From positions 1-64,000 of the forward strand of contig JBBSWJ010000005.1 of NCBI GenBank assembly GCA_038046345.1: DNA of 64,000 nucleotides, written 5' to 3'. A program made the position numbers and the translations under genes. Shown one piece after another: positions 1-64,000 of the stretch (within the stretch, counting starts at the first letter, position 1; the number at the start of each line of letters is the position of its first letter). Source of the stretch: Nanobdellota archaeon (GTDB lineage: Archaea; Nanobdellota; Nanobdellia; SCGC-AAA011-G17; JACPNG01). The notes under the pieces are model-generated. The model was given only the letters and a program-made list of their open reading frames with translations. It did not search any database and was not told where the DNA came from.

Positions 1-2
1 AA

Positions 3-74
3 AAAGAATATCCTGTTTTATGCCCAAATTGTAAATCTGCTTATTGGGATAAACCGCCTAGAAAGAAGAAATAA
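3..74 (+). CDS. 3' end of small Zn-ribbon-like protein (partial, starts before the window)
   Basis: Frame 3 reads KEYPVLCPNCKSAYWDKPPRKKK*; CPxC motif; not in the ORF track. Confidence 0.6.
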   Translation, partial: KEYPVLCPNCKSAYWDKPPRKKK

Positions 75-127
75 TTTTTTTAGTACAATAACTCCCGCTT
101 ACGTTACAATGCAGCTACATCAATAAA

Positions 128-135
128 TTTATAAA
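128..135 (+). promoter_or_regulatory. TATA box of rpl41e (probably leaderless mRNA)
   Basis: TTTATAAA 22 nt upstream of ATG 158. Confidence 0.5.
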
Positions 136-157
136 TACTAGCCCAAGTTTTTCTTTA

Positions 158-259
158 ATGAAACGTAGCTCTAGACGCTGGAAAAAGAAGGGTCAGATGA
201 GATGGAAGTGGCAGCGTAAGAAAATGAAGAAAGAAAAGCGTAAACGTAGAGCTGATTAG
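158..259 (+). CDS. rpl41e: ribosomal protein L41e (33 aa)
   Basis: MKRSSRRWKKKGQMRWKWQRKKMKKEKRKRRAD matches the archaeal L41e pattern KRSSRRWKKKGxMRWKW; below the ORF-track size cutoff. Confidence 0.85.
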   Translation: MKRSSRRWKKKGQMRWKWQRKKMKKEKRKRRAD

Positions 260-260
260 A

Positions 261-539
261 ATGGATCAGATTTCTAAAGATCGTTTAAAAAAATATTTTT
301 TGATAACTGAAGAAGCTCTTGCAAAAGTTAAATCTGCTCCAAAGAATAATATCAAACAGGCTAATAATATTATTGACATGGCTGAAAGGTATTTCTCTGA
401 TGCTAAACACTTTGAAAAAATTGGGGATTCTGTTACTGCGTTTGCTGCTTTGAATTATGCTCATGGCTGGCTTGATGCTGGTGCTGTTCTTAATATCTTT
501 TCCGTAAAAGATTCAAGATTATTTACCGTTGATGAATAG
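261..539 (+). CDS. DUF357 family protein
   Basis: MAERYFSDAKHF...AFAALNYAHGWLDAG signature. Confidence 0.85.
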   Translation: MDQISKDRLKKYFLITEEALAKVKSAPKNNIKQANNIIDMAERYFSDAKHFEKIGDSVTAFAALNYAHGWLDAGAVLNIFSVKDSRLFTVDE

Positions 540-569
540 TCTTAAAAACTTGTTTTGGATAGTAGCATA

Positions 570-1004
570 ATGAAAGTAATAATTGTTTCTGGTGTACCTG
601 GAACTGGTAAAACAACTCTGGCAAAAAAGCTTTCTAAGGAAAAAAATCTTAAATACATAGATGTTAATGCTCTTATTAAAAAAAATAAATTAGCTAATGG
701 TTTTGATAGGAGGCTTCATTCTAAGATTGTTGATGTAAAAAAACTTAATAAATTATTAATTGGTATTATTAAAAAATCTAAAAAAGATCTTATTATTGAT
801 TCTCATTTAGCGCACTATCTTCCTAAGAGGTATGTAACATTATGTATTGTTACTAAGACTTCTATTTCTAAATTGCGGAATAGATTAAAAAAAAGAAGAT
901 ATTCAAAAGTTAAAATTGAAGAAAATGTTGACGCTCAAAACTTTGATATTTGTTTTATTGAAGCTAAAGAGTTAGGACATAAAATAAAGGTTATAATAAC
1001 TTAA
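570..1004 (+). CDS. AK6/Fap7/hCINAP-type adenylate kinase / ribosome-biogenesis NTPase
   Basis: Walker A GVPGTGKTT; IIDSH (hhhDxH) motif; ATG 570 preferred over TTG 555. Confidence 0.85.
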   Translation: MKVIIVSGVPGTGKTTLAKKLSKEKNLKYIDVNALIKKNKLANGFDRRLHSKIVDVKKLNKLLIGIIKKSKKDLIIDSHLAHYLPKRYVTLCIVTKTSISKLRNRLKKRRYSKVKIEENVDAQNFDICFIEAKELGHKIKVIIT

Positions 1005-1011
1005 GATATAA

Positions 1012-1200
1012 TTATTCTTTCTTACTGAAAAATTCTGTGTAGTGGCAGGTACCGCAATAATTCCTGTCTTTATGCAGGGCCATGAATATACCATCTCCGC
1101 ATCTTGGACATGTTCTTCCACGCGTTAATTTTTCTCCAACTTTATACTTTTTCCATCGTTGTGATGGTTCTTTATTCTTTCTTTTCTTTTTGTTTCCCAT
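1012..1200 (-). CDS. rps27ae: 30S ribosomal protein S27ae
   Basis: [22 protein letters not shown] zinc finger. Confidence 0.92.
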
Positions 1201-1462
1201 TTTTCTTATGTTTTGTTTCTATCTTATTTAGAGCTTCAGCTGAGCTGTAAACATGTGCGATTATTTTTGATTGCTGCAATCCAAACTGCGGGTATACATG
1301 CTGTATTTTTATGCAGTCTATTGTAGATTTCAGTTCTGTTGCTACTTCTTGTGAGATAGCTTCTATTTTTGGTGTGCTCATTCCTGGATGATCAAGCACA
1401 AATGTTATTCTCTTCCTTGACAATAATGGCAAATCTCGTTCTTTTATTATCTTGATGCTCAT
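1172..1462 (-). CDS. rps24e: 30S ribosomal protein S24e
   Basis: LLSRKRITF...TPK...FG...AHVY pattern; conserved gene order. Confidence 0.85.
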
Positions 1463-1641
1463 CTTACTTTTATTACGTACTCTCCATTGTTTGTTATCCC
1501 TGTCTCTTTTGCTACTCTGGATTTTTCCACATTAAGTATATTAATTCTGCCCTGCCAACTGTCTGAAATGTTTTTTCCATGGCATATTTGACATTCATTT
1601 CCTTTTACAAATATCCTGCAATGTTTGCATACTTTTTTCAT
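1459..1641 (-). CDS. spt4: transcription elongation factor Spt4 (RpoE'')
   Basis: CKHC...CQIC...SDSWQG motif; follows rpoE'. Confidence 0.92.
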   Translation of the reverse strand: MKKVCKHCRIFVKGNECQICHGKNISDSWQGRINILNVEKSRVAKETGITNNGEYVIKVR

Positions 1642-2201
1642 TTTTTCTTAGTTGTGGTTATTGTCTTTTTTAATTCGTTATCAATCCACAACAGCGCTCC
1701 AAGTCTATGTTGCCTCATTGTTAGTCCAACCTTAGGGTTTGTTGGTTCTTTAAAGCTTACTGCAATTATTCTTGCTCTGCATTTATCGCCTACTTTTAAT
1801 GATTTTTTTGATTCTTTCCCGGCTAATATATTACTTTTTGAGAAGCTTACAAAGTCATCCATAGTCTGAGATACATGTACCATTCCGTCAATAACACCGA
1901 TATCAAGGAATGCACCAAAGTCAGTGATTTCATTTACCTTTCCGAGTAATATTTCTTGTACTTCTAATATGAATGTGTATAAAGTGAATGTTGTTTCGTA
2001 GTATGCTGCACCATCTCCAGGGATTATCACTCCGTCTCCAATTTCTGTAATCCCAGATACTCCTATGATTAGTCCTATGTCTTTTGATACAAATCCTTCA
2101 AACTGTTTATTCAAGCTTGCAAGCAAAGCTTTTTTAATGTCGCCACCAAATAGTTCAGGGGCCATTCTTACATGTGTTTTTACGGTTATTTCATAAAACA
2201 T
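1638..2201 (-). CDS. rpo7: RNA polymerase subunit Rpo7 (E')
   Basis: GVIIPGDGAAYY; S1 domain FGAFLDIGVIDGMVHVSQ; KVGLTMRQ. Confidence 0.95.
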   Translation of the reverse strand: MFYEITVKTHVRMAPELFGGDIKKALLASLNKQFEGFVSKDIGLIIGVSGITEIGDGVIIPGDGAAYYETTFTLYTFILEVQEILLGKVNEITDFGAFLDIGVIDGMVHVSQTMDDFVSFSKSNILAGKESKKSLKVGDKCRARIIAVSFKEPTNPKVGLTMRQHRLGALLWIDNELKKTITTTKKK

Positions 2202-2658
2202 TTTTGTTCACGATTATCATATATTTTTTTTGTCTTATTGTTATTATTGTTATTCCTTTTTTTATTAATCTTTGTTTTAAATTTTTATCCTGTGTTGCGA
2301 CGATGAATTTTTCTTTTTCTGCCATCTCTAGCAGTAATTCATCCACGCTTATTTTTTTATTTGTCCTTATTATCTTTATGCTATTCCTGGATACTAGTTC
2401 AAAGGCAAATTTTGATCCTTTTTTATTTTCTAGTTCTTCCAGTGTCTTTTCAAGTATGAATAACTCATACCTGAAGTCGCAGATTTTTTCTATTTCTCTT
2501 AAAACATCTACTTTGTCTTGTAAGAGGATGTTTGTATCGAGTATTATCCTCTGCATGTATCTTAAAATTCTTATGTTTGGTTTATAAATGTTTCTAGAAT
2601 TGGGGCAGGCCCACTGTAAAAATTTGTGTCTACTAAAAGAGTTTAATTTGCCGTTCAT
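2191..2658 (-). CDS. PIN-domain ribonuclease (Fcf1/Utp24-like)
   Basis: IILDTN...VD...VATQDKNLK; usual position upstream of rpoE'; true start probably MQRIILDTN. Confidence 0.85.
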   Translation of the reverse strand: MNGKLNSFSRHKFLQWACPNSRNIYKPNIRILRYMQRIILDTNILLQDKVDVLREIEKICDFRYELFILEKTLEELENKKGSKFAFELVSRNSIKIIRTNKKISVDELLLEMAEKEKFIVATQDKNLKQRLIKKGITIITIRQKKYMIIVNKNVL

Positions 2659-2720
2659 TTGAAAAAAGCTGATAGTATCATACTAAAACAATCACCAGAA
2701 AGCTTTAAATAATTCATATT

Positions 2721-3392
2721 TTGAATCAAACTATGAAAGCGACAAGTTTAGACCATTTAATGGTAAGCAGCCCGGAATTTGAAGGAAGTATTGCTTCTCT
2801 GCCAAAATCAGAGCAACGAGCGTTAAGGAAAGCTTATTGGTTAATACCAAGAGCCGGAAGAATTGTAATAGAGCATCTTTTATGGAAGTACCAAAATGCC
2901 AATGTTCAGAATGATGCTGGAGATAGAGGCATATCTGTTGTGATCACTGAACATTGGAGCCACCAAAAAGTCGGCAGTGGCAACAGATACAGTGTAGCCT
3001 TTAATAGGAATACACCCGGTCCTCAACATATAGACACTCAATATATGGATCATCCAGAGTTTAGTAGAAGAGTTAGATTTACTTATGATAATGACGGCAG
3101 ACTTTTAAGAGTTCAAGAGTATGATCTAAGTTCTGTTTTAAAAAGAGAAGTGCTTGTTGTCTATGATGATAGCGATGGGACTTGTATAGGAGAAGGAATT
3201 GTCTCAACTAGGCATAAAAATCCGCATATACGACGATGGTATGGCCCAGATGGATTAAAATTTGCTAAGGAAAATACAGAAACATGTGATGTAGTTCCTT
3301 TTTCGCCGCCAGCTGGTTATATGAGTACACCATGTAGAATTGATAACACACCCGCCGGCGTTCTAATTCGTAATATTGAGGTTATTATCTGA
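2721..3392 (+). CDS. hypothetical protein (223 aa)
   Basis: Long ORF behind BRE/TATA GAAAGCTTTAAATA; no family recognised. Confidence 0.55.
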   Translation: MNQTMKATSLDHLMVSSPEFEGSIASLPKSEQRALRKAYWLIPRAGRIVIEHLLWKYQNANVQNDAGDRGISVVITEHWSHQKVGSGNRYSVAFNRNTPGPQHIDTQYMDHPEFSRRVRFTYDNDGRLLRVQEYDLSSVLKREVLVVYDDSDGTCIGEGIVSTRHKNPHIRRWYGPDGLKFAKENTETCDVVPFSPPAGYMSTPCRIDNTPAGVLIRNIEVII

Positions 3393-3398
3393 ACTAAA

Positions 3399-3734
3399 AT
3401 GGATGAAGAATATATCAGACTAATGATTCCAGGTGAAATGCCAGGAGATACAACTACTTTGAATGTACCACTAACAGCAGATAATATTTTACCATTTATA
3501 TATAATGGGATTTATGCTGAAAATATTTTGTTGGACATGCTTGATAAAAAAATTACAGCAGAGACAGCTGTTGATGGTATAGAAAGATTATTGGCTATAG
3601 ATGGATTACCAAATCCCGTAGTTAGTTATCTTCAAAAAATTATTAAAAGAGTTAACAACCTTCTTCCAGGTGATGAAATAGACCGGTTATTTTATAGTTT
3701 AGCCCCACCATATAGACCATCATCTCTTCAATAA
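3399..3734 (+). CDS. hypothetical protein (111 aa)
   Basis: ORF 6 nt after the previous one; no family recognised. Confidence 0.55.
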   Translation: MDEEYIRLMIPGEMPGDTTTLNVPLTADNILPFIYNGIYAENILLDMLDKKITAETAVDGIERLLAIDGLPNPVVSYLQKIIKRVNNLLPGDEIDRLFYSLAPPYRPSSLQ

Positions 3735-3986
3735 TCTTTGAGTTCTTTACAAGTCTGCCATTTTTCTTATTTTTTTCTCTCAATATTATTCTTTTGCCAA
3801 GAAAACTAGTTATAAAATAATAATTAATATTCTTGTCCAGTCTGATGAATTTTAATTCAGAATATAAAATGTTTAAGCATGGAAAAAATCAATAGTAATA
3901 TGAAATAAAAAAAACAAAACGATAGTTTTATAAGCAGAATAATCTACGCTTATTTCGTAAGGAGAAAAAAATAAGGTATTTTCTTT

Positions 3987-4319
3987 ATGTCAATAAAAAA
4001 ATTATTACCGTCAATGAAGGAAAGACAGCGATATATTGCTTATGCTGTACATAGCACAAAACAGTTTAATAGGCTAGAAGTAAGAAGGGCTATAGAAACA
4101 GAGTTATTAAGATTCTTAGGTGAAAATGGATATTCTCAGGCCGGTATACAATTATTAACTGATGGTGTTATAAGGGTTGATCATAAGTCTATACCAGAAA
4201 CAATTACTGGGCTTAGTATGATAAACCATATAAATGGTGTTCCAGCAGCAATAAGAACAGTAACTACTTCAGGAATACTTAAAAAAGCTAAAATAGCATT
4301 TAAAAGGAGGGATAATTAA
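3987..4319 (+). CDS. rnp2: RNase P protein Pop5/Rpp14
   Basis: LLPSMKERQRYIAY...TTSGILKKAK; upstream of psmA. Confidence 0.9.
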   Translation: MSIKKLLPSMKERQRYIAYAVHSTKQFNRLEVRRAIETELLRFLGENGYSQAGIQLLTDGVIRVDHKSIPETITGLSMINHINGVPAAIRTVTTSGILKKAKIAFKRRDN

Positions 4320-4320
4320 C

Positions 4321-5031
4321 ATGCAACCAGTACAACATCAGATGATGGGTTATGATAGAACATCTGCAATGTTCAGCCCTGACGGAAGGCTACTCCAGGT
4401 AGAGTACGCAAAGAAAACAGTAAAACAAGGCACAAGTGCGTTAGGAATTGTATGCAAGGATGGAGTATTATTAATAGCTGATAAAAGAATAATAGAAAAA
4501 TTGATCATACCTCAGAGCGTTGAGAAAATATCAGAAGTCGACGAGCACATAGGGGCAACTGCGTCTGGGATACTTTCAGATGGCAGGATATTGATAGAAA
4601 GAGCTCAAATATTGGCTCAACAAAATAGGATAACTTATGGGGCTCCAATAGATGTAATAACAGTTGTAAAAGATATTTGTGACATGAAACAGTTCTATAC
4701 TCAAGTCGGTGGTGCTAGACCATTCGGGGTGTCAATACTGTTTGCGGGTGTGGTAGAAAAACCAGAGTTGTATGTTACTGACCCAACAGGAATATTCTTT
4801 TCTTACAAGGCAACAGCAATAGGTGAGGCAGAAACTGAGCTAAGAGAGCTTCTTGAAAAGAGTTATAAAGATAACATAAGTATTAACGATGGATTAAAAT
4901 TGGGAATAAATGCTCTTAAAAAAGTGCTTGGGAAGGATTTTGATTTAGGGAGAATTGATGCAGCAGTGATAAGCACAACTGATAAAAAGTTTAGTAGGAT
5001 AACACCAGAGAAATTATCAAAAATAGTGTAA
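4321..5031 (+). CDS. psmA: proteasome alpha subunit
   Basis: GYDRTSAMFSPDGRLLQVEYA signature. Confidence 0.97.
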   Translation: MQPVQHQMMGYDRTSAMFSPDGRLLQVEYAKKTVKQGTSALGIVCKDGVLLIADKRIIEKLIIPQSVEKISEVDEHIGATASGILSDGRILIERAQILAQQNRITYGAPIDVITVVKDICDMKQFYTQVGGARPFGVSILFAGVVEKPELYVTDPTGIFFSYKATAIGEAETELRELLEKSYKDNISINDGLKLGINALKKVLGKDFDLGRIDAAVISTTDKKFSRITPEKLSKIV

Positions 5032-5032
5032 T

Positions 5033-5740
5033 ATGGTAGATGTAGACAAAGCAGTAATAGCACGGATAAATAAGAACGGAAAACATTTTGAAATCTTAGT
5101 AGATTGTGATAAAGCAGTCGAATATAAGGCTGGAAAAGGAAAGATTGATGACGTAACAGCCACAAAAGGTATTTTTAATGCAATAAGAAGCGCAGAGTTA
5201 GCTACTGAAGCATCATTAAACCAGTCTTTTGGTACAACTGATGTGAAAAAGATAGCTGATATAATAATAAAGGAAGGAGAGATACAGCTAACAACTGAGT
5301 ACAAACATAAATTAAGAGAGGAAAAGAAAAAACAGATTATAACACTGATACAACGAAATGCGATAAATCCTCAAAATAATTTACCTCACCCGCCTAGCAG
5401 AATTGAAGCAGCATTAGACGAAGCGCGTGTAAAGATTGACGAGTTCAAAAGAGCTGAAGAGCAGTTAGATGGGATAGTTAAGCGATTAGTAACGATATTA
5501 CCATTAAGATTTGAAACAAGGAAATTAAAAATAGTTATTCCTGCACAGTATGGCGGGCAGAGTTATCATGTTATAAAAACAAGGGGTAAATTAATAAAGG
5601 ACTCATGGAATCCGGATGGTAGCTTATCTGCAACGATTGAGATACCTGCAGGGATGCAAGAAGATTTAGAAAACGTTTTAAACTCAATAACTCACGGTGA
5701 AGCAACAATAGAATTACAAGAACGTAAAGGAGAGAGATAA
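5033..5740 (+). CDS. sdo1: ribosome maturation factor SBDS/Sdo1
   Basis: HFEILVD; EGEIQLTTEY; NPQNNLPHPPSRIE. Confidence 0.95.
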   Translation: MVDVDKAVIARINKNGKHFEILVDCDKAVEYKAGKGKIDDVTATKGIFNAIRSAELATEASLNQSFGTTDVKKIADIIIKEGEIQLTTEYKHKLREEKKKQIITLIQRNAINPQNNLPHPPSRIEAALDEARVKIDEFKRAEEQLDGIVKRLVTILPLRFETRKLKIVIPAQYGGQSYHVIKTRGKLIKDSWNPDGSLSATIEIPAGMQEDLENVLNSITHGEATIELQERKGER

Positions 5741-5742
5741 GA

Positions 5743-6429
5743 ATGGGATTATTAGTAAAGGAAAGGGATGTAGCAATACCAGGGGATGAACTAGCTGAGG
5801 GAATGGATAATCTACCAGCTCAAGGCAGTTATAGAGATGGTGACAAAATTATAGCAAACCAGCTTGGTGTAGTGACAATACAAGGTCGGCTTATACGCAT
5901 AGTTCCATTACGTGGTAGATATGAAGCAAAAGCTGGTGATTTGGTTATAGGTAAGGTAGTAAACATTGGATTTTCATCATGGTCAATTGATATTAGTACG
6001 GCATACGATGCTCAGATTAGCTTAAAGGAAGGAACATCTGATTATGTTGAGCGTGGCTCAGATCTTACACAATATTATGATTTTGGTGATTTGGTTGTTG
6101 CGAAAATAACTAATGTTAGTACTGGGAAATTAGTTGATTTAACTATGAAAGGGCCAGGGCTTAGAAAGTTAGTTGGTGGTAGAACATTAATTGTTGCATC
6201 ATCGAAGGTTCCTAGAATAATTGGAAAACAGGGCAGTATGATTACAATGATCAAAGATTATACTGGATGTAGAATAAGTGTTGGGCAGAATGGTATCGTA
6301 TGGTTGTCTGGGTCTGATAATAAGAGTGAGGCTTTAGCAATAGAGGCAATAGAGCTTATTCAAAAGGAAGCTCACACTGAAGGATTAACTGAGAGGATAA
6401 AAGAATTATTGGAGAAAAATAAAAAATGA
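5743..6429 (+). CDS. rrp4: exosome RNA-binding subunit Rrp4
   Basis: S1 domain plus KH domain (KVPRIIGKQGSMI; VGQNGIVW). Confidence 0.95.
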   Translation: MGLLVKERDVAIPGDELAEGMDNLPAQGSYRDGDKIIANQLGVVTIQGRLIRIVPLRGRYEAKAGDLVIGKVVNIGFSSWSIDISTAYDAQISLKEGTSDYVERGSDLTQYYDFGDLVVAKITNVSTGKLVDLTMKGPGLRKLVGGRTLIVASSKVPRIIGKQGSMITMIKDYTGCRISVGQNGIVWLSGSDNKSEALAIEAIELIQKEAHTEGLTERIKELLEKNKK

Positions 6430-7130
6430 CTTATACAAAAAGAAATGATGGAAGAAGATTTGATGAGCTAAGACCAATGGAAGCAAAAGTTGGTGTTATA
6501 AAACGAGCTGACGGATCAGCAATGTTTAAGATTGGTAGTACGATTGCGTATGCTTCAGTTTATGGACCAAGGGCATTACATCCAACATTTATGAGAAATC
6601 CAGAACATGGGTTATTAAGGTGTAATTATAACATGATGGCCTTTTCAGGTTCTGGAGATCGAGTAAGGCCTGGGCCTAGCAGGCGTAGTAAAGAGATAAG
6701 TCAGGTAACTAAGAATGCTTTAGAACCAGTTTTGGATCTTACAAACTATCCAAACATGGTAGTTGATATATTTGTGGAATTATTACAAACCGATGCCGGT
6801 ACGAGGTGTGCTGGTATTTGTGCTGCTGCTATGGCATTAGCAGATGCAGGGTTTAGTATGAAGGATATGGTAAGTGCAGTATCTGTTGGATTAGTTGGGG
6901 ACAAAGTTGTTGTTGATTTAGACAAAGAAGAAGAAGATTATGAAGATGGTTCAGTTGATATACCTGTAGCAATGACTCATAGGCACAAGAAGATTACTCT
7001 GTTGCAGTTAGATGGGATAATACCGGAGAAGCAATTACAGGAAGCTTTAAAAAAAGCTGAAGAAGCATGTGAAAGCATACATAAAGTACAGAGAAAAGCA
7101 ATGTTGGAAGGTTACAAACATGGATTATAA
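6426..7130 (+). CDS. rrp41: exosome catalytic subunit Rrp41
   Basis: RNDGRRFDELRP; SRRSKEIS; DAGTRCAGI (RNase PH fold). Confidence 0.95.
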   Translation: MTYTKRNDGRRFDELRPMEAKVGVIKRADGSAMFKIGSTIAYASVYGPRALHPTFMRNPEHGLLRCNYNMMAFSGSGDRVRPGPSRRSKEISQVTKNALEPVLDLTNYPNMVVDIFVELLQTDAGTRCAGICAAAMALADAGFSMKDMVSAVSVGLVGDKVVVDLDKEEEDYEDGSVDIPVAMTHRHKKITLLQLDGIIPEKQLQEALKKAEEACESIHKVQRKAMLEGYKHGL

Positions 7131-7908
7131 TCCTAAAGGATTCATAAAAGGTCTATGCTCTAAAGGGGAGAGGTTAGATGGAAGAAAACTTGACGAATAT
7201 AGAAATATTACTGTTGAATTAGGTGTATCATCCAGGAGCGCTGAAGGTAGTGCAAGAGTAAGAATAGGTGATACTGAGGTAGTGGCAGGTGTAAAGTTGT
7301 CAGCAGATAAACCATATCCTGACAGGCCTGATGAAGGTACAATAATAGTAAATGTAGAGTTATTACCGTTGGCTTCACCAGATTTTGAAAGTGGTCCTCC
7401 AAGTATTGATGCTATTGGGTTATCAAGGGTTGTAGACCGTGGTATAAGAGAAAGCAAAGCTCTAAACTTTAACAAATTAGTGATAGAGAAAGGTGAGAAA
7501 GTATGGATGGTGTTTATAGATATATATCCTTTGAATAATGCAGGTAATATAGCTGATGCAGCATCTTTAGCAGCTATGGCTGCATTGCAGGATGCAGTAT
7601 TTCCTAAGTATGATAAAAAAACAGAGTTAGTAACTTATGAAAAAACAACTAAAAAATTACCTATTGAGAGAGTACCGATCAGTACAACTATATTAAAAAT
7701 TGGGGATAAACTATTAGTTGACCCAACTGTTGAAGAAGAATATGTAGCAGATGCATCATTGATGGTATCTACTCTTGAAAAAAATCAAGTTTGTGCAATG
7801 CAAAAGCATGGTAGAGAACCATTATCCATTAATGAAGTTGATGCTATTGTGACATTAAGTTTAAACAAGAGGGACATACTTAAAAATGCACTGGAAAACG
7901 CAAGATGA
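7120..7908 (+). CDS. rrp42: exosome subunit Rrp42
   Basis: [11 protein letters not shown]; [14 protein letters not shown]; ESGPP; ATG 7120 preferred. Confidence 0.95.
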
Positions 7909-8117
7909 TTAAGTACACAAAATATGAAAAGGCAAGAATAATTGGAGCAAGAGCTTTGCAGATCGCTATGGGGGCTCCATTGCTGCTTGAGTTAAGTGAT
8001 GAAGACTTACAGAGAATACAGTTAAATCCAATAACAATTGCTAAGATGGAATTTGATCAAGAAGTTATTCCCATAACAATAAGAAGGCCGTTGCCTAAAA
8101 ATCCAAAGCTAAAGTAA
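7905..8117 (+). CDS. rpo6: RNA polymerase subunit Rpo6 (K)
   Basis: [22 protein letters not shown]. Confidence 0.96.
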
Positions 8118-8171
8118 TATTAGTTAATCTTAATGATAATATTTAAATAACATAATATACTATTCATTCAA

Positions 8172-9278
8172 ATGATTATAAAAGGGGTAAGAGCTGAAAA
8201 AATATTAGCAGCTGATGGTAGTTCAACGCTTAAAGTAACAATAAATAATAATTATTCAGCATCAGTACCTTCAACAGGTAAATTATCACCGTCTACGATA
8301 AGGTTTCTGAATACTTCAAAAAAATTTATTGGTATTGATATAAATAATTTCGATGAATTAGCTAAGCTAGAAGAATTTGAAGAAAAATTAGGTAAAAATG
8401 GTATTTTAGCATTGCAATATGCTGCTTTAAGAGCAGTTGCAGATAAGGATTCAGTATGGTATTATCTTAATAAAAAAGCAAGGTTAATGCCAACCCCATT
8501 AGGTGCTATAATCGGTGGCGGTAAACAAACTATCAAAAGCTCCAGTGATATCCAAGAATTTTTGTTAATTCCTCAAGGGAAAACATTTCAGGATAATGCG
8601 TTAGCTAATGAGTTAGTTTGGAGAAAAGTAAAAAAAGATTATCCTCGTAATCCTATTACTGATCAAGGTGCGTTTGTATTGAGAAAGAGCAGTGCAGAAA
8701 TATTAAGTTACCTCAGTGATTTAATAAGCAATTTAGGATTAGGATTTCCTGTGCATTTAGGTGTGGATATAGCTGCATCAAACCTTTATAGATCTGGTAA
8801 GTATAGTTATCGATGTTATTCTGCTAAAACACAGAATAAGTCTATGTCTAAAGATGGACAGGTAGGTTTTATCAATCATTTAGTAAAAGAATATGATTTA
8901 AAGTATGTAGAAGACCCATTACATCTAGAAGACGTTTGTGATTATGCAAAGATACAAAGCAAAATAGTGTGCGGTGATGATGTAACATGCACAGATATTA
9001 ATTTATTAAAAAAATATAAAAATCATCTTTCAGCTGTTATTATCAAACCAGATCAAGTAGGTTCTGTTGTAAAAACAAAGGAAGTAATAAGTTATTGTGA
9101 TGATAATGATATCATTCCTGTAATGTCTCATCAGTTGGCTGATACATCTGATGATATGATAAGTCATTTATCTGTAGCTTGGTGTACTCCGTTTATAAAA
9201 TGTGGTATACAAGGTCGTGAGATGAGGGCAAAGATACAAACACTGCAGGCTATAGGGAGACAAATAGAGCTTTATTGA
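8172..9278 (+). CDS. eno: enolase-family protein with eroded active site
   Basis: QEFLL, GVDIAAS, VEDP, GDD and IKPDQVGS retained; several catalytic motifs altered (see findings). Confidence 0.8.
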   Translation: MIIKGVRAEKILAADGSSTLKVTINNNYSASVPSTGKLSPSTIRFLNTSKKFIGIDINNFDELAKLEEFEEKLGKNGILALQYAALRAVADKDSVWYYLNKKARLMPTPLGAIIGGGKQTIKSSSDIQEFLLIPQGKTFQDNALANELVWRKVKKDYPRNPITDQGAFVLRKSSAEILSYLSDLISNLGLGFPVHLGVDIAASNLYRSGKYSYRCYSAKTQNKSMSKDGQVGFINHLVKEYDLKYVEDPLHLEDVCDYAKIQSKIVCGDDVTCTDINLLKKYKNHLSAVIIKPDQVGSVVKTKEVISYCDDNDIIPVMSHQLADTSDDMISHLSVAWCTPFIKCGIQGREMRAKIQTLQAIGRQIELY

Positions 9279-9781
9279 TTGCGAATGTAAGTATCAAAAT
9301 CATATCCATCATGTATCACACTTTGTTGTATGGTCCATTCAGAACCTATTTCTGGAAAAAATGAATCACCATCTGGTATATTTTTATGCACTCGTGTTAT
9401 TTCTAAACAATCAGCAATACCAATTGTTGCTTGGTATATCTCTCCGCCCCCGATTATATATAATATGCTATAATCAATACCTTCAAGAAATGGTATTTCT
9501 TGTTTTAAATCTCTAATTGCATCATTTAATGATGTAGCAAAATAAACATTCAGATGATTTGTTTCTTGTTTTGTTCTGCTTAAAACAATGTTTAATCTCT
9601 TTGGTAAAGGCCTGCCAAGTCTTTTAATTATTGAATCATAAGTTTTTCTTCCAGCTAAAACAGGATGTTTCTGTGTTAAATCCTTAAATCTTTTTAGGTC
9701 ATCAGGAATATACCATGGTATATCATCATTTTTTCCTATAACGCCATTATCCGAAACTGCTGCTATTATTTTTGTTTCCAT
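9272..9781 (-). CDS. folA: dihydrofolate reductase
   Basis: IAAVSDNGVIGKNDDIPWYIPDDLKRFK; GRKTYDSI; RPLPKRLNIVLSR; IIGGGEIY; GDSFFPE. Confidence 0.95.
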   Translation of the reverse strand: METKIIAAVSDNGVIGKNDDIPWYIPDDLKRFKDLTQKHPVLAGRKTYDSIIKRLGRPLPKRLNIVLSRTKQETNHLNVYFATSLNDAIRDLKQEIPFLEGIDYSILYIIGGGEIYQATIGIADCLEITRVHKNIPDGDSFFPEIGSEWTIQQSVIHDGYDFDTYIRNQ

Positions 9782-9821
9782 GATATCATTAAATTTAATT
9801 TGTGTTTAAAGATTATGTTGA

Positions 9822-11558
9822 TTAAACATTATTTTTTGTAATAATTCTAGCTACGAAACATAATATAAATAATACTACCACAAATGCAGCAAGAGTTAAT
9901 ACACCTGTAAGCAGAGTGCTGAGCGGTTCATTGAATAGCACAATCTTTTTGATTATTCCTTCAGATATAATAAATGGGTTATACTGGAAAATACTTCTTA
10001 AAATTCCGGGGATGCTTTCTAGTGGTAGAATTGTGTTTGAGAATAGCAATAAGATGCTTGCTACTGCGATTGATCCTAAAGTTGATGTTTCTTCACTCTT
10101 AAACATGTATCCTATAAGCATGCCAATTAGTATAAATACCATTGAGATTAGAACTAGCATTATGAATAAAGGTAGTATCAACAGCATAAATTGTGATTTC
10201 AAAAAGAAAATGCTGGCAATTAATATAATAAATAATTGGAAGAATACAAGGAGGATATTTGTAAGGAAAGTGCCGATCATGTAAAGTAGTTCACCAGTTG
10301 GGTCAATGAAGTTTCTAAAATAAGCTGGGCTTAACTTTTCTTTCATAACGACAGTGCTGCTTAATAAAATACTGATAAACATTATAACCATAACAAGCAG
10401 AGTTGGAAATAAAAAGCTTAGATGAGTGTCGCTTCCGCTTAATTTTTCGATATTAGTATTAATCGGGTTTACAATAACCCCTGCATCTGTTATTTTGATA
10501 TTACCGATCTTATTAGATAACATTCCAAGTTCTGTTTCTAGCTTTAGAAGTTCTGACTCTGCATTAACCAGTTTTTCTCTTACTGCTTTAAGCTCTTCAA
10601 CACTTATCTCACGCACAAGGTCGGCATTTGTTAGTTTGTTGCCTAATATTTCTATTTCTAATTTAACATCATCAAGTGCATCATAGACTCCTGTAAAGCT
10701 TTCATTTTGTTTTGCTTCTTTTTTTCTAATTACATCTTCAAGAACTGAAATATTTAATAAAGTTGAGTTATACTCCAAATCAAGACCACTAAACTCAGAT
10801 ACAGTTTTATCCACCTGTATTAATGATGATTTCTGAGAGTCTATAAGACTGTCAATTCGTTTTATGTTAGCTTCTATTAACGCCTTTGCATCTGAAAGGA
10901 CGGATAGCAAGTCTTTAGTTAGGTCGATGCTTAACTCATTTTTCTTTTTATTTATGATGTTATTAATCGAGCTTGATATTAAGTGTGCTAGATTAAGGCG
11001 TGATTCATCTACATAAAATATAACGGTATTATCAGCTGACCCAACATTTAAATCTGGTGGGAACGCTGTGCATATTTGAAATTCATTGAACCTGACGCGT
11101 TGTTGGCATTCTTCAACACTGTCCATTTTTACGATGGTATATAGCTCGTTACGTAATCCGTCAAGAACAGAGTTGGTTAGATCAGAGTATGATGCTGAAT
11201 ATGATGCGACTTTAAGATTATAAAGATTTGAAGAGTTAAATGCTAAACCAACTAGCAGTATAATGAGTAATGGCCCAAAGAATACTATCAGCGCAGATGT
11301 TCTTGAACGCAGTAATACCTTAAAATCTTTTTTTATCATAGTGCGTAGTTTAATGAACTTAAATTTAATATTCGGTTTCCTAATTCTTGATGCAGAAATC
11401 TTGCTGATTGGTATTGATGGTTTATCTTTTCTTTCTTCTAATTCTTCTTCTGGTTCTTCTTTCTTGTGTAGGAATGAAAAAATTCCTCTTTTTGGTTCTT
11501 CTTCAGGAATATATTCTGGTATCTCAAGTTCATCTTCGTACTTGTCTTTTGCAGCCAT
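9822..11558 (-). CDS. ABC-2 type permease with long extracellular coiled-coil region
   Basis: N-terminal TM, central heptad-rich segment, five or more C-terminal TMs; adjacent to the ATPase. Confidence 0.8.
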   Translation of the reverse strand: MAAKDKYEDELEIPEYIPEEEPKRGIFSFLHKKEEPEEELEERKDKPSIPISKISASRIRKPNIKFKFIKLRTMIKKDFKVLLRSRTSALIVFFGPLLIILLVGLAFNSSNLYNLKVASYSASYSDLTNSVLDGLRNELYTIVKMDSVEECQQRVRFNEFQICTAFPPDLNVGSADNTVIFYVDESRLNLAHLISSSINNIINKKKNELSIDLTKDLLSVLSDAKALIEANIKRIDSLIDSQKSSLIQVDKTVSEFSGLDLEYNSTLLNISVLEDVIRKKEAKQNESFTGVYDALDDVKLEIEILGNKLTNADLVREISVEELKAVREKLVNAESELLKLETELGMLSNKIGNIKITDAGVIVNPINTNIEKLSGSDTHLSFLFPTLLVMVIMFISILLSSTVVMKEKLSPAYFRNFIDPTGELLYMIGTFLTNILLVFFQLFIILIASIFFLKSQFMLLILPLFIMLVLISMVFILIGMLIGYMFKSEETSTLGSIAVASILLLFSNTILPLESIPGILRSIFQYNPFIISEGIIKKIVLFNEPLSTLLTGVLTLAAFVVVLFILCFVARIITKNNV

Positions 11559-12499
11559 TATGAAAACCTCTTTTGAGTTACTGCTTCAAAAACTTCTTCT
11601 AGTGATGGCTTTGCAAGACTTATTTCAATTATTTCTTCATTGCATCTTTTGATTGCTTGCATAACCCTGTGTAGTACTTGCTGGCCATTTGGTGTGTATA
11701 TAACAATTTTGTGTGGTTTTTTGATGATCTTGCTTATATCTGTTTGCCCAATATTTTTGATGAGTTTATCATAGTTGCCTGGCTTTGACATTATATGTAT
11801 TTCTTGGTTTTTAGAATATGCTTTTTTGATTTGATCTGGTGTGCCCATCTCAATAATCTTTCCTGTTTGTATTATAGCTATTTCAGAGCAGATTAGTTCT
11901 ACTTCACCAAGCAGATGGGATGTTATGATAATAGTAGTCCCTTCATCATTATTAATTTTTTTTATGAGTGCAAGCATTTCTTTTCTTAATACAGGATCAA
12001 GGTCTTCAGTTGGTTCATCAAGTATAAGCACTTCTGGGTTGTGGATCATTGCGCATGCGATATCTAAGCGCCTTTGCATTCCAGTTGATAAATTTTCTGC
12101 GATTGTGTCTTTTGCATAGCTTAATTCAACTAGGTTTAGTAATTCATTAATTCTTCTGTCAATTGTTTCAACTGGCATGTTGTACATAAGCCCAAAATAT
12201 TCTAAGTTTTCCTTTACTGTAAGTTTTCCGTAAAAGCTACTGCCTTGACTTGCAAAACCAAAAAGGCCCTGAATAATTTTTCTTTTGGTTTTAATTTTCT
12301 CTCCATGAAAATAAACATTGCCTTTAGTTTCTTTGTAAAAACCTATTATGATGTTTAATATTGTTGTCTTTCCGCATCCACTGAGGCCAATAAGTCCAAA
12401 TATGTCTTTGTAATAAATATCAAAGCTTACTTTATCAAGTACAAGATGTTTACCGAATTGTTTAGTTACATCCTTAAACTGTAATAGTGGCATTGCCAT
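11558..12499 (-). CDS. ABC transporter ATP-binding protein
   Basis: GLSGCGKTT; LSTGMQRRL; ILDEPT; SHLL. Confidence 0.95.
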   Translation of the reverse strand: MAMPLLQFKDVTKQFGKHLVLDKVSFDIYYKDIFGLIGLSGCGKTTILNIIIGFYKETKGNVYFHGEKIKTKRKIIQGLFGFASQGSSFYGKLTVKENLEYFGLMYNMPVETIDRRINELLNLVELSYAKDTIAENLSTGMQRRLDIACAMIHNPEVLILDEPTEDLDPVLRKEMLALIKKINNDEGTTIIITSHLLGEVELICSEIAIIQTGKIIEMGTPDQIKKAYSKNQEIHIMSKPGNYDKLIKNIGQTDISKIIKKPHKIVIYTPNGQQVLHRVMQAIKRCNEEIIEISLAKPSLEEVFEAVTQKRFS

Positions 12500-12592
12500 A
12501 TTTATAATAAACTTGAAAGTTATTTATTAAGTATTCGTCTTAATTTTAAAATAGTGAAAAAGAAATATAAATCAATAACAATAAATTAGAAT

Positions 12593-12934
12593 ATGGTTAT
12601 AGCATTTTGGATAACAACAATAATTAGTTTTGTGCTTGTGTTATTTGCTGGTCACCTGTTGATTACCCTTGTTTTGCCAAGAGTTAAAGAGCTCATGCTT
12701 CCATTAACAAAAGATGATAAGATCATAAACCCATTGATAGCAATATTGTTGTTGATTATTGTTGCTTATGTTTTAAAAGCATTTACTGAAATAATAACTA
12801 CAGTAGACAACAATATCTTGCAGTATATTCTTGTTATATCTCCGGCAGTTAATATGTTTACTGAGTTTATAATGTTGATACAGTGGATAATTGTAGCAAT
12901 AATTATAGCATTAGGATTTAAGAAAAAACTTTAA
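12593..12934 (+). CDS. small membrane protein (about 3 TM)
   Basis: Three hydrophobic segments; own intergenic region upstream. Confidence 0.6.
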   Translation: MVIAFWITTIISFVLVLFAGHLLITLVLPRVKELMLPLTKDDKIINPLIAILLLIIVAYVLKAFTEIITTVDNNILQYILVISPAVNMFTEFIMLIQWIIVAIIIALGFKKKL

Positions 12935-13074
12935 AACAAATACCACTGATAATGAATGGTTATATCAATAAATAATATTTATCTTTTTTTTAATCCTAAA
13001 CTTCTCGTGCTATGAGGTATAAGCATTTTTTAAAAACATAATTACGTATAAATTCTTTAGAAACTAAGTTAACT

Positions 13075-14106
13075 TTACCTTAATTTCCTCATCTCTCTTT
13101 TCTCAATAAATAATTTCAATAAGGCAGGGATAAAACCAGTTAAAACAAAATTCCCAAAACTGAGTATTCCATTACACTTTCCAAGACTTATAACCAAAGG
13201 TGTTCTTTTACTATGGTATTGAATTAAATTGCCATTTTTTTCTAGAGCAAAAATATTTTTTACAACTACTCTTGCCTGTCTCTCAGCATTTTGAGCAGTT
13301 TTCTCTTCTGCTCTGTTGCTTACGTCTCCAACAGCAAATATATTATCGTATCCTTCTAATTGCAGATGTTCATTTACTTTGATGAATCCCTTAGAGTTTA
13401 GCTTATCTCTAAAACTCTTTTTCATGAAATCGTAATTTGGAGTAATTCCAGTACACAAAAATGCCATATCTGTCTTTATTTCCCTTTTCTTGTTTGTGAT
13501 ATAAATATTTCCATGATTCTTTTCAACTCTCTCACCGTAAATTATCTTAACGCCTCTTCTCTGTAGAAAATTCTCTGCGTGTTTGATAGGTCTTTCATTG
13601 GTTCGTTCCATTAATCTATCTTTTGCGTGTATTATTGTTATCTTCTTATCATTGTAATGTGTGCATATTTCTGCCGCTAATTCAACTCCAACCAAGCCGC
13701 CACCAATTATGAGAACCTCTTTTGCTTTGCATAAGTTATTATAACAATCTCTAAGATGTTCTGCTCTTGTAACTTTTATTATGTCTTTTTCTTTGAAGGG
13801 AACATTGTAGCTTGAGCCAGAACAAATTACCAAGTAGTCAAAATAAATTTTCTTGTCTTCTAAGATCACATATTCTCTTGTAATATCCTGAACATAACCA
13901 ACAATTACCCTTGCTCTTTTGAGATAATGTGAATGCAAAACCTGAATTTTTCTTATATGTTCTGGTTGAACAATTGTTCTCAGAATTCCAGGAGTAAACT
14001 CAAAATAATCCTTTGAGTCTATTAAAGTAACTTCGAATTTATCCTCTAGATTTCTTGCGATATGAGATCCTGCAAAACCTCCTCCAAGTATAATTACTCT
14101 TTTCAT
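13075..14106 (-). CDS. FAD/NAD(P)H oxidoreductase, AIFM2/FSP1- or NDH-2-like
   Basis: Two Rossmann motifs GGGFAG and IGGGLVGVELAAE; NIFAVGDV. Confidence 0.85.
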   Translation of the reverse strand: MKRVIILGGGFAGSHIARNLEDKFEVTLIDSKDYFEFTPGILRTIVQPEHIRKIQVLHSHYLKRARVIVGYVQDITREYVILEDKKIYFDYLVICSGSSYNVPFKEKDIIKVTRAEHLRDCYNNLCKAKEVLIIGGGLVGVELAAEICTHYNDKKITIIHAKDRLMERTNERPIKHAENFLQRRGVKIIYGERVEKNHGNIYITNKKREIKTDMAFLCTGITPNYDFMKKSFRDKLNSKGFIKVNEHLQLEGYDNIFAVGDVSNRAEEKTAQNAERQARVVVKNIFALEKNGNLIQYHSKRTPLVISLGKCNGILSFGNFVLTGFIPALLKLFIEKREMRKLR

Positions 14107-14169
14107 TTTAAAAATTTCCTTATTTTGCTATATATAAATCTGAAGTAAGAGTTTTTTCTTCGTTAACCT

Positions 14170-14189
14170 GACGTTTACTTTACAGCTCA
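14170..14189 (+). repeat. 20-nt intergenic direct repeat, copy 1
   Basis: GACGTTTACTTTACAGCTCA, identical at 30828-30847. Confidence 0.7.
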
Positions 14190-14231
14190 GTTAATAAATA
14201 ATATTATAAAGGCAAGATTACCGAAATTTTT

Positions 14232-14870
14232 ATGAAAACTAAGAAAGGAGACTTTATAGAGCTAGATTACACAGCAAAAGAAAAAGATACTAACCGGATA
14301 TTTGATACCACAAAAGCTGACGATGCAAAAAAGTGTGGCATGTTTAATCCAAAATATCATTATACCCCCGCGAAAATCTGTATTGGCGACCTTAATGTAA
14401 TAGCTGGGCTTGATGAAGGATTAGAAAACAAAGAGCTAAAAAATGAGTTTAATGTTGAGATTCTTCCAGAAAAAGCATTCGGTAAACGTGATGCTAAACT
14501 ATTACAATTAGTGAACACATCCAAATTTACAAAACAAAATATGCGGCCATCCCCGGGGTTACAGCTTAATATTGATGGAGCTATTGCAACAATAAAAAGT
14601 GTTTCCGGTGGTAGAACATTAATAGATTTTAACCATCCGTTTGCTGGTAAAACGGTGGTTTATACTGTAATAATCAACAGGGTTATCACAAGCATTGAAG
14701 AGCAGCTGCAAACAATAGTTGATTTTCATCTGCATCCAGCGGTAAAAACTGAGATAAACGGTGAAAAAGCTGTAGTACACTATGATTGCCCTGCAGAGCT
14801 AAGAAACCAAGTAACCATAAAGATTACTTCTAAGATCCCGTCTATTAAAAGCGTTCTGTTCCAACATTAG
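14232..14870 (+). CDS. slyD: FKBP-type peptidyl-prolyl isomerase (SlyD-like, long archaeal type)
   Basis: GDFIELDYTA...FDTT; PEKAFGKRD; IDFNHPFAGK. Confidence 0.92.
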   Translation: MKTKKGDFIELDYTAKEKDTNRIFDTTKADDAKKCGMFNPKYHYTPAKICIGDLNVIAGLDEGLENKELKNEFNVEILPEKAFGKRDAKLLQLVNTSKFTKQNMRPSPGLQLNIDGAIATIKSVSGGRTLIDFNHPFAGKTVVYTVIINRVITSIEEQLQTIVDFHLHPAVKTEINGEKAVVHYDCPAELRNQVTIKITSKIPSIKSVLFQH

Positions 14871-14943
14871 TGCTTAAGTATAAATAAGCTTAAATATTCA
14901 TTTAGTTCTTTTATTAATAAATTTCTCAAAAGAGAGGATAAAA

Positions 14944-16080
14944 ATGTTTCAAGAGCAGGATAATACAGCAAGCCGGTACAATCCAGGTATAGTCGTAAAC
15001 GCACATATGCAGGAAAAAGTGCTAAAGACAACAAGTCAGATTGATGAAGAATTAGAACAGATATTGTCTTCTCATAGAGCAAAGATAAAAGTTATAGGAG
15101 CTGGTGGTGCTGGTAATAATACAATTCATAGGATGACTGAGGTCGGCATAACTGGAACCGAGACGATCGCAGTAAATACTGATGCGCAGGATCTGCTTTA
15201 TACAAATGCAATAACAAAAATACTAATTGGGAAAGAAGTATCACAAGGTTTAGGTGCGGGCAGTGTACCACAAGTTGGGGAAGCAGCAGCTAGAGAATCT
15301 GAATATGAAATAAAACAACGCCTTTCAGGAGCAGATATGGTCTTTATCACTTGTGGTCTTGGTGGCGGTACTGGTACTGGAGCTGCTCCGGTAATAGCTG
15401 AGATTGCTAAGAAGATAGGAGCACTTACTGTAGCAGTAGTAACTATCCCTTTTGAGATGGAAGGGCATAGGAGATGGGAAAACGCAATGATTGGTTTAGA
15501 AAAGCTTGAACGTATTGTGGATACTTTAATTGTTGTGCCAAATGATAAGCTGTTAGAATTAGCACCGGATTTACCATTACAAACTGCGTTTAAAGTAGCA
15601 GATGAGATATTAACAAATGCAGTAAAGGGGATAGCAGAATTAGTAACAAGAGCAGGTTTAGTAAACCTTGACTTTGCTGATATAAAAAGTGTGATGAGCG
15701 ACGGCGGGGTAGCAATGATAGGCGTGGGAGAAAGTGATACAGAAAATAGGGCTAGTGAAGCTGTTGAAAAAGCAATATCTAATCCATTACTAAATGTTGA
15801 CATAAAAGGAGCTACTGGTGCATTGATTAATGTAACTGGTGGTGAAGACATGACATTGTTAGAAGCAAAGAAAGTAGTTGAAACTGTTGCAGAAAAGTTA
15901 GACGAGGATGCAAGAGTTATATGGGGCGCTCAGATAAACAGGGATATGGAAAAAACAATTAGAGCATTATTAATTGTTACCGGAGTACACAGTCCGCAGA
16001 TACTTGGACCAGATAAGAGAATAAAAGAAAAATCTAAAAAACACATAGAAAAAGAATTAGGAATTGAATTTTTGGATTGA
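14944..16080 (+). CDS. ftsZ: cell division GTPase FtsZ
   Basis: GAGGAGNN; tubulin signature GLGGGTGTG; VNLDFAD. Confidence 0.97.
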   Translation: MFQEQDNTASRYNPGIVVNAHMQEKVLKTTSQIDEELEQILSSHRAKIKVIGAGGAGNNTIHRMTEVGITGTETIAVNTDAQDLLYTNAITKILIGKEVSQGLGAGSVPQVGEAAARESEYEIKQRLSGADMVFITCGLGGGTGTGAAPVIAEIAKKIGALTVAVVTIPFEMEGHRRWENAMIGLEKLERIVDTLIVVPNDKLLELAPDLPLQTAFKVADEILTNAVKGIAELVTRAGLVNLDFADIKSVMSDGGVAMIGVGESDTENRASEAVEKAISNPLLNVDIKGATGALINVTGGEDMTLLEAKKVVETVAEKLDEDARVIWGAQINRDMEKTIRALLIVTGVHSPQILGPDKRIKEKSKKHIEKELGIEFLD

Positions 16081-16163
16081 TAGTTAACATAAAGTTTATA
16101 TAGTTTTATATGTTTTAGTTTAGCTTGTATTGTAATAAGTATTTTAGGTCTGAGGGGTGATTA

Positions 16164-18371
16164 ATGACTAAAAGAGAGGAAAAAGAAATTGTGTACTTAG
16201 GAAAGAATCCTATCCTTCTAAACCCCGATGACTATGACCACAACATACGATATCCATTCAATGATTTTATAGAAAAAGTTATACAACAACCATCCTTAGG
16301 ATTTATTGCACACCAAAGACTAAACGCAGCGCTAAGAATGTTCGGATCAGAAATAACCAATGGTGTAAGAAAATGGAACTGGATGGGAGACCTTGTAAAC
16401 ATGCCAGGACACCCAGCAGGAGATAAAGCATTATTTGGAATTGATGAAGCTGGAAGATCAGTAATGGAATGGCTAACAGAAGCAAGTATAGACAAAGAAC
16501 AAAGAGCAAAAATGTTCCTATTCGTTGGTCCTCCAGGTGATGGAAAAACAACCATTATTGAGAACATGGCAAAAGCATTAGATGCTTATGGAACATTACC
16601 AGAAGGAGCATACCACACAATAGAAGTAGATCTATCAGGGCGTGAAGAATTATTTGGAGGAATAAATAAATTAATACTGCCATGCCATGAAAGTCCATTA
16701 AGATTTTTATCGATAGAAGAATACAAAACACTACAAGATAAATTAAACCCAAAAATCCAAACATCATGGCAGCAGTTACGACCACTAAGAGAATTAAGCT
16801 CTCCTGCAAGATGGGTTATAAACACACTTAAACAAAGCGGATTAACAAGAGAAGAAATAATAGGCAGATTAACTGCAGTAAGACTATTCCATGACGGACC
16901 AGATCATTGCATTAAAAAAACACACTATGAACCAGTACCAGAAAAAGATTTTGATTCCGAAGAAATATTTGGAGGAGAACTTTACTTGCCTAATGTTAAA
17001 ATATTTTCATCTACACATCACCCATTAGTCTATAATTATGGTATTGCCGGAAACTTTAACGGCCCAAACGCCCAAGGTGCTATGGCACATTTTTCTGAAT
17101 TATTAAAAAGAGAAGATACAATTATAAACCAGTTTTTGGACCTAATCCAAGAAGGAAGTGTTGCATTTAAAGGAAGATCAGCACCATTAGACACCGTACT
17201 ATTTGCAACATCAAACTTAGAAGATCATCGTGAAAAAACTGAAAACCCGTCATTTTCTGGTTATTTAAGAAGAAGGTTAGTAGAACAGCTAGTAAGGTAT
17301 ATAATAAGGTTAGATGATATCACAAACGCGTTAGAGAACACAGCATTTAGCAAAAATCAATTAAGAGACATGCATGTACCACCGCATTTTATACGAGAAA
17401 TATTAGGTGTAACGAGTATTATATCAACATTAGAACCATCTGAAAGTTTAAAATTCTTAGATAAAGATAAAGAAAAAAAAGCTGAAGAAGTACTTGGGGC
17501 TAGTTTAGAAAAATTAATGTTAATTTATAATTGTGAAACACCTCAAGGAGATGAAAGAGACGTCGAGGCCTTAAGAAGAGAATTAATCAGGCATACTACT
17601 GAAAAACCATTGGAACAACAAATCCAAGGAGTAAAAATTGGAGTAAATTTTAGTTTTTTTGGTGAGATGAGGAGAAGACTTAGAAGCCATGCAGAAAGCT
17701 CAGAAGCACCTGAAAGGTTTCAAGATAAAAATTATAACTCATGTGTAGGTAATATTGTTAATTTAAGATCTTTACTTGAAGACATTGTAAACAGATACCC
17801 GGCAATTAATGAAAAAACTAGAGAAAGAATACTAAAAGAAGCATTACCATTAGCATGGAGTCGTTTTAGAAAAGCACAAGCAATAGATGTTTTTGATGTT
17901 TACCTAGGAGAAGAAGGATCTGTAGTACGAGGCGCAAAATATCTTGCAATGATACATGCAACTACTGTATCAAAAGATTCCAATTACATTGATCCAATAA
18001 CACAGCAAGACGTACAGGTAGACAAAGAATTCTTAGATAAAATACACAAACATGTTAGAAATAAAGACGAATTTATTAAGTTTTTTTCAGAAGGTGTAAG
18101 ACATAGATGCGGAACAGAATTTCCAGATGTTACAAAATTATCAGAATGGTATATTAGGAATAATCGTGAGTTTAGGAGTATAATTGAAGGATATATCCTA
18201 GAATGCGTACTACCAAGTCAAATAGATGGTTCATCTACACCGTATTCTCCAGAAAATATTGAATTAACTAACAAACTAATAGAACTAAAAGGATATTGCC
18301 ACTCATGCGCACCACTTGCAATCATGGCAGCAGCAGAAAATCGTAGAATAAAAAAAAATAATAGTACATAA
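16164..18371 (+). CDS. prkA: PrkA/YeaG-family AAA+ ATPase, paralog 1
   Basis: LFGIDEA; Walker A FVGPPGDGKTT; CHESPL; YNYG...GMAHFSELLK; C-terminal GYCHSCA. Confidence 0.75.
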   Translation: MTKREEKEIVYLGKNPILLNPDDYDHNIRYPFNDFIEKVIQQPSLGFIAHQRLNAALRMFGSEITNGVRKWNWMGDLVNMPGHPAGDKALFGIDEAGRSVMEWLTEASIDKEQRAKMFLFVGPPGDGKTTIIENMAKALDAYGTLPEGAYHTIEVDLSGREELFGGINKLILPCHESPLRFLSIEEYKTLQDKLNPKIQTSWQQLRPLRELSSPARWVINTLKQSGLTREEIIGRLTAVRLFHDGPDHCIKKTHYEPVPEKDFDSEEIFGGELYLPNVKIFSSTHHPLVYNYGIAGNFNGPNAQGAMAHFSELLKREDTIINQFLDLIQEGSVAFKGRSAPLDTVLFATSNLEDHREKTENPSFSGYLRRRLVEQLVRYIIRLDDITNALENTAFSKNQLRDMHVPPHFIREILGVTSIISTLEPSESLKFLDKDKEKKAEEVLGASLEKLMLIYNCETPQGDERDVEALRRELIRHTTEKPLEQQIQGVKIGVNFSFFGEMRRRLRSHAESSEAPERFQDKNYNSCVGNIVNLRSLLEDIVNRYPAINEKTRERILKEALPLAWSRFRKAQAIDVFDVYLGEEGSVVRGAKYLAMIHATTVSKDSNYIDPITQQDVQVDKEFLDKIHKHVRNKDEFIKFFSEGVRHRCGTEFPDVTKLSEWYIRNNREFRSIIEGYILECVLPSQIDGSSTPYSPENIELTNKLIELKGYCHSCAPLAIMAAAENRRIKKNNST

Positions 18372-18377
18372 TGATAA

Positions 18378-20237
18378 ATGCTTTTTTCAGAATATGCAAA
18401 AACGGTATTGGATGCCTGGAAAACAGGAGAACCATGTACTTATTTAGAAAGTTCTTCTGAACGTATTAAAAGAATTATTACGACCGGAGCAGTAAAAGGC
18501 CAAAAGTATCCATTTGGAAGTTACCCAATATTTGAAGGAGGGAAATACCCACTTCATGGACTAAGTGATATAAAAGACTTATTTGTAGAAACAATAAATA
18601 CATGCGTAGTACTAAACAGAAGAGGGCAAACCCCACTAATACTAATGCATGGCCCACCAAGTTCTGGAAAGACATATCTCAGAAACAGACTAAACGAAAT
18701 ACTAGTTGATGATTACAAAGAACATGTAAGATACACTATAGAAATTAAAAGAGATCAAGAACCTATAAGAGACCAATTTAATGTCCAACCAATAAGCCTA
18801 CTAAGCTGCGCTGAATCATTTACACCAAGACAAATACAAGAACAATTCGCACCATTATGTGTTGCAACACCATCACCAACATCTTTGAGAAGATACAATG
18901 ACATCCTTACAAGAAGAACAAATGGAAGAAACTTAAACGATTTTGATTCAACTGAAGACTTTTTAAGATTTTTAGACGAGTATATCAACATAGTCCCAAT
19001 ATTCCCACAAAAAGGGGCTAGTTTAGACATAACAAAAGTTAATCTCAGTAGTGATGTTGAAAGAATAATACAAAATGCAAACAGAAATGTTTTACACTGT
19101 GAAATTAATGACGCAAAAATTGACAAAGACATACCTGGAGAAAATTATCAAACGCTCCTAAACTTTACTGATGGTAACCTCAATTTTCTAGACGGAACAT
19201 CAATGAAACTAGACCTAGTAATATTACTCTATACAAACTGGGCTAGAGAAGCATTCGCAGAAAGAAAACCATTAGTAGATAGATCATCAGTAATACCATT
19301 TAGAAGAAACTTATCATGGAGAGTAGAAGAAAAAATTTTAACATTTGAAGCAACAAAGTTCTCACACAGAAATTCACATGCTTTTAGAGGATTTACAAAA
19401 GCAACAGTAGCAACAAGACTTAATGGTGATATACTAAAGGATAAAGATTTATTGCGCCGCAGTATAGATGATTATGCACTTTATGAAGAAAGTAAACCAG
19501 GAATAACAAGCGATAGGATAAGAGAATTATTTACAAGAGTTAGAAAACCAATCCAACCACCTCAAGACGGGTGGTCACAAGGATTATCATTAAGAGAAGC
19601 TTTATCTGAGCTTAATGCAATAAACCCAGAAGAAGGCGAATGTTTAAGGCCTAGCGATGTTATTAAATGGTTATCAGGATGTGAAAAACTATCCCAAACA
19701 AATAAAGATCATTCAACAAATGACATAAAAAGAGGATGCATATCTGATATCGCATTTCTACGTGTAATCTTACATAATGGTAGCATTGAGCAAGTCGATA
19801 AAAAATTTAGTGAATATGACAAGGCTTATCTTGCATCAATACAAGGAAAAAAAGAAGTGTATCACGAAGGTGCAGAAAGACCAATAGAAGAAGTTATGAA
19901 AACACTTGAAGAACACCTTTGCATAACTGGGATGAGAAGCACGGTTATAGAAGCAATAAACACTTTTATGAACCTACAAGACATAACAAAAAAAAGACGC
20001 CCAACATTACGAGACATCATGAGCCTTAGCTACGCAACAAGCCTTTCTTCATTAGCTGGAACAGACACTATTATCCCATGGAAAAAAATTACAAGCCATG
20101 AAGACTTGGCACAAACAGAAAAAGAAGTTATAAGTAAATTATCATACTTAATGAGAAAATATCTAGACTGTTGCGAATTTTGCTTAGAAGATGTACTTAA
20201 AATTACGGCGGAAGAATTTGGGAGATTATCAAAATGA
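18378..20237 (+). CDS. prkA: PrkA/YeaG-family AAA+ ATPase, paralog 2 (highly divergent)
   Basis: LHGLSDI; Walker A MHGPPSSGKT; ANRNVLH; DGWSQGLSLR; C-terminal CCEFC. Confidence 0.65.
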   Translation: MLFSEYAKTVLDAWKTGEPCTYLESSSERIKRIITTGAVKGQKYPFGSYPIFEGGKYPLHGLSDIKDLFVETINTCVVLNRRGQTPLILMHGPPSSGKTYLRNRLNEILVDDYKEHVRYTIEIKRDQEPIRDQFNVQPISLLSCAESFTPRQIQEQFAPLCVATPSPTSLRRYNDILTRRTNGRNLNDFDSTEDFLRFLDEYINIVPIFPQKGASLDITKVNLSSDVERIIQNANRNVLHCEINDAKIDKDIPGENYQTLLNFTDGNLNFLDGTSMKLDLVILLYTNWAREAFAERKPLVDRSSVIPFRRNLSWRVEEKILTFEATKFSHRNSHAFRGFTKATVATRLNGDILKDKDLLRRSIDDYALYEESKPGITSDRIRELFTRVRKPIQPPQDGWSQGLSLREALSELNAINPEEGECLRPSDVIKWLSGCEKLSQTNKDHSTNDIKRGCISDIAFLRVILHNGSIEQVDKKFSEYDKAYLASIQGKKEVYHEGAERPIEEVMKTLEEHLCITGMRSTVIEAINTFMNLQDITKKRRPTLRDIMSLSYATSLSSLAGTDTIIPWKKITSHEDLAQTEKEVISKLSYLMRKYLDCCEFCLEDVLKITAEEFGRLSK

Positions 20238-21442
20238 GCTACAACCCAGTAGGCCAACGCGCAAGAGGAGAATATGAACGTAAACTAAAAGAAAGAGATG
20301 GAGATCTTGTAAAAAAAGGAATTGGAAGACTAATCAAAGTAGAAAACGGAAAACCAGTACCAGTAAGCATACCAATCTTATTTAATCCTAGAATAAGATA
20401 CGGACCAAGAACAAGAAAAGCAGGAGAAGAAGAAAGTTCTGAAAAAAAAGGAGGAAGAACTGGACCACCAAGACAAGGAGGAGGGCAAGGAAAGAAGGGG
20501 GACATAGTAAAAATAATTACTGGTAAGGATAAGGAAGGTAAAGGAGCAGGAGGAGAAGGTGGAGAAGATCCAGTTTATGAGACAATAACAAGGGAACGCA
20601 TAGCAAGATATGTAGAAGGTTTAGAACTAGAATTCTTAAAACCAGGCTCTATGCTTAAACGAGAAGGATGGACTTACGAAAATATATCAAAGAATGGACC
20701 ACCATCTTTACTTTCAACTAAACACACACTTGAAGAATCAATATTAAGACAAATAGTATTCAACCCTGATAAAGAACTCGTTATAGGAGACTTTACAGAA
20801 GGAGACTTACGTTTTAGACATCCAAAAGTAAAATACAAAAAAGACAGGGATGCAGTGCTAATACATGTTAGAGATATTTCGGGGTCCATCACCAAAGAAG
20901 AACTAGACATTGGTTATATAATCTCATATCTTACAAACCTATGGATTGAAAAATGTTACAAAGGAGTAAGAAATATTTATGTTTTACATAATGAAATAAG
21001 TTGGCAAGCAACAGAAAAACAATACTACAGTGTTAGATCAACAGGCGGAACAAATTTTACAAAAGCTTACGAACTTCTTCTTGCAATGCTTAATGGAAAG
21101 GACTACCAAAGAAAAGAAGGGCTAGAACAAGAAATACTAAACTCAGCTGAAAAAGATATTTATGTAATGAACATAACAGATGGAGAAGACGTAACACCAG
21201 AGAGAGCAGTAGAATTACTAGGAAATGTTATGCCGCACCTTACACGTTTTTGTTATCTTGAAACTGCTTCTAGTGGATGGATCTCAATATTAATAAATCC
21301 CAAGGGTCCATCAAAGTTTCAACAAGGATTAATAAAAAAATTTACTGCTGAAGAAAAAAGTGGAAAGATAAGAGTTTACAATATGAGTGATTTAGACCAA
21401 GTAGATGAAGCACTTAAAAAATTTTATGGTAAAAAAACATGA
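20234..21442 (+). CDS. yeaH: YeaH/YhbH (DUF444) vWA-domain protein
   Basis: PRIRYG; Gly-rich GQGKKGD/GAGGEGG segment; DLRFR; MIDAS DISGS...GGT...TDGE. Confidence 0.8.
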   Translation: MSYNPVGQRARGEYERKLKERDGDLVKKGIGRLIKVENGKPVPVSIPILFNPRIRYGPRTRKAGEEESSEKKGGRTGPPRQGGGQGKKGDIVKIITGKDKEGKGAGGEGGEDPVYETITRERIARYVEGLELEFLKPGSMLKREGWTYENISKNGPPSLLSTKHTLEESILRQIVFNPDKELVIGDFTEGDLRFRHPKVKYKKDRDAVLIHVRDISGSITKEELDIGYIISYLTNLWIEKCYKGVRNIYVLHNEISWQATEKQYYSVRSTGGTNFTKAYELLLAMLNGKDYQRKEGLEQEILNSAEKDIYVMNITDGEDVTPERAVELLGNVMPHLTRFCYLETASSGWISILINPKGPSKFQQGLIKKFTAEEKSGKIRVYNMSDLDQVDEALKKFYGKKT

Positions 21443-23052
21443 CAAAAGTATTAGTTGATAGAAATGGAGTAATAGACTCTAAACATACAGAACTATTCCA
21501 AAAAATTATAAACTATTGTGAAAAAAATTATAAACTAAGGTTAACAGATATAAGGGCACATATCCTCCCACTAGACCAACTTTCAGAAATGGTCGCAACA
21601 AGTGGATTTACTAGAGCACCACAAACATGGCAATTAATGCAAGAATATCTCAAAATTAAAAGACAAAAAGAATTAGGCAATATAACTATTTTTGAAATGG
21701 TATCTGCAGCGGGCGGTATTCTTACAAAAAAAAATGAAACACTAGACTATACTGATGTGTACATTTTTGACCAAGATACTAGCATAATAAAAAAACTTGT
21801 TATGGCTCACTCACTTGGACATGTTCACATGCTTACAAATAATGTCTTTAATATTCGAGCAAGAAAAAGGGCAGGATACTATTCACCGCAAACTGCAATG
21901 ATGGAACTAACAGACATGGTTGAAAGAATGTATGAAAACAAAGGAGGTGAAAGAACAACAAAATTAATTGACGCAATGGAAGTTATCTCAAGCATTGTAG
22001 CTGTAGGTGTTGATGACTTTTCAGAAATGGACAAAGTAATTGAGAAAGCAGAAGAAGAAAGAGTTCATGAAAGAAAATCAATATGGCAGGAAGCCGAAAC
22101 ACCGTTTGAAGACAAAATAAGAAGATTACTCCCTAAAAAAAACGCAGGTTTATTCCCGGACAGAAGAGTAAATAATATATTTTACATACTTGAAAAAACC
22201 CAAAGACTCGATGACGATGAAAAAGAATTGGTACATGCATATAGAATGATGTTTCAATATAAACATGGATTAATACCAGAAACAAAAATTACTCATGAAG
22301 GATTCTCAGCATTACTTGACTTAAGATTTGGGCAAGAATGCTCAGAAATTGTTCCAGACTGGGAAATGCGTGAGTACATAAAGCATAGAACAGAAGGTAT
22401 GGAACACATAAGAGAAATCAACCCATACGGGCTTGGATTTAAATTACTACATGACATAATGATGAGGCAAGCACAAGGAGAATATGGCCAAGAATATGAA
22501 AGTATAACGAAAGGGTATGAACGATTAAAAGCACTAAAAAAACCTGATAAAGAAAAAGGATGGGAAAAAGTTTTAGAAGTTGTTGAATCATGCAATGATT
22601 ATAATTTAATAAGTCAACACTTTGATGAACGACATTTCAGAACTTATGCAAGAGATTTATATGCAAGCCAAGTTGAAGAATGGGAATCATGGTTTCAAGG
22701 AAGATTATACGTTGAACAAATAATCAGCAAAGAATTTGAAGACGTAAAAAACGCGCTATTATTTCATCAAGTAAACAATGGAAGACCATTATTTTATGTA
22801 CCCCTAGGCGGGGCAAACTTTATAGGAGTTGGGCAAATACTTATCCACCATGAAATAGACCCACTAATAAAGCAGTTTAGTTTAGAAAGAAAAGTATTAA
22901 CACTTGATGTAGAGAGTGTTGAAGCTGTATTAAAAGCAATAGTAGTTTTCACAAAAAGACCAGTACACCTAAAAACAGTTGATGAAGATGGGAAAGATAT
23001 TTATATTACCTATAACGGTATAAAGTTTAGTGAAACAGAATTAAAGAGGTAA
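21439..23052 (+). CDS. spoVR: SpoVR/YcgB family protein
   Basis: IFEMV; KLVMAHSLGHVH; TKITHEGFSA; NPYGLGF; CNDYNLI. Confidence 0.8.
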   Translation: MTKVLVDRNGVIDSKHTELFQKIINYCEKNYKLRLTDIRAHILPLDQLSEMVATSGFTRAPQTWQLMQEYLKIKRQKELGNITIFEMVSAAGGILTKKNETLDYTDVYIFDQDTSIIKKLVMAHSLGHVHMLTNNVFNIRARKRAGYYSPQTAMMELTDMVERMYENKGGERTTKLIDAMEVISSIVAVGVDDFSEMDKVIEKAEEERVHERKSIWQEAETPFEDKIRRLLPKKNAGLFPDRRVNNIFYILEKTQRLDDDEKELVHAYRMMFQYKHGLIPETKITHEGFSALLDLRFGQECSEIVPDWEMREYIKHRTEGMEHIREINPYGLGFKLLHDIMMRQAQGEYGQEYESITKGYERLKALKKPDKEKGWEKVLEVVESCNDYNLISQHFDERHFRTYARDLYASQVEEWESWFQGRLYVEQIISKEFEDVKNALLFHQVNNGRPLFYVPLGGANFIGVGQILIHHEIDPLIKQFSLERKVLTLDVESVEAVLKAIVVFTKRPVHLKTVDEDGKDIYITYNGIKFSETELKR

Positions 23053-23054
23053 AG

Positions 23055-23546
23055 ATGGAAGAAAAAATAAAAATAACAAGTGTCAGGCTTGAGCAAGTAA
23101 AATTAGAAGGAATTTTAGAAAAAAGTCAGATTAAAAGTGTAGGCGAGGTATTAAAAGATTTTGATGAGAAGTATTTAGGGAGAAGTGAGATAGATGGTGC
23201 CCCCGTGAATCTACAAGGGATAGCAGAATATTTAATGAGAATAGGAGAAACAGAAGACAACACTGCAAGACAATGTTATGGACTGGAACCTTTTAATGTA
23301 GATACAGAAACAATTAAATGTTTAGGAATAAGAAGAGTACAAAAAAGTGACGAAATGGGAATGCTTAAAGAAGGCGAAGAACACCCACCATGGCACGATC
23401 CTGATAGAGTAGTACTCTGTTGTTTAAGACAACAAGATCAAAAATTATATTTTGGTATTTTTGGATTACGTAAAAAAAAAGTAGAAGATTTACAAGATAT
23501 TGGAATAATAACTTACGAAGAATATCTAGAACCTCCCTCAACATAA
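23055..23546 (+). CDS. hypothetical protein, last gene of the prkA operon
   Basis: Starts 2 nt after spoVR; GAGG SD-like sequence upstream. Confidence 0.6.
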   Translation: MEEKIKITSVRLEQVKLEGILEKSQIKSVGEVLKDFDEKYLGRSEIDGAPVNLQGIAEYLMRIGETEDNTARQCYGLEPFNVDTETIKCLGIRRVQKSDEMGMLKEGEEHPPWHDPDRVVLCCLRQQDQKLYFGIFGLRKKKVEDLQDIGIITYEEYLEPPST

Positions 23547-24037
23547 GTTCCTTTAGACTCTAAAATAATATCCTGATTATTTGGGATACAAACAAAAGAA
23601 GTAGAACCATTCAAGTTTTCAACAAGAAAAAAAGTATTACTCTTAAAAGAATCAGAAGGAATAAAAATAACATTTTTACTAAGGTCTGCCCTTAACATGG
23701 ATCTATCTCTTGCGTCAATAAAGCTTGGGAAATCAGTAACTTCACCAGAACGAATACATACATGGGTTATACGTTTTGGGAGAGAGACTTTAAAAAAATC
23801 TGTGGATCCTGTATCTAAAAAAAACATTTCGCTAACTTTATCATTAAAATTTTGCTCCCATTTAGCTAAAGCAATATCTTCAGATGAGTCTAATAATCTA
23901 GGAATATAGATATAACCAAAGGCTATTGCAATGAGGCCAATAATAATAGCCATAATAAAAACAAAAGATAGTTCTATCTGCCCTCTTTTTTTCATGGTAT
24001 AAATAAGTTTGGATTGTTTAAATAAATTACTGCTCAA
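23513..24037 (-). CDS. class III signal peptide (pilin-like) protein
   Basis: MKKRGQ/IELSF followed by a hydrophobic helix; true start probably MKKRGQ. Confidence 0.6.
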   Translation of the reverse strand: MSSNLFKQSKLIYTMKKRGQIELSFVFIMAIIIGLIAIAFGYIYIPRLLDSSEDIALAKWEQNFNDKVSEMFFLDTGSTDFFKVSLPKRITHVCIRSGEVTDFPSFIDARDRSMLRADLSKNVIFIPSDSFKSNTFFLVENLNGSTSFVCIPNNQDIILESKGTYVEGGSRYSS

Positions 24038-24070
24038 ATATAATCTGCTAAGCCCATTATCACCGCCACC

Positions 24071-24084
24071 GAAGCGTTTATAAA
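24071..24084 (+). promoter_or_regulatory. BRE-TATA of secE-spt5
   Basis: GAAGCG-TTTATAAA, 26 nt before ATG 24111. Confidence 0.55.
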
Positions 24085-24110
24085 TTGTATAATTGTAAGA
24101 ATAAACAAAA

Positions 24111-24290
24111 ATGGGTAGTATAATCCAAAAATTAAATAGTTTCCTCGTACAATCAAAACGTGTATATCAGGTTACTAAAAAACCTAATAAGCATGAGTTT
24201 AAGATGATAGTAAAGGTAACTGGGCTGGGCGCAGCTATTATAGGAGTAATTGGGTTTATAATAACAATTGCAGGACAATTTATAATATAA
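24111..24290 (+). CDS. secE: preprotein translocase SecE/Sec61-gamma (59 aa)
   Basis: KRVYQVTKKPNKHEFKMIVKVTGLGAAIIGVIGFII; upstream of spt5; missing from the ORF track. Confidence 0.92.
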   Translation: MGSIIQKLNSFLVQSKRVYQVTKKPNKHEFKMIVKVTGLGAAIIGVIGFIITIAGQFII

Positions 24291-24292
24291 CA

Positions 24293-24763
24293 ATGGAATC
24301 ACAGATTTTTGCATTGAAGACAACTGCTAACAGGGAAGATCAAGTTTTAGAGTTTATTAGCGGTAATGTTCAAAAGAAGAAAATGAATGTCTATGCTGTT
24401 ATAAGACCGCATGGATTAAGGGGCTATATCTTCTTAGAAGCTGAAAACAGGCAAGAAGCAGAGGATTCAATAAAGGGAGTGCCATACTCAAGAGGTTTAT
24501 TACGTAAACTTGTTAGTTATGACGATATAAAACATATGCTTGAACAAGGAATACAAGAATTAAACATACAAAAAGGTGATATTGTAGAGATAATCAGTGG
24601 TTCATTTAAGCGGGATAAAGCTAAAAAAACAAGAATTGATAAGCAAAAGGAAGAGGTTGTAGTAGAAATTCTAGAAGCTGCAGTACCAATTCCAATAACT
24701 GTAAAAATTGATGCAGTAAGAGTAATAAGAAGAGAAACTGATCAAGAAGAAGAAACAGAATAA
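24293..24763 (+). CDS. spt5: transcription elongation factor Spt5/NusG
   Basis: NGN domain (LRGYIFLEA) plus KOW domain (KGDIVEIISGSFK; AVPIPITV). Confidence 0.96.
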   Translation: MESQIFALKTTANREDQVLEFISGNVQKKKMNVYAVIRPHGLRGYIFLEAENRQEAEDSIKGVPYSRGLLRKLVSYDDIKHMLEQGIQELNIQKGDIVEIISGSFKRDKAKKTRIDKQKEEVVVEILEAAVPIPITVKIDAVRVIRRETDQEEETE

Positions 24764-24765
24764 GG

Positions 24766-25170
24766 TTATTTAATTACACTTATACTAAATGGGGGCACAA
24801 ACCTTAAAGTCTGTTCCTGTTCATCAAAATAACATTCAGCAGTATTACCCTCAAGATTAGGAATGTATGTACATGGATCAAACGAATCAAGCCTAAGTCG
24901 TTTCTCTAATTCTTGATATACCTCCGATAACTCGTCATCACATTTATCTAGTTTATAGGTTGTACACGCTAGTCTTAGTTGATCATCAGCAAGGTAAAAA
25001 CGTTTTTCTTCTGTAAGCTCCAACGCATTTATACATGCCATTCCTGATTGTAATTCAATAATGTAATTAAATCGCTCTGCACATGTAGGTTTTATCTTAT
25101 CAGCCTCTGGTTTTTGCAAAAATAACAATAAAGCTAAACCAATAGATCCAGCAAAATTAATGATACCCAC
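24766..25170 (-). CDS. hypothetical secreted Cys-containing protein
   Basis: Signal-like N-terminus, six Cys; no family recognised. Confidence 0.5.
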   Translation of the reverse strand: MGIINFAGSIGLALLLFLQKPEADKIKPTCAERFNYIIELQSGMACINALELTEEKRFYLADDQLRLACTTYKLDKCDDELSEVYQELEKRLRLDSFDPCTYIPNLEGNTAECYFDEQEQTLRFVPPFSISVIK

Positions 25171-25222
25171 TGCATCTTAAGTGTGCATAATCTATATAAG
25201 CTTATTGATAACTCTCTTATTT

Positions 25223-25690
25223 ATGACTTTATCTGAAGGGGTTAGAGCTCCTAACTTTTTATTAAAAAACCAACATGGAGAGGATGTATCTAAAGATCAT
25301 TTTAAGGGTAAGTGGGTTGTGCTTTATTTTTATCCAAAAGACAATACTCCTGGATGTTCAATGGAAGCAAATAATTTTACATCTAAACTTAATAAGTTTA
25401 AGAAACTAAATGCAGTAATACTAGGCGTAAGTCCAGACTCATGTAAAAGCCATCTAAAATTCATAAAAGATGAGAAGCTAAAAATAATTTTATTAAGCGA
25501 TGAAGATAAGTCTACATTGTCTGCATACGGTGTTTGGCAGGAAAAAAGTATGTATGGAAGAAAATATATGGGCGTAGTTAGAACAACCTTTTTAATAAAT
25601 CCAGCAGGGATGATCAATAAGATATGGACAGATGTAAAAGTAAATGGTCATGTAGAAGCAGTATTAAAGTATATCAAGGACGCAAACTAA
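25223..25690 (+). CDS. bcp: peroxiredoxin Bcp
   Basis: YFYPKDNTPGC; GVSPDS; GVVRTTFLI; ATG 25223 preferred. Confidence 0.95.
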   Translation: MTLSEGVRAPNFLLKNQHGEDVSKDHFKGKWVVLYFYPKDNTPGCSMEANNFTSKLNKFKKLNAVILGVSPDSCKSHLKFIKDEKLKIILLSDEDKSTLSAYGVWQEKSMYGRKYMGVVRTTFLINPAGMINKIWTDVKVNGHVEAVLKYIKDAN

Positions 25691-26660
25691 GCTTTAGTGG
25701 AATAATCATAGTAGTTTCATTTCTTTTAATAGTAATGTTTATATCTGTTCCTGGGCTGATCCAAGCAACATGGTTTCTTAGTTCATTACTAGAAGTAATA
25801 GTCTTATTGTCTATAGCAATGATTAAATCACCCTGTTTAATTCCAGCGCCTAAAGCTGGGCCGGTATCATCAAATCCTGTAACCAGTGATCCTTCAATAA
25901 AAACACCATTGCCTTTATCATCAAACTTGATAAGATCCTCGACAATAACACCAATGTAGCCACGATCAACTTTCCCATCATTTGTGAGAGTTAAAAAAAT
26001 TTTTTTTACCAAATTACTAGGTATTGCAAAGCCCAACTCGCCAGCATTTTCTTCGGAAATAATAAAAGTATTAATCCCAATAACTTTGCTATTCAGGTCT
26101 AACAAAGGCCCACCAGAATTACCGGGGTTAATTGAAGCATCAGTTTGGATAAAGTCTCTATAAACTGTTGGCCCGCGATCACGATGTACTGCGCTGATAA
26201 TCCCGGATGTAACAGTAAAGTCTAAACCAAATGGGTTTCCTATAGCTACAACTTCTGATCCAACTTTAGCGTTATCAGAATCTGCCAGTTCTAAGAAATC
26301 TAAGTTGTCAACGTTTATCTTTAAAACAGCAATGTCAGTGCTTTTATCAACTCCAACATTCTCGGCTACATAGATATTTTTGTTATGTAATCTAACAGTA
26401 ATATTATCTGTGTCGTCAACAACATGATAGTTAGTTATTATATAACCGTCACTAGCAACAATAACTCCTGATCCAGTTTTTTCATCAGCGCGTATAAACA
26501 CAACAGAAGAAGTAGCTTTTTCAGCAACGTCTTCAATATTATTTATTGTTAAAACTTCTCCATAGTTATTCTGATAAAATAAAAATATAGATGCTAACTG
26601 AATGATTATTAGTATAATAATCACAGTCCAAAGAATCTTTATCTGGTCTCGCCTAAGCAT
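25674..26660 (-). CDS. htrA: HtrA/DegP-like serine protease (TM-protease-PDZ)
   Basis: TNYHVV, DIAVLKI and TDASINPGNSGGPL catalytic triad; one PDZ domain. Confidence 0.95.
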   Translation of the reverse strand: MLRRDQIKILWTVIIILIIIQLASIFLFYQNNYGEVLTINNIEDVAEKATSSVVFIRADEKTGSGVIVASDGYIITNYHVVDDTDNITVRLHNKNIYVAENVGVDKSTDIAVLKINVDNLDFLELADSDNAKVGSEVVAIGNPFGLDFTVTSGIISAVHRDRGPTVYRDFIQTDASINPGNSGGPLLDLNSKVIGINTFIISEENAGELGFAIPSNLVKKIFLTLTNDGKVDRGYIGVIVEDLIKFDDKGNGVFIEGSLVTGFDDTGPALGAGIKQGDLIIAIDNKTITSSNELRNHVAWISPGTDINITIKRNETTMIIPLKLSLRP

Positions 26661-26692
26661 AGCTGAACCACGTAATATTGCTTATATAAAGC

Positions 26693-27472
26693 TTATCTTA
26701 CCCCAAATAATCTTAAGATCTTACTAAAATAATCTGGTTTAATAGGCGCACGTTCATCTATGTATGGTGCACCGCATAATTCAGAAGCAAGTTTTTTATA
26801 TGAGACCGACGCATCAGATGTAGGGTGGGTATAAATAACATTATCTCGTAGGGCAAGACTCTCTTTAATCTCTATTGACTCAGGTATAATTGCTATAACC
26901 TTATGTTCTAACAAAGCTTCAATGTTCTCAATTGGGATTTCATCATTAGAATTACGATATCTTGTAACAACCACACCAAGAATTTTTTTACCCATGTCTT
27001 CAGCAACACGAATAGTTTTTAATGCATCAGCTATTGCAGGCATTTCAGGATTTGTAGTAATAATAATCTCATCACTTGCATCTATGGCTAATAATGCTTC
27101 TTTACCAAGCCCTGCAGCGCAGTCAATAATAACAAAATCAGTAAGCCCCTTTAAGCCACGTATTACCTGCTTAAGCCTGTCAGGTTTTGTATTCTTCATG
27201 TCATCAAGAGATATACTTGCGGGAACTATTTTAGTACCAGTAGGATGTATATAGACGGCTTCAGAGATATGATTCTTACCTTGTAATACATGGTTTAAAT
27301 TGATTGGAACAACCGGGCTGCCGAGATAAATCCCTACATTGGGGGTAGTAAGGTTTGCATCCACAACAGTTACATCTTTACCAAAAAAGTTCAAAGCACA
27401 ACCAAGAGACACAGCAGTAGTAGTCTTTGCCACACCGCCTTTACCACCAGTAATAAGGATATAACGAGTCAT
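26693..27472 (-). CDS. minD: archaeal MinD-family ATPase
   Basis: GGKGGVAKTT; DANLTTPN; IDCAAGLG. Confidence 0.9.
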   Translation of the reverse strand: MTRYILITGGKGGVAKTTTAVSLGCALNFFGKDVTVVDANLTTPNVGIYLGSPVVPINLNHVLQGKNHISEAVYIHPTGTKIVPASISLDDMKNTKPDRLKQVIRGLKGLTDFVIIDCAAGLGKEALLAIDASDEIIITTNPEMPAIADALKTIRVAEDMGKKILGVVVTRYRNSNDEIPIENIEALLEHKVIAIIPESIEIKESLALRDNVIYTHPTSDASVSYKKLASELCGAPYIDERAPIKPDYFSKILRLFGVR

Positions 27473-27506
27473 AACTATGAATTGCCCACCAAACTTTTAA
27501 ATGTTT

Positions 27507-27983
27507 CTATGTATCTTCTTCCTTCCAGGCCATACCACCGTTCTTATCAATCCATTCACGAGAAAATTGGTAGAACTCTTTTGTTGAAACAAAATAAGAC
27601 ATCAGTTTCTCTTGATTGACTTCTACTTTTTCTGCGATTAGGGTAACATTTTTACGGTATTCTTCGCGGCCTTTGATTTTATTTTTCACAATCTTCCTCA
27701 TTAATAAGTACAATTTAACCCACTCCTTGATTTTTTTATTGTTTTTAAATAATTTTTTTTCAATGATCTCAATTCTCTCAACATGGCTTTGCGGGATTAT
27801 ATTTATCATTTTTTTTCTTTTAGCTATTTCTAAAATATCCAAAAAGATATAATCCATTGCTTCAATAAGACGTGATAGGGTATTATTAATAACATCAATT
27901 GTACGAGTGTACTTTAATGTAACATAAATCAGATGGTCCACACGTTGTAATTGTCCTTTTGCTGTGTCACTGTCTTCTAACAT
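27507..27983 (-). CDS. hypothetical helical protein (HEPN-like?), paralog A
   Basis: VDHLIYVT motif shared with its neighbour. Confidence 0.6.
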   Translation of the reverse strand: MLEDSDTAKGQLQRVDHLIYVTLKYTRTIDVINNTLSRLIEAMDYIFLDILEIAKRKKMINIIPQSHVERIEIIEKKLFKNNKKIKEWVKLYLLMRKIVKNKIKGREEYRKNVTLIAEKVEVNQEKLMSYFVSTKEFYQFSREWIDKNGGMAWKEEDT

Positions 27984-28446
27984 CGATGAATACCTTGTTA
28001 ACCTTGCTCATGAATATTTTAGCTTGGTTGATATACTTTTTAATTGTTTCGATGGATAGGGCATTTGCCTTGAATGAAACATTAAACATAATAAACTTAT
28101 CATCGCGGGATAATTCGAATGGGCTATTCTTATGTTCTGCTAATACACATCGAAGTTCTTCAATCAGATTAATTTGTGAAACATCAAACTTATAACGTGG
28201 GCCGGACTTAAGTCTAAACAGCTCAATACGTGTGTGTATATCCTTAGAATAAATCGGAATACGTTTGTACATGCGATCGTATCGTAAAATAGCGTCCATA
28301 CCAGCTACTAAAGAGTCATAGATATTCTCCATTATGCCTATTAACAATTTATTTTCCTTAACCAAGTTGTAAGTAACATATGTTAAATGATCGGCAGTTT
28401 GGAGCTTTCTATTAGCTAATTCAAGGAGTGCTTTGATTTCTTCCAT
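27967..28446 (-). CDS. hypothetical helical protein (HEPN-like?), paralog B
   Basis: ADHLTYVT motif; HKNSPFE. Confidence 0.6.
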   Translation of the reverse strand: MEEIKALLELANRKLQTADHLTYVTYNLVKENKLLIGIMENIYDSLVAGMDAILRYDRMYKRIPIYSKDIHTRIELFRLKSGPRYKFDVSQINLIEELRCVLAEHKNSPFELSRDDKFIMFNVSFKANALSIETIKKYINQAKIFMSKVNKVFIDVRRQ

Positions 28447-28486
28447 TTGTTTATTAAATAATAAAGCTTAATAAGTATTATTGTAA

Positions 28487-28819
28487 TCAATTATTTTTTT
28501 GTAAGTATAGGATTGCTCCAGCAATATCCCCTTCTTTTTCTAAAGCTTCTTTGGCTTCTTCTTCAGAACAGTTAGTTTGATCCATAATTGTATTTATATC
28601 TTCTTGTGAGAACAGCTCCCTATCATGAACTTCAATGTCTCCTATTATCTGGAATGTATCTTGCCCCATCATATTAACTTTTGTAACTTGCGGGTTTAAG
28701 ATAACTATTTCTTTGTCAGAAGTTTTAATGATTACTTCTTTTGCATCAATTTCTTCTTGTTTAATGCCTAGCTTCTTCATTGCTTTTTGCATTTCTTTAG
28801 GATTTATTCCAGGAAACAT
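28487..28819 (-). CDS. nac: nascent polypeptide-associated complex protein
   Basis: MFPGINPKEMQKAMKKLGI...GDIAGAI (NAC plus UBA domains). Confidence 0.95.
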   Translation of the reverse strand: MFPGINPKEMQKAMKKLGIKQEEIDAKEVIIKTSDKEIVILNPQVTKVNMMGQDTFQIIGDIEVHDRELFSQEDINTIMDQTNCSEEEAKEALEKEGDIAGAILYLQKNN

Positions 28820-28962
28820 GCAAGTTAGAAAAATATCAAATATATAAAATTTCGCATTTTATGATAAATTCCGGTATAAGCGTAGTTTTATTACGCTTAA
28901 TACATGTTAATTGCAATTTGAGAGCCCAAGCAAAACGGGGTACCAGCAGTGCAATATCCACT

Positions 28963-29832
28963 TTATATTTGAAGGTTAAAAGGATGTTCAATTTCCTTTA
29001 TTCCAATGCAATAATCAGAGAGACCACAATACAAATTAGAATGTTCATCTATGCCCCCTGGAAAAATGATGTCGTCTAATTCAGGACTTCTTTTTGAAGG
29101 CGAATATGGGAAATCGGCTCTTCTTGCCAGAATTCTTAAATCTGAATAAACACTAGTTTTCGGATTAAATCTAAAAGAGACAGCATAATAATGCTTTTTC
29201 AAATCCACTTCAGTTGTTGTTTTATGAGCCTTATGTCCAATCACTCCAATTTCTTCATCTGATAGTTTTATCGCTTGATTTACACCTCCCCAAGAACCAT
29301 CCTCAAACAAACCATTGATTATATTGACATTATACCAATCATTTTCTGTGAATCTTTGTAGCTCATCAATTCTACTAATTTCTAAGTATCCAATTTTACA
29401 TAATCCGCTAATTTTTTCTTGCGGCCTTGTAAAAACTCCAATTCTATCTTCCAAATCAACTAAACGAATATCTTTCATCCCTACAGGGCCAGATGCAAAA
29501 AATTCCAAATTCCTAATTGAGTCTCCCCTATAAATATCTTGATTCCATATAATACCGTTTTCACATTTCTCGACTCTTACACCCAAAATAAATATTTCAC
29601 CTTTCACTTTAACATATGCAGGATCCTGTAATTGAAGTGGGGTTACTGTATCATCAATCTCCCATTCATTCTCATTTAATTTATATGCAAAAAATATTCT
29701 GGAATCTAATTCGCTATCAAGAGATTCAATTCTAATCCCTATATAGGTTTTTCCACTATCACAAAAAGGAACTGTGGGATTATAAGCAGTTTTTCCTTTT
29801 ATGTTTCTGATTGGTACAATTTTGGATTTCAT
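28963..29832 (-). CDS. DUF1861 family five-bladed beta-propeller (GT108/MTP-like mannoside phosphorylase)
   Basis: AYNPTVPF; LQDP; GPVGMKDIRLV; GVFTRPQ; WGGVNQ; GVIGH; YYAVSF; IFPGG. Confidence 0.8.
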   Translation of the reverse strand: MKSKIVPIRNIKGKTAYNPTVPFCDSGKTYIGIRIESLDSELDSRIFFAYKLNENEWEIDDTVTPLQLQDPAYVKVKGEIFILGVRVEKCENGIIWNQDIYRGDSIRNLEFFASGPVGMKDIRLVDLEDRIGVFTRPQEKISGLCKIGYLEISRIDELQRFTENDWYNVNIINGLFEDGSWGGVNQAIKLSDEEIGVIGHKAHKTTTEVDLKKHYYAVSFRFNPKTSVYSDLRILARRADFPYSPSKRSPELDDIIFPGGIDEHSNLYCGLSDYCIGIKEIEHPFNLQI

Positions 29833-29989
29833 TCTTACCTTATATTCAGAGATTAGAGGATATTTATAATGTTTTATTTTATAATTACTAACAAATTAAT
29901 AATTGAAAAATGAGCTGGCCCCCCTAAAATATAGCCTGCTTCGCAGATTATTGATAATCTTTATATAATGTATTTTCTTTTCAATAGGT

Positions 29990-30625
29990 ATGACTTACAA
30001 ATTAGTTTGTTTTGATATGGATGGAGTGATATTCAAAGATGTTAATTTCTGGATGGAACTCCATAAGAAATTCGGAACATTAGCACAGGGTATAGAATTA
30101 ACAAAAAAATATCTCCATACGGATTATGATAGATTAGTAGAAGAGGTTGTTGTAAAGTTATGGAAAGGAAAAAATGCAAAACTCTATTATGATTTAGTTA
30201 ATTCTATTGAATATCTGCCTGGCGTTCAAGAAACTTTTGCCCATCTCAAAACTAGAGGTTACATGACTGCCATAATTAGTGCTTCAAGTATTGATGTTGC
30301 CAGAAGAGTACAAAAAGACTGGGGGGTAGATCATATTTTTGCTAATGAATTAGTTATAAGAAATGGAAAAGTTACAGGGGAATTTATCTGGCCAATAGGT
30401 GCTGGAAAAGAAAAGAAAGCACAAATAATACAAGGTTTATGTTTTAGTTTGGGTATCTCACCGAAAGAAGTAATTTATGTTGGCGATGGTGATACTGATA
30501 TTGAAGCGTTTAAAGAAGTTGGAATTTCTATTGCGTTTAATTCATCTTCAGAAGAACTTAAAAAAGTCGCCAAATATTCAGTGAATACACATAATCTTGC
30601 AGATGTGATTAAGTACATCCATTAA
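29990..30625 (+). CDS. HAD-superfamily phosphatase (SerB-like)
   Basis: FDMDGVIF motif I; SAS motif II; VGDGDTD motif IV. Confidence 0.85.
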   Translation: MTYKLVCFDMDGVIFKDVNFWMELHKKFGTLAQGIELTKKYLHTDYDRLVEEVVVKLWKGKNAKLYYDLVNSIEYLPGVQETFAHLKTRGYMTAIISASSIDVARRVQKDWGVDHIFANELVIRNGKVTGEFIWPIGAGKEKKAQIIQGLCFSLGISPKEVIYVGDGDTDIEAFKEVGISIAFNSSSEELKKVAKYSVNTHNLADVIKYIH

Positions 30626-30827
30626 ATCAATTTTGCCCTTTATTCTATGTCTTGATGTAACGCTTCGCTCTCGCCTTAGGTTCGGAGAAATAAAAACTAA
30701 GGCTTAAGGATAGTAATGGTATATTTTAGATTAGGCTACAAAGCACATTCAATAATAATATTATCATCTGGATCATTTTTGACTACATCAACTTTCTTTT
30801 TTGGTTTTACTAAAGTTACAAATTCCA

Positions 30828-30847
30828 GACGTTTACTTTACAGCTCA
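30828..30847 (+). repeat. 20-nt intergenic direct repeat, copy 2
   Basis: GACGTTTACTTTACAGCTCA, identical at 14170-14189. Confidence 0.7.
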
Positions 30848-30965
30848 CTAAAAATTATTTATCTGACGCTGGGTATAATTTATTTTGGGCTCTTCTATAA
30901 ACTACAAAGAGTAGAGAAACAACGAAATGGCAACATTTATAAACTACAGTAAATATAGTTTTACT

Positions 30966-31514
30966 ATGATAAATATATACAAACAAGAGTTAACAGTATT
31001 ACAACAAGAAATATTAAGGTTGTTATTTGTTAAAGCCGGGGTGTCTTTGAATCAAAGAAGAATAGCAAGAATGCTCAAAGTAACGCCTCCGGCAGTTATG
31101 AAAGCTCTTCCAAAATTAGAAGAAAAAGCCTTAATAAATTTAAATCAAGATGAAGATTCTAAGAGATGGTCCATTGAGTTAAACAGGGACAATCATAAAG
31201 TTATCCAACTAAAGCGGGTGGACAATCTAAGGCAAATATATAGTTCTGGATTAGCCGATTTTTTAGAAAAAGAATTCGCAGGAGCCACTATAATCCTTTT
31301 TGGTAGTTATTCAAGAGGTGAAGACACAATAACATCTGATATTGATATTGTAGTAATCGGGAGAAAAGAGAAACAAATGAAATTAACTAATTTTGATAAA
31401 GCACTTGAAAGAACTATCTTCATCAACTTTTATTCTTCCTTTAAAGAAGTTCATAAGCATTTGAGAGAAAATATTTTTAATGGGATAATACTTGCAGGCG
31501 GAATTGAAATATGA
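30966..31514 (+). CDS. wHTH fused to minimal nucleotidyltransferase (MNT)
   Basis: N-terminal HTH (NQRRIARMLKVTPPAV); LFGSYSRGEDTITSDIDIVVIG; ATG 30966 preferred. Confidence 0.85.
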   Translation: MINIYKQELTVLQQEILRLLFVKAGVSLNQRRIARMLKVTPPAVMKALPKLEEKALINLNQDEDSKRWSIELNRDNHKVIQLKRVDNLRQIYSSGLADFLEKEFAGATIILFGSYSRGEDTITSDIDIVVIGRKEKQMKLTNFDKALERTIFINFYSSFKEVHKHLRENIFNGIILAGGIEI

Positions 31515-31957
31515 AAGATTTAAAACAATTTGAGGAATTTATAAGGACAGGTATTATCAAAAAACAATCACCAGATAAATCGAGGTCAAAGTTTTTGGTT
31601 ATGGAAGCTGAGCAAGGTTATACTTACTTGCTTAAGTTAATAAAAACAATGGGTATTGAAAATCGGAATGCTAATGATTATGTGAAAAATTGCTATGATA
31701 TTTTAATGGAGCTGACAAGAGCAAAGATGTTGCTTGAGGGATTAAACGCTTCTGGCTTTAAGGCACATGAATCAGAGATTGCTTACTGGTGGATTTTGCA
31801 GTTTAAAGAACAAGATATCCGATTCTTAGATAAAATTAGATTCTTTAGGAATGGGATGCTTTATTATGGAACAATCTTGGATAAGGAATACGCAGAGAAA
31901 GTGATAGAATTTACAAAAAATAATTATCAAAAATTGAAGGCCATCTTAAATAAATGA
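31511..31957 (+). CDS. HEPN-domain protein (MNT partner)
   Basis: 4-nt overlap with the MNT gene; GFKAHESEI; IRFFRNGMLYYG. Confidence 0.75.
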   Translation: MKDLKQFEEFIRTGIIKKQSPDKSRSKFLVMEAEQGYTYLLKLIKTMGIENRNANDYVKNCYDILMELTRAKMLLEGLNASGFKAHESEIAYWWILQFKEQDIRFLDKIRFFRNGMLYYGTILDKEYAEKVIEFTKNNYQKLKAILNK

Positions 31958-32205
31958 AATTCCAAAATGAATGGTATAACCACTACTAACGACCACATGA
32001 TGGAAAAAACCAATTCTAACGCTTGATTTATAACAGTTGGTTGTGATGAAAGAATAAAAAAAGAAGCAGTCAACAAAGCGCATTTGATTCTTAGAAAAAT
32101 TGCAAAAACTGAGGCTAAACTTACATTAACCAAAAATAAATATGGAACGGCTACAATTACCAATAAGCCTTTCAAAAAGCGCAGTAAGAAGGTATATACA
32201 AACAT
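31927..32205 (-). CDS. small hydrophobic membrane protein
   Basis: Hydrophobic ORF from ATG 32205, downstream of secG. Confidence 0.35.
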   Translation of the reverse strand: MFVYTFLLRFLKGLLVIVAVPYLFLVNVSLASVFAIFLRIKCALLTASFFILSSQPTVINQALELVFSIMWSLVVVIPFILEFHLFKMAFNF

Positions 32206-32236
32206 GTAATAAACGAAATACGTAATTAGACGTTGT

Positions 32237-32389
32237 TTAAATCCTAGCAAAGATAATCCCAAAAATAGAAACAACAAGAATCAAACCGACAACAAATTTT
32301 GGTGATATCTTAATCTTGCTTTTATACTCATCAAAATACCGGACAATTCCTCCACCGCTAGAAGGCATTTGTATTTTTTCATTTGACAT
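32237..32389 (-). CDS. secG: Sec61-beta / archaeal SecG (50 aa)
   Basis: MSNEKIQMPSSGGGIVRYFDEYKSKIKISPKFVVGLIL; missing from the ORF track. Confidence 0.9.
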   Translation of the reverse strand: MSNEKIQMPSSGGGIVRYFDEYKSKIKISPKFVVGLILVVSIFGIIFARI

Positions 32390-32426
32390 AAAAAAAGAAA
32401 GAAAAAAAGGTTTAAAAGAGTTTTGA

Positions 32427-33443
32427 TTAGTTCTTGCCTAAGATTGCATTAGCATAAGCCAGCAACTCGCTGTTAGCTGGGCTACTACCTGATTGAGTTT
32501 GAGCACTACTGCCCCAGTAGGCACAGCTGCCATCAAAACCTTTTAGCTGAGATGTTACATTTGCTCTCAGATTATTATGGTGGTTTGTTATAAGCTCAAC
32601 ACGATCATTTAATAGTCTACCACCATTCGCAAGATAGATCGCAGTGATATCTGCTGGGCCTATAACCATTATGTTATCAAGCATGGCTTTAGCATTATCA
32701 AGGCTTTCAGTATATGCAATTGCTGCTTTTACTTGAGCGTCATGTGCATGATGTAACATCTCAATGCTATCCCTAGTCTGCTCAGCTCTATTATGCAGAG
32801 ATCTTGCGCATGCAGCTTTTTCATTAATGTCTATTTCTAACAAATGGCGAGCAACATCATATCTTATCTGCTCAGTTTCAGTATATGGCCCTTTTATTTT
32901 ACTGGCTATTTCATGCATCAAGAACTCTTGTTCTGATCGATGGTCCATTAACGTGTCGTAAGCGTTAGCAGCATCAATTGTTTCTCTACCGCGGTGTTTA
33001 AGCAGTACTTTCACATTATTTTGTGAGGTCCTATAAACTGTGCATAATCTAGTCAGGCAATCACTTATCCTGCCCAATGCGTCGGTCATAACATTAAAGA
33101 GTTTTCTCAATCCGGATGGTTCTTTTCCTGTGTTCAAATTTTGAGTTCCATTAAACGAGTCATATACCCCGAATATTCTGTCTGTTAACCTTATGTTATT
33201 CGTAGCATACTTTGAAGCTCCTTTAACATATTTAGCGAACGCTTTGTCAAAAGTGTAGGAATCACCAAGTATAGCTCTTAAAGTTCTTCCTTCATCAATC
33301 ATAGCAGGTTTATCTAATTGTAATACCTCTTTAGAAAGTAACCCTGCTCTTTCTAGTCTTTCATCTAGGCTTAATATCTCTGCTTTCCCATTACCATTAT
33401 CGGTTTCATTAATATCAATAACTGTTTCTTTTGCTGTGTTCAT
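32427..33443 (-). CDS. hypothetical long alpha-helical/coiled-coil protein
   Basis: 338-aa ORF with GGGG SD-like sequence upstream; helical character. Confidence 0.6.
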   Translation of the reverse strand: MNTAKETVIDINETDNGNGKAEILSLDERLERAGLLSKEVLQLDKPAMIDEGRTLRAILGDSYTFDKAFAKYVKGASKYATNNIRLTDRIFGVYDSFNGTQNLNTGKEPSGLRKLFNVMTDALGRISDCLTRLCTVYRTSQNNVKVLLKHRGRETIDAANAYDTLMDHRSEQEFLMHEIASKIKGPYTETEQIRYDVARHLLEIDINEKAACARSLHNRAEQTRDSIEMLHHAHDAQVKAAIAYTESLDNAKAMLDNIMVIGPADITAIYLANGGRLLNDRVELITNHHNNLRANVTSQLKGFDGSCAYWGSSAQTQSGSSPANSELLAYANAILGKN

Positions 33444-33620
33444 ATAAATCCCCCCAGATAGTTTTTATAATCTGAAAGAATTTTGGCCAAATCTCTTTCA
33501 ATAATTAAACATCCTAATTTCTGAATGTTATGAAAAAATAAAAAGAAAACCTTATTAAAAAAGGTTAATACTAAAAAACCGAAATTATTACAGTATTCTA
33601 TAAATATTTTTCAAACTAGA

Positions 33621-34676
33621 CTAACCAAAAGTAAATGTATTAAACAAAAATCCTTTCTTGTTTATATCTAACTTTAATGTATAACTACCATGATTTCCTT
33701 CAATTAAGCTATACAGCCTAGCGGTATCAACAACCACAAATGACCGGGCCCCATCGAATTTTATATCAACACCAGCCTGATCTTTTGTTACATAATCATC
33801 ATTTATATAAACGTCCATCTCTAAAGGTTCAGTTGAATGAGCAACTATATTCGCTGATTTACCAGAAAACTTAATGACTACAGACGCTCTATCAAGATTT
33901 TCTAAGCTGTCTTGGTTGCTTAACCATAAACCATCAAGATAGAGAACATCATCTTCAAGTTTAACAGGTAAAGTATAATTTTTAACTTGATCCGGAGACA
34001 ACCCCCCATTTGCTACATCTTGTTTTCTTGGCAAAGCAAATTTATATCCGGCGTATATCTCTGGTGTATAAGATAAATCAGAAGAACTAGGAATATCAGC
34101 AATTAAATCCATGTCTATTGCTTCCCCATTTTCAGCTAAAAGTTCCTGAATAACTTTTTCAGTTTCTTCATAAGCTCCTTCTCCTATATGGTCATACCGA
34201 ATAAACCCATTTCTATCAATAAGGTATTTTCTTGGCCAATACTTATTCTGATATGCCCTCCAAGTTGCGTAATCATTATCTTGAACAACTGTGTAGCTAA
34301 TGTTAAATCTTCTAATTGCATCTTGTACATTATTTGCATCTTTCTCAAACGGGAATTCTGGAGTGTGGACACCAATGATAACAAGCCCTTTATCGGAATA
34401 ACGGTTATGCCATTCATTTAAGAATGGGATAGTGTGAATACAATTTATACAGGTGTATGTCCAAAAGTCAATTAAGATAACTTTACCATTAAGATCTTTG
34501 ATTGATGGTTTATAGTCTGAATTAAAAAAACCAGAAATTCCAACTAGCTCAGGAGCTTTTATTAAACCATTCTCGATCACTGGTTCTTCTGAATACTCAT
34601 TATTAGCACGCTCAAAATAATAAATAACCAAGACAACTATTATCAAAGTAATAATTAGCTTGTAAATTATTTTCAT
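33621..34676 (-). CDS. membrane-anchored thioredoxin/redoxin with DipZ-like C-terminal domain
   Basis: LIDFWTYTCINC; IGVHTPEFPFE; NKYWP...YDHIGEG; TPEIY; FTFG terminus. Confidence 0.88.
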   Translation of the reverse strand: MKIIYKLIITLIIVVLVIYYFERANNEYSEEPVIENGLIKAPELVGISGFFNSDYKPSIKDLNGKVILIDFWTYTCINCIHTIPFLNEWHNRYSDKGLVIIGVHTPEFPFEKDANNVQDAIRRFNISYTVVQDNDYATWRAYQNKYWPRKYLIDRNGFIRYDHIGEGAYEETEKVIQELLAENGEAIDMDLIADIPSSSDLSYTPEIYAGYKFALPRKQDVANGGLSPDQVKNYTLPVKLEDDVLYLDGLWLSNQDSLENLDRASVVIKFSGKSANIVAHSTEPLEMDVYINDDYVTKDQAGVDIKFDGARSFVVVDTARLYSLIEGNHGSYTLKLDINKKGFLFNTFTFG

Positions 34677-34706
34677 GAAGTTGGTAGCAGTTGAATATTT
34701 ATAATA

Positions 34707-35435
34707 TTAATCCTTAACAGTCAAAAAAGCAAGATAAGCTAGAAATGTTGGAATCAATGGTAATATGCACGGACTCAAAAATGAAAGAAGCCCGCCAATA
34801 AATGCAATGCCTATATTTAAAGATCCATTAAAGCCATAATTATTCAAGTTTAGTTTTATAAGAAAATCTGCTGCAAATGAAAAGTTTGCAATACTGCTTA
34901 ATTGATTAGTAAACACTAGTATTCCTAACAATATTAATATCACTCCAAATATTTTAGAAAGATATTTAGTTAAATTACCAGTAGCTGTTATAAACTTTTT
35001 AGCATGATCAGTAAATAATCCCACTAATAAAAATGGTATACCCAAACCAAGAGAGTAAGCAAACAATAAATAAGCTGCATGCGTTGGAGATACAACTGCT
35101 AAAGTAAGTATTGCACCAAGTATACCACTTACACAAGGTGTCCAACTAACTGCGAAAGCTGCGCCAAACACAAATGAGGTAAGATAAGCTGAATTAAACC
35201 TTTTTTTTATTTTAAGCTTGTGGCTTATTTCAAAGAATCTAATTTTGATAAAACCTAGTAAATAGATACCAAAAATAATTATGATTATGCCCCCAACTCT
35301 TCCAAGCCATTTTAGCACAACTAATGGCGCATGAGAAAAAACAGTTTGAAGCAATACCCCAATAATTGAGAATATAACTGAAAAGCCTAAAACAAAGAAA
35401 ATAGTATTTATAAAAATTGTATAATCTTTTTTCAT
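34707..35435 (-). CDS. ccdA: CcdA/DsbD-TM family thiol-disulfide transporter, circularly permuted
   Basis: FVLGFS, WTPC and AYSLGLGIPF present; the SFLSPCILPL helix lies at the C-terminus. Confidence 0.88.
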   Translation of the reverse strand: MKKDYTIFINTIFFVLGFSVIFSIIGVLLQTVFSHAPLVVLKWLGRVGGIIIIIFGIYLLGFIKIRFFEISHKLKIKKRFNSAYLTSFVFGAAFAVSWTPCVSGILGAILTLAVVSPTHAAYLLFAYSLGLGIPFLLVGLFTDHAKKFITATGNLTKYLSKIFGVILILLGILVFTNQLSSIANFSFAADFLIKLNLNNYGFNGSLNIGIAFIGGLLSFLSPCILPLIPTFLAYLAFLTVKD

Positions 35436-35595
35436 GATATCATTAAAATAATGTCAATATATATAATTTTTGTTTAATAAAAATGTAGGAAAACAAAGGT
35501 TTTAAAATTGCTTTTTGCGCAATAATTTAATCTAAGAGGAAACTTTTCTAAAGGTTTATAAACTCAAGCGTTCCATTATATATAAGGAGCTAAAA

Positions 35596-36024
35596 ATGGA
35601 CGAATTACCAGAAGCGGTATTTACATGGAAGGTAAGAGAAGATGGTTTAACAGAAGTAGTACAAGGTCATGCAACAATAAAAGATATTTTATACGAAATA
35701 GCAAGGCAGGCTTATAGAGCATCAGTAATGGAGGCACCAATACCAGGACAATCCACGGACCCTCCATCAGACGAATTTCTAGCACCATATTTTGCTCACT
35801 TACAATTTCCAACAGATGGAATAAGTATAGCGAGAACTGATAGACATGAAACTGATGAATTATTTGGGATGGACTATGTTGGTGGTTTGCCAGTTAAAAC
35901 TTCAGTTGTCGCTAGAGATGGAAAAATATTGTTTTGTAGTAGATTATATGACATGAATCATCGTGTTGATCATCTACATGTAATGCGAACTGCAAATATG
36001 GCACTTGAAATAAGATTACAATAA
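35596..36024 (+). CDS. hypothetical protein
   Basis: ORF with SD GGAG and upstream AAAGGTTTATAAA. Confidence 0.55.
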   Translation: MDELPEAVFTWKVREDGLTEVVQGHATIKDILYEIARQAYRASVMEAPIPGQSTDPPSDEFLAPYFAHLQFPTDGISIARTDRHETDELFGMDYVGGLPVKTSVVARDGKILFCSRLYDMNHRVDHLHVMRTANMALEIRLQ

Positions 36025-36403
36025 ATTTTAAAATTAAGACGCCAACCTCTTTTTTATTATTTCTTCAAATCTTAGATTTGACCAATTTTTTAGCCAGAAC
36101 CTTAAATTGAAACTAACAACTATTAAGTGAGATGAATATTCGCTTAATATTACCATTTAGGATAAAAAGCGAGATTTTAGATATTTCTTCCCCATATAAC
36201 AGACTATATGTCAGATGAGGGTAAAAGTTATTCTCCAAATCCAGAAATACAGATTAATTAGCAAATTGATCAAGAAAATAAACCTCAGAAGTTATTAAAA
36301 TTAACTTAAGATATATCAATTTATTCTTTTAGAAAAGATAATCTGAAAGATTTTCGATTTTTTATGGTAGAAAAATATAAAGTAGTAAAGTATAATAGTG
36401 AAT

Positions 36404-36910
36404 ATGAAAGAAATAATCTTAATTCTGCTATTAACCTGTGGATGTGTAAGCATTCCAGAAGCTGGCATTGTAACAGAAGTAATTGATGGTGATACATTCA
36501 AATTAAGCACAGGAGAAAGAGTAAGATTATTATGCATAAACACTCCAGAAAATGGTGAACCATATTTTAAAGAAGCAAAAGATTTTTTAGAAAATTCTAT
36601 ATCCGGAAAAATAGTAAGATTAGAAGTAGACAAAACAAATTTAGATGATTACAGAAGATTATTACGTTATGTTTATGTTGATGACATCTTAATAAATGAA
36701 GTTATTACAAAAGAAGGTCTTGCAGAAGTATTGATAATAAAACCAAACATAAAACATTGTGACAAAATAAAGCTAGCCGAAAAAATAGCACAAGAACAAA
36801 AAAAAGGTATTTGGAGTGTCAACCATGCAGGCTATCCGGAAGATACGCTAATGTTTCAAACTGCTGTGGTAACGGATAAATCAAAAAGTCACCACGTTGC
36901 ATTGCAGTAG
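36404..36910 (+). CDS. thermonuclease (SNase) family lipoprotein
   Basis: LLTCGC lipobox-like; VIDGDTF; VRLLCINTPE; DDYRRLLRYV; KGIW. Confidence 0.9.
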   Translation: MKEIILILLLTCGCVSIPEAGIVTEVIDGDTFKLSTGERVRLLCINTPENGEPYFKEAKDFLENSISGKIVRLEVDKTNLDDYRRLLRYVYVDDILINEVITKEGLAEVLIIKPNIKHCDKIKLAEKIAQEQKKGIWSVNHAGYPEDTLMFQTAVVTDKSKSHHVALQ

Positions 36911-37496
36911 TTATTCCAGAATTACCAGCACTACGCATAGCAGCTCCTACCATACCTTTCAAAACCATAACTTTTACCTGTTCATCATTAATAAACTCAT
37001 CCCCTTCAAAAAGTATTCTAAATTCGTCTAAAGCATTAGTAGAACGTAATATTCGTATTCTTTCACTTTTATCCAACTCGCCTTTAAATTCAGTATCATC
37101 AGGGACAACATCATCTAACCAATCAATATTTACAACTACAAGTAAAGAATAATTTCCTTTCATTGCGTTATAATCTTTTCTTGAAAAAGCTTCTTTTATT
37201 ACTAAAACCTCCCCTTGTGTTAATTTAAAAGTCTCATCACTATTCAAGTCCTTTACACCGAATACAAAAGCATTATCCTTATCATATAAGTATAACACCT
37301 TATCTGCGTTGCTTAATATTTCTTTAATCTGAGATGTTTCCTTAAGGATATTTTGAACAAAAAAACCACCAATGGATAATACAATAACAAAAATCACAAA
37401 GATAATGCTAAGAATTTTTATAATAAACTTAGTAGTTCTAACAAACCACCAAACTAATAATATTATTAAAATTATAGGAATAATTAGCCAGATCAT
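36819..37496 (-). CDS. membrane-anchored hypothetical protein
   Basis: Two N-terminal TM helices followed by a soluble domain. Confidence 0.6.
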   Translation of the reverse strand: MIWLIIPIILIILLVWWFVRTTKFIIKILSIIFVIFVIVLSIGGFFVQNILKETSQIKEILSNADKVLYLYDKDNAFVFGVKDLNSDETFKLTQGEVLVIKEAFSRKDYNAMKGNYSLLVVVNIDWLDDVVPDDTEFKGELDKSERIRILRSTNALDEFRILFEGDEFINDEQVKVMVLKGMVGAAMRSAGNSGITTAMQRGDFLIYPLPQQFETLAYLPDSLHG

Positions 37497-37547
37497 GGCT
37501 GTTTAACACCAGCAGTGTTTTTAAATATATTTGTAGTAAATTATCAT

Positions 37548-37901
37548 ATGGCAAACAAAAAAAGCTGCCACATATTAAGAGAAAAAGGAACCGAACCACC
37601 ATTCACTGGAAAGTATTTGTACAACAAACAGAATGGAGTATACAAATGCGCTGGTTGCGGGCAGGAATTATTTTCTTCCCAAAAAAAATTTGATTCCGGA
37701 ACTGGATGGCCAAGTTTTACTGAAGGAAAAAACATAGAACTAAAAGAAGATACAAGTTTTGGAATTAAAAGATTAGAAGTAATATGTAAAAAATGTAAAG
37801 GACATTTAGGTCACTTATTTAATGACGGACCAAGACCTACAAAGAAAAGATATTGCATTAACTCAGGTGCATTAAGCTTTAACAAAATTAATAGCAGGTG
37901 A
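37548..37901 (+). CDS. msrB: peptide methionine-R-sulfoxide reductase
   Basis: GTEPPFTG; KFDSGTGWPSF; HLGHLFNDGP; RYCINS; two CxxC. Confidence 0.96.
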   Translation: MANKKSCHILREKGTEPPFTGKYLYNKQNGVYKCAGCGQELFSSQKKFDSGTGWPSFTEGKNIELKEDTSFGIKRLEVICKKCKGHLGHLFNDGPRPTKKRYCINSGALSFNKINSR

Positions 37902-38255
37902 AACAACAATTGGGCGTTCAGCAATATCAACTGAAGCTGTTCTGAATGATTTTTTTAAATTTTCAAACACATTCTTCCCATCAAATTCTCCCCTGCAAGT
38001 ATAAATTGAAAAGTATAAAGAATCATGTTCTGGATAAGTATGAATTGCAGCATGAGATTCAGATAACAATACTAAAATTGTAAGTCCCTGTGGTTTAAAC
38101 TGATGTCTAAATACTTTAAGAATTGTAAACTTGTCAATTTTTAAAGCATACAGCAAAGATTTTTCTAAGAAATTATTATCTAATAAAATCTTTTTTGGAA
38201 CTCCATGCATTACACATGATATTTCATTTCCTACAGGACTTGATTCATACTCCAT
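37872..38255 (-). CDS. speD: S-adenosylmethionine decarboxylase proenzyme
   Basis: HQFKPQGLT; LLSESHAAIHTYPE (pyruvoyl ES site); YTC. Confidence 0.88.
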   Translation of the reverse strand: MEYESSPVGNEISCVMHGVPKKILLDNNFLEKSLLYALKIDKFTILKVFRHQFKPQGLTILVLLSESHAAIHTYPEHDSLYFSIYTCRGEFDGKNVFENLKKSFRTASVDIAERPIVVSPAINFVKA

Positions 38256-38429
38256 AGTGCAAATTATTAAGAATAGTTATTTAAAAAATTATTGTTTTTT
38301 AAAATATACTTCTTGTTTGTCTTAAGCATTCTAATTGCTATCTTTATCAACTGGATAAACAGGCCATCTGAACCCTCACGTGAAAACTGCCATTAATGCC
38401 TCATATGATTTATTCTTATCTACAAATGG

Positions 38430-38792
38430 TTATTTACGTAAAATCTTATCCATTACTTTACCTTTTGCTATCTCATCAACAAGCTTATCCAGATACCTTA
38501 CTTGTTGTGTTAACGGGTTTTTGATTTCTTCTATACGATATCCACATATTACTCCTGTAATGAGATGAGCATTCGGAGTTAATTTTGCTTTCTGAAAGAA
38601 TATTTTAAAAGTTACTTTTTTATCAATAAGATTTTGTAGTTTCTTTTCATCAAAACCAGTTAACCACTCAATTACTTGATGCAACTCTTTCTTTGTTCTA
38701 CCTTTCTTCTCCACTTTTGCTACATAGTGCGGATACACAGATGAAAATGTCATATTTGCAATACGCTCATCGTGTTCGGATGTTGTTTTCAT
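38430..38792 (-). CDS. DUF2200 family protein
   Basis: MTFSSVYPHYVAKVEKKGRTKKELHQVIEWLTG...GVICGYRIEEI...YLDKLVDEIAKG. Confidence 0.88.
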   Translation of the reverse strand: MKTTSEHDERIANMTFSSVYPHYVAKVEKKGRTKKELHQVIEWLTGFDEKKLQNLIDKKVTFKIFFQKAKLTPNAHLITGVICGYRIEEIKNPLTQQVRYLDKLVDEIAKGKVMDKILRK

Positions 38793-39067
38793 AATTATTT
38801 TTCCTTTTTTAAATTTTTGAATTCGTGTTTCCATAGTATAAGTTAAATTAGATTTTTATATAAAGTTTGCTAGGCACCAACTCAAATTGAATATAACTTA
38901 GGCGATTAAACAAATATTTATCTGCTTTATAGCATAATATTGCAAAAAAAGCAGTTACGCAAAGTTTTCAACTATTATAACCCGAATTTTTAATGAAAAT
39001 TTTTTAAAAACTCTACATGTAATAATTTAAAACTAACTCTAAAAATAAATCAATCTAATAAAAAAAG

Positions 39068-39091
39068 TGATATCATGTATATTGTGTGTAA
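39068..39091 (-). repeat. 23S processing stem, 3' arm
   Basis: Complementary to 42098-42125 (24 bp including one G-U pair, with a 4-nt bulge). Confidence 0.75.
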
Positions 39092-39435
39092 AATGGTCTC
39101 GAGCTATTGGAAAATGCAGGCTTAATTTCTCGTTGCCTTGAAACTTACACCCCACTCCCATCAAACAGATCTTCTATCTGTGCTCTCCTTCTCTTTTCAA
39201 GGTGGGTTTCGTCCTTAGATGCTTTCAGGACTTATCCCACAAGGCGTAGCTGCCCGGCCTGCCTTGTCAGACAACCGGTACACCAGAGGCCTCGAATCCT
39301 CGTTCCTCTCGTACTAAAGGATCCTTCCCCTCAGAAGATAAACAAATCCAGTAGATATCATACAAACTGTCTCACAACGTTCTTAACCCAGCTCACGATC
39401 CCTTTTAATAAGTGAACACCTTCACCCTTGGCCGC

Positions 39436-39488
39436 AAGCAGTACGTGGAAACTGTTAATTTCGACATACCATGCTCTTTTCCGCGCAT
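39436..39488 (-). other. 53-nt BHB-like intron in 23S (about E. coli 2534/2535, H91)
   Basis: Extra sequence versus the conserved core; central helix GCAG/CUGC, AAA bulge, internal stem. Confidence 0.8.
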
Positions 39489-39501
39489 TTCTGCACGACC
39501 A

Positions 39502-39533
39502 CTCTACGATACAAGAATCTAATCTTTGTATCC
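39502..39533 (-). other. 32-nt BHB intron in 23S (about 2521/2522, H90-91)
   Basis: Central helix CUAU/GUAG; bulges CC|G and AG|U; stem GAUACAA/UUGUAUC. Confidence 0.88.
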
Positions 39534-39577
39534 GGATAGGAAGAGCCGACATCGAGGTAGCAAGCAGCGCCGTCGAT

Positions 39578-39603
39578 AAACTCGGAATCAATTTATTGAT
39601 CCT
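39578..39603 (-). other. 26-nt BHB intron in 23S (about 2477/2478, H89)
   Basis: Central helix GCUC/GAGU; bulges AA|A and UU|A; stem GGAUCAAU/AUUGAUUCC. Confidence 0.88.
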
Positions 39604-42097
39604 TTGAGCTCTTAGGCGCTACAACTCAATTATGCCCGAGATAGCTTTTCTGTCATGTCTAGCCCCCATCAATGAGGACATAGAAGTTCGCTAGGCCATA
39701 CTTTCGTACCTGAATCCCGTATTGTTTGGAATCCAGTCAAGCCAGCTTTTGCCCTTGCACTCCACAGAGAATTTCTAAATCTCTTGAGCTGACCTTTGGG
39801 CCCTACTGATATCCTTTCAGCAGGGTCCCGCCCCAGGCAAACTATCCGCCAGTAGTTGTCTTTCATTACTGAAGTAAGTAATATAGAATACAGAGGGTAG
39901 TATCTCACTTTTGCCTAAACGTACACTGGCGTGCACGCATCAACAGCTCCTACCTATTCTTAACACCATACTCCATACCACAGCTACAAGCTATAGTAAA
40001 GTTCTACGGGGTCTTCGCTTCCCACTGGAATTCTCTGGCCTTTGCACCAGAATAGTGTGTTCGGGAGGTTCTACGTAAAGACAGTGGATACCTCGTTACG
40101 CCATTCATGCAAGTCGTCAATCAAACGACAAGGTATTACGCTACCTTAAGAGAATTATAGTTATTCCCGCCGTTTACACGCTCTTAGCCCCCTTGAAAAG
40201 GAGTTTAAAGTACATGCACTGGGCAGACGTCACCTCCTATACAAACCATTACTGGCTAGCAGGAAGTTTCGTTTTTGTTAAACAGTCGGGCATCCTTAGT
40301 TATTGAATCCTGTACTCGCAACTAAAAGCTACAAGCGCAGGAACCCCTTATGCCGAAGTCACAGGGCCAATATTGCCGATTTCCTTTACGTAAATTACCC
40401 CTCTCATACCTTAGGCTACTAACCCAGGGCACCTGTGCTGGTTCTGGATACGGTTATTTATGATCCTTCCATATTGTTTTTTCACGGGCTCAAGGCATCT
40501 ACCCAATCAACATACATTGACTATTCTCAGCTTTTCTCAGGTTCTCATCATGACAATTCTCCCCTGACATATGCTAATTAACAACCATGTCTATGATTGT
40601 GGGTATAGCCCAAAGCAGCAACAATAAGGCTTTCGTCGCCGAATGTACATAAATAGTACTGGAATATTAACCAGTTTGCCTCTTCCCGCACGTCAATTTA
40701 TGAGTGCAGTTAGGTCCGACTAACTCTTAGCTGAACTGCAGTGCTAAGAAAACCTTGCCCTTTCGGTATTAGAGAGTCTCACTCTATATAGGTCCTACTA
40801 CCACCGGGATTCTTATTCGTACACGGTCCATTTACTTTCACAAGTATACTTCCATCCATGCACGACACCTATCTACCACCTTGCTTTACAGCAAGTCTGA
40901 AGTATCGGTCGTCAGTTTAGCCCCGTTAATTTTCAGGGCATAATACCTTGACGGGTGAGCTATTACGCTTTCTTTAGAGGATGGCTGCTTCTAAGCCAAC
41001 CTCCCCGCTGTCTCTGGTATTACACACCATTCACCCTTTCACACTTAACTGACAGTTAGGGACCTTAACTTCAGGCTGGGATGTTCCCCTTTTGGGACAC
41101 ACGCTTACCGCGCGCCCCTGCTTCCCGCCTTCTACGACGCATTGACATTTGGAGTTGAACAAGAGTGAGAGGAATTTCTTCCCTTAACATTCTAATCCGT
41201 AGCTCTACAACCAATGCTATCTCGAGCGAGACTATTCTGCGGCATATTTCGATAGGAACAGGCTATTAGCAAACTCGATTGGCTTTTCACCCCTAATCCC
41301 AAATCATAAGAGCACATGCACGTAGCACCTCTTCAGGCCTCCACCTCGTATCACCAAGGCTTCACCTTGCTCAGGATTAGATCGTCTGCTTTCCGGTCAG
41401 ACCCCCATGACTTAAGGCGCTTTCACACCTCGCTCCTCGCAAGCTGCGAGCATTTGCTTTCGCTCAGCATTCGTACTAAAAGTACTTACGCTCGCCATGA
41501 AGATCAACTCCCCGGCCCGTTATTCAAAACGTACGGTGCAACTCATGCTGCACCATTCTATAACCGTAAGGTTTCAGGAACTTTTCACACCCTATCAGAG
41601 GTACTTTTCAATGTTCCATCACTGTACTATTTGCTATCGGACTTAAAACATATTTAGCCTTAGAAGTTGATGCCTCCTAAATTCCTGCTCAATATCCAAT
41701 GAACAGTACTATGGATACTTGTAAATCTTTCACGATTATCCTACGGGGCTATCACCCTGTGTCGCATACCATTCCAGATAACTTTAGATAAACATGTTAA
41801 GATGAAAAACAAGTCCAAACACCACATGTTGCTTCTTTTTCAAGAAGTAATTCGGTTTAGGCTATACGGATTTCGCTCGCTGTTACTCACCGCATCTCAA
41901 TTGATTTCTTTTCCTGCGGGTACTAAGACGCTTCAGTTCCCCGCGTTATACATCCTCTCGGATTTAATAGGAAGTCCTATTCGGGAATCATTGGTTCGTA
42001 GGCTGCATGCGCCTCGCCAATGCATTTCGTAGCTTGCCACGCCCTTCATCTTTGTTTTTAAGCCGAATCATCCACCTTACGGCGTAATGACCTATAA

Positions 42098-42125
42098 TTA
42101 CACACAATACCTATACACGATATCA
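42098..42125 (-). repeat. 23S processing stem, 5' arm
   Basis: Inverted repeat of 39068-39091. Confidence 0.75.
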
Positions 42126-42223
42126 TTAAATGAATATTTCATCTGTCCTAAGACTATGATATCCTTCACCCACAACAATTCAGTTTGTGAGTTGCACTAT
42201 TTCATTAAAAAATGAATATGATA

Positions 42224-42331
42224 TGGACCCGTCGGGAAAATCGACGATCCAAGATGTCTAATGCAAATCGTTTTCGAACCCGAGGCCCCTACCTTGCAAG
42301 GGTAATGCTCTACCAGCTGAGCTACGGGCCC
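42224..42331 (-). tRNA. tRNA-Ala(UGC) with 35-nt T-loop intron; CCA not encoded
   Basis: GGGCCCG/CGGGTCC acceptor stem; anticodon loop CTTGCAA; T-stem TCGGG/CCCGA; located in the 16S-23S spacer. Confidence 0.93.
42238..42272 (-). other. 35-nt non-canonical tRNA intron at position 59/60
   Basis: Removal restores T-loop UUCGAAU; stem ACGAUUU/GGAUCGU; 3-nt bulges. Confidence 0.85.
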
Positions 42332-43124
42332 AAACAATTGGATTGACTGTACGAGATTAATTTCAGTGATTAGAATAGTAAAAAAAATAGGAGGTGATCC
42401 ACCTGCAGGTTCCCCTACAGGTACCTTGTGACAACTTACCCCACCTTACTGAATCTAGGTTCGAATACACCATAAAGGTATATGCTCACCTAAATCCTGC
42501 TCGGTTGGATTGATGGGCGGTGTGTGCAAGGCACGTTGACGTATTCACCGGACCCTGATGAGATCCGATTACTAGGAATTCTGGCTTCATGAGGGTGAAT
42601 TGCAACCCTCAATCCGAACTGAGATAGGGTTTAGAGGATTGACTTCTCCTTTCGGAGTTGTAGCCCATTGTCCCTACCATTATAACGCGCGTGTAGCCCA
42701 GAAGATTCGAGCCATACTGACCTGTCATTGCCTACACCTTCCTCCCACTTACGCGGGCAGTCTCTATAGTGTGCACAATCATCCCGGAGGACTTGTTAGC
42801 AACTGTAGATGTAGATCTTGTTCGTTAACTGACTTAACAGTACATTTTACAACACGAACTTACGACGGCCATGCAACATCTCTCGGCTTGTTAGGTACGC
42901 CCTTCAGACGGACCTTCATCCTGCCATCGCCTCTGGTGAGGTTCTCCGCGTGGAATTGAATTAAACCGCACGTTCCACTCCTTGTAGCGCGCCCCCGCCA
43001 ATTCTTTTAAGTTTCAGTCTTGCGACCGTACTACCCAGGCGGCGGATTTAACACCTTCGCTACAGCACTGCACGATCACTTAGAACATGCAATACTTAAT
43101 CCGCAGAGTTTACGGCTAGGACTA

Positions 43125-43155
43125 TTCCCGGTGATATATTATTTATCACATCACT
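43125..43155 (-). other. 31-nt BHB-like intron in 16S (about 800/801)
   Basis: Central helix CCCG/CGGG; bulges AG|A and AA|U; stem GUGAUGU/AUAUCAC. Confidence 0.85.
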
Positions 43156-43162
43156 CTCGGGT

Positions 43163-43194
43163 ATTTAGCAAATATTAGATAACTAAATATTTGT
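43163..43194 (-). other. 32-nt BHB intron in 16S (about 793/794, 790 loop)
   Basis: Central helix UUAG/CUAA; bulges AU|A and AU|A; 8-bp stem CAAAUAUU/AAUAUUUG. Confidence 0.88.
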
Positions 43195-43447
43195 ATCTAA
43201 TCCGGTTTGCTCCCCTAGCTTTCATTCCTCACCGTCAGATCCGTTCTAGACACGTGCCTTCGCCATTGGTCGTCTTCCAAGGATTATCACATTTAACCGC
43301 TCCCCAAGGAATACGCATGTCTTCTCCCGGTCTCTAACTACAGAGTGACCCTTGCACGCTGTCATATTAATGATGACAATTTCACAAAGGACTATTGTAG
43401 TCGGCTACGAATACTTTAGGCCCAATAATCGTGATCGCCACTTGTGG

Positions 43448-43486
<39 letters not shown>

Positions 43487-44111
43487 CCACTTATTCGCCA
43501 AGCTATTTACACTTGGCAAAAGCCTACCCGGAGGTAAGCACTTAGGTTTCCCTTGTCACGCTTTCGCGCATTGCAAAGAATCCTTGCCTGCTGCACTCCT
43601 TAGAGCTAGGGCCCTTATCTCAGTGCCCTTCTCGGGGCTAAGACTCTCATCTCCCCTACTGATCTATGCCTTGGTGGGCCATTACCTCACCAACAAGCTA
43701 ATCAGCCGCAGTCCTATCCTAAGGCGTTTCCTTTCATGAAAGACACATTCCAGTTATCTTTCAATATCCAGGTTTACTCTCAATTTCTCGAGACTATCCT
43801 GAACCTTAGGGCAAGTTAACTACGTGTTACTGAGCCTTTTGCCGGTGCTTCCGAAGAAGCCCCTTGACTTGCATGGCTTACTGAAACCTAATAGCAGCGA
43901 TCTCCCGCAAGATCAACGGGAATTATTTTGGTCGCATAAAATTGGAAATTTTTGTAATACTTTACTACTCATAACCATTGCTGCTTTATCTCGTACATCA
44001 TACTTAATACTTCTGATTAAGTATTCACGTATTATATCACTAAAGTGATATTTTAAGAAGATTAAAAACTATGCTCAATCTTCATTAAGTGAAACAAGTG
44101 TTGGCATCTAG

Positions 44112-44127
44112 CTTATAAATATTTCTG
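44112..44127 (-). promoter_or_regulatory. candidate rRNA operon promoter (BRE-TATA)
   Basis: Minus strand CAGAAA-TA-TTTATAAG, about 190 nt upstream of 16S. Confidence 0.5.
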
Positions 44128-44167
44128 TTCATGTGCTATAGCATGATAAACGAAAAATTAGTTTGGG

Positions 44168-44203
44168 CCTGACTTTCAATTTCGTATAACATACGAAGTC
44201 AGG
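44168..44203. terminator. hairpin downstream of the AbrB-like gene
   Basis: CCTGAC...TTCGTAT-AAC-ATACGAA-GTCAGG inverted repeat; function uncertain. Confidence 0.35.
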
Positions 44204-44231
44204 TAAAAGATATTCGTATCCAAAACTGCTT

Positions 44232-44489
44232 TCATTTCCTAGCTTTCTTTATGGCACTTTCAACATCAGCTTTGGTTATACCTTTCTCCTTGGCGAATTG
44301 CTGCGTTTTTTGAAGCAGTTTATCAAAGTTTTTGAATGAAGGCATCGTTACTTTTTTTAGTATGACTGTATCATCTTCTCCAACAACTACAAATTTTTCC
44401 CCTTCCTTTAAGCCTAATTGCTCCCTTATATCCAAAGGTATAACTACCTGCCCTCTTGAGCTCATGCTTGTTATTTCCAATCTTTGCAT
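44232..44489 (-). CDS. AbrB/MazE/SpoVT-family DNA-binding protein
   Basis: MSSRGQVVIPLDIREQLGLKEGEKF. Confidence 0.9.
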   Translation of the reverse strand: MQRLEITSMSSRGQVVIPLDIREQLGLKEGEKFVVVGEDDTVILKKVTMPSFKNFDKLLQKTQQFAKEKGITKADVESAIKKARK

Positions 44490-44661
44490 TTTGTTTGCCT
44501 CCTTGATAAGAATATCTTATTAGTAAGAGTATCTTATATGTAAATGCTGTGCTTTGGGGGATGTAGCACAATCTGTATTGGTTAGCAGGAAACTAAACCT
44601 AATTTTGTCCCTCAGCCCAATCACAAGAAATACTTATAAGTTATAAAAAATATGCATACTA

Positions 44662-45339
44662 ATGCTTACCCCAATAATCCTTGCTTGTCTTCTGTCAATA
44701 GCGCATATTTTCAGCGAAAAAATAAGTAGTGCCATTGAAGAATATCACGAAAAGATATTAAGTTTTAATTCAGGATTGTTCATTGCGTTTTTATTTTTAT
44801 TTTTAATACCTGGAGCAATTAAAGAAAGTCTAAACTTAAAAAATGTATTTTATTACATGCTTACTGGGTTAGTTGCGTTTCATTTGGCAGAAAAATATTT
44901 GTATCAACATATTAGACATAAAAAAGAACTTATGAAAGAACTTGCATGGCTGCACATTATAGGCTTCTTTATTGATTATTTTGTTATTGGATTAGTTTTG
45001 TCATTAACGTTTATCACGGAAAAAGAACTAACTTTTTTAATATTTTTACCTTTTTTGCTGCATACAGTTTCTTCATCATTTTCCCTAGAGCACATTACTG
45101 AAAGATTTAACAATAAGCTACTAAAAATGTTATTGTCAATAGCTACAATAATAGGTGCAATTGCCGGACTTTTTTTACAGCTTACAAAAGCTATACTGCC
45201 TTTAATATATCCAGTGTCAGTTGGAATATTAATTTACATTACTATGAGGGACATGATACCCAAAGGTAAGGATAAAAACCCATTATTATTCTTGATCGGT
45301 GTTATGATAACTGTATCAGTGTTTATAATCACTAACTAA
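44662..45339 (+). CDS. multi-TM membrane protein, ZIP-like metal transporter
   Basis: About 8 TMs; conserved-looking His residues (AFHLAE, LHIIG, LLHTVS); GILIYITMRDMIP. Confidence 0.55.
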   Translation: MLTPIILACLLSIAHIFSEKISSAIEEYHEKILSFNSGLFIAFLFLFLIPGAIKESLNLKNVFYYMLTGLVAFHLAEKYLYQHIRHKKELMKELAWLHIIGFFIDYFVIGLVLSLTFITEKELTFLIFLPFLLHTVSSSFSLEHITERFNNKLLKMLLSIATIIGAIAGLFLQLTKAILPLIYPVSVGILIYITMRDMIPKGKDKNPLLFLIGVMITVSVFIITN

Positions 45340-46390
45340 TCTTCTTAAGCGAATAAAGCACTTTTTCAAAGACAGAGTAAGCATATTTTAGTTCTTGAAC
45401 GCTGGTCAATTGGCTTATGCTTAATCTTAACGCGCTTTTAATTCGCTCCTCAGGCAAATTCATAGCTAACAGGACATGGCTTGGCTTCTGTTCTCTGGCC
45501 GAACAAGCACTCCCAGAACTAACAAAAACTTTTTTATGCGATAGATGTTGTAACATATCCATGCTTAGAACACCAAATGATATATTTAACAATCCATGTA
45601 CACTCTTTTTTGGAGTATTAACCACCCCAAGAGCCCTGAATCTTTCAAATTCTTTTAATACTTTGGAAGAAATAGGAGAATAATTTTGAATAGCTTTTGC
45701 AAAACCAGCAATTCCAGGGACATTTTGTGTACCAGCACGTAACCCAAACTCTTGAGAACCAGCAATTAAAGATTTTGCTTTAGTAGGATCATTCACGAAC
45801 ACAGCACCAACTCCTTTTGGTCCGTGAATCTTATGAGCGCTAATAGTAAGAAAATCAACAGGAATCTTCTTCACGTTAAAATCTAGCTTACAAAAACTCT
45901 GAACTATATCAGTATGAAACAGAGCTTTACAATCACGAGCCACATCATTCCAGTATTTTATATCTTGAATAGCACCTACCTCGTTATTAACATGAATAAC
46001 AGATATTAATCCCGTGCCTAGCTGAGGTTCATATTCCTTAACGAAACATTCTTTATCAACGGGTAAAAGTTTATAATTGCATTCTTTGCCTGGATCAAGT
46101 AATGACTTATGTTCAACAGCGCTCATTAAAAGTTTTTTATTTCTTGGAACTTGTTTTATAATAAAATTATTCCCTTCAGAACCGCAAGAAGTAAAAATAA
46201 TCTGATCAGCATTAGCATTAATCTTTTTTGCAACAACTTCTCTAGATCTTTCCAGAGCATCTGCTGCTACTTCACCTAAACGATGCATTGAAGAAGGATT
46301 GCCAAACTTTTCATTGAAAAAAGGAAGCATGGATTCTACCACTGATTTTGTTACAGCAGTAGTAGAAGCACTATCAAGATAAGCTTGCAT
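45332..46390 (-). CDS. iscS: cysteine desulfurase (IscS/NifS)
   Basis: YLDSASTT; FGNPSSMH; NNEVG; SAHKIHGPKG; SSGSACS; ATG 46390 preferred. Confidence 0.93.
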   Translation of the reverse strand: MQAYLDSASTTAVTKSVVESMLPFFNEKFGNPSSMHRLGEVAADALERSREVVAKKINANADQIIFTSCGSEGNNFIIKQVPRNKKLLMSAVEHKSLLDPGKECNYKLLPVDKECFVKEYEPQLGTGLISVIHVNNEVGAIQDIKYWNDVARDCKALFHTDIVQSFCKLDFNVKKIPVDFLTISAHKIHGPKGVGAVFVNDPTKAKSLIAGSQEFGLRAGTQNVPGIAGFAKAIQNYSPISSKVLKEFERFRALGVVNTPKKSVHGLLNISFGVLSMDMLQHLSHKKVFVSSGSACSAREQKPSHVLLAMNLPEERIKSALRLSISQLTSVQELKYAYSVFEKVLYSLKKIS

Positions 46391-46440
46391 TTGCTTGATA
46401 TAACAAATAGTATTTAAATAAGTTTCTTTTAAAAAAATCA

Positions 46441-47049
46441 ATGATGCGCGCAAAAAAACTAAGTAATGATGTGTGGGAGCTGTCCGGAGGATTACAACCA
46501 AGCTCAAATGTATATTATATTAAGTCCATGCAATTGCTAATAGACTTAGCAAGCGAAAAAAATAAAGCAGACTTATTACAGCAGCTAGAGTTCATAAATG
46601 TAAAAGTTGAAGATATTAAGATCATTATTCTAACACACTTTCACTTTGACCACATTGGCAACTCAAAACTATTTAAACACGCAAAATTCTATGCTTCAGA
46701 AGATGAAATTATTAGCTATAGATTTGCACCAAGAAAAACAACTGGTAGCACTGGAAAAGAAATAGAAGGAATAAACATAAAAAAAATACCTGAAAGAATA
46801 GGTATTCTAAAAATCATTAAAACTCCAGGGCATACTAGAGGTTCTATATGCATACTCAAAGAAGATGATAAAATATTATTTACCGGAGATACATTATTTC
46901 GAAATGGAGCGGTTGGTTGCACCAAACTACCAACATCTGTACCAAAAAAGATGGAAGAATCATTAAAAACTTTGTTAGCTATCCCACACAACGAATTAGG
47001 ACCGGGGCACAATCTTGAAGATGGACTTATACTACAACAACATCATTAA
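46441..47049 (+). CDS. metallo-beta-lactamase-fold hydrolase
   Basis: THFHFDH; TPGHTRGS; FTGDTLF; PGH. Confidence 0.9.
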   Translation: MMRAKKLSNDVWELSGGLQPSSNVYYIKSMQLLIDLASEKNKADLLQQLEFINVKVEDIKIIILTHFHFDHIGNSKLFKHAKFYASEDEIISYRFAPRKTTGSTGKEIEGINIKKIPERIGILKIIKTPGHTRGSICILKEDDKILFTGDTLFRNGAVGCTKLPTSVPKKMEESLKTLLAIPHNELGPGHNLEDGLILQQHH

Positions 47050-47473
47050 TTATAACGAATTATACGGAGAAGAACAAGAACAAAAACTTAAGATTATTAA
47101 AGAATATTTCGGAGAGTGTAAAGTACTTGACGTAGGATGCGGAACATTATTATCTAAAAAATATTTCAAAGATGTAACAGGAATAGATCCAACTGGAATA
47201 CCGCCAGCAATAAAAGGTGTTGCTGAATCGCTGCCATTTAAAGATAAAGAATTTGATTTGGTAATTTGTGTAACGGTTTTACACAATGTAAACAATCCTG
47301 AAAAAGCTATACAAGAATTAAAACGAGTAAGCAAGGGAAAGATAGCAATAACATTACTAAAAAAAAGCAGTAAACTTCAATGTTTAAAAGAATTAACAGA
47401 AAAGTACTTTAAAAAATTTAAAATGATAGAGGAAAAAAAAGATATCATATATCTAATCAAATATTCTGAATAG
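47021..47473 (+). CDS. class I SAM-dependent methyltransferase
   Basis: VLDVGCGT; GID; AESLPFKDKEFD. Confidence 0.85.
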   Translation: MDLYYNNIINYNELYGEEQEQKLKIIKEYFGECKVLDVGCGTLLSKKYFKDVTGIDPTGIPPAIKGVAESLPFKDKEFDLVICVTVLHNVNNPEKAIQELKRVSKGKIAITLLKKSSKLQCLKELTEKYFKKFKMIEEKKDIIYLIKYSE

Positions 47474-49288
47474 CTTTCCCTTTTCATTATCTTTCTCTTC
47501 TGAGTCACGCTTGCCCATCTGTGTTTCAGACTCTTTAATTTGTTTCAGCATTTGTTCTCTATAATCTTTTAATGCCTCTTCACGGCTAGCAAACTTGATA
47601 GAAGAAACAGGGTTTAATGCTGACTCAGCTTTTTTCTTTTTCAAAATTGAGATGTACTTAGCTTCTTTACGCATTTTCTTATGAGCGATTATCTCTAATC
47701 TTTTCCTTCGTTTGAACATGGCAAGAAGAGCGTAAACTACTAATCCGATAACAGCTATAAACAGGATCCATGATAAAAAGCCACTATTACTAACTGAGCT
47801 TGTCCCGTCTACATAAACAGCAGGAAAGTTTTTAACGAAATCACCGCTTACAACATCAATGTCATATACCCCCGTTACAACATTCCTACCTAAAGGAAAA
47901 ATAACCTCTTGATTTGTTGTTAAACTGGTTTTTTTGACAGCAACAATTGAGTCATCATAACTAATCCTTATTGGACGGTCATAAACAGTATTGCCTTTGT
48001 TTATAATAACTAAATTCTGACCTGATAAAAAAATATCAAGCAATTCAAGTGTTTCAATAAAAAAACTACTTAATTTTGATATGCCTCCCACTTCTGCTTG
48101 CACTGAAAACTCTCCTGGATTGGCATCTGCAGGCAGGGTAAATAATAAAGGTTTGTTAGCATCAACAACTTCACGGATAACCAGCTTGCTTCTAGAATCA
48201 CGAAGTGAAATAGTTACTGCCTCATCAAGTGGATCACCAGCCTGGTCATATACTAATGGAGTAATCTCAATAGTTTCTCCAGGTAAGATTTGATTGGCGC
48301 TTAAATCTATAGTAAGCTCGTTTAGTTTTGCAATAACTTCCATAACAACATCAACAACACCATTATTGCCAAAATCATCTACAATTCTAACTTCCGCTGT
48401 ATGTTTGCCAGAAGCTATATCAGATGGAACTATCAGCTCATATGAATAAACTCCACCTTCAATGATAGTATTAAATGTCTCATTCATAAAACGTATAACT
48501 ACAGTACCATCTAGTATCTCTTCTTGTAATGTTGTTTTAGCATCACCAAAAATCTTTATCTTATCGCCAGGGTAAACTTGTGTTTTACTAAGGGATGCAG
48601 ATGCATACAGATCACTAACAAAGGTAAAGGATGCGACATCTTCAAAATTTTTGTTATTCCCATAAATATCTCTAACATTTAAATCAATATTATAAATTCC
48701 GGCAGGGATTCTATTTCCAACAAAAGTATAGATTAAATCACCATCAGAAAAACTAGCGACATCAACAAAGAATTTTGAGTTGTTATCAGAAAAATAAATA
48801 CTAACAGCACCAGAAGTATCTAAACCATTCAGCTTGGATATTGTACCTGTTAAAACTATGCTATCCCCAGCTTGTACGATATCTTTATCAACAAAAAAAG
48901 ATCCTTGTAAATCTTTAGTTACTAAAAAATTATTTGATGCTGCAGACTCTACAACTTGGTTGCCTTCAACTAATGAAAATTCCAAAAAACATGTACCTTC
49001 CATTTCAGTACTTACAACAATTTTTGATATAGCAAAATCTTGAGGGAACGTCTTTTTTTCTCTGCCATCTAAAGAAATTGCTGTCATTGGAAGATCAAAA
49101 TAAGTAGCTCCGCAATTAATGCTTGGTTTTAATACACCATCAAAATCTGTTTCTCTTGACACATAACCAGATATTTCAATTTGGTCACCAAGATTATACA
49201 CACTTTGATCTGGAGCGTTTAAGCTAATTATAGCAGCTACAGATGGAATTAATATCAATAAGAACACCAACAATCCTGCTTTTTTCAT
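47453..49288 (-). CDS. large cell-surface protein with Ig-like beta repeats and C-terminal TM anchor
   Basis: Signal peptide; repeated beta-rich segments (YNLGDQI, VQAGDSI, VYPGDKI, ILPGETI); TM then basic tail. Confidence 0.7.
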   Translation of the reverse strand: MKKAGLLVFLLILIPSVAAIISLNAPDQSVYNLGDQIEISGYVSRETDFDGVLKPSINCGATYFDLPMTAISLDGREKKTFPQDFAISKIVVSTEMEGTCFLEFSLVEGNQVVESAASNNFLVTKDLQGSFFVDKDIVQAGDSIVLTGTISKLNGLDTSGAVSIYFSDNNSKFFVDVASFSDGDLIYTFVGNRIPAGIYNIDLNVRDIYGNNKNFEDVASFTFVSDLYASASLSKTQVYPGDKIKIFGDAKTTLQEEILDGTVVIRFMNETFNTIIEGGVYSYELIVPSDIASGKHTAEVRIVDDFGNNGVVDVVMEVIAKLNELTIDLSANQILPGETIEITPLVYDQAGDPLDEAVTISLRDSRSKLVIREVVDANKPLLFTLPADANPGEFSVQAEVGGISKLSSFFIETLELLDIFLSGQNLVIINKGNTVYDRPIRISYDDSIVAVKKTSLTTNQEVIFPLGRNVVTGVYDIDVVSGDFVKNFPAVYVDGTSSVSNSGFLSWILFIAVIGLVVYALLAMFKRRKRLEIIAHKKMRKEAKYISILKKKKAESALNPVSSIKFASREEALKDYREQMLKQIKESETQMGKRDSEEKDNEKGKLFRIFD

Positions 49289-49501
49289 GGGATAAAATAA
49301 TTAAATACTATATAAATAGTTTACTATACTAAAATTGCTGTGAACCGATATAAAGCTAAGTTTCAGACCAGCCGAATAACCATGTAGAACGCTTAAAGGT
49401 GCCGATCTTTTAATAAGCTAGATCAGTCAATAAAGAGGATTATTACCAAAACAGTTTTGATGCACAGGTAAGTTTAAATATTTGCTTGAAATAAAAAAAT
49501 T

Positions 49502-51379
49502 ATGAGGATTATAACATTACATACTGATTATATAGAATTTGAAGTCAAAAAAAAGGCAATAAAAGATGTTCCAGATGCACCAAAAGGAAAACAGAAAATA
49601 GAAGAATGTTTAGTAGTATTAACTGCTGTTGAAAAAACTGATGAGCCAGACATTAAAAATATAGTGCAACAATTAGTAAAAGAAGTAACAAATATAGCAG
49701 GTGAAGTAAAAACAGATAAGATCGTGTTATACCCTTACGCACATTTAAGCTCTAATCTTTCCAGTCCCAAACCAGCGCAAGAAGTAATAGAGCTTGCTAG
49801 AAAAGGTTTATCAAAAAAGTTTAAAGTGTTCAGTGCGCCATTTGGTTATTACAAAAGTTTTGAATTAAAATGTAAGGGCCATCCGCTGTCTGAACTATCA
49901 AGAGAATTTAAACCAGTAAAAGATGGAGAGAATAAAGCAGTTGCAGCAGAGAAGAAACTAAAAAGTGAATGGTATATAATTGATACAACTGGGGCATTAA
50001 AGAAAATAAAATACGATAAAAATAAGATTATAGGATTTGATTTTAGTAAGTATAAGACTTTAGAGAAATTTGCACAATATGAGCTTGCAAAAGTAAGAGC
50101 GGTAAATCAGGAACCTCCGCATGTTAGGCTGATGAGAAAACTGGAATTAGTGGACTATGAACCAGGAAGTGATCCGGGAAATCTAAGATATTATCCTAAG
50201 GGGAGGTTGATTAAAAGTTTGTTAGAACAATTTACCACTGAAAAAATGATAGATTACGGTGCAATGGAAATTGAGTCACCAATAATGTATGATTATGAAC
50301 ATCCTTCATTAAAAAGTTATATGAACAGGTTCCCAGCAAGACAATATACAATACAAACACCTAACAAGAAGGTTTTTTTGCGATTTGCTGCTTGCTTTGG
50401 TCAATTCTTAATGCAGAGAGATGCACAAACTTCATATAAGCATTTGCCCACAAGATTATATGAACTAACAAGATATTCCTTTAGAGCAGAACAACATGGA
50501 GAGCTAACAGGATTAAGAAGATTACGCGCATTTACAATGCCGGACTGTCATGCATTTTGCGCAGATATAGAACAAGCAAAAGAAGAGATGTTAAAGCGAT
50601 TAGAAGTTTCAAGACAATTACAAGGAGAGATAGGATTTGATTTTAGAAATGACTTTGAATTTGCAATAAGGGTAACAAAAGAATTCTATGGAAAAAATAA
50701 AGAATTTGTGAACAGTTTAGTAAAGAAATGGAATAAGCCAACTTTATTAGAAATCTGGGATAAGAAATTTTTTTATTTTATATTAAAGTATGAATGGAAT
50801 TATGTGGATAATTTAGATAAAGCTGCAACACTAACAACTGATCAAATAGATGTAGAAAATGCAAAAAGATATGGTATTACTTATATTGATTCTAATGGTA
50901 AGAAACAATTTCCGCTTATACTGCATTTATCACCAACGGGAGCAATTGAAAGAGTATTGTATGCATTACTTGAAAGAGCGGCAAAAGAAGAAAAAGATGG
51001 AAAGGTTCCAACATTACCATTATGGTTAAGTCCTACACAAGTAAGATTAATTCCTGTTTCTTTAGAGAAACATAAAGGTATTACAGATAAAATGATGGAA
51101 CAATTTCAAGAAGCTAATATCAGAGTGGATATTGACGATAATGGGGAGAGTATTGGAAAGAGAATAAGAGAAGCAGAGCTAGAATGGGTGCCATACATCA
51201 TTGTTATTGGTGACAAAGAAAAAGATGGAACTATCACTGTACGTAAAAGAGGTATAAAAGAACAAAAGGATATGAAGGTTGAAAGTTTAATTAAAGAGAT
51301 AGAACGAGAAGTTAAAGGTAAACCTTTCAAAAAGCTGCCTTTACCACGGTATTTATCTAAAAGAATTAGATTTGTATGA
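49502..51379 (+). CDS. thrS: threonine-tRNA ligase (archaeal type, N-terminal editing domain)
   Basis: LYPYAHLS; LRFAACFG; GLRRLRAFTMPDCH; ILHLSPTGAIER. Confidence 0.97.
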   Translation: MRIITLHTDYIEFEVKKKAIKDVPDAPKGKQKIEECLVVLTAVEKTDEPDIKNIVQQLVKEVTNIAGEVKTDKIVLYPYAHLSSNLSSPKPAQEVIELARKGLSKKFKVFSAPFGYYKSFELKCKGHPLSELSREFKPVKDGENKAVAAEKKLKSEWYIIDTTGALKKIKYDKNKIIGFDFSKYKTLEKFAQYELAKVRAVNQEPPHVRLMRKLELVDYEPGSDPGNLRYYPKGRLIKSLLEQFTTEKMIDYGAMEIESPIMYDYEHPSLKSYMNRFPARQYTIQTPNKKVFLRFAACFGQFLMQRDAQTSYKHLPTRLYELTRYSFRAEQHGELTGLRRLRAFTMPDCHAFCADIEQAKEEMLKRLEVSRQLQGEIGFDFRNDFEFAIRVTKEFYGKNKEFVNSLVKKWNKPTLLEIWDKKFFYFILKYEWNYVDNLDKAATLTTDQIDVENAKRYGITYIDSNGKKQFPLILHLSPTGAIERVLYALLERAAKEEKDGKVPTLPLWLSPTQVRLIPVSLEKHKGITDKMMEQFQEANIRVDIDDNGESIGKRIREAELEWVPYIIVIGDKEKDGTITVRKRGIKEQKDMKVESLIKEIEREVKGKPFKKLPLPRYLSKRIRFV

Positions 51380-52092
51380 TGAAAAGATCTCTAAGAACAT
51401 TATTGCTTGCTGCTTGTTTTACTGTTATCTATGATGGTGTAAACGCAATTACAGATGTTATCGACCCAAAGAGCATACCCTCTTCCAATGAGCACAAGCG
51501 TAATATAGAATGGCTCGCTCTAGTAAATGAGGAACTTGCAGATGTCATAGCTGAACATGTTAGAAAGATCTTTGAGCAGGGGTTTGCAGAGCACTTCAGT
51601 AAAAACGATTTCTATCATGGACATTTTATAGCTGCAGACCAAGAAAAATGTAAACAGCTTGAAGAAATTAAGGGTTTCACTGAGGAAGACTGGCGTAGGT
51701 TATATTTATCTGCAAAACCACATTTCCTTTATCATACATTTGAAAACACTTGGCTAAGAGATCCATACATGGGATTGCCGCGGAGTATTATTGGAACCTT
51801 GGGTGGAGAAATACAGCCAGTAAGAACAGACACTAAAAACTTTATAAGCCACGGCACAGTAAACAGTAAGGATACATTTAGAGTTGGTAATATAACCTAT
51901 AGTGGCATGTGTGATGCAATATTACTCAGATCAAACAGTCATGAAGGTAGTGAGATCTTTTTTAATGACGGGAAATTTAATTATATTCCAAATTACTCAC
52001 AGTTCTACATCTTACCAACCCCAAAAGGAAGATATAAAGCTAATGGGGAGAACTTTGATATTTATTTTGATATTCATAGGCTGCCAAGATAA
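51376..52092 (+). CDS. hypothetical secreted protein
   Basis: Signal-like N-terminus; 4-nt overlap with thrS. Confidence 0.55.
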   Translation: MMKRSLRTLLLAACFTVIYDGVNAITDVIDPKSIPSSNEHKRNIEWLALVNEELADVIAEHVRKIFEQGFAEHFSKNDFYHGHFIAADQEKCKQLEEIKGFTEEDWRRLYLSAKPHFLYHTFENTWLRDPYMGLPRSIIGTLGGEIQPVRTDTKNFISHGTVNSKDTFRVGNITYSGMCDAILLRSNSHEGSEIFFNDGKFNYIPNYSQFYILPTPKGRYKANGENFDIYFDIHRLPR

Positions 52093-52154
52093 GTTTTATC
52101 CGTAACAAGTGAAAATACAACATTTTTAAAGAGCAAAAAGAAATACTTTCACTA

Positions 52155-52655
52155 ATGCTAGATCAGTTAAAAGAAGAGGTTGAAACATTAAGGTACACAA
52201 AAGAGTTCATAGACTACAAATCTAAACATTCAAATGCGTATCTTTGTGCAGGATTCAAAATAATAGATCATTTAGGTAAGATACCATGGCAGATTGATTT
52301 TTATTGTCCTGATAAAAAAATTATAACAACATTTATCTTTGATAAATCTTTAGAACAAAAAGAAACAGACGAAATAAGTCCAGCAGAAGAAGAAATAAAA
52401 GAATTAAACCTTGAAAATATTGATATAGACTTCTCAAAAACATTAGAGATTATTGATAAAATAATTCAAGAAAAATATCCAACCCAAAAATCTAACAAAA
52501 TTATAGTTGTACTTCAAAAAATCAACGGAATAGAAACATGGAATGTTAGTCATTTAACAGATCAGTTTAACATATTAAATGTATGTATTAATGCCCAAAC
52601 TGGTGAAGTAATTAAAGAAAAACTTCAGCAGATAATCTCCTTCAAGCAAAATTAA
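52155..52655 (+). CDS. hypothetical protein (PepSY-like C-terminus)
   Basis: WNV...INAQTGEVIK motif. Confidence 0.6.
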   Translation: MLDQLKEEVETLRYTKEFIDYKSKHSNAYLCAGFKIIDHLGKIPWQIDFYCPDKKIITTFIFDKSLEQKETDEISPAEEEIKELNLENIDIDFSKTLEIIDKIIQEKYPTQKSNKIIVVLQKINGIETWNVSHLTDQFNILNVCINAQTGEVIKEKLQQIISFKQN

Positions 52656-52664
52656 TTTATTATC

Positions 52665-52931
52665 ATGGAATTAACTGAAATAATAGCAAATTTGCCAATA
52701 CTACCGCCGGTTCATACTTGCAGAGAACCAGTTAGTTCACAACACTTAGCAAGGATTAAAATGAATATGCCATCACTTATTACTTTAGAAACACATCACA
52801 TTCTGGGAAGAAACGAAGCAAGCACTATGATATTCTATGGGGATAGATTTGACAAGTCAGGAAAAACAACAAGTTATCAAAGTTTATATGTACAATTCAT
52901 TGAAAGTTACGAAATTCTAGACCAAGAATAA
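52665..52931 (+). CDS. hypothetical protein
   Basis: 88-aa ORF between housekeeping-type genes. Confidence 0.45.
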   Translation: MELTEIIANLPILPPVHTCREPVSSQHLARIKMNMPSLITLETHHILGRNEASTMIFYGDRFDKSGKTTSYQSLYVQFIESYEILDQE

Positions 52932-52985
52932 CGGTGTGTAAACCTTTAAAAAGTATTTTAACAAATTATATTGCCGTGAGCAAAT

Positions 52986-54704
52986 ATGATAAGACAACCA
53001 GTTGTGGCATTTGTAGGGCATGTAGACCATGGAAAATCTAGTATACTTGAATTTATCAAAGAAGTTCCTATAACCAAAAAAGAGGCTGGAGGTATAACCC
53101 AGGCCATAAAAGCATATACAGTACCTTTCGAGAAAATAAAGAAAATCTGTGGTACACAGTTAGAATCTTTAAAACAAGATGTCACCATACCCGGAATATT
53201 ATTTATTGATACACCGGGGCATGCAGCATTCACAAGCTTAAGGAAACGTGGCGGGAATATCTCTGACATAGCAATATTGGTCATAGACATAAATGAAGGA
53301 TTAAAACCACAAACAATTGAAGCAATAGAAATATTAAAGACATTCAAAACTCCGTTTGTTGTTGCATTAAACAAAATTGATTCAATCCAAGGATGGAGAC
53401 CAAATAAAAGCAAGCCAGTCTTGCAAAATATAAAATCTCAAGCAGCAAGAACACAAACCATGCTTGATGAAAGGCTATACGAAATTTTAGGTAACCTATT
53501 TACTCACGGGATACAAAGCGAGAGATTTGACAGAGTAGAAGATTTCACAAAAACAGTTGCAATAATCCCCATAAGCGCAAAAACCGGTGAAGGTATCCCA
53601 GAACTATTGATGATAATAACTGGGCTATGCCAAAAATACCTAGAAGACTCTTTAAAAATTGAAGTTAGCGGAACGGGAAGCGGGACATTGCTTGAGGTAA
53701 ATGATGAACGTGGTCTGGGCACCACTCTTAATATGATCTTATACGATGGTACAATAAAAATAAATGATACCATAGTAATCGGTGGGGTAAATAGTCCTAT
53801 TACTACAAAAGTAAGAAGTATAAGACTTTATGAAGGGAAAAAGTTTACAACACCAAAGTCAATAAGCGCTGCAGCTTCTATAAATATAATCGCACCGAGC
53901 ATAAAAGATGCAGTGCCTGGCATGCCAATTAAAGTAGCAACTCCAAATAGTTTAGAAGAGATTAAAGTTAGTATACAGAAAGAAATAAGTGAATCCATTA
54001 TTGAAACAGAAGAAGAAGGTATTGTACTAAAAGCAGATAGTCTTGGTGGTTTAGAAGCACTTACTAAGTTACTTAAAGAAAAAAAAGTTCCAATTAAAAA
54101 AACCGGTCTTGGTGGCATAACAAAAAAAGACATTGCAACAGCTGCTGCAGCTAAAAATGATATAAATAAAGTGATACTAGCTTTTAATATACCCACTGAA
54201 AAGGATAGTTCTATAAAAATAATACAAGCTGATGTAGTCTATAAAATAATAGAAGATTATGAACGATGGGTCTTAGAAGAAGAAAAAAAGAATACCAACA
54301 AAGAGTTCGAGGGAGTTACTAGACCAGCTAAATTAGAATTTTTACAACATTACGTTTTTAGGCAATCTAATCCAGCTATAATCGGGGTTAGGATTATTGG
54401 GGGCAAAATAAAAGTAGGGATGATACTAATAAAGGATGGTAAGGAGCTTGCAAGAATAAAAGAGATACAGCATGAAAAAGAAAATGTAACAGACGCAGTT
54501 AAGGGGCAGGAAGTAGCAATTGCATTACCAGGGATAACAGTTAGCAGACAGATAAATGAAGGGGATATTATGTATTCTGACATAACCGAGAACGAATACT
54601 TAAAGCTTAAAAAATTAAAAAGCTTTTTAAATCCAGAAGAAGTTGAAATTTTAAAGGAGATAGCCCAAATTAAAAGAAAAATAAAAAAGTTATGGGGGGT
54701 ATAA
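52986..54704 (+). CDS. infB: translation initiation factor aIF5B (IF-2)
   Basis: GHVDHGKS; EAGGITQ; IDTPGHAAFTSLRKRGG; NKID; SAKTGEG. Confidence 0.97.
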   Translation: MIRQPVVAFVGHVDHGKSSILEFIKEVPITKKEAGGITQAIKAYTVPFEKIKKICGTQLESLKQDVTIPGILFIDTPGHAAFTSLRKRGGNISDIAILVIDINEGLKPQTIEAIEILKTFKTPFVVALNKIDSIQGWRPNKSKPVLQNIKSQAARTQTMLDERLYEILGNLFTHGIQSERFDRVEDFTKTVAIIPISAKTGEGIPELLMIITGLCQKYLEDSLKIEVSGTGSGTLLEVNDERGLGTTLNMILYDGTIKINDTIVIGGVNSPITTKVRSIRLYEGKKFTTPKSISAAASINIIAPSIKDAVPGMPIKVATPNSLEEIKVSIQKEISESIIETEEEGIVLKADSLGGLEALTKLLKEKKVPIKKTGLGGITKKDIATAAAAKNDINKVILAFNIPTEKDSSIKIIQADVVYKIIEDYERWVLEEEKKNTNKEFEGVTRPAKLEFLQHYVFRQSNPAIIGVRIIGGKIKVGMILIKDGKELARIKEIQHEKENVTDAVKGQEVAIALPGITVSRQINEGDIMYSDITENEYLKLKKLKSFLNPEEVEILKEIAQIKRKIKKLWGV

Positions 54705-55118
54705 ATGGCTGAGATAAAATTTAACATAAGTAATCCTAAAACAGGAAAAAGTTATAAGAGAACAATAGAAACAAATGAATTTTTAGGAAAACAAATGAAT
54801 AATACTATTAATGGCGAGCTATTAGAACTGCCAGGTTATGAACTGCAAATAACTGGTGGATCAGATAATTCTGGATTCCCAATGCGTGCAGACATACCTG
54901 GATCAAAAAGAATAAAGGCTCTGTTATCGGGTGGTACTGGTATCCATCTTAAGATGAAGGGGTTAAGAAAAAGAAAAAGTGTGACTGGTAGAGAGATCGG
55001 ATCAAGCATTGCCCAGATTAATCTAAAGATTATAAAAGCTGGTCCTAAGAGTATTGAAGAAAATTACGGGATTGAACCAAAAGTAACTGAAGAAAAACCT
55101 GTTCAGGCTGAAGAATGA
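54705..55118 (+). CDS. rps6e: 30S ribosomal protein S6e
   Basis: ITGGSDNSGFPMR; GLRKRKSVTG; IAQIN. Confidence 0.95.
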   Translation: MAEIKFNISNPKTGKSYKRTIETNEFLGKQMNNTINGELLELPGYELQITGGSDNSGFPMRADIPGSKRIKALLSGGTGIHLKMKGLRKRKSVTGREIGSSIAQINLKIIKAGPKSIEENYGIEPKVTEEKPVQAEE

Positions 55119-55399
55119 AATATAAAACAAAAAGTGTTATAATCGGTAGAAAAAAGAAGGATAAAGAGGATGTACTTTTTAGACCATGTTTCATAGCATT
55201 ATTTGACTTAAATGACCCGCATAAAGCTAATGAAGTACCAAAAGAGATTATTGAAATAAAAAAAGCAAAACGTATTGATATCATTGACTTTAAATTAAAG
55301 TTTATGTTGATGGGCGGTGATATTGTGATAAATGACTTAAAGTGGATTGAAGTACAAGAAGAAAATGGTAATGTAAGGATTACTGGACAACAAGTATAA
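55115..55399 (+). CDS. hypothetical protein
   Basis: 4-nt overlap with rps6e. Confidence 0.6.
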   Translation: MKYKTKSVIIGRKKKDKEDVLFRPCFIALFDLNDPHKANEVPKEIIEIKKAKRIDIIDFKLKFMLMGGDIVINDLKWIEVQEENGNVRITGQQV

Positions 55400-55459
55400 T
55401 AATTATTTGTGTTCTTGTTGCTTAATATTTTGTAATTCTTATGGCATTATGTAAAAAGT

Positions 55460-56086
55460 CTATCTTTCCCTATCTTGATTTATGCACACATAAGTTATAC
55501 TTTCCCGCTTTAATATGCGATGAATTTGTGATAATGGTCTGATATGATGAGCTTCCATTACTACAACTAAAGGTTTTGTTGTCTTTGGTTGATATTCAAC
55601 AATCCTATTACCCATTCTTCTCTCTCGATATATCACTTCAATTGGTGATTCAGTTGTACATATATATTCTGGATATTTTCTATGTATTTCTTTTTCGACT
55701 ATGTCTAATTCAGCATAGGATAAATCAATACCTATTGCAATGAAACCATATTTTTCAGCCCACGCCATCACATGTTTATCCTCTGATAATGATTTATCAG
55801 ATAATTCAAAATCATCAATACAATTTACCGGAACACCTTCTAAAAAAGTATGTCTTTTTACACCAGGATCATATCTTCTTGCACCAAGAAATTCGTGTAA
55901 TAAATAATCTGGTTTAGCTTGTTCAATAATTTCTTCTTGCTCTTCATGATGTTGAAACTTAGCATATCCCTCTCCCAGAATGATTATTAAAGGTTCATCT
56001 CCGTAGAAATGGTATCCGCATCCATTTGATATACACCATTCCCTGATAACTTTTTTTTCAAGCATCTGGAAAATAATAGTTTTCAC
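55460..56086 (-). CDS. hypothetical protein
   Basis: 208-aa ORF inserted antisense between rps6e and eif2g. Confidence 0.55.
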   Translation of the reverse strand: MKTIIFQMLEKKVIREWCISNGCGYHFYGDEPLIIILGEGYAKFQHHEEQEEIIEQAKPDYLLHEFLGARRYDPGVKRHTFLEGVPVNCIDDFELSDKSLSEDKHVMAWAEKYGFIAIGIDLSYAELDIVEKEIHRKYPEYICTTESPIEVIYRERRMGNRIVEYQPKTTKPLVVVMEAHHIRPLSQIHRILKRESITYVCINQDRER

Positions 56087-56203
56087 TTTTTAAATTTTTC
56101 TATCTGTAACCACTTTATAATAGAGTCCATATAATAATTCTACGCCATTGATGAAATTTAGACGGGCCATCCAAAAGCCATAACACAACAATCCCCATTA
56201 CAA

Positions 56204-56217
56204 GAAAGGTTTATAAA
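56204..56217 (+). promoter_or_regulatory. BRE-TATA of eif2g
   Basis: GAAAGG-TTTATAAA, 22 nt before the ATG. Confidence 0.55.
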
Positions 56218-56239
56218 AACCTCCTTTGATTAAGCTTCT

Positions 56240-57478
56240 ATGAAAAAAACAAACGAGGTACTTCAACCAGAAATAAATATTGGACTGGTAGGTCATGTAG
56301 ACCATGGGAAAACAACTATTCTTGAAAGACTATCAGGTAAATGGGCAGATACTCATTCAGAAGAAATAAAACGTGGAATCACAATCAGACTCGGCTATGC
56401 AAACACTACAATATACCAATGCCCAAAATGCAAAGAATTACCATACACAACACAAGAAAAATGCCAAAAATGTAAGTCTAAATCAAGCCCAGTAAGATCA
56501 ATAAGCTTCATAGATGCTCCAGGTCATGAAACTTTGATGGCAACAATGCTTTCAGGAGCAGCAATAATGGACGCAGCCTTGTTGTTAATAGCAGCAAACG
56601 AAGAATGCCCGCAACCTCAAACTAAAGAACATTTAACAGCATTAAGCATGATAGGAATAAAGAACATTATTATAATCCAAAACAAAATTGATCTTGCAAC
56701 AGAAGACCAACTTAAAAAAAATTACAATCAAATAAAAAATTTTGTTAAAGGAACAATAGCTGAAAAGGCAATAATCATTCCAATATCAGCACAACATAAT
56801 GCAAATATTGATATCTTAGTCAATGCAATACAAGAAGAATTTAAAACACCAAAAAGAGATCCAAAAAAAGTACCTTTAATGCTTATAGCTAGAAGTTTTG
56901 ATGTAAACAAACCGGGTACAGAAATACAGCAATTAATTGGTGGTGTAATAGGAGGAAGCTTAAAGCAAGGAGTCATAAAAATAAAAGATAAAATAGAGAT
57001 TAAACCAGGAATTAAATCAGAAAAAGATGGAAAAATAACTTATATTCCAATCCAAACAGAAGTTGTAAATATTAATAGTGGATCAAACAAACTTAACGAA
57101 GCAAGACCCGGCGGTAGCATTGCAATATTAACAAAATTAGATCCTTCAATAGTAAAATCAGATAGTTTATCCGGAGGATTAGTAAGCCATCCTGGGGGAT
57201 TACCTGAAACAAGAATAGAGCTATTATTAAAACCAGAATTACTTGAACGTGTTGTTGGCAGCGGTGAAGAAGCTAAAGTAACTTCCATAAAAAAAGGAGA
57301 ACCACTAATGCTTAATGTTAACGCAACAGCAACAATAGGAGTTGTCACCGAATTAAAAAAAGATTTAATTAGAGTTAAACTAAAAAGACCAATCTGTGCA
57401 TTCAAAGAAGATAGGATTACATTATCTCGATTGCTAGGAAGTAAATTTAGGCTTATTGGTATAGGAAGCATTGCTTAA
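56240..57478 (+). CDS. eif2g: translation initiation factor aIF2 gamma
   Basis: QPEINIGLVGHVDHGKT; RGITIRLGYA; DAPGHETLMATMLSG; QTKEHL. Confidence 0.97.
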   Translation: MKKTNEVLQPEINIGLVGHVDHGKTTILERLSGKWADTHSEEIKRGITIRLGYANTTIYQCPKCKELPYTTQEKCQKCKSKSSPVRSISFIDAPGHETLMATMLSGAAIMDAALLLIAANEECPQPQTKEHLTALSMIGIKNIIIIQNKIDLATEDQLKKNYNQIKNFVKGTIAEKAIIIPISAQHNANIDILVNAIQEEFKTPKRDPKKVPLMLIARSFDVNKPGTEIQQLIGGVIGGSLKQGVIKIKDKIEIKPGIKSEKDGKITYIPIQTEVVNINSGSNKLNEARPGGSIAILTKLDPSIVKSDSLSGGLVSHPGGLPETRIELLLKPELLERVVGSGEEAKVTSIKKGEPLMLNVNATATIGVVTELKKDLIRVKLKRPICAFKEDRITLSRLLGSKFRLIGIGSIA

Positions 57479-57480
57479 GA

Positions 57481-57801
57481 TCATTCTTTCTTGTTAAAAG
57501 CATCATAAACATCATAAATAATATATCCAGCAGCTCTGCCAGGGAAAGTCAAGAAATGACCAACCGCACCACTGATTGGATGATCTTCAGTAAACCACTC
57601 ATATGTCATCTGTTCAATACTTGCTGGATCTCTCCCTAGCAGTGGCCGTATCTGAATCAACATTGCAGAATTTACCAAAAGCAAATTTATAGAAAAAAGT
57701 TTCCAATATAATCCCAGCATGCGCTTAAAGTAATTATCCTCAGAACGAATAGCACGTTTTAGTTTATCAGAGCGATTATCATTATACATCTTTTGCCTCA
57801 A
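57481..57801 (-). CDS. hypothetical membrane protein
   Basis: ORF downstream of gyrA; hydrophobic segments. Confidence 0.45.
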   Translation of the reverse strand: MRQKMYNDNRSDKLKRAIRSEDNYFKRMLGLYWKLFSINLLLVNSAMLIQIRPLLGRDPASIEQMTYEWFTEDHPISGAVGHFLTFPGRAAGYIIYDVYDAFNKKE

Positions 57802-60211
57802 GATTATTCATGATAACACGTGCAATAGTAGTAAGTTTATCATTTTGGTCCAATCTCATTAGTCTAACCCCTTGAGTATTTCTGCCAACCACACCAATAT
57901 CTTTTGCATTAGTACGTATGATTATACCATTTTCGCTCATTAACATAACCTCATTATTCTCTTTAACAGTTTTTATTCCAACTACTTTTCCATTCCGCTC
58001 TGATGTTTGAATATTAATAACTCCCTTTCCACCGCGGCGAGTTAACCGATATTCACTTATTTCAGTACGTTTACCAAAGCCATTTTCTGTAACCGTTAAT
58101 AAAAAGCCAGCTGGAAGGGCAACCTCCATACCGATTACTTCATCATCACTATCAAGTTTTATACCTCTAACTCCAGAAGCATTACGCCCTACACTAGGTA
58201 CATCCTTATCACTAAAACGAACTGCCATTCCATTTTTAGATGCAAGTATAATTTCAAGATTTTTAGGTGTTAAACGTGCTTGTACTAAATTATCCCCCTC
58301 GCGAAGTTTTATGCTAGCAATCCCACCGCGGCGTGGATTTGAAAAATCAGACAGTGAAGTTTTTTTTATTACGCCTTTTTTTGTAGCAAACAGTATAAAC
58401 AATGGATCACTAAAATTTTTTATAGGCAAAACAGCACTGATCATTTCACCATCAACTAACTGTAATAAGTTAACTAATGCAGTGCCAAGACCATAACGGG
58501 AAATTTCAGGAACATGGAAGACTGGTAACCAGTGCACTTTTCCAAGATTTGTAAATACCAACAGCGTATTATGATTGCTTGTTATAAACATTTGTTCAAC
58601 AATATCTTCTTTTTTAGTAGCTGCACCAACAATCCCACGCCCACCACGTTTCTGTTGGCGATAAGTAACTAATGGTATTTGTTTAATGTATCCAGCTTTA
58701 GTGATTGTGATAACTACATCTGCCTCTTGTATTAGATCTTTGCTTTCTAAAATTAAGTCGGCTTCATTATCAAGCTGAATAATTTCAGTTCTTCTGCTAT
58801 CACCATATAATGTTTTCATTTCAATTGCTTCATCTTTAACAATTCCGAGTATACGTTTCGGATTATCAAGTAAACTTTTTAGTTCTGCAATAAATTTAAT
58901 AAGTTCATCATGCTCAGTTTGTATTCTTTCTCGTTCAAGACCAGTAATCTTCTGCAGCTTCATATCAAGAATTGCTTGAGACTGGATATCAGAAAGATTG
59001 TAATTAGCAGTTAATGATTGTTTTGCTACTTCAGCATTCTCAGCTTTCTTTAATAAAACAATTATTGGATCGATATTTTGAAGTGCAATACTTAAACCAG
59101 CAAGGATATGCAAACGCTTCTGAGAAACTTCCAAATCAAATTGAGTTCTTCTGGTGACAACTTCCTTTCTATGAAGAATATAACTTTCAAGTGCTAATTT
59201 AAGCGGGAATAACACTGGGCGACTTTTATCGAGCGCCAGCATATTAACTCCAAACGTGCTTTGCAGTTGGGAATGTTTAAATAACTGGTTTGATAGAACT
59301 TCTGGGTTTGCAGAATCCTTTAATATCAGTACTATACTCATACCGCCCCTGTCAGATTCATCTCGTATATCACGTATTCCTTCTATTACTTTGGTTCTAA
59401 CAAGGTCAGCTATCTCTTCAATAATTGTTGCTTTATTTGTTTGGTAAGGTATCTCTCTGATAATTATTCTTTTATCTTTGATCTCCGTTCTTGCACGAAC
59501 AATAATCTTTCCTCTACCAGTTATGAAAGCATTTTTAATGCCATTAGTTCCAATTATTAATCCGCCAGTTGGAAAGTCTGGTCCTTTAATAAAACTCATT
59601 AATTCTTCAACTGATATGTCGGGATTATCAATCAAAGCAACTAATGCATCACATGTCTCAGTAAGATTATGCGGCGGGATATTTGTCGCCATACCAACAG
59701 CAATACCTGAACTCCCGTTTACTAATAGATTTGGGAATTTAGACGGAAGAACAACTGGTTCTTGTGTAGATGCATCAAAATTTGGTATTAAGTTCACTGT
59801 ATTTTTCTCTATGTCTGATAATAATTCCTCACCAATCTTTGCAAGTCTTGCTTCAGTATATCTCATATGCGCTGGAGTGGTAAAATCTACACTACCAAAG
59901 TTACCATGACCATTTATCAATGGGTACCTTAATGAAAAATCCTGTGCCATTCTAACAAGCGAATCATAAATTGCTGAGTCTCCATGCGGATGATACCTAA
60001 AACAATCACCTACTATCCTTGCAGATTTAACAAAGGGCTTATTATTTTTTAACCCCATGCCATGCATAGAATATAATAATCGCCTATGAACTGGTTTAAG
60101 CCCATCACGAACATCTGGTAATGCTCTCGAGGTTATCACAGACATAGCATAATTTATGTAATTAGCCTTCATCTCATCTTCGACTAATTTTTGCTGTATT
60201 TGTTCTGGCAT
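57782..60211 (-). CDS. gyrA: DNA gyrase subunit A
   Basis: RALPDVRDGLKPVHRR; YHPHGDS; MRYTE catalytic Tyr; GyrA-box QKRGGRG; beta-pinwheel repeats. Confidence 0.97.
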   Translation of the reverse strand: MPEQIQQKLVEDEMKANYINYAMSVITSRALPDVRDGLKPVHRRLLYSMHGMGLKNNKPFVKSARIVGDCFRYHPHGDSAIYDSLVRMAQDFSLRYPLINGHGNFGSVDFTTPAHMRYTEARLAKIGEELLSDIEKNTVNLIPNFDASTQEPVVLPSKFPNLLVNGSSGIAVGMATNIPPHNLTETCDALVALIDNPDISVEELMSFIKGPDFPTGGLIIGTNGIKNAFITGRGKIIVRARTEIKDKRIIIREIPYQTNKATIIEEIADLVRTKVIEGIRDIRDESDRGGMSIVLILKDSANPEVLSNQLFKHSQLQSTFGVNMLALDKSRPVLFPLKLALESYILHRKEVVTRRTQFDLEVSQKRLHILAGLSIALQNIDPIIVLLKKAENAEVAKQSLTANYNLSDIQSQAILDMKLQKITGLERERIQTEHDELIKFIAELKSLLDNPKRILGIVKDEAIEMKTLYGDSRRTEIIQLDNEADLILESKDLIQEADVVITITKAGYIKQIPLVTYRQQKRGGRGIVGAATKKEDIVEQMFITSNHNTLLVFTNLGKVHWLPVFHVPEISRYGLGTALVNLLQLVDGEMISAVLPIKNFSDPLFILFATKKGVIKKTSLSDFSNPRRGGIASIKLREGDNLVQARLTPKNLEIILASKNGMAVRFSDKDVPSVGRNASGVRGIKLDSDDEVIGMEVALPAGFLLTVTENGFGKRTEISEYRLTRRGGKGVINIQTSERNGKVVGIKTVKENNEVMLMSENGIIIRTNAKDIGVVGRNTQGVRLMRLDQNDKLTTIARVIMNNLEAKDV

Positions 60212-60212
60212 T

Positions 60213-62099
<1,887 letters not shown>

Positions 62100-62286
62100 T
62101 TACCCTTATCTATCTTTAGATAGGGCTTATTTTTAAAGTTTTCTAAATAAAAAGTGCTTAAATTTTGATACTAGACGGCTTTACAAGCATGTTTTTGTCT
62201 TTATAACCAAGACTGTAAATTTAACTTTACTACTCAAGAATAGGTATAATACAAAGATTTAAAAAGTAGTAAAGATTTTTAACTAT

Positions 62287-62730
62287 ATGAGCATATCATT
62301 AATACCAAGAGAGCCTAATGGAAACTTATTAATCGAGCGCGAAGATGGGCTAATATTACTACTCATTGGAGATTGTTTTATACAGAGTGATAAAGAGGGC
62401 ACGATTGTTTACGGAACTAGCTACCATGATGGATGGTGCTCTGATCAGCAGGTAAGCCCATTTAATATAGCAAGGTGTGTAATCCCAATTAGTGATGGAA
62501 GAAGCCAACAAATGAGAACAAAAAGATTAGCAAGAGAGTTGTTGAAAAATAGGTATGGAATGGCACTTACAGCCCCGCACATTAACAAAGCATATAATTA
62601 TATGTCCAGACAATTAACAGCCCAATGTAATCTCAACCCAACACCACTTGACGAATTGGAGCAAATATTCAACTTTTATGCAGACTGGATAAAAGACAGA
62701 CCAAAAAAACCACGCAAAGTAGTCAGATAG
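62287..62730 (+). CDS. hypothetical protein
   Basis: 147-aa ORF divergent from gyrB. Confidence 0.5.
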   Translation: MSISLIPREPNGNLLIEREDGLILLLIGDCFIQSDKEGTIVYGTSYHDGWCSDQQVSPFNIARCVIPISDGRSQQMRTKRLARELLKNRYGMALTAPHINKAYNYMSRQLTAQCNLNPTPLDELEQIFNFYADWIKDRPKKPRKVVR

Positions 62731-62779
62731 CCTATTACACCAAGTATAATAATTTACTACTTTAGAGTGTTAAAACGTA

Positions 62780-62793
62780 GAAAGCTTTATATA
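62780..62793 (+). promoter_or_regulatory. BRE-TATA of trmB
   Basis: GAAAGC-TTTATATA upstream of ATG 62811. Confidence 0.5.
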
Positions 62794-62810
62794 CCCGCCA
62801 GTTTGTCAAA

Positions 62811-63623
62811 ATGATAGATAACATGATAGTACAAGAAGAATTTTTAAAAAAGCTAAGAGCATCATTTGATTTGAATATTTATGAAGTAAAAGTATGGACT
62901 GCGCTCCTGTCAAGGGGATTAGCCACAGCAGGAGAACTATCTGACATAAGCAATGTGCCAAGGTCTAGAAGTTACGATGTATTAGAATCATTAGAAAAAA
63001 AAGGTTTTGTAATAATGAAAATAGGAAAACCAATAAAGTATATCGCAGTATCCCCAGAAGAAATTCTTAAACGTGTAAAAAAAGTAATCACAATTAACGC
63101 AGGGGAACAAATAAGATCATATGATAATATAAAATCAAGTAATCTATTCAGCGAACTTGAATTATTGTACAAACAAGGAATAGACAAAGTTGAGCCAACA
63201 AGCCTTTCCGGAGCAATTCGCGGTCGTGACGCTATTTATAATCATATTGAATCACTAATGGAACAAGCCAAAAAAACAGTCACTATTTCAACCACATATG
63301 ATGGATTTCAAAGAAAAGTTATAAATTTCATAGACACCTTCAAGAAACTTAAATCAAGAGGGATAAAAATTAGGATTATGGTATCTCCAAACAAAGAAGC
63401 AAGAAATATCGTGAAAGAATTAAAAGGTATTGCTGAAATAAGGATAAACCAGTCCGATGCCACTTCAAGATTTATTATAGTAGACAACAAAAACGTGATG
63501 TTCATGCTTTCAAATGATAAAGACGTACATGAAAGCTATGATATAGGCATATGGGTAAATACTCCTTTCTTTGCAACAGCTCTTGAGAACTTGTTTGATA
63601 TAAACTGGGATAAGCTAAAATAA
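62811..63623 (+). CDS. trmB: TrmB-family transcriptional regulator
   Basis: LNIYEVKVWTALL; VPRSRSYDVLESLEKKGF; PIKYIAVSP; C-terminal effector domain. Confidence 0.9.
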   Translation: MIDNMIVQEEFLKKLRASFDLNIYEVKVWTALLSRGLATAGELSDISNVPRSRSYDVLESLEKKGFVIMKIGKPIKYIAVSPEEILKRVKKVITINAGEQIRSYDNIKSSNLFSELELLYKQGIDKVEPTSLSGAIRGRDAIYNHIESLMEQAKKTVTISTTYDGFQRKVINFIDTFKKLKSRGIKIRIMVSPNKEARNIVKELKGIAEIRINQSDATSRFIIVDNKNVMFMLSNDKDVHESYDIGIWVNTPFFATALENLFDINWDKLK

Positions 63624-63761
63624 TCAAACATAATCTCAGGTTAATACAAGACTAGCACCAGTTATAAAAAGTTTCAAAGTAGACCATAAAAAACTAAACA
63701 ACTAATAGCTACCAACATCAACCCTTAATTTTATAAACATCTACAATCTATAACTATCCTT

Positions 63762-64000
63762 ATGAATTCAGAACTAATAGATAGTTTACACCCATTAGAA
63801 AGAAAAATTATACCGCTCATCACCCAGAATATGAATTTTAATACATTACTAGAAAAAACAGGTATGGGCGAAGTTGAATCATTAAGAGCATTACAATGGC
63901 TTGAAAAAAAGAAAGCTTTAATCTTACATAGAGATGTCATAGAAGTAATATCTTTAGGAAAAAACGGTAAAGAGTACCTACAACAAGGCTTGCCAGAGAG
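63762..64000 (+). CDS. pheS: phenylalanine-tRNA ligase alpha subunit, N-terminus (partial)
   Basis: LHPLERKII...LRALQWLEKK...LGKNGKEYLQQGLPE; runs off the window end. Confidence 0.8.
   Translation, partial: MNSELIDSLHPLERKIIPLITQNMNFNTLLEKTGMGEVESLRALQWLEKKKALILHRDVIEVISLGKNGKEYLQQGLPE

Follow-up and report, generated by a model that had tools for sequence, protein, structure and literature searches.

The analysed stretch of DNA, referred to here as the window, comprises 64,000 nucleotides from the genome of a tiny, ultra-small groundwater archaeon of the Woesearchaeota type (DPANN). Its minus strand carries an SSU rRNA gene (42389-43923) and a 23S rRNA gene (39087-42099; LSU_rRNA_archaea), both delimited with Rfam. 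The assembly, which is 97% complete, yielded a single copy of the 23S gene, so the ribosomes of this cell depend on it, and the gene is interrupted. In a local cmscan alignment of domain V, the terminal loop of H89 measures 28 nt against 2 in the model (an excess of 26 nt) and H91 measures 101 nt against 16 (an excess of 85 nt). MAFFT alignments were made to three comparison sets: 15 relatives belonging to the family or order of this archaeon, the two closest relatives without introns (whole operons), and four distant archaeal 23S genes. They resolved exactly three inserts in the 23S gene, of 26, 32 and 53 nt, and revealed no further window-specific insert of 8 nt or more anywhere along it.

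The three inserts, designated I1, I2 and I3, were placed on the minus strand by these alignments together with the test of splicing motifs described below. I1 (26 nt; 39578-39603) occupies the terminal loop of H89 (2477/2478), I2 (32 nt; 39502-39533) the base of H91 (2521/2522), and I3 (53 nt; 39436-39488) the 3' side of H91 (2534/2535). The exon between I1 and I2 is 44 nt long (39534-39577, minus strand) and contains the 3' strand of H89, the peptidyl-transferase-loop segment GAUGUCGG and the start of H90/H91, while I2 and I3 are separated by a micro-exon of 13 nt, UGGUCGUGCAGAA (39489-39501, minus strand), which supplies the 5' strand and loop of H91. The position numbers come from our own alignment to the E. 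coli sequence, with GAUGUCGG (A2503-U2506) as the anchor. All three inserts adjoin the catalytic centre of the ribosome; I2 and I3 break helix strands within the universally conserved core, and I1 lies in a terminal loop. An earlier note, made from the letters of the sequence, had described inserts of 26, 32 and 53 nt, the second and third of them only 13 nt of exon apart, and the alignments return the same coordinates and lengths. It had also found no open reading frame in any of them, and a length of 26-53 nt indeed leaves no coding capacity.

Group I introns were considered as an identity for the inserts and ruled out, the inserts being far too short for a ribozyme core and without a match in Rfam. 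No Rfam family other than rRNA or tRNA reached its gathering score in the window. A role of the excised introns as C/D-box or other small RNAs was also considered, and inspection of I3 by eye revealed neither a C box (RUGAUGA) nor a D box (CUGA). ARAGORN detected no tRNA gene within the window; a 57-nt partial tRNA match in Rfam, extending over model positions 1-71, lies in the 16S-23S spacer (42275-42331, minus strand).

In the canonical bulge-helix-bulge (BHB) register, a 4-bp helix is flanked by two 3-nt bulges, and the RNA is cut after the second nucleotide of each bulge. The register was tested by a script that sets intron nucleotides -5 to -2 against an exon tetrad located two bases upstream of the 5' junction, and in this register the central helix has 4/4 pairs in I1, I2 and I3 alike. 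At I1, exon GCUC pairs with intron GAGU, the bulges are AA/A and UU/A (the slash marking the cut), and the 2-bp outer helix consists of the native closing pairs of H89. At I2, exon CUAU pairs with intron GUAG between bulges CC/G and AG/U, with a 7-bp intron hairpin on one side and a 2-bp outer helix on the other. At I3, exon GCAG, which is supplied by the micro-exon, pairs with intron CUGC between bulges AA/A and UU/G, and the outer helix is native H91 (GGUCG:CGGCC), the 5 bp of which are reached only after skipping one unpaired U opposite the 3' bulge. The canonical 3-4-3 geometry that had been claimed for I1 and I2 is thus borne out, as is the perfect 4-bp central helix of I3 with its "relaxed" 3' bulge, which corresponds to the shift of the outer helix by one unpaired U. 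The helices on the intron side measure 3-7 bp, and a stable hairpin lies inside every insert. When the introns were shuffled and any of five registers was allowed, 70 (I1), 1 (I2) and 33 (I3) of 20,000 shuffled sequences matched or beat the real motif.

Cuts at the BHB sites would leave exon junctions identical to those of intron-less relatives at all three sites, the predicted junctions being GAGCUCAA-AUCGAC for I1, CUAUCC-UGGUCG for I2 and GCAGAA-GCGGCC for I3. The register at I1 had been read as predicting A at position 2477, and A is the commonest base there in the alignment of 15 relatives (8 A, 4 U, 3 G). G2523-G2524 belong to the outer helix of I2 as well as to that of I3, so the two motifs cannot both be fully formed simultaneously, a competition that hints at sequential processing. 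Taken with the comparative data below, this anatomy makes it very probable that the three inserts are short, ORF-less archaeal BHB introns of the "hairpin" class.

The 790 loop of the 16S gene (43125-43194, minus strand) contains two more mini-introns, of 32 nt (43163-43194) and 31 nt (43125-43155), which interrupt the exon series GGAUUAGAU, ACCCGAG and UAGUCC, the middle exon being 7 nt long. Each has 4/4 central BHB pairs and an 8-bp intron stem, and neither occurs in the two nearest relatives.

The intron-less domain V of one relative was used as the query against 240 genomes of the same order, which appears to be Woesearchaeota/Nanoarchaeota, after which the genomes with split matches were fetched, every insert was located and its BHB register was tested by script. 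About 103 genomes of the order cover the region, according to a hand count of match rows. The I1 site is occupied in five genomes, by 26 nt in the window genome and by 35-46 nt in the others (G155, G071, G051 and G010); the I2 site is occupied in seven (the window genome and six others), by 31-34 nt; and the I3 site is occupied in 12, with lengths of 38, 50, 53 (the window), 73, 83, 87, 115, 178, 186, 213, 379 and 944 nt. Only one other genome searched, G155, has all three sites filled, and about 86 of the 103 relatives with coverage carry none of the three, the nearest relatives being insert-free. The central helix scores 4/4 pairs in all same-site inserts but one. A built-in negative control is provided by the known group I site at reference position 273/274 (LSU 2593), where inserts score 2-3 of 4 central pairs; these inserts of the order are non-BHB and presumably group I.

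Other parts of domain V in the order also hold inserts in BHB register, given here in coordinates of the intron-less reference: 37 and 606 nt at 132/133, 100 and 208 nt at 246/247, 84-1007 nt at 268/269, and 750 nt at 277/278 (from L041, L019, L007, L049, L039, L051, L052 and L013). One further contig (L038, G049:C2) stops exactly at the H89-loop intron site, at reference position 158, where an intron or differences between strains may have interrupted the assembly.

Beyond the order, the I3 site was sought in one genome per prokaryotic species with a pattern made up of TGCAG[AC]A, a gap of 27-57 unconstrained positions, CTGY, any two nucleotides and GCNNCCAAGGGT, and the survey of the H89 (I1) site was confined to the order. 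The scan returned 113 loci; among the 80 matches listed, 30 lie in a 23S H90-H92 context with inserts of 33-60 nt exactly at the I3 site, and many are chance bacterial loci, as the information content of the pattern predicts. The mini-introns at the I3 site share the GCAG/CUGY helix, and the titles of their contigs name Woesearchaeota, Nanoarchaeota, Aenigmatarchaeota, Iainarchaeum, Methanosarcinales, Methanocellales, Freyarchaeota (Asgard), Sulfolobales, Pyrobaculum and Desulfurococcaceae. Site 2534/2535 is a pan-archaeal intron site, common to several archaeal phyla. In the papers on archaeal rRNA introns consulted here we found neither a name for it nor descriptions of the three sites, common as they are in public genomes. 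In the crenarchaeal 23S genes of L085, L111, L143 and L131 (Sulfolobales, Pyrobaculum and Desulfurococcaceae), conserved sequence is lost again about 6 nt past CCAAGGGT, a divergence that suggests a second insert about 18 nt downstream of the H91 mini-intron.

The origin of I3 is illuminated by its longer counterparts. In one genome of the order (G177) the I3-site intron is 944 nt long (L043:310-1253) and is nearly filled by an intact ORF for a LAGLIDADG_3 protein of 294 aa (PF14528; L043:362-1246), and 13 nt upstream of it sits a 34-nt hairpin intron of the I2 type. The 115-nt I3-site intron of G053 has both termini in common with this 944-nt element, and several mid-sized I3-site inserts have the same terminal helix. 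An endonuclease intron and shorter inserts with shared termini and helix indicate that the site hosts a mobile BHB intron together with deletion derivatives of it. The I3 of the window aligns at both ends with introns of 73-87 nt from three genomes of its own family, and these four sequences in all suggest that it descended from longer family introns by internal deletion. I3 would then have arisen by shrinkage of the longer introns that its own family carries at a pan-archaeal LAGLIDADG homing site; no remnant of an endonuclease is visible within its 53 nt.

The introns at the I2 site resemble members of a single family, having an apical AAG...UUCUU stem in common, and all seven genomes that carry one also carry an I3-site intron, the I3 site alone being filled in five genomes. 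A strict I2 pattern run over 401 genomes sampled across the phylum matched only four, all in this order, a count that is an underestimate in that the pattern missed at least one known carrier (G029). The family of 31-34 nt is confined, among the genomes searched, to this order. The constant company of I2 with an H91 intron fits the co-conversion behaviour of hairpin introns beside endonuclease-bearing ones, and it is probably by co-conversion with its I3-site companion that I2 spreads. Such co-conversion has been described in Pyrobaculum oguniense, where the endonuclease I-PogI cuts at the site of the neighbouring intron and both introns convert together with the micro-exon between them (Jay & Inskeep 2015, PMC4496867), whereas here we infer it from co-occurrence only. 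Mobile introns are marked by an intron-encoded LAGLIDADG endonuclease, which I1, I2 and I3 all lack, and the introns of the window are at best remnants or passengers of mobile introns. All three inserts are probably decayed or hitch-hiking remnants of this kind that have no ORF.

Two readings grant the inserts a role beyond this. One sees in I2 a dedicated passenger family whose co-evolution with the H91 homing intron has lasted long enough for its BHB to follow the exon sequence of every host, and in the stack of three 23S and two 16S mini-introns elements kept for an ordered, EndA/RtcB-dependent late assembly or for immunity of the homing site. We regard it as improbable; if it were true, rRNA introns would serve regulation or defence and would not be neutral debris. 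The other, quite improbable, holds simply that the mini-introns are under selection, either as homing-site immunity or as a checkpoint that makes 50S assembly dependent on EndA and RtcB, and is the shielding and maturation-checkpoint idea put forward in the earlier note. By the general logic of the homing cycle, an occupied site cannot be cut by its cognate homing endonuclease, and selection would be consistent with sites in functionally critical helices and with five rRNA introns together in one operon. However, I2 was never seen without an I3-site intron (0/7) and is therefore no shield against I3, its invariable pairing with a neighbouring H91 intron being the opposite of what a shield predicts; about 86 of the 103 covered relatives manage without all three inserts, and the intron sequence is free to drift beyond the BHB pairs. 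The shielding and checkpoint idea finds no support, and it is simpler to suppose that selfish introns have decayed and hitch-hiked.

That the inserts are BHB introns is also argued by covariation at I2. The exon tetrad at this site varies among genomes (CUAU, GUAU, GCAA, GCAU, CUAA and AUAU), and the intron tetrad is complementary to it every time. In an alignment of the seven genomes, pairing within the central and outer helices is complete (42 of 42 cells, 100%), with double, compensatory changes at three of the four pairs of the central helix; sliding the partner by 1-3 columns as a control brings pairing down to 29-43%. At the I1 and I3 sites the exon tetrad is invariant, so that conservation is all that can be seen there, and outside the BHB pairs intron sequence drifts freely. 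Covariation between insert and exon is expected if a BHB must form for excision, and is unexplained if the insert stays in the ribosome.

The latter is what a second kind of explanation would require, in which the inserts are expansion segments kept in the mature 23S rRNA as additional hairpins on H89 and H91. Each insert does contain a stable hairpin, and I1 sits in a terminal loop, sterically the easiest place to extend. This reading is nevertheless very unlikely, as it offers no reason for four exon-complementary bases in the exact BHB register, nor for their covariation, on which we reject it; furthermore, I2 and I3 split helix strands and not loops, the same site in a relative holds a 944-nt element that codes for an endonuclease, and the inserts are wholly absent from the nearest relatives.

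Splicing of BHB introns would draw on two enzymes, and both are encoded in the genome. There is one tRNA-intron endonuclease, EndA (PF01974, 106.9 bits; contig 32, L031:1246-1788), a protein of 180 aa with an N-terminal and a catalytic C domain that matches PDB 1A79, the homotetrameric enzyme of M. jannaschii, from end to end and is thus of the single-unit type. Single-unit (alpha4) EndA is described as strict for canonical BHB motifs, and the outer helices of only 2 bp at I1 and I2, the one-nucleotide offset of the outer helix at I3 and the competition of I2 and I3 for G2523-G2524 count against the BHB reading. The ligase RtcB is found in the same genome (PF01139, 565 bits). In DPANN, however, single-unit enzymes with an extra loop are reported to be frequent and to go together with numerous disrupted tRNA genes (PMC5829648). 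ARAGORN calls only 25 tRNA genes in this genome and introns in 10 of them, at least one call, with a 1936-nt "intron", being surely spurious; it is probable that many tRNA genes are interrupted at positions other than the canonical one.

The presence of RtcB also bears on the proposal that the inserts are cut out and the exons left unjoined, giving a fragmented 23S rRNA in the manner of bacterial intervening sequences. Fragmented rRNAs are known elsewhere, which lends this proposal some precedent, but the ribosome could hardly hold on to an unattached fragment of 13 nt that makes up half of H91, and the products of BHB cleavage are the normal substrates of RtcB in the splicing of archaeal tRNA and rRNA introns, all of which renders it highly improbable. 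It is almost certain, finally, that the inserts are no artefact of assembly or binning and are present in the DNA of the organism: although the genome is a metagenome-type assembly of 35 contigs, the operon lies inside a contig of more than 64 kb, the three positions are occupied in independent assemblies too, by inserts that show the same motif, and register-perfect BHB motifs are not a product of misassembly.

The preferred reading remains that of three short BHB introns. In the pre-23S rRNA, four nucleotides near the 3' end of each insert would pair with the four exon nucleotides that end two bases before the 5' junction, EndA would cleave both bulges behind their second nucleotide, and RtcB would ligate the exons, the 13-nt micro-exon included, to yield a normal H89 loop and a normal H91. 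The introns would be freed, probably as small circles, and in all likelihood they are themselves functionless. The earlier note had proposed three ORF-less BHB introns cut by EndA, and to this are now added the same-site inserts, the covariation, the homing-endonuclease intron and the presence of EndA and RtcB, from which we infer splicing itself. The exact doubly spliced I2/I3 junction was looked for in JGI metagenome contigs and occurs in 17 of them, which are 69-81% identical to the 23S gene of the window over long alignments; at this level of identity they represent other, distant intron-less archaea with the same H91, and not spliced transcripts.

Comparison with known systems places these introns within an established class. 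Classical BHB introns of crenarchaeal 23S genes encode LAGLIDADG endonucleases, such as I-DmoI of Desulfurococcus mobilis and I-PorI of Pyrobaculum organotrophum. The introns of the window have the splicing motif, the enzymes and the host gene in common with these, and the I3-site intron of G177 is of that very type; in contrast, the classical introns are several hundred nucleotides long, protein-coding and located at other positions, whereas those of the window are 26-53 nt long and non-coding. With archaeal tRNA introns (hBHBh' motif) they share identical geometry and cut positions, and 26-53 nt is a typical size for a tRNA intron, but the host is an rRNA, and the central helix is formed from rRNA exon sequence instead of the anticodon arm.

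The closest counterparts are in the 16S genes of Thermoproteales and Desulfurococcales, which contain hairpin BHB introns of less than 50 nt, for example Pog.S1205 beside the endonuclease-bearing Pog.S1213 in P. oguniense, and in Thermoproteales such hairpin introns lie 7-8 nt from endonuclease-bearing ones (PMC4496867). Both groups consist of ORF-less hairpins with a BHB core, interrupt highly conserved rRNA segments and form pairs spaced by micro-exons. They differ in that one partner of a Thermoproteales pair bears a LAGLIDADG gene in some genomes whereas both partners are ORF-less in the window genome, and in that the window offers a DPANN host, a 23S gene, sites 2477, 2521 and 2534, and a micro-exon of 13 nt as against 7-8 nt. 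BHB and group I introns have also been reported to co-occur in archaeal LSU and SSU rRNA genes, the intron-bearing sequences being mostly DPANN (Nawrocki, Jones & Eddy 2018, PMC6125680). The lineages (Woesearchaeota, Pacearchaeota and Micrarchaeota) and largely the gene are the same as here, one genome of the order searched has coordinates that agree with their entry CP010426.1, and the group I inserts at LSU 2593 are likewise seen in our material; in the text consulted, BHB introns are mentioned and drawn (Figure 1), without these three sites, the mini-intron class or covariation. Short hairpin BHB introns are hence already known, as are closely spaced pairs of introns and the presence of BHB introns in the rRNA genes of such lineages, and the rarity implied by the earlier note was overstated, as both short hairpin BHB introns and pairs of introns 7-8 nt apart had been published.

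The finding leaves the known mechanism of BHB introns unchanged. What it adds are comparatively validated mini-introns, presumably spliced by enzymes, from an ultra-small archaeon and from that part of its ribosome where conservation is highest. It also shows that different archaeal phyla share the 23S site 2534/2535, which has a small family of introns as its travelling companion. Inserts of this kind upset the annotation of DPANN rRNA, its primer and probe sites and its phylogenetic alignments. In these reduced genomes, the production of ribosomes would hinge on EndA and RtcB.

Follow-up and report, generated by a model that had tools for sequence, protein, structure and literature searches.

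Archaeal introns are removed at BHB motifs of a set geometry, in which a helix is followed by a four-nucleotide strand of a central helix, a three-nucleotide bulge that is cut after its second base, and a further helix. The closest described counterparts of the locus reported here are the hairpin BHB introns of fewer than 50 nt in the 16S rRNA of Thermoproteales, Desulfurococcales and Aigarchaeota (Jay & Inskeep 2015, PMC4496867), where 13 intron loci are listed for the gene (374, 548, 722, 781, 803, 901, 908, 919, 978, 1093, 1205, 1213 and 1391), one of which, locus 803, interrupts Arc806R. Some of these introns form close pairs: Pog.S1205 and Pog.S1213 of Pyrobaculum oguniense lie 8 nt apart, and loci 901 and 908 are separated by 7 nt. 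In such Thermoproteales pairs, a LAGLIDADG homing endonuclease of one partner co-converts the hairpin partner (PMC4496867).

The two inserts that we describe, of 32 and 31 nt, interrupt the 16S rRNA gene of a Woesearchaeales genome. Both are shorter than 50 nt, consist of one hairpin in which the BHB is retained, and have neither coding capacity nor a homing endonuclease, which places them in the hairpin mini-intron class. As in the introns of Jay and Inskeep, an ORF-less hairpin with a BHB at its junctions sits within the most conserved parts of 16S rRNA and breaks 'universal' primers; unlike those introns, the present pair belongs to a mesophile-type DPANN host, and its sites, 793/794 and 800/801 in E. 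coli numbering, fall outside the 13 loci. The Thermoproteales pairs likewise place two BHB introns around a micro-exon of 7-8 nt, but here both partners are hairpin-only with no homing endonuclease, and therefore the co-conversion route of spread is unavailable in the host gene as it stands. The arrangement is less novel than first thought, given that hairpin mini-introns and pairs 7-8 nt apart are already in PMC4496867. The host pair is a known kind of archaeal intron and brings no new mechanism; what is new is the lineage and the two unlisted sites. No description of BHB introns at 793/794 or 800/801 was found in the literature searched, of which subscription journals were covered in part, so that this absence is not proof.

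Two inserts in the 790 loop

The minus strand of the window, by which we mean the whole stretch of 64,000 nucleotides that was analysed, encodes an archaeal rRNA operon. An Rfam scan of the whole window places the 16S gene at 43923..42389, followed by a spacer tRNA and the 23S gene at 42099..39087. The 16S gene (SSU_rRNA_archaea, 1342.5 bits, model positions 1-1478) is 1535 nt long, or 1472 nt minus both inserts, and gave a single match in a search of its own genome (G000; 821 kb in 35 contigs, 97% complete). By its sequence affinities the host is a tiny groundwater-type Woesearchaeota of the order Woesearchaeales; its DPANN affiliation, part of the original prediction, is borne out by a genome of the same family (G009) that is sequence-identical in the h24 region to a Ca. 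Woesearchaeota MAG (L041).

Read in RNA sense from the minus strand, the gene runs from CCGGAUUAGAU through the first insert (intron 1, 43194..43163), a 7-nt micro-exon ACCCGAG (43162..43156) and the second insert (intron 2, 43155..43125) to UAGUCCUAGCC, a readout that reproduces exactly the coordinates and lengths first proposed. The exon sequence directly 5' of intron 1 is ...GGAUUAGAU, with UUAG (43197..43200; E. coli 788-791) in the 790 loop. The micro-exon corresponds to E. coli 794-800, a stretch that reads GGATTAGATACCCGAGTAGTCC in uninterrupted relatives, and the 3' exon resumes at 801 with UAGUCC... (UAGUCCUAGCCGUAAAC, 43105..43124). Our ruler for these sites is the span of primer 806R, which we take to be E. 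coli 787-806. Alignment alone leaves intron 1 ambiguous across five positions, because ATAC repeats at both ends, and places intron 2 unambiguously; the BHB motif settles the position of intron 1.

Intron 1 has the core UUAG-AU/A + CAAAUAUU...AAUAUUUG + CUAA-AU/A and intron 2 the core CCCG-AG/A + GUGAUGUG...UAUAUCAC + CGGG-AA/U (slash, cut), each a 3-4-3 arrangement with a Watson-Crick central helix of 4 bp, two 3-nt bulges and an inner helix of 8 bp. In BHB1, both bulges read AUA (5', A43196 U43195 / A43194; 3', A43164 U43163 / A43162), CUAA of the intron (43168..43165) pairs with the exon UUAG, and the inner helix joins 43193..43186 to 43176..43169 around a UUAU-containing loop. In BHB2, the bulges read AGA (A43157 G43156 / A43155) and AAU (A43126 A43125 / U43124), the inner helix joins 43154..43147 to 43138..43131, and CGGG of the intron (43130..43127) pairs with CCCG of the micro-exon (43161..43158). 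This CCCG provides the 5' strand of the BHB2 central helix and, in the mature rRNA, the 3' strand of the h24 stem.

A strict scan of the 5-kb operon, demanding four Watson-Crick pairs, two 3-nt bulges and an inner helix of 8 bp or more, returned exactly two matches, introns 1 and 2, and so upholds the proposal that each insert forms a BHB through UUAG/CUAA and CCCG/CGGG, respectively. In dinucleotide shuffles, strict matches arose at a rate of about 1.15 in 5 kb at any position, which corresponds to about 2e-6 for a given site and length, and among 3000 shuffles of the local 161-nt sequence, 0 had two strict matches. With the inner helix relaxed to at least 4 bp, the 5 kb yielded 166 matches; the loose motif alone is no evidence, and it is the strict motif together with its registration on the junctions that carries the argument. 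Both cores have the canonical form, whereas the helices outside them are weak. Beyond the core of BHB1, A787 and C795 stand unpaired as a 1x1 mismatch before three pairs of the native h24 stem (CGG:CCG), which is available only while the BHB2 central helix is unformed, and BHB2 lacks an outer helix in the precursor. The weak outer helices count against reading the inserts as BHB introns.

Nevertheless, we put at roughly 85% the probability that the inserts are two independent ORF-less BHB mini-introns, of the short hairpin class, in the h24/790 loop of the single 16S rRNA gene. From the motifs, their junction registration, the enzyme genes and the distribution in relatives we infer the splicing, its order and the fate of the introns. 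Self-splicing introns of group I or II were rejected; 31-32 nt is far below the size they need, and the Rfam scan of the whole window matched SSU, LSU and tRNA alone, with no group I or group II intron.

Cuts after the second bulge base would yield the product GGAUUAGAUACCCGAGUAGUCC; these cuts restore the sequence of intron-free homologues and, for intron 2, no other cut position does so. G005, G012 and G014 all carry the spliced 22-mer uninterrupted, as do 41 of the 92 listed matches from the order. G005 is the closest relative with a 16S gene, a member of the same family at 85-89% identity, and reads GCGAACCGGATTAGATACCCGAGTAGTCCTAGC without a break. Across the 240 genomes of the order, the uninterrupted 22-mer is found in 91 other genomes, with the exact ...ACCCGAG... 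in 41 of the matches listed; the host's own genome has no uninterrupted h24 22-mer anywhere. This identity with intron-free relatives is what confirms the expectation that splicing would restore h24. Since the relatives carry ACCCGAG uninterrupted, the C783/A799 juxtaposition in the spliced product is the normal state of the lineage.

The same relatives decide against a different parsing of the region, in which an insert of about 62 nt is accompanied by one of 2 nt, with GGAUUAGAUA and CCGGGaaUAGUCC on either side of the 62 nt; ACCCGAG would then be intronic and CCGGG the true exon, and the mature rRNA would read ...GAUACCCGGGAAUAGUCC... The Rfam alignment (cmscan) picks one 62-nt insert plus 'aa', and CCGGG is closer than CCCGAG to the archaeal consensus. 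Such a parsing would, however, leave two extra A's in a conserved strand, has no BHB at its borders, and predicts an exon unlike that of the relatives in the family and order, which read ACCCGAG or ACCCAAG and not ACCCGGG. We find it scarcely credible and, on the relatives' sequences, rejected the single-insert alignment in favor of the micro-exon. An intron segment resembles the exon because the h24 stem CCGG:CCGG is self-complementary, so that a segment pairing with CCCG is necessarily exon-like.

Recurrence of the insertion sites

When 185,579 species, each represented by one genome, were screened for 20-80 additional bases separating GGGGAGCNAA from TAGTCCNNGCNGTAAAC, 28 loci emerged. In 23 other genomes (G029 included), an insert of 23-77 nt sits exactly between GGAUUAGAU and ACCC, and in 22 of these 23 the four bases preceding the last two intron bases (CUAA, CUAG or CUGA) pair with UUAG. 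The inner helices are unrelated in sequence and always paired, which amounts to covariation. By their labels, the carriers belong to Aenigmatarchaeota, Woesearchaeota, Nanoarchaeota/Nanobdellati, Parvarchaeota, Hermodarchaeum, Borrarchaeum and Nitrososphaerota, and span DPANN, Asgard and Nitrososphaerota. Within the order of the host, the site is uninterrupted in 91 genomes and carries a short insert in three and a longer one in eight, such that about 11 of some 100 genomes with this part of the 16S gene assembled are interrupted. Judged by these comparisons, 793/794 is a recurrent site of putative introns, a hotspot. The intron of the host shares its cut site and the UUAG central helix with the other archaeal 793/794 introns, but a second intron at 800/801 accompanies none of these, and three are instead paired with one at 781/782.

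It had been proposed to look for both sites in DPANN 16S genes. The search succeeded for 793/794, in the 23 archaeal genomes described, and found no counterpart for 800/801, which is absent from the 793/794 carriers, the genomes of the order and the JGI metagenome contigs scanned; the metagenome scan with ACCCNNG...GGGNN/TAGTCC gave 0 matches. A looser metagenome scan gave 11 matches, all set aside: ten are ordinary 16S with a chance downstream TAGTCC, and one is a known Desulfurococcaceae intron. The latter (L051, L072) cuts at 801/802, one base from the intron 2 site, with a CCGG:CCGG central helix, and is probably the '803' locus of Jay and Inskeep. The 800/801 site appears unique to the host, and intron 2, for which no homologue was found, has no comparative support of its own.

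The distribution of 793/794 inserts bears on whether the two inserts might simply be kept as small expansion segments of h24 in mature 16S rRNA. DPANN and CPR rRNAs are known to be unusual, and BHB1 is a thermodynamically minor conformer, as described below, both of which would suit retention. Yet both inserts have exact 3-4-3 BHB motifs in base-exact registration with the exon junctions, and 22 of the 23 other 793/794 inserts keep the motif while their interiors differ, a pattern that is sensible only if the motif is used; EndA and RtcB are, moreover, encoded in the genome. The inserts also lie inside the 790 loop (G791, A794, C795). This loop is conserved universally and serves functions at both the subunit interface and the P site, and the retention of 63 inserted nucleotides is for this reason unlikely. 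All told, we regard retention as very improbable.

The longer 793/794 inserts in Woesearchaeales (L082-L089; G051, G058, G083, G107, G110, G113, G122 and G160) include several that start with a shared ACGAGAAAUUUUCU-like motif, and there are hints of a related intron family that may have spread across families of the order. Twin introns at 781/782 and 793/794 occur in DPANN 16S genes labeled as Aenigmatarchaeota and another archaeon (L042:1673-1795; L049, minus strand, 4150-4270; L058, minus strand, 6941-7047), with a 781/782 core GAGC-GA/A ... GCUC or GCUU and a 12-nt micro-exon (e.g. ACGGGAUUAGAU) in the same helix. An Aenigmatarchaeota 16S gene (L058:111-2550) extends over 2440 nt but reaches no more than 384 bits with the archaeal SSU model, which suggests many further insertions. 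In a bacterial MAG of the Acidimicrobiales, the 16S gene (L035:5952-7516) is longer by about 40 bases within GGAU...UAGAUACCC, and two group I introns lie in the 23S gene or next to it (L035:621-3428). Two candidates were discarded: an order-level match in G181 is DNA of protein-coding appearance with no rRNA similarity, and a supposed bacterial BHB intron in a 'Babeliaceae bacterium' MAG (L059; CAYRPI010000130.1, 2 kb) lies in a gene that matches SSU_rRNA_archaea at 770 bits. This archaeal 16S carries a 49-nt 793/794 intron, and the contig is most likely mis-binned.

The operon of the host contains further putative mini-introns of like build, in the 23S and tRNA-Ala genes, and these favor the BHB-intron reading. 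A second twin arrangement is seen in 23S domain V (minus strand, 39436-39534), where an insert of 32 nt (39533..39502; BHB CUAU-CC/G ... GUAG-AG/U, 7-bp inner helix) and one of 53 nt (39488..39436; central helix GCAG:CUGC) flank the 13-nt micro-exon UGGUCGUGCAGAA (39501..39489). Both 23S inserts are absent in G005, G012 and G014, and G029 has inserts at both sites. In the 16S-23S spacer, the tRNA-Ala(UGC) gene (about 42224-42331, minus strand) has a T-loop insert of some 33-35 nt; ARAGORN makes no call there and Rfam aligns only 57 nt. Its candidate BHB is UCGA-AA/A ... UCGA-UU/U, from which strictly symmetric cuts give no 7-nt T-loop.

An assembly of metagenome type in 35 contigs invites the suspicion of misassembly, misbinning or a decaying pseudogene. 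We hold this to be highly improbable, as the gene is full-length (1342 bits) and the sole 16S in a genome that is 97% complete, and two BHB motifs in precise registration are not what an artefact produces. The 23S and tRNA-Ala genes of the same genome contain introns of like build, and a relative (G029) has three of the same sites, both of which argue in the same direction.

Splicing enzymes and predicted order of removal

The genome encodes both enzymes of the archaeal system. EndA (G000:C32; L001:1246-1788, outside the window) is a protein of 180 aa with both Pfam domains (PF01974, E 3.5e-31; PF02778, E 3.1e-15), and RtcB is found at G000:C24 (E 1.9e-170). EndA is of the alpha type, collinear with the alpha4 enzyme of M. 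jannaschii (1A79, E 1e-37); it has no extra loop and lacks the 6-residue insert seen between the catalytic Tyr and His of N. equitans alpha. A search of the genome's own proteins (E up to 10, both Pfam domains) found no second EndA subunit or paralogue. Intron-rich archaea have been tied to EndA with extra loops (Kaneta et al. 2018, PMC5829648), and many or relaxed introns to (alpha-beta)2, epsilon2 or extra-loop alpha4 enzymes (PMC5829648; Fujishima et al. 2011, PMC3239211). The host resembles those systems of non-canonical tRNA introns in its EndA and RtcB and as a member of DPANN, rich in disrupted RNA genes, but differs in having only the plain 180-aa alpha protein. A plain EndA with no second subunit counts against the BHB-intron reading, and such an alpha4-like enzyme in a genome rich in BHB introns, non-canonical positions included, is a mild puzzle, softened by the canonical 3-4-3 cores of the 16S introns.

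If the inserts are BHB introns, the 3' end of each would pair in the pre-rRNA with the four exon bases just upstream of its own 5' splice site, and the CUAA:UUAG and CGGG:CCCG pairings would each build a 3-4-3 BHB atop the 8-bp intron hairpin. EndA would cut after the second base of each bulge, and RtcB would join the exons into GGAUUAGAUACCCGAGUAGUCC; ligation and any circularization of the introns would follow by analogy with other archaea. The two cores adjoin and share no base, A43162 being the last bulge base of BHB1 and C43161 the first base of the BHB2 central helix. In a 126-nt model of the precursor, BHB2 is dominant, being present in the minimum-energy fold and in the ensemble with P=0.57, and BHB1 is rare (P=0.002), which again counts against the BHB-intron reading; the two are compatible, at a ddG of 3.9 kcal/mol. 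The only competition is between the BHB1 outer helix (native h24 stem, CGG:CCG) and the BHB2 central helix. Taking intron 2 out of the model raises the probability of BHB1 to 0.08 and provides BHB1 with the native h24 stem for an outer helix; if intron 1 goes first, the probability of BHB2 drops to 0.02.

The introns are probably removed stepwise, since simultaneous cutting at all four sites would leave the 7-nt micro-exon secured by no more than about 3 bp. The modeled folding mildly favors a sequence in which intron 2 probably leaves before intron 1, after which the native h24 stem could act as the outer helix of BHB1. The suggestion that splicing may need to be ordered is thus plausible; any necessity is weakly supported, as the two cores can form together without shared bases and order is not forced.

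It is tempting to go further, to splicing that is obligatorily sequential and proceeds by strand swap, with a two-step timer and 793/794 as a pan-archaeal intron hotspot. As a joint proposition we consider this doubtful. Were the strand swap true, CGGG of intron 2 would be a decoy for the 5' strand of h24, holding the micro-exon in BHB2, and the micro-exon would pair with the real h24 5' strand only once intron 2 had gone. The pairing of h24 would then complete a canonical hBHBh' for intron 1, which a plain alpha4 EndA could cut. The timer would delay formation of the 790 loop, with its contacts to the subunit bridge, IF3 and the P site, to a late stage of small-subunit assembly, and a pan-archaeal hotspot would bias surveys based on 806R or 785F.

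Primer sites and wider consequences

Even when 3 mismatches are allowed, the window contains no match to the 806R target, ATTAGAWACCCBDGTAGTCC, and none is present in the genome; the predicted spliced 20-mer fits the primer with 0 mismatches. The primer-site search hence agrees with the original prediction that the site is broken in DNA and perfect after splicing. The 515F site is intact (43456..43474, minus strand, 0 mismatches), and a V4 amplicon would consequently fail on the reverse-primer side only. Neither 515F/806R nor other primers aimed at 785-806 can amplify the organism from DNA. Half of the primer problem in the host is due to the 793/794 site, and inserts there constitute a systematic blind spot of amplicon surveys that takes in about one-tenth of the Woesearchaeales with an assembled 16S gene and several other archaeal phyla. 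They can also be a trap for 16S aligners, as the Rfam model mis-draws the present case.

For the biology of RNA processing in these archaea, a 7-nt exon between two introns that EndA would cut offers a test of how EndA and RtcB keep tiny exons in place. Whether a genome rich in introns can manage with a plain alpha4-like EndA is a second question that the present case puts to the test.
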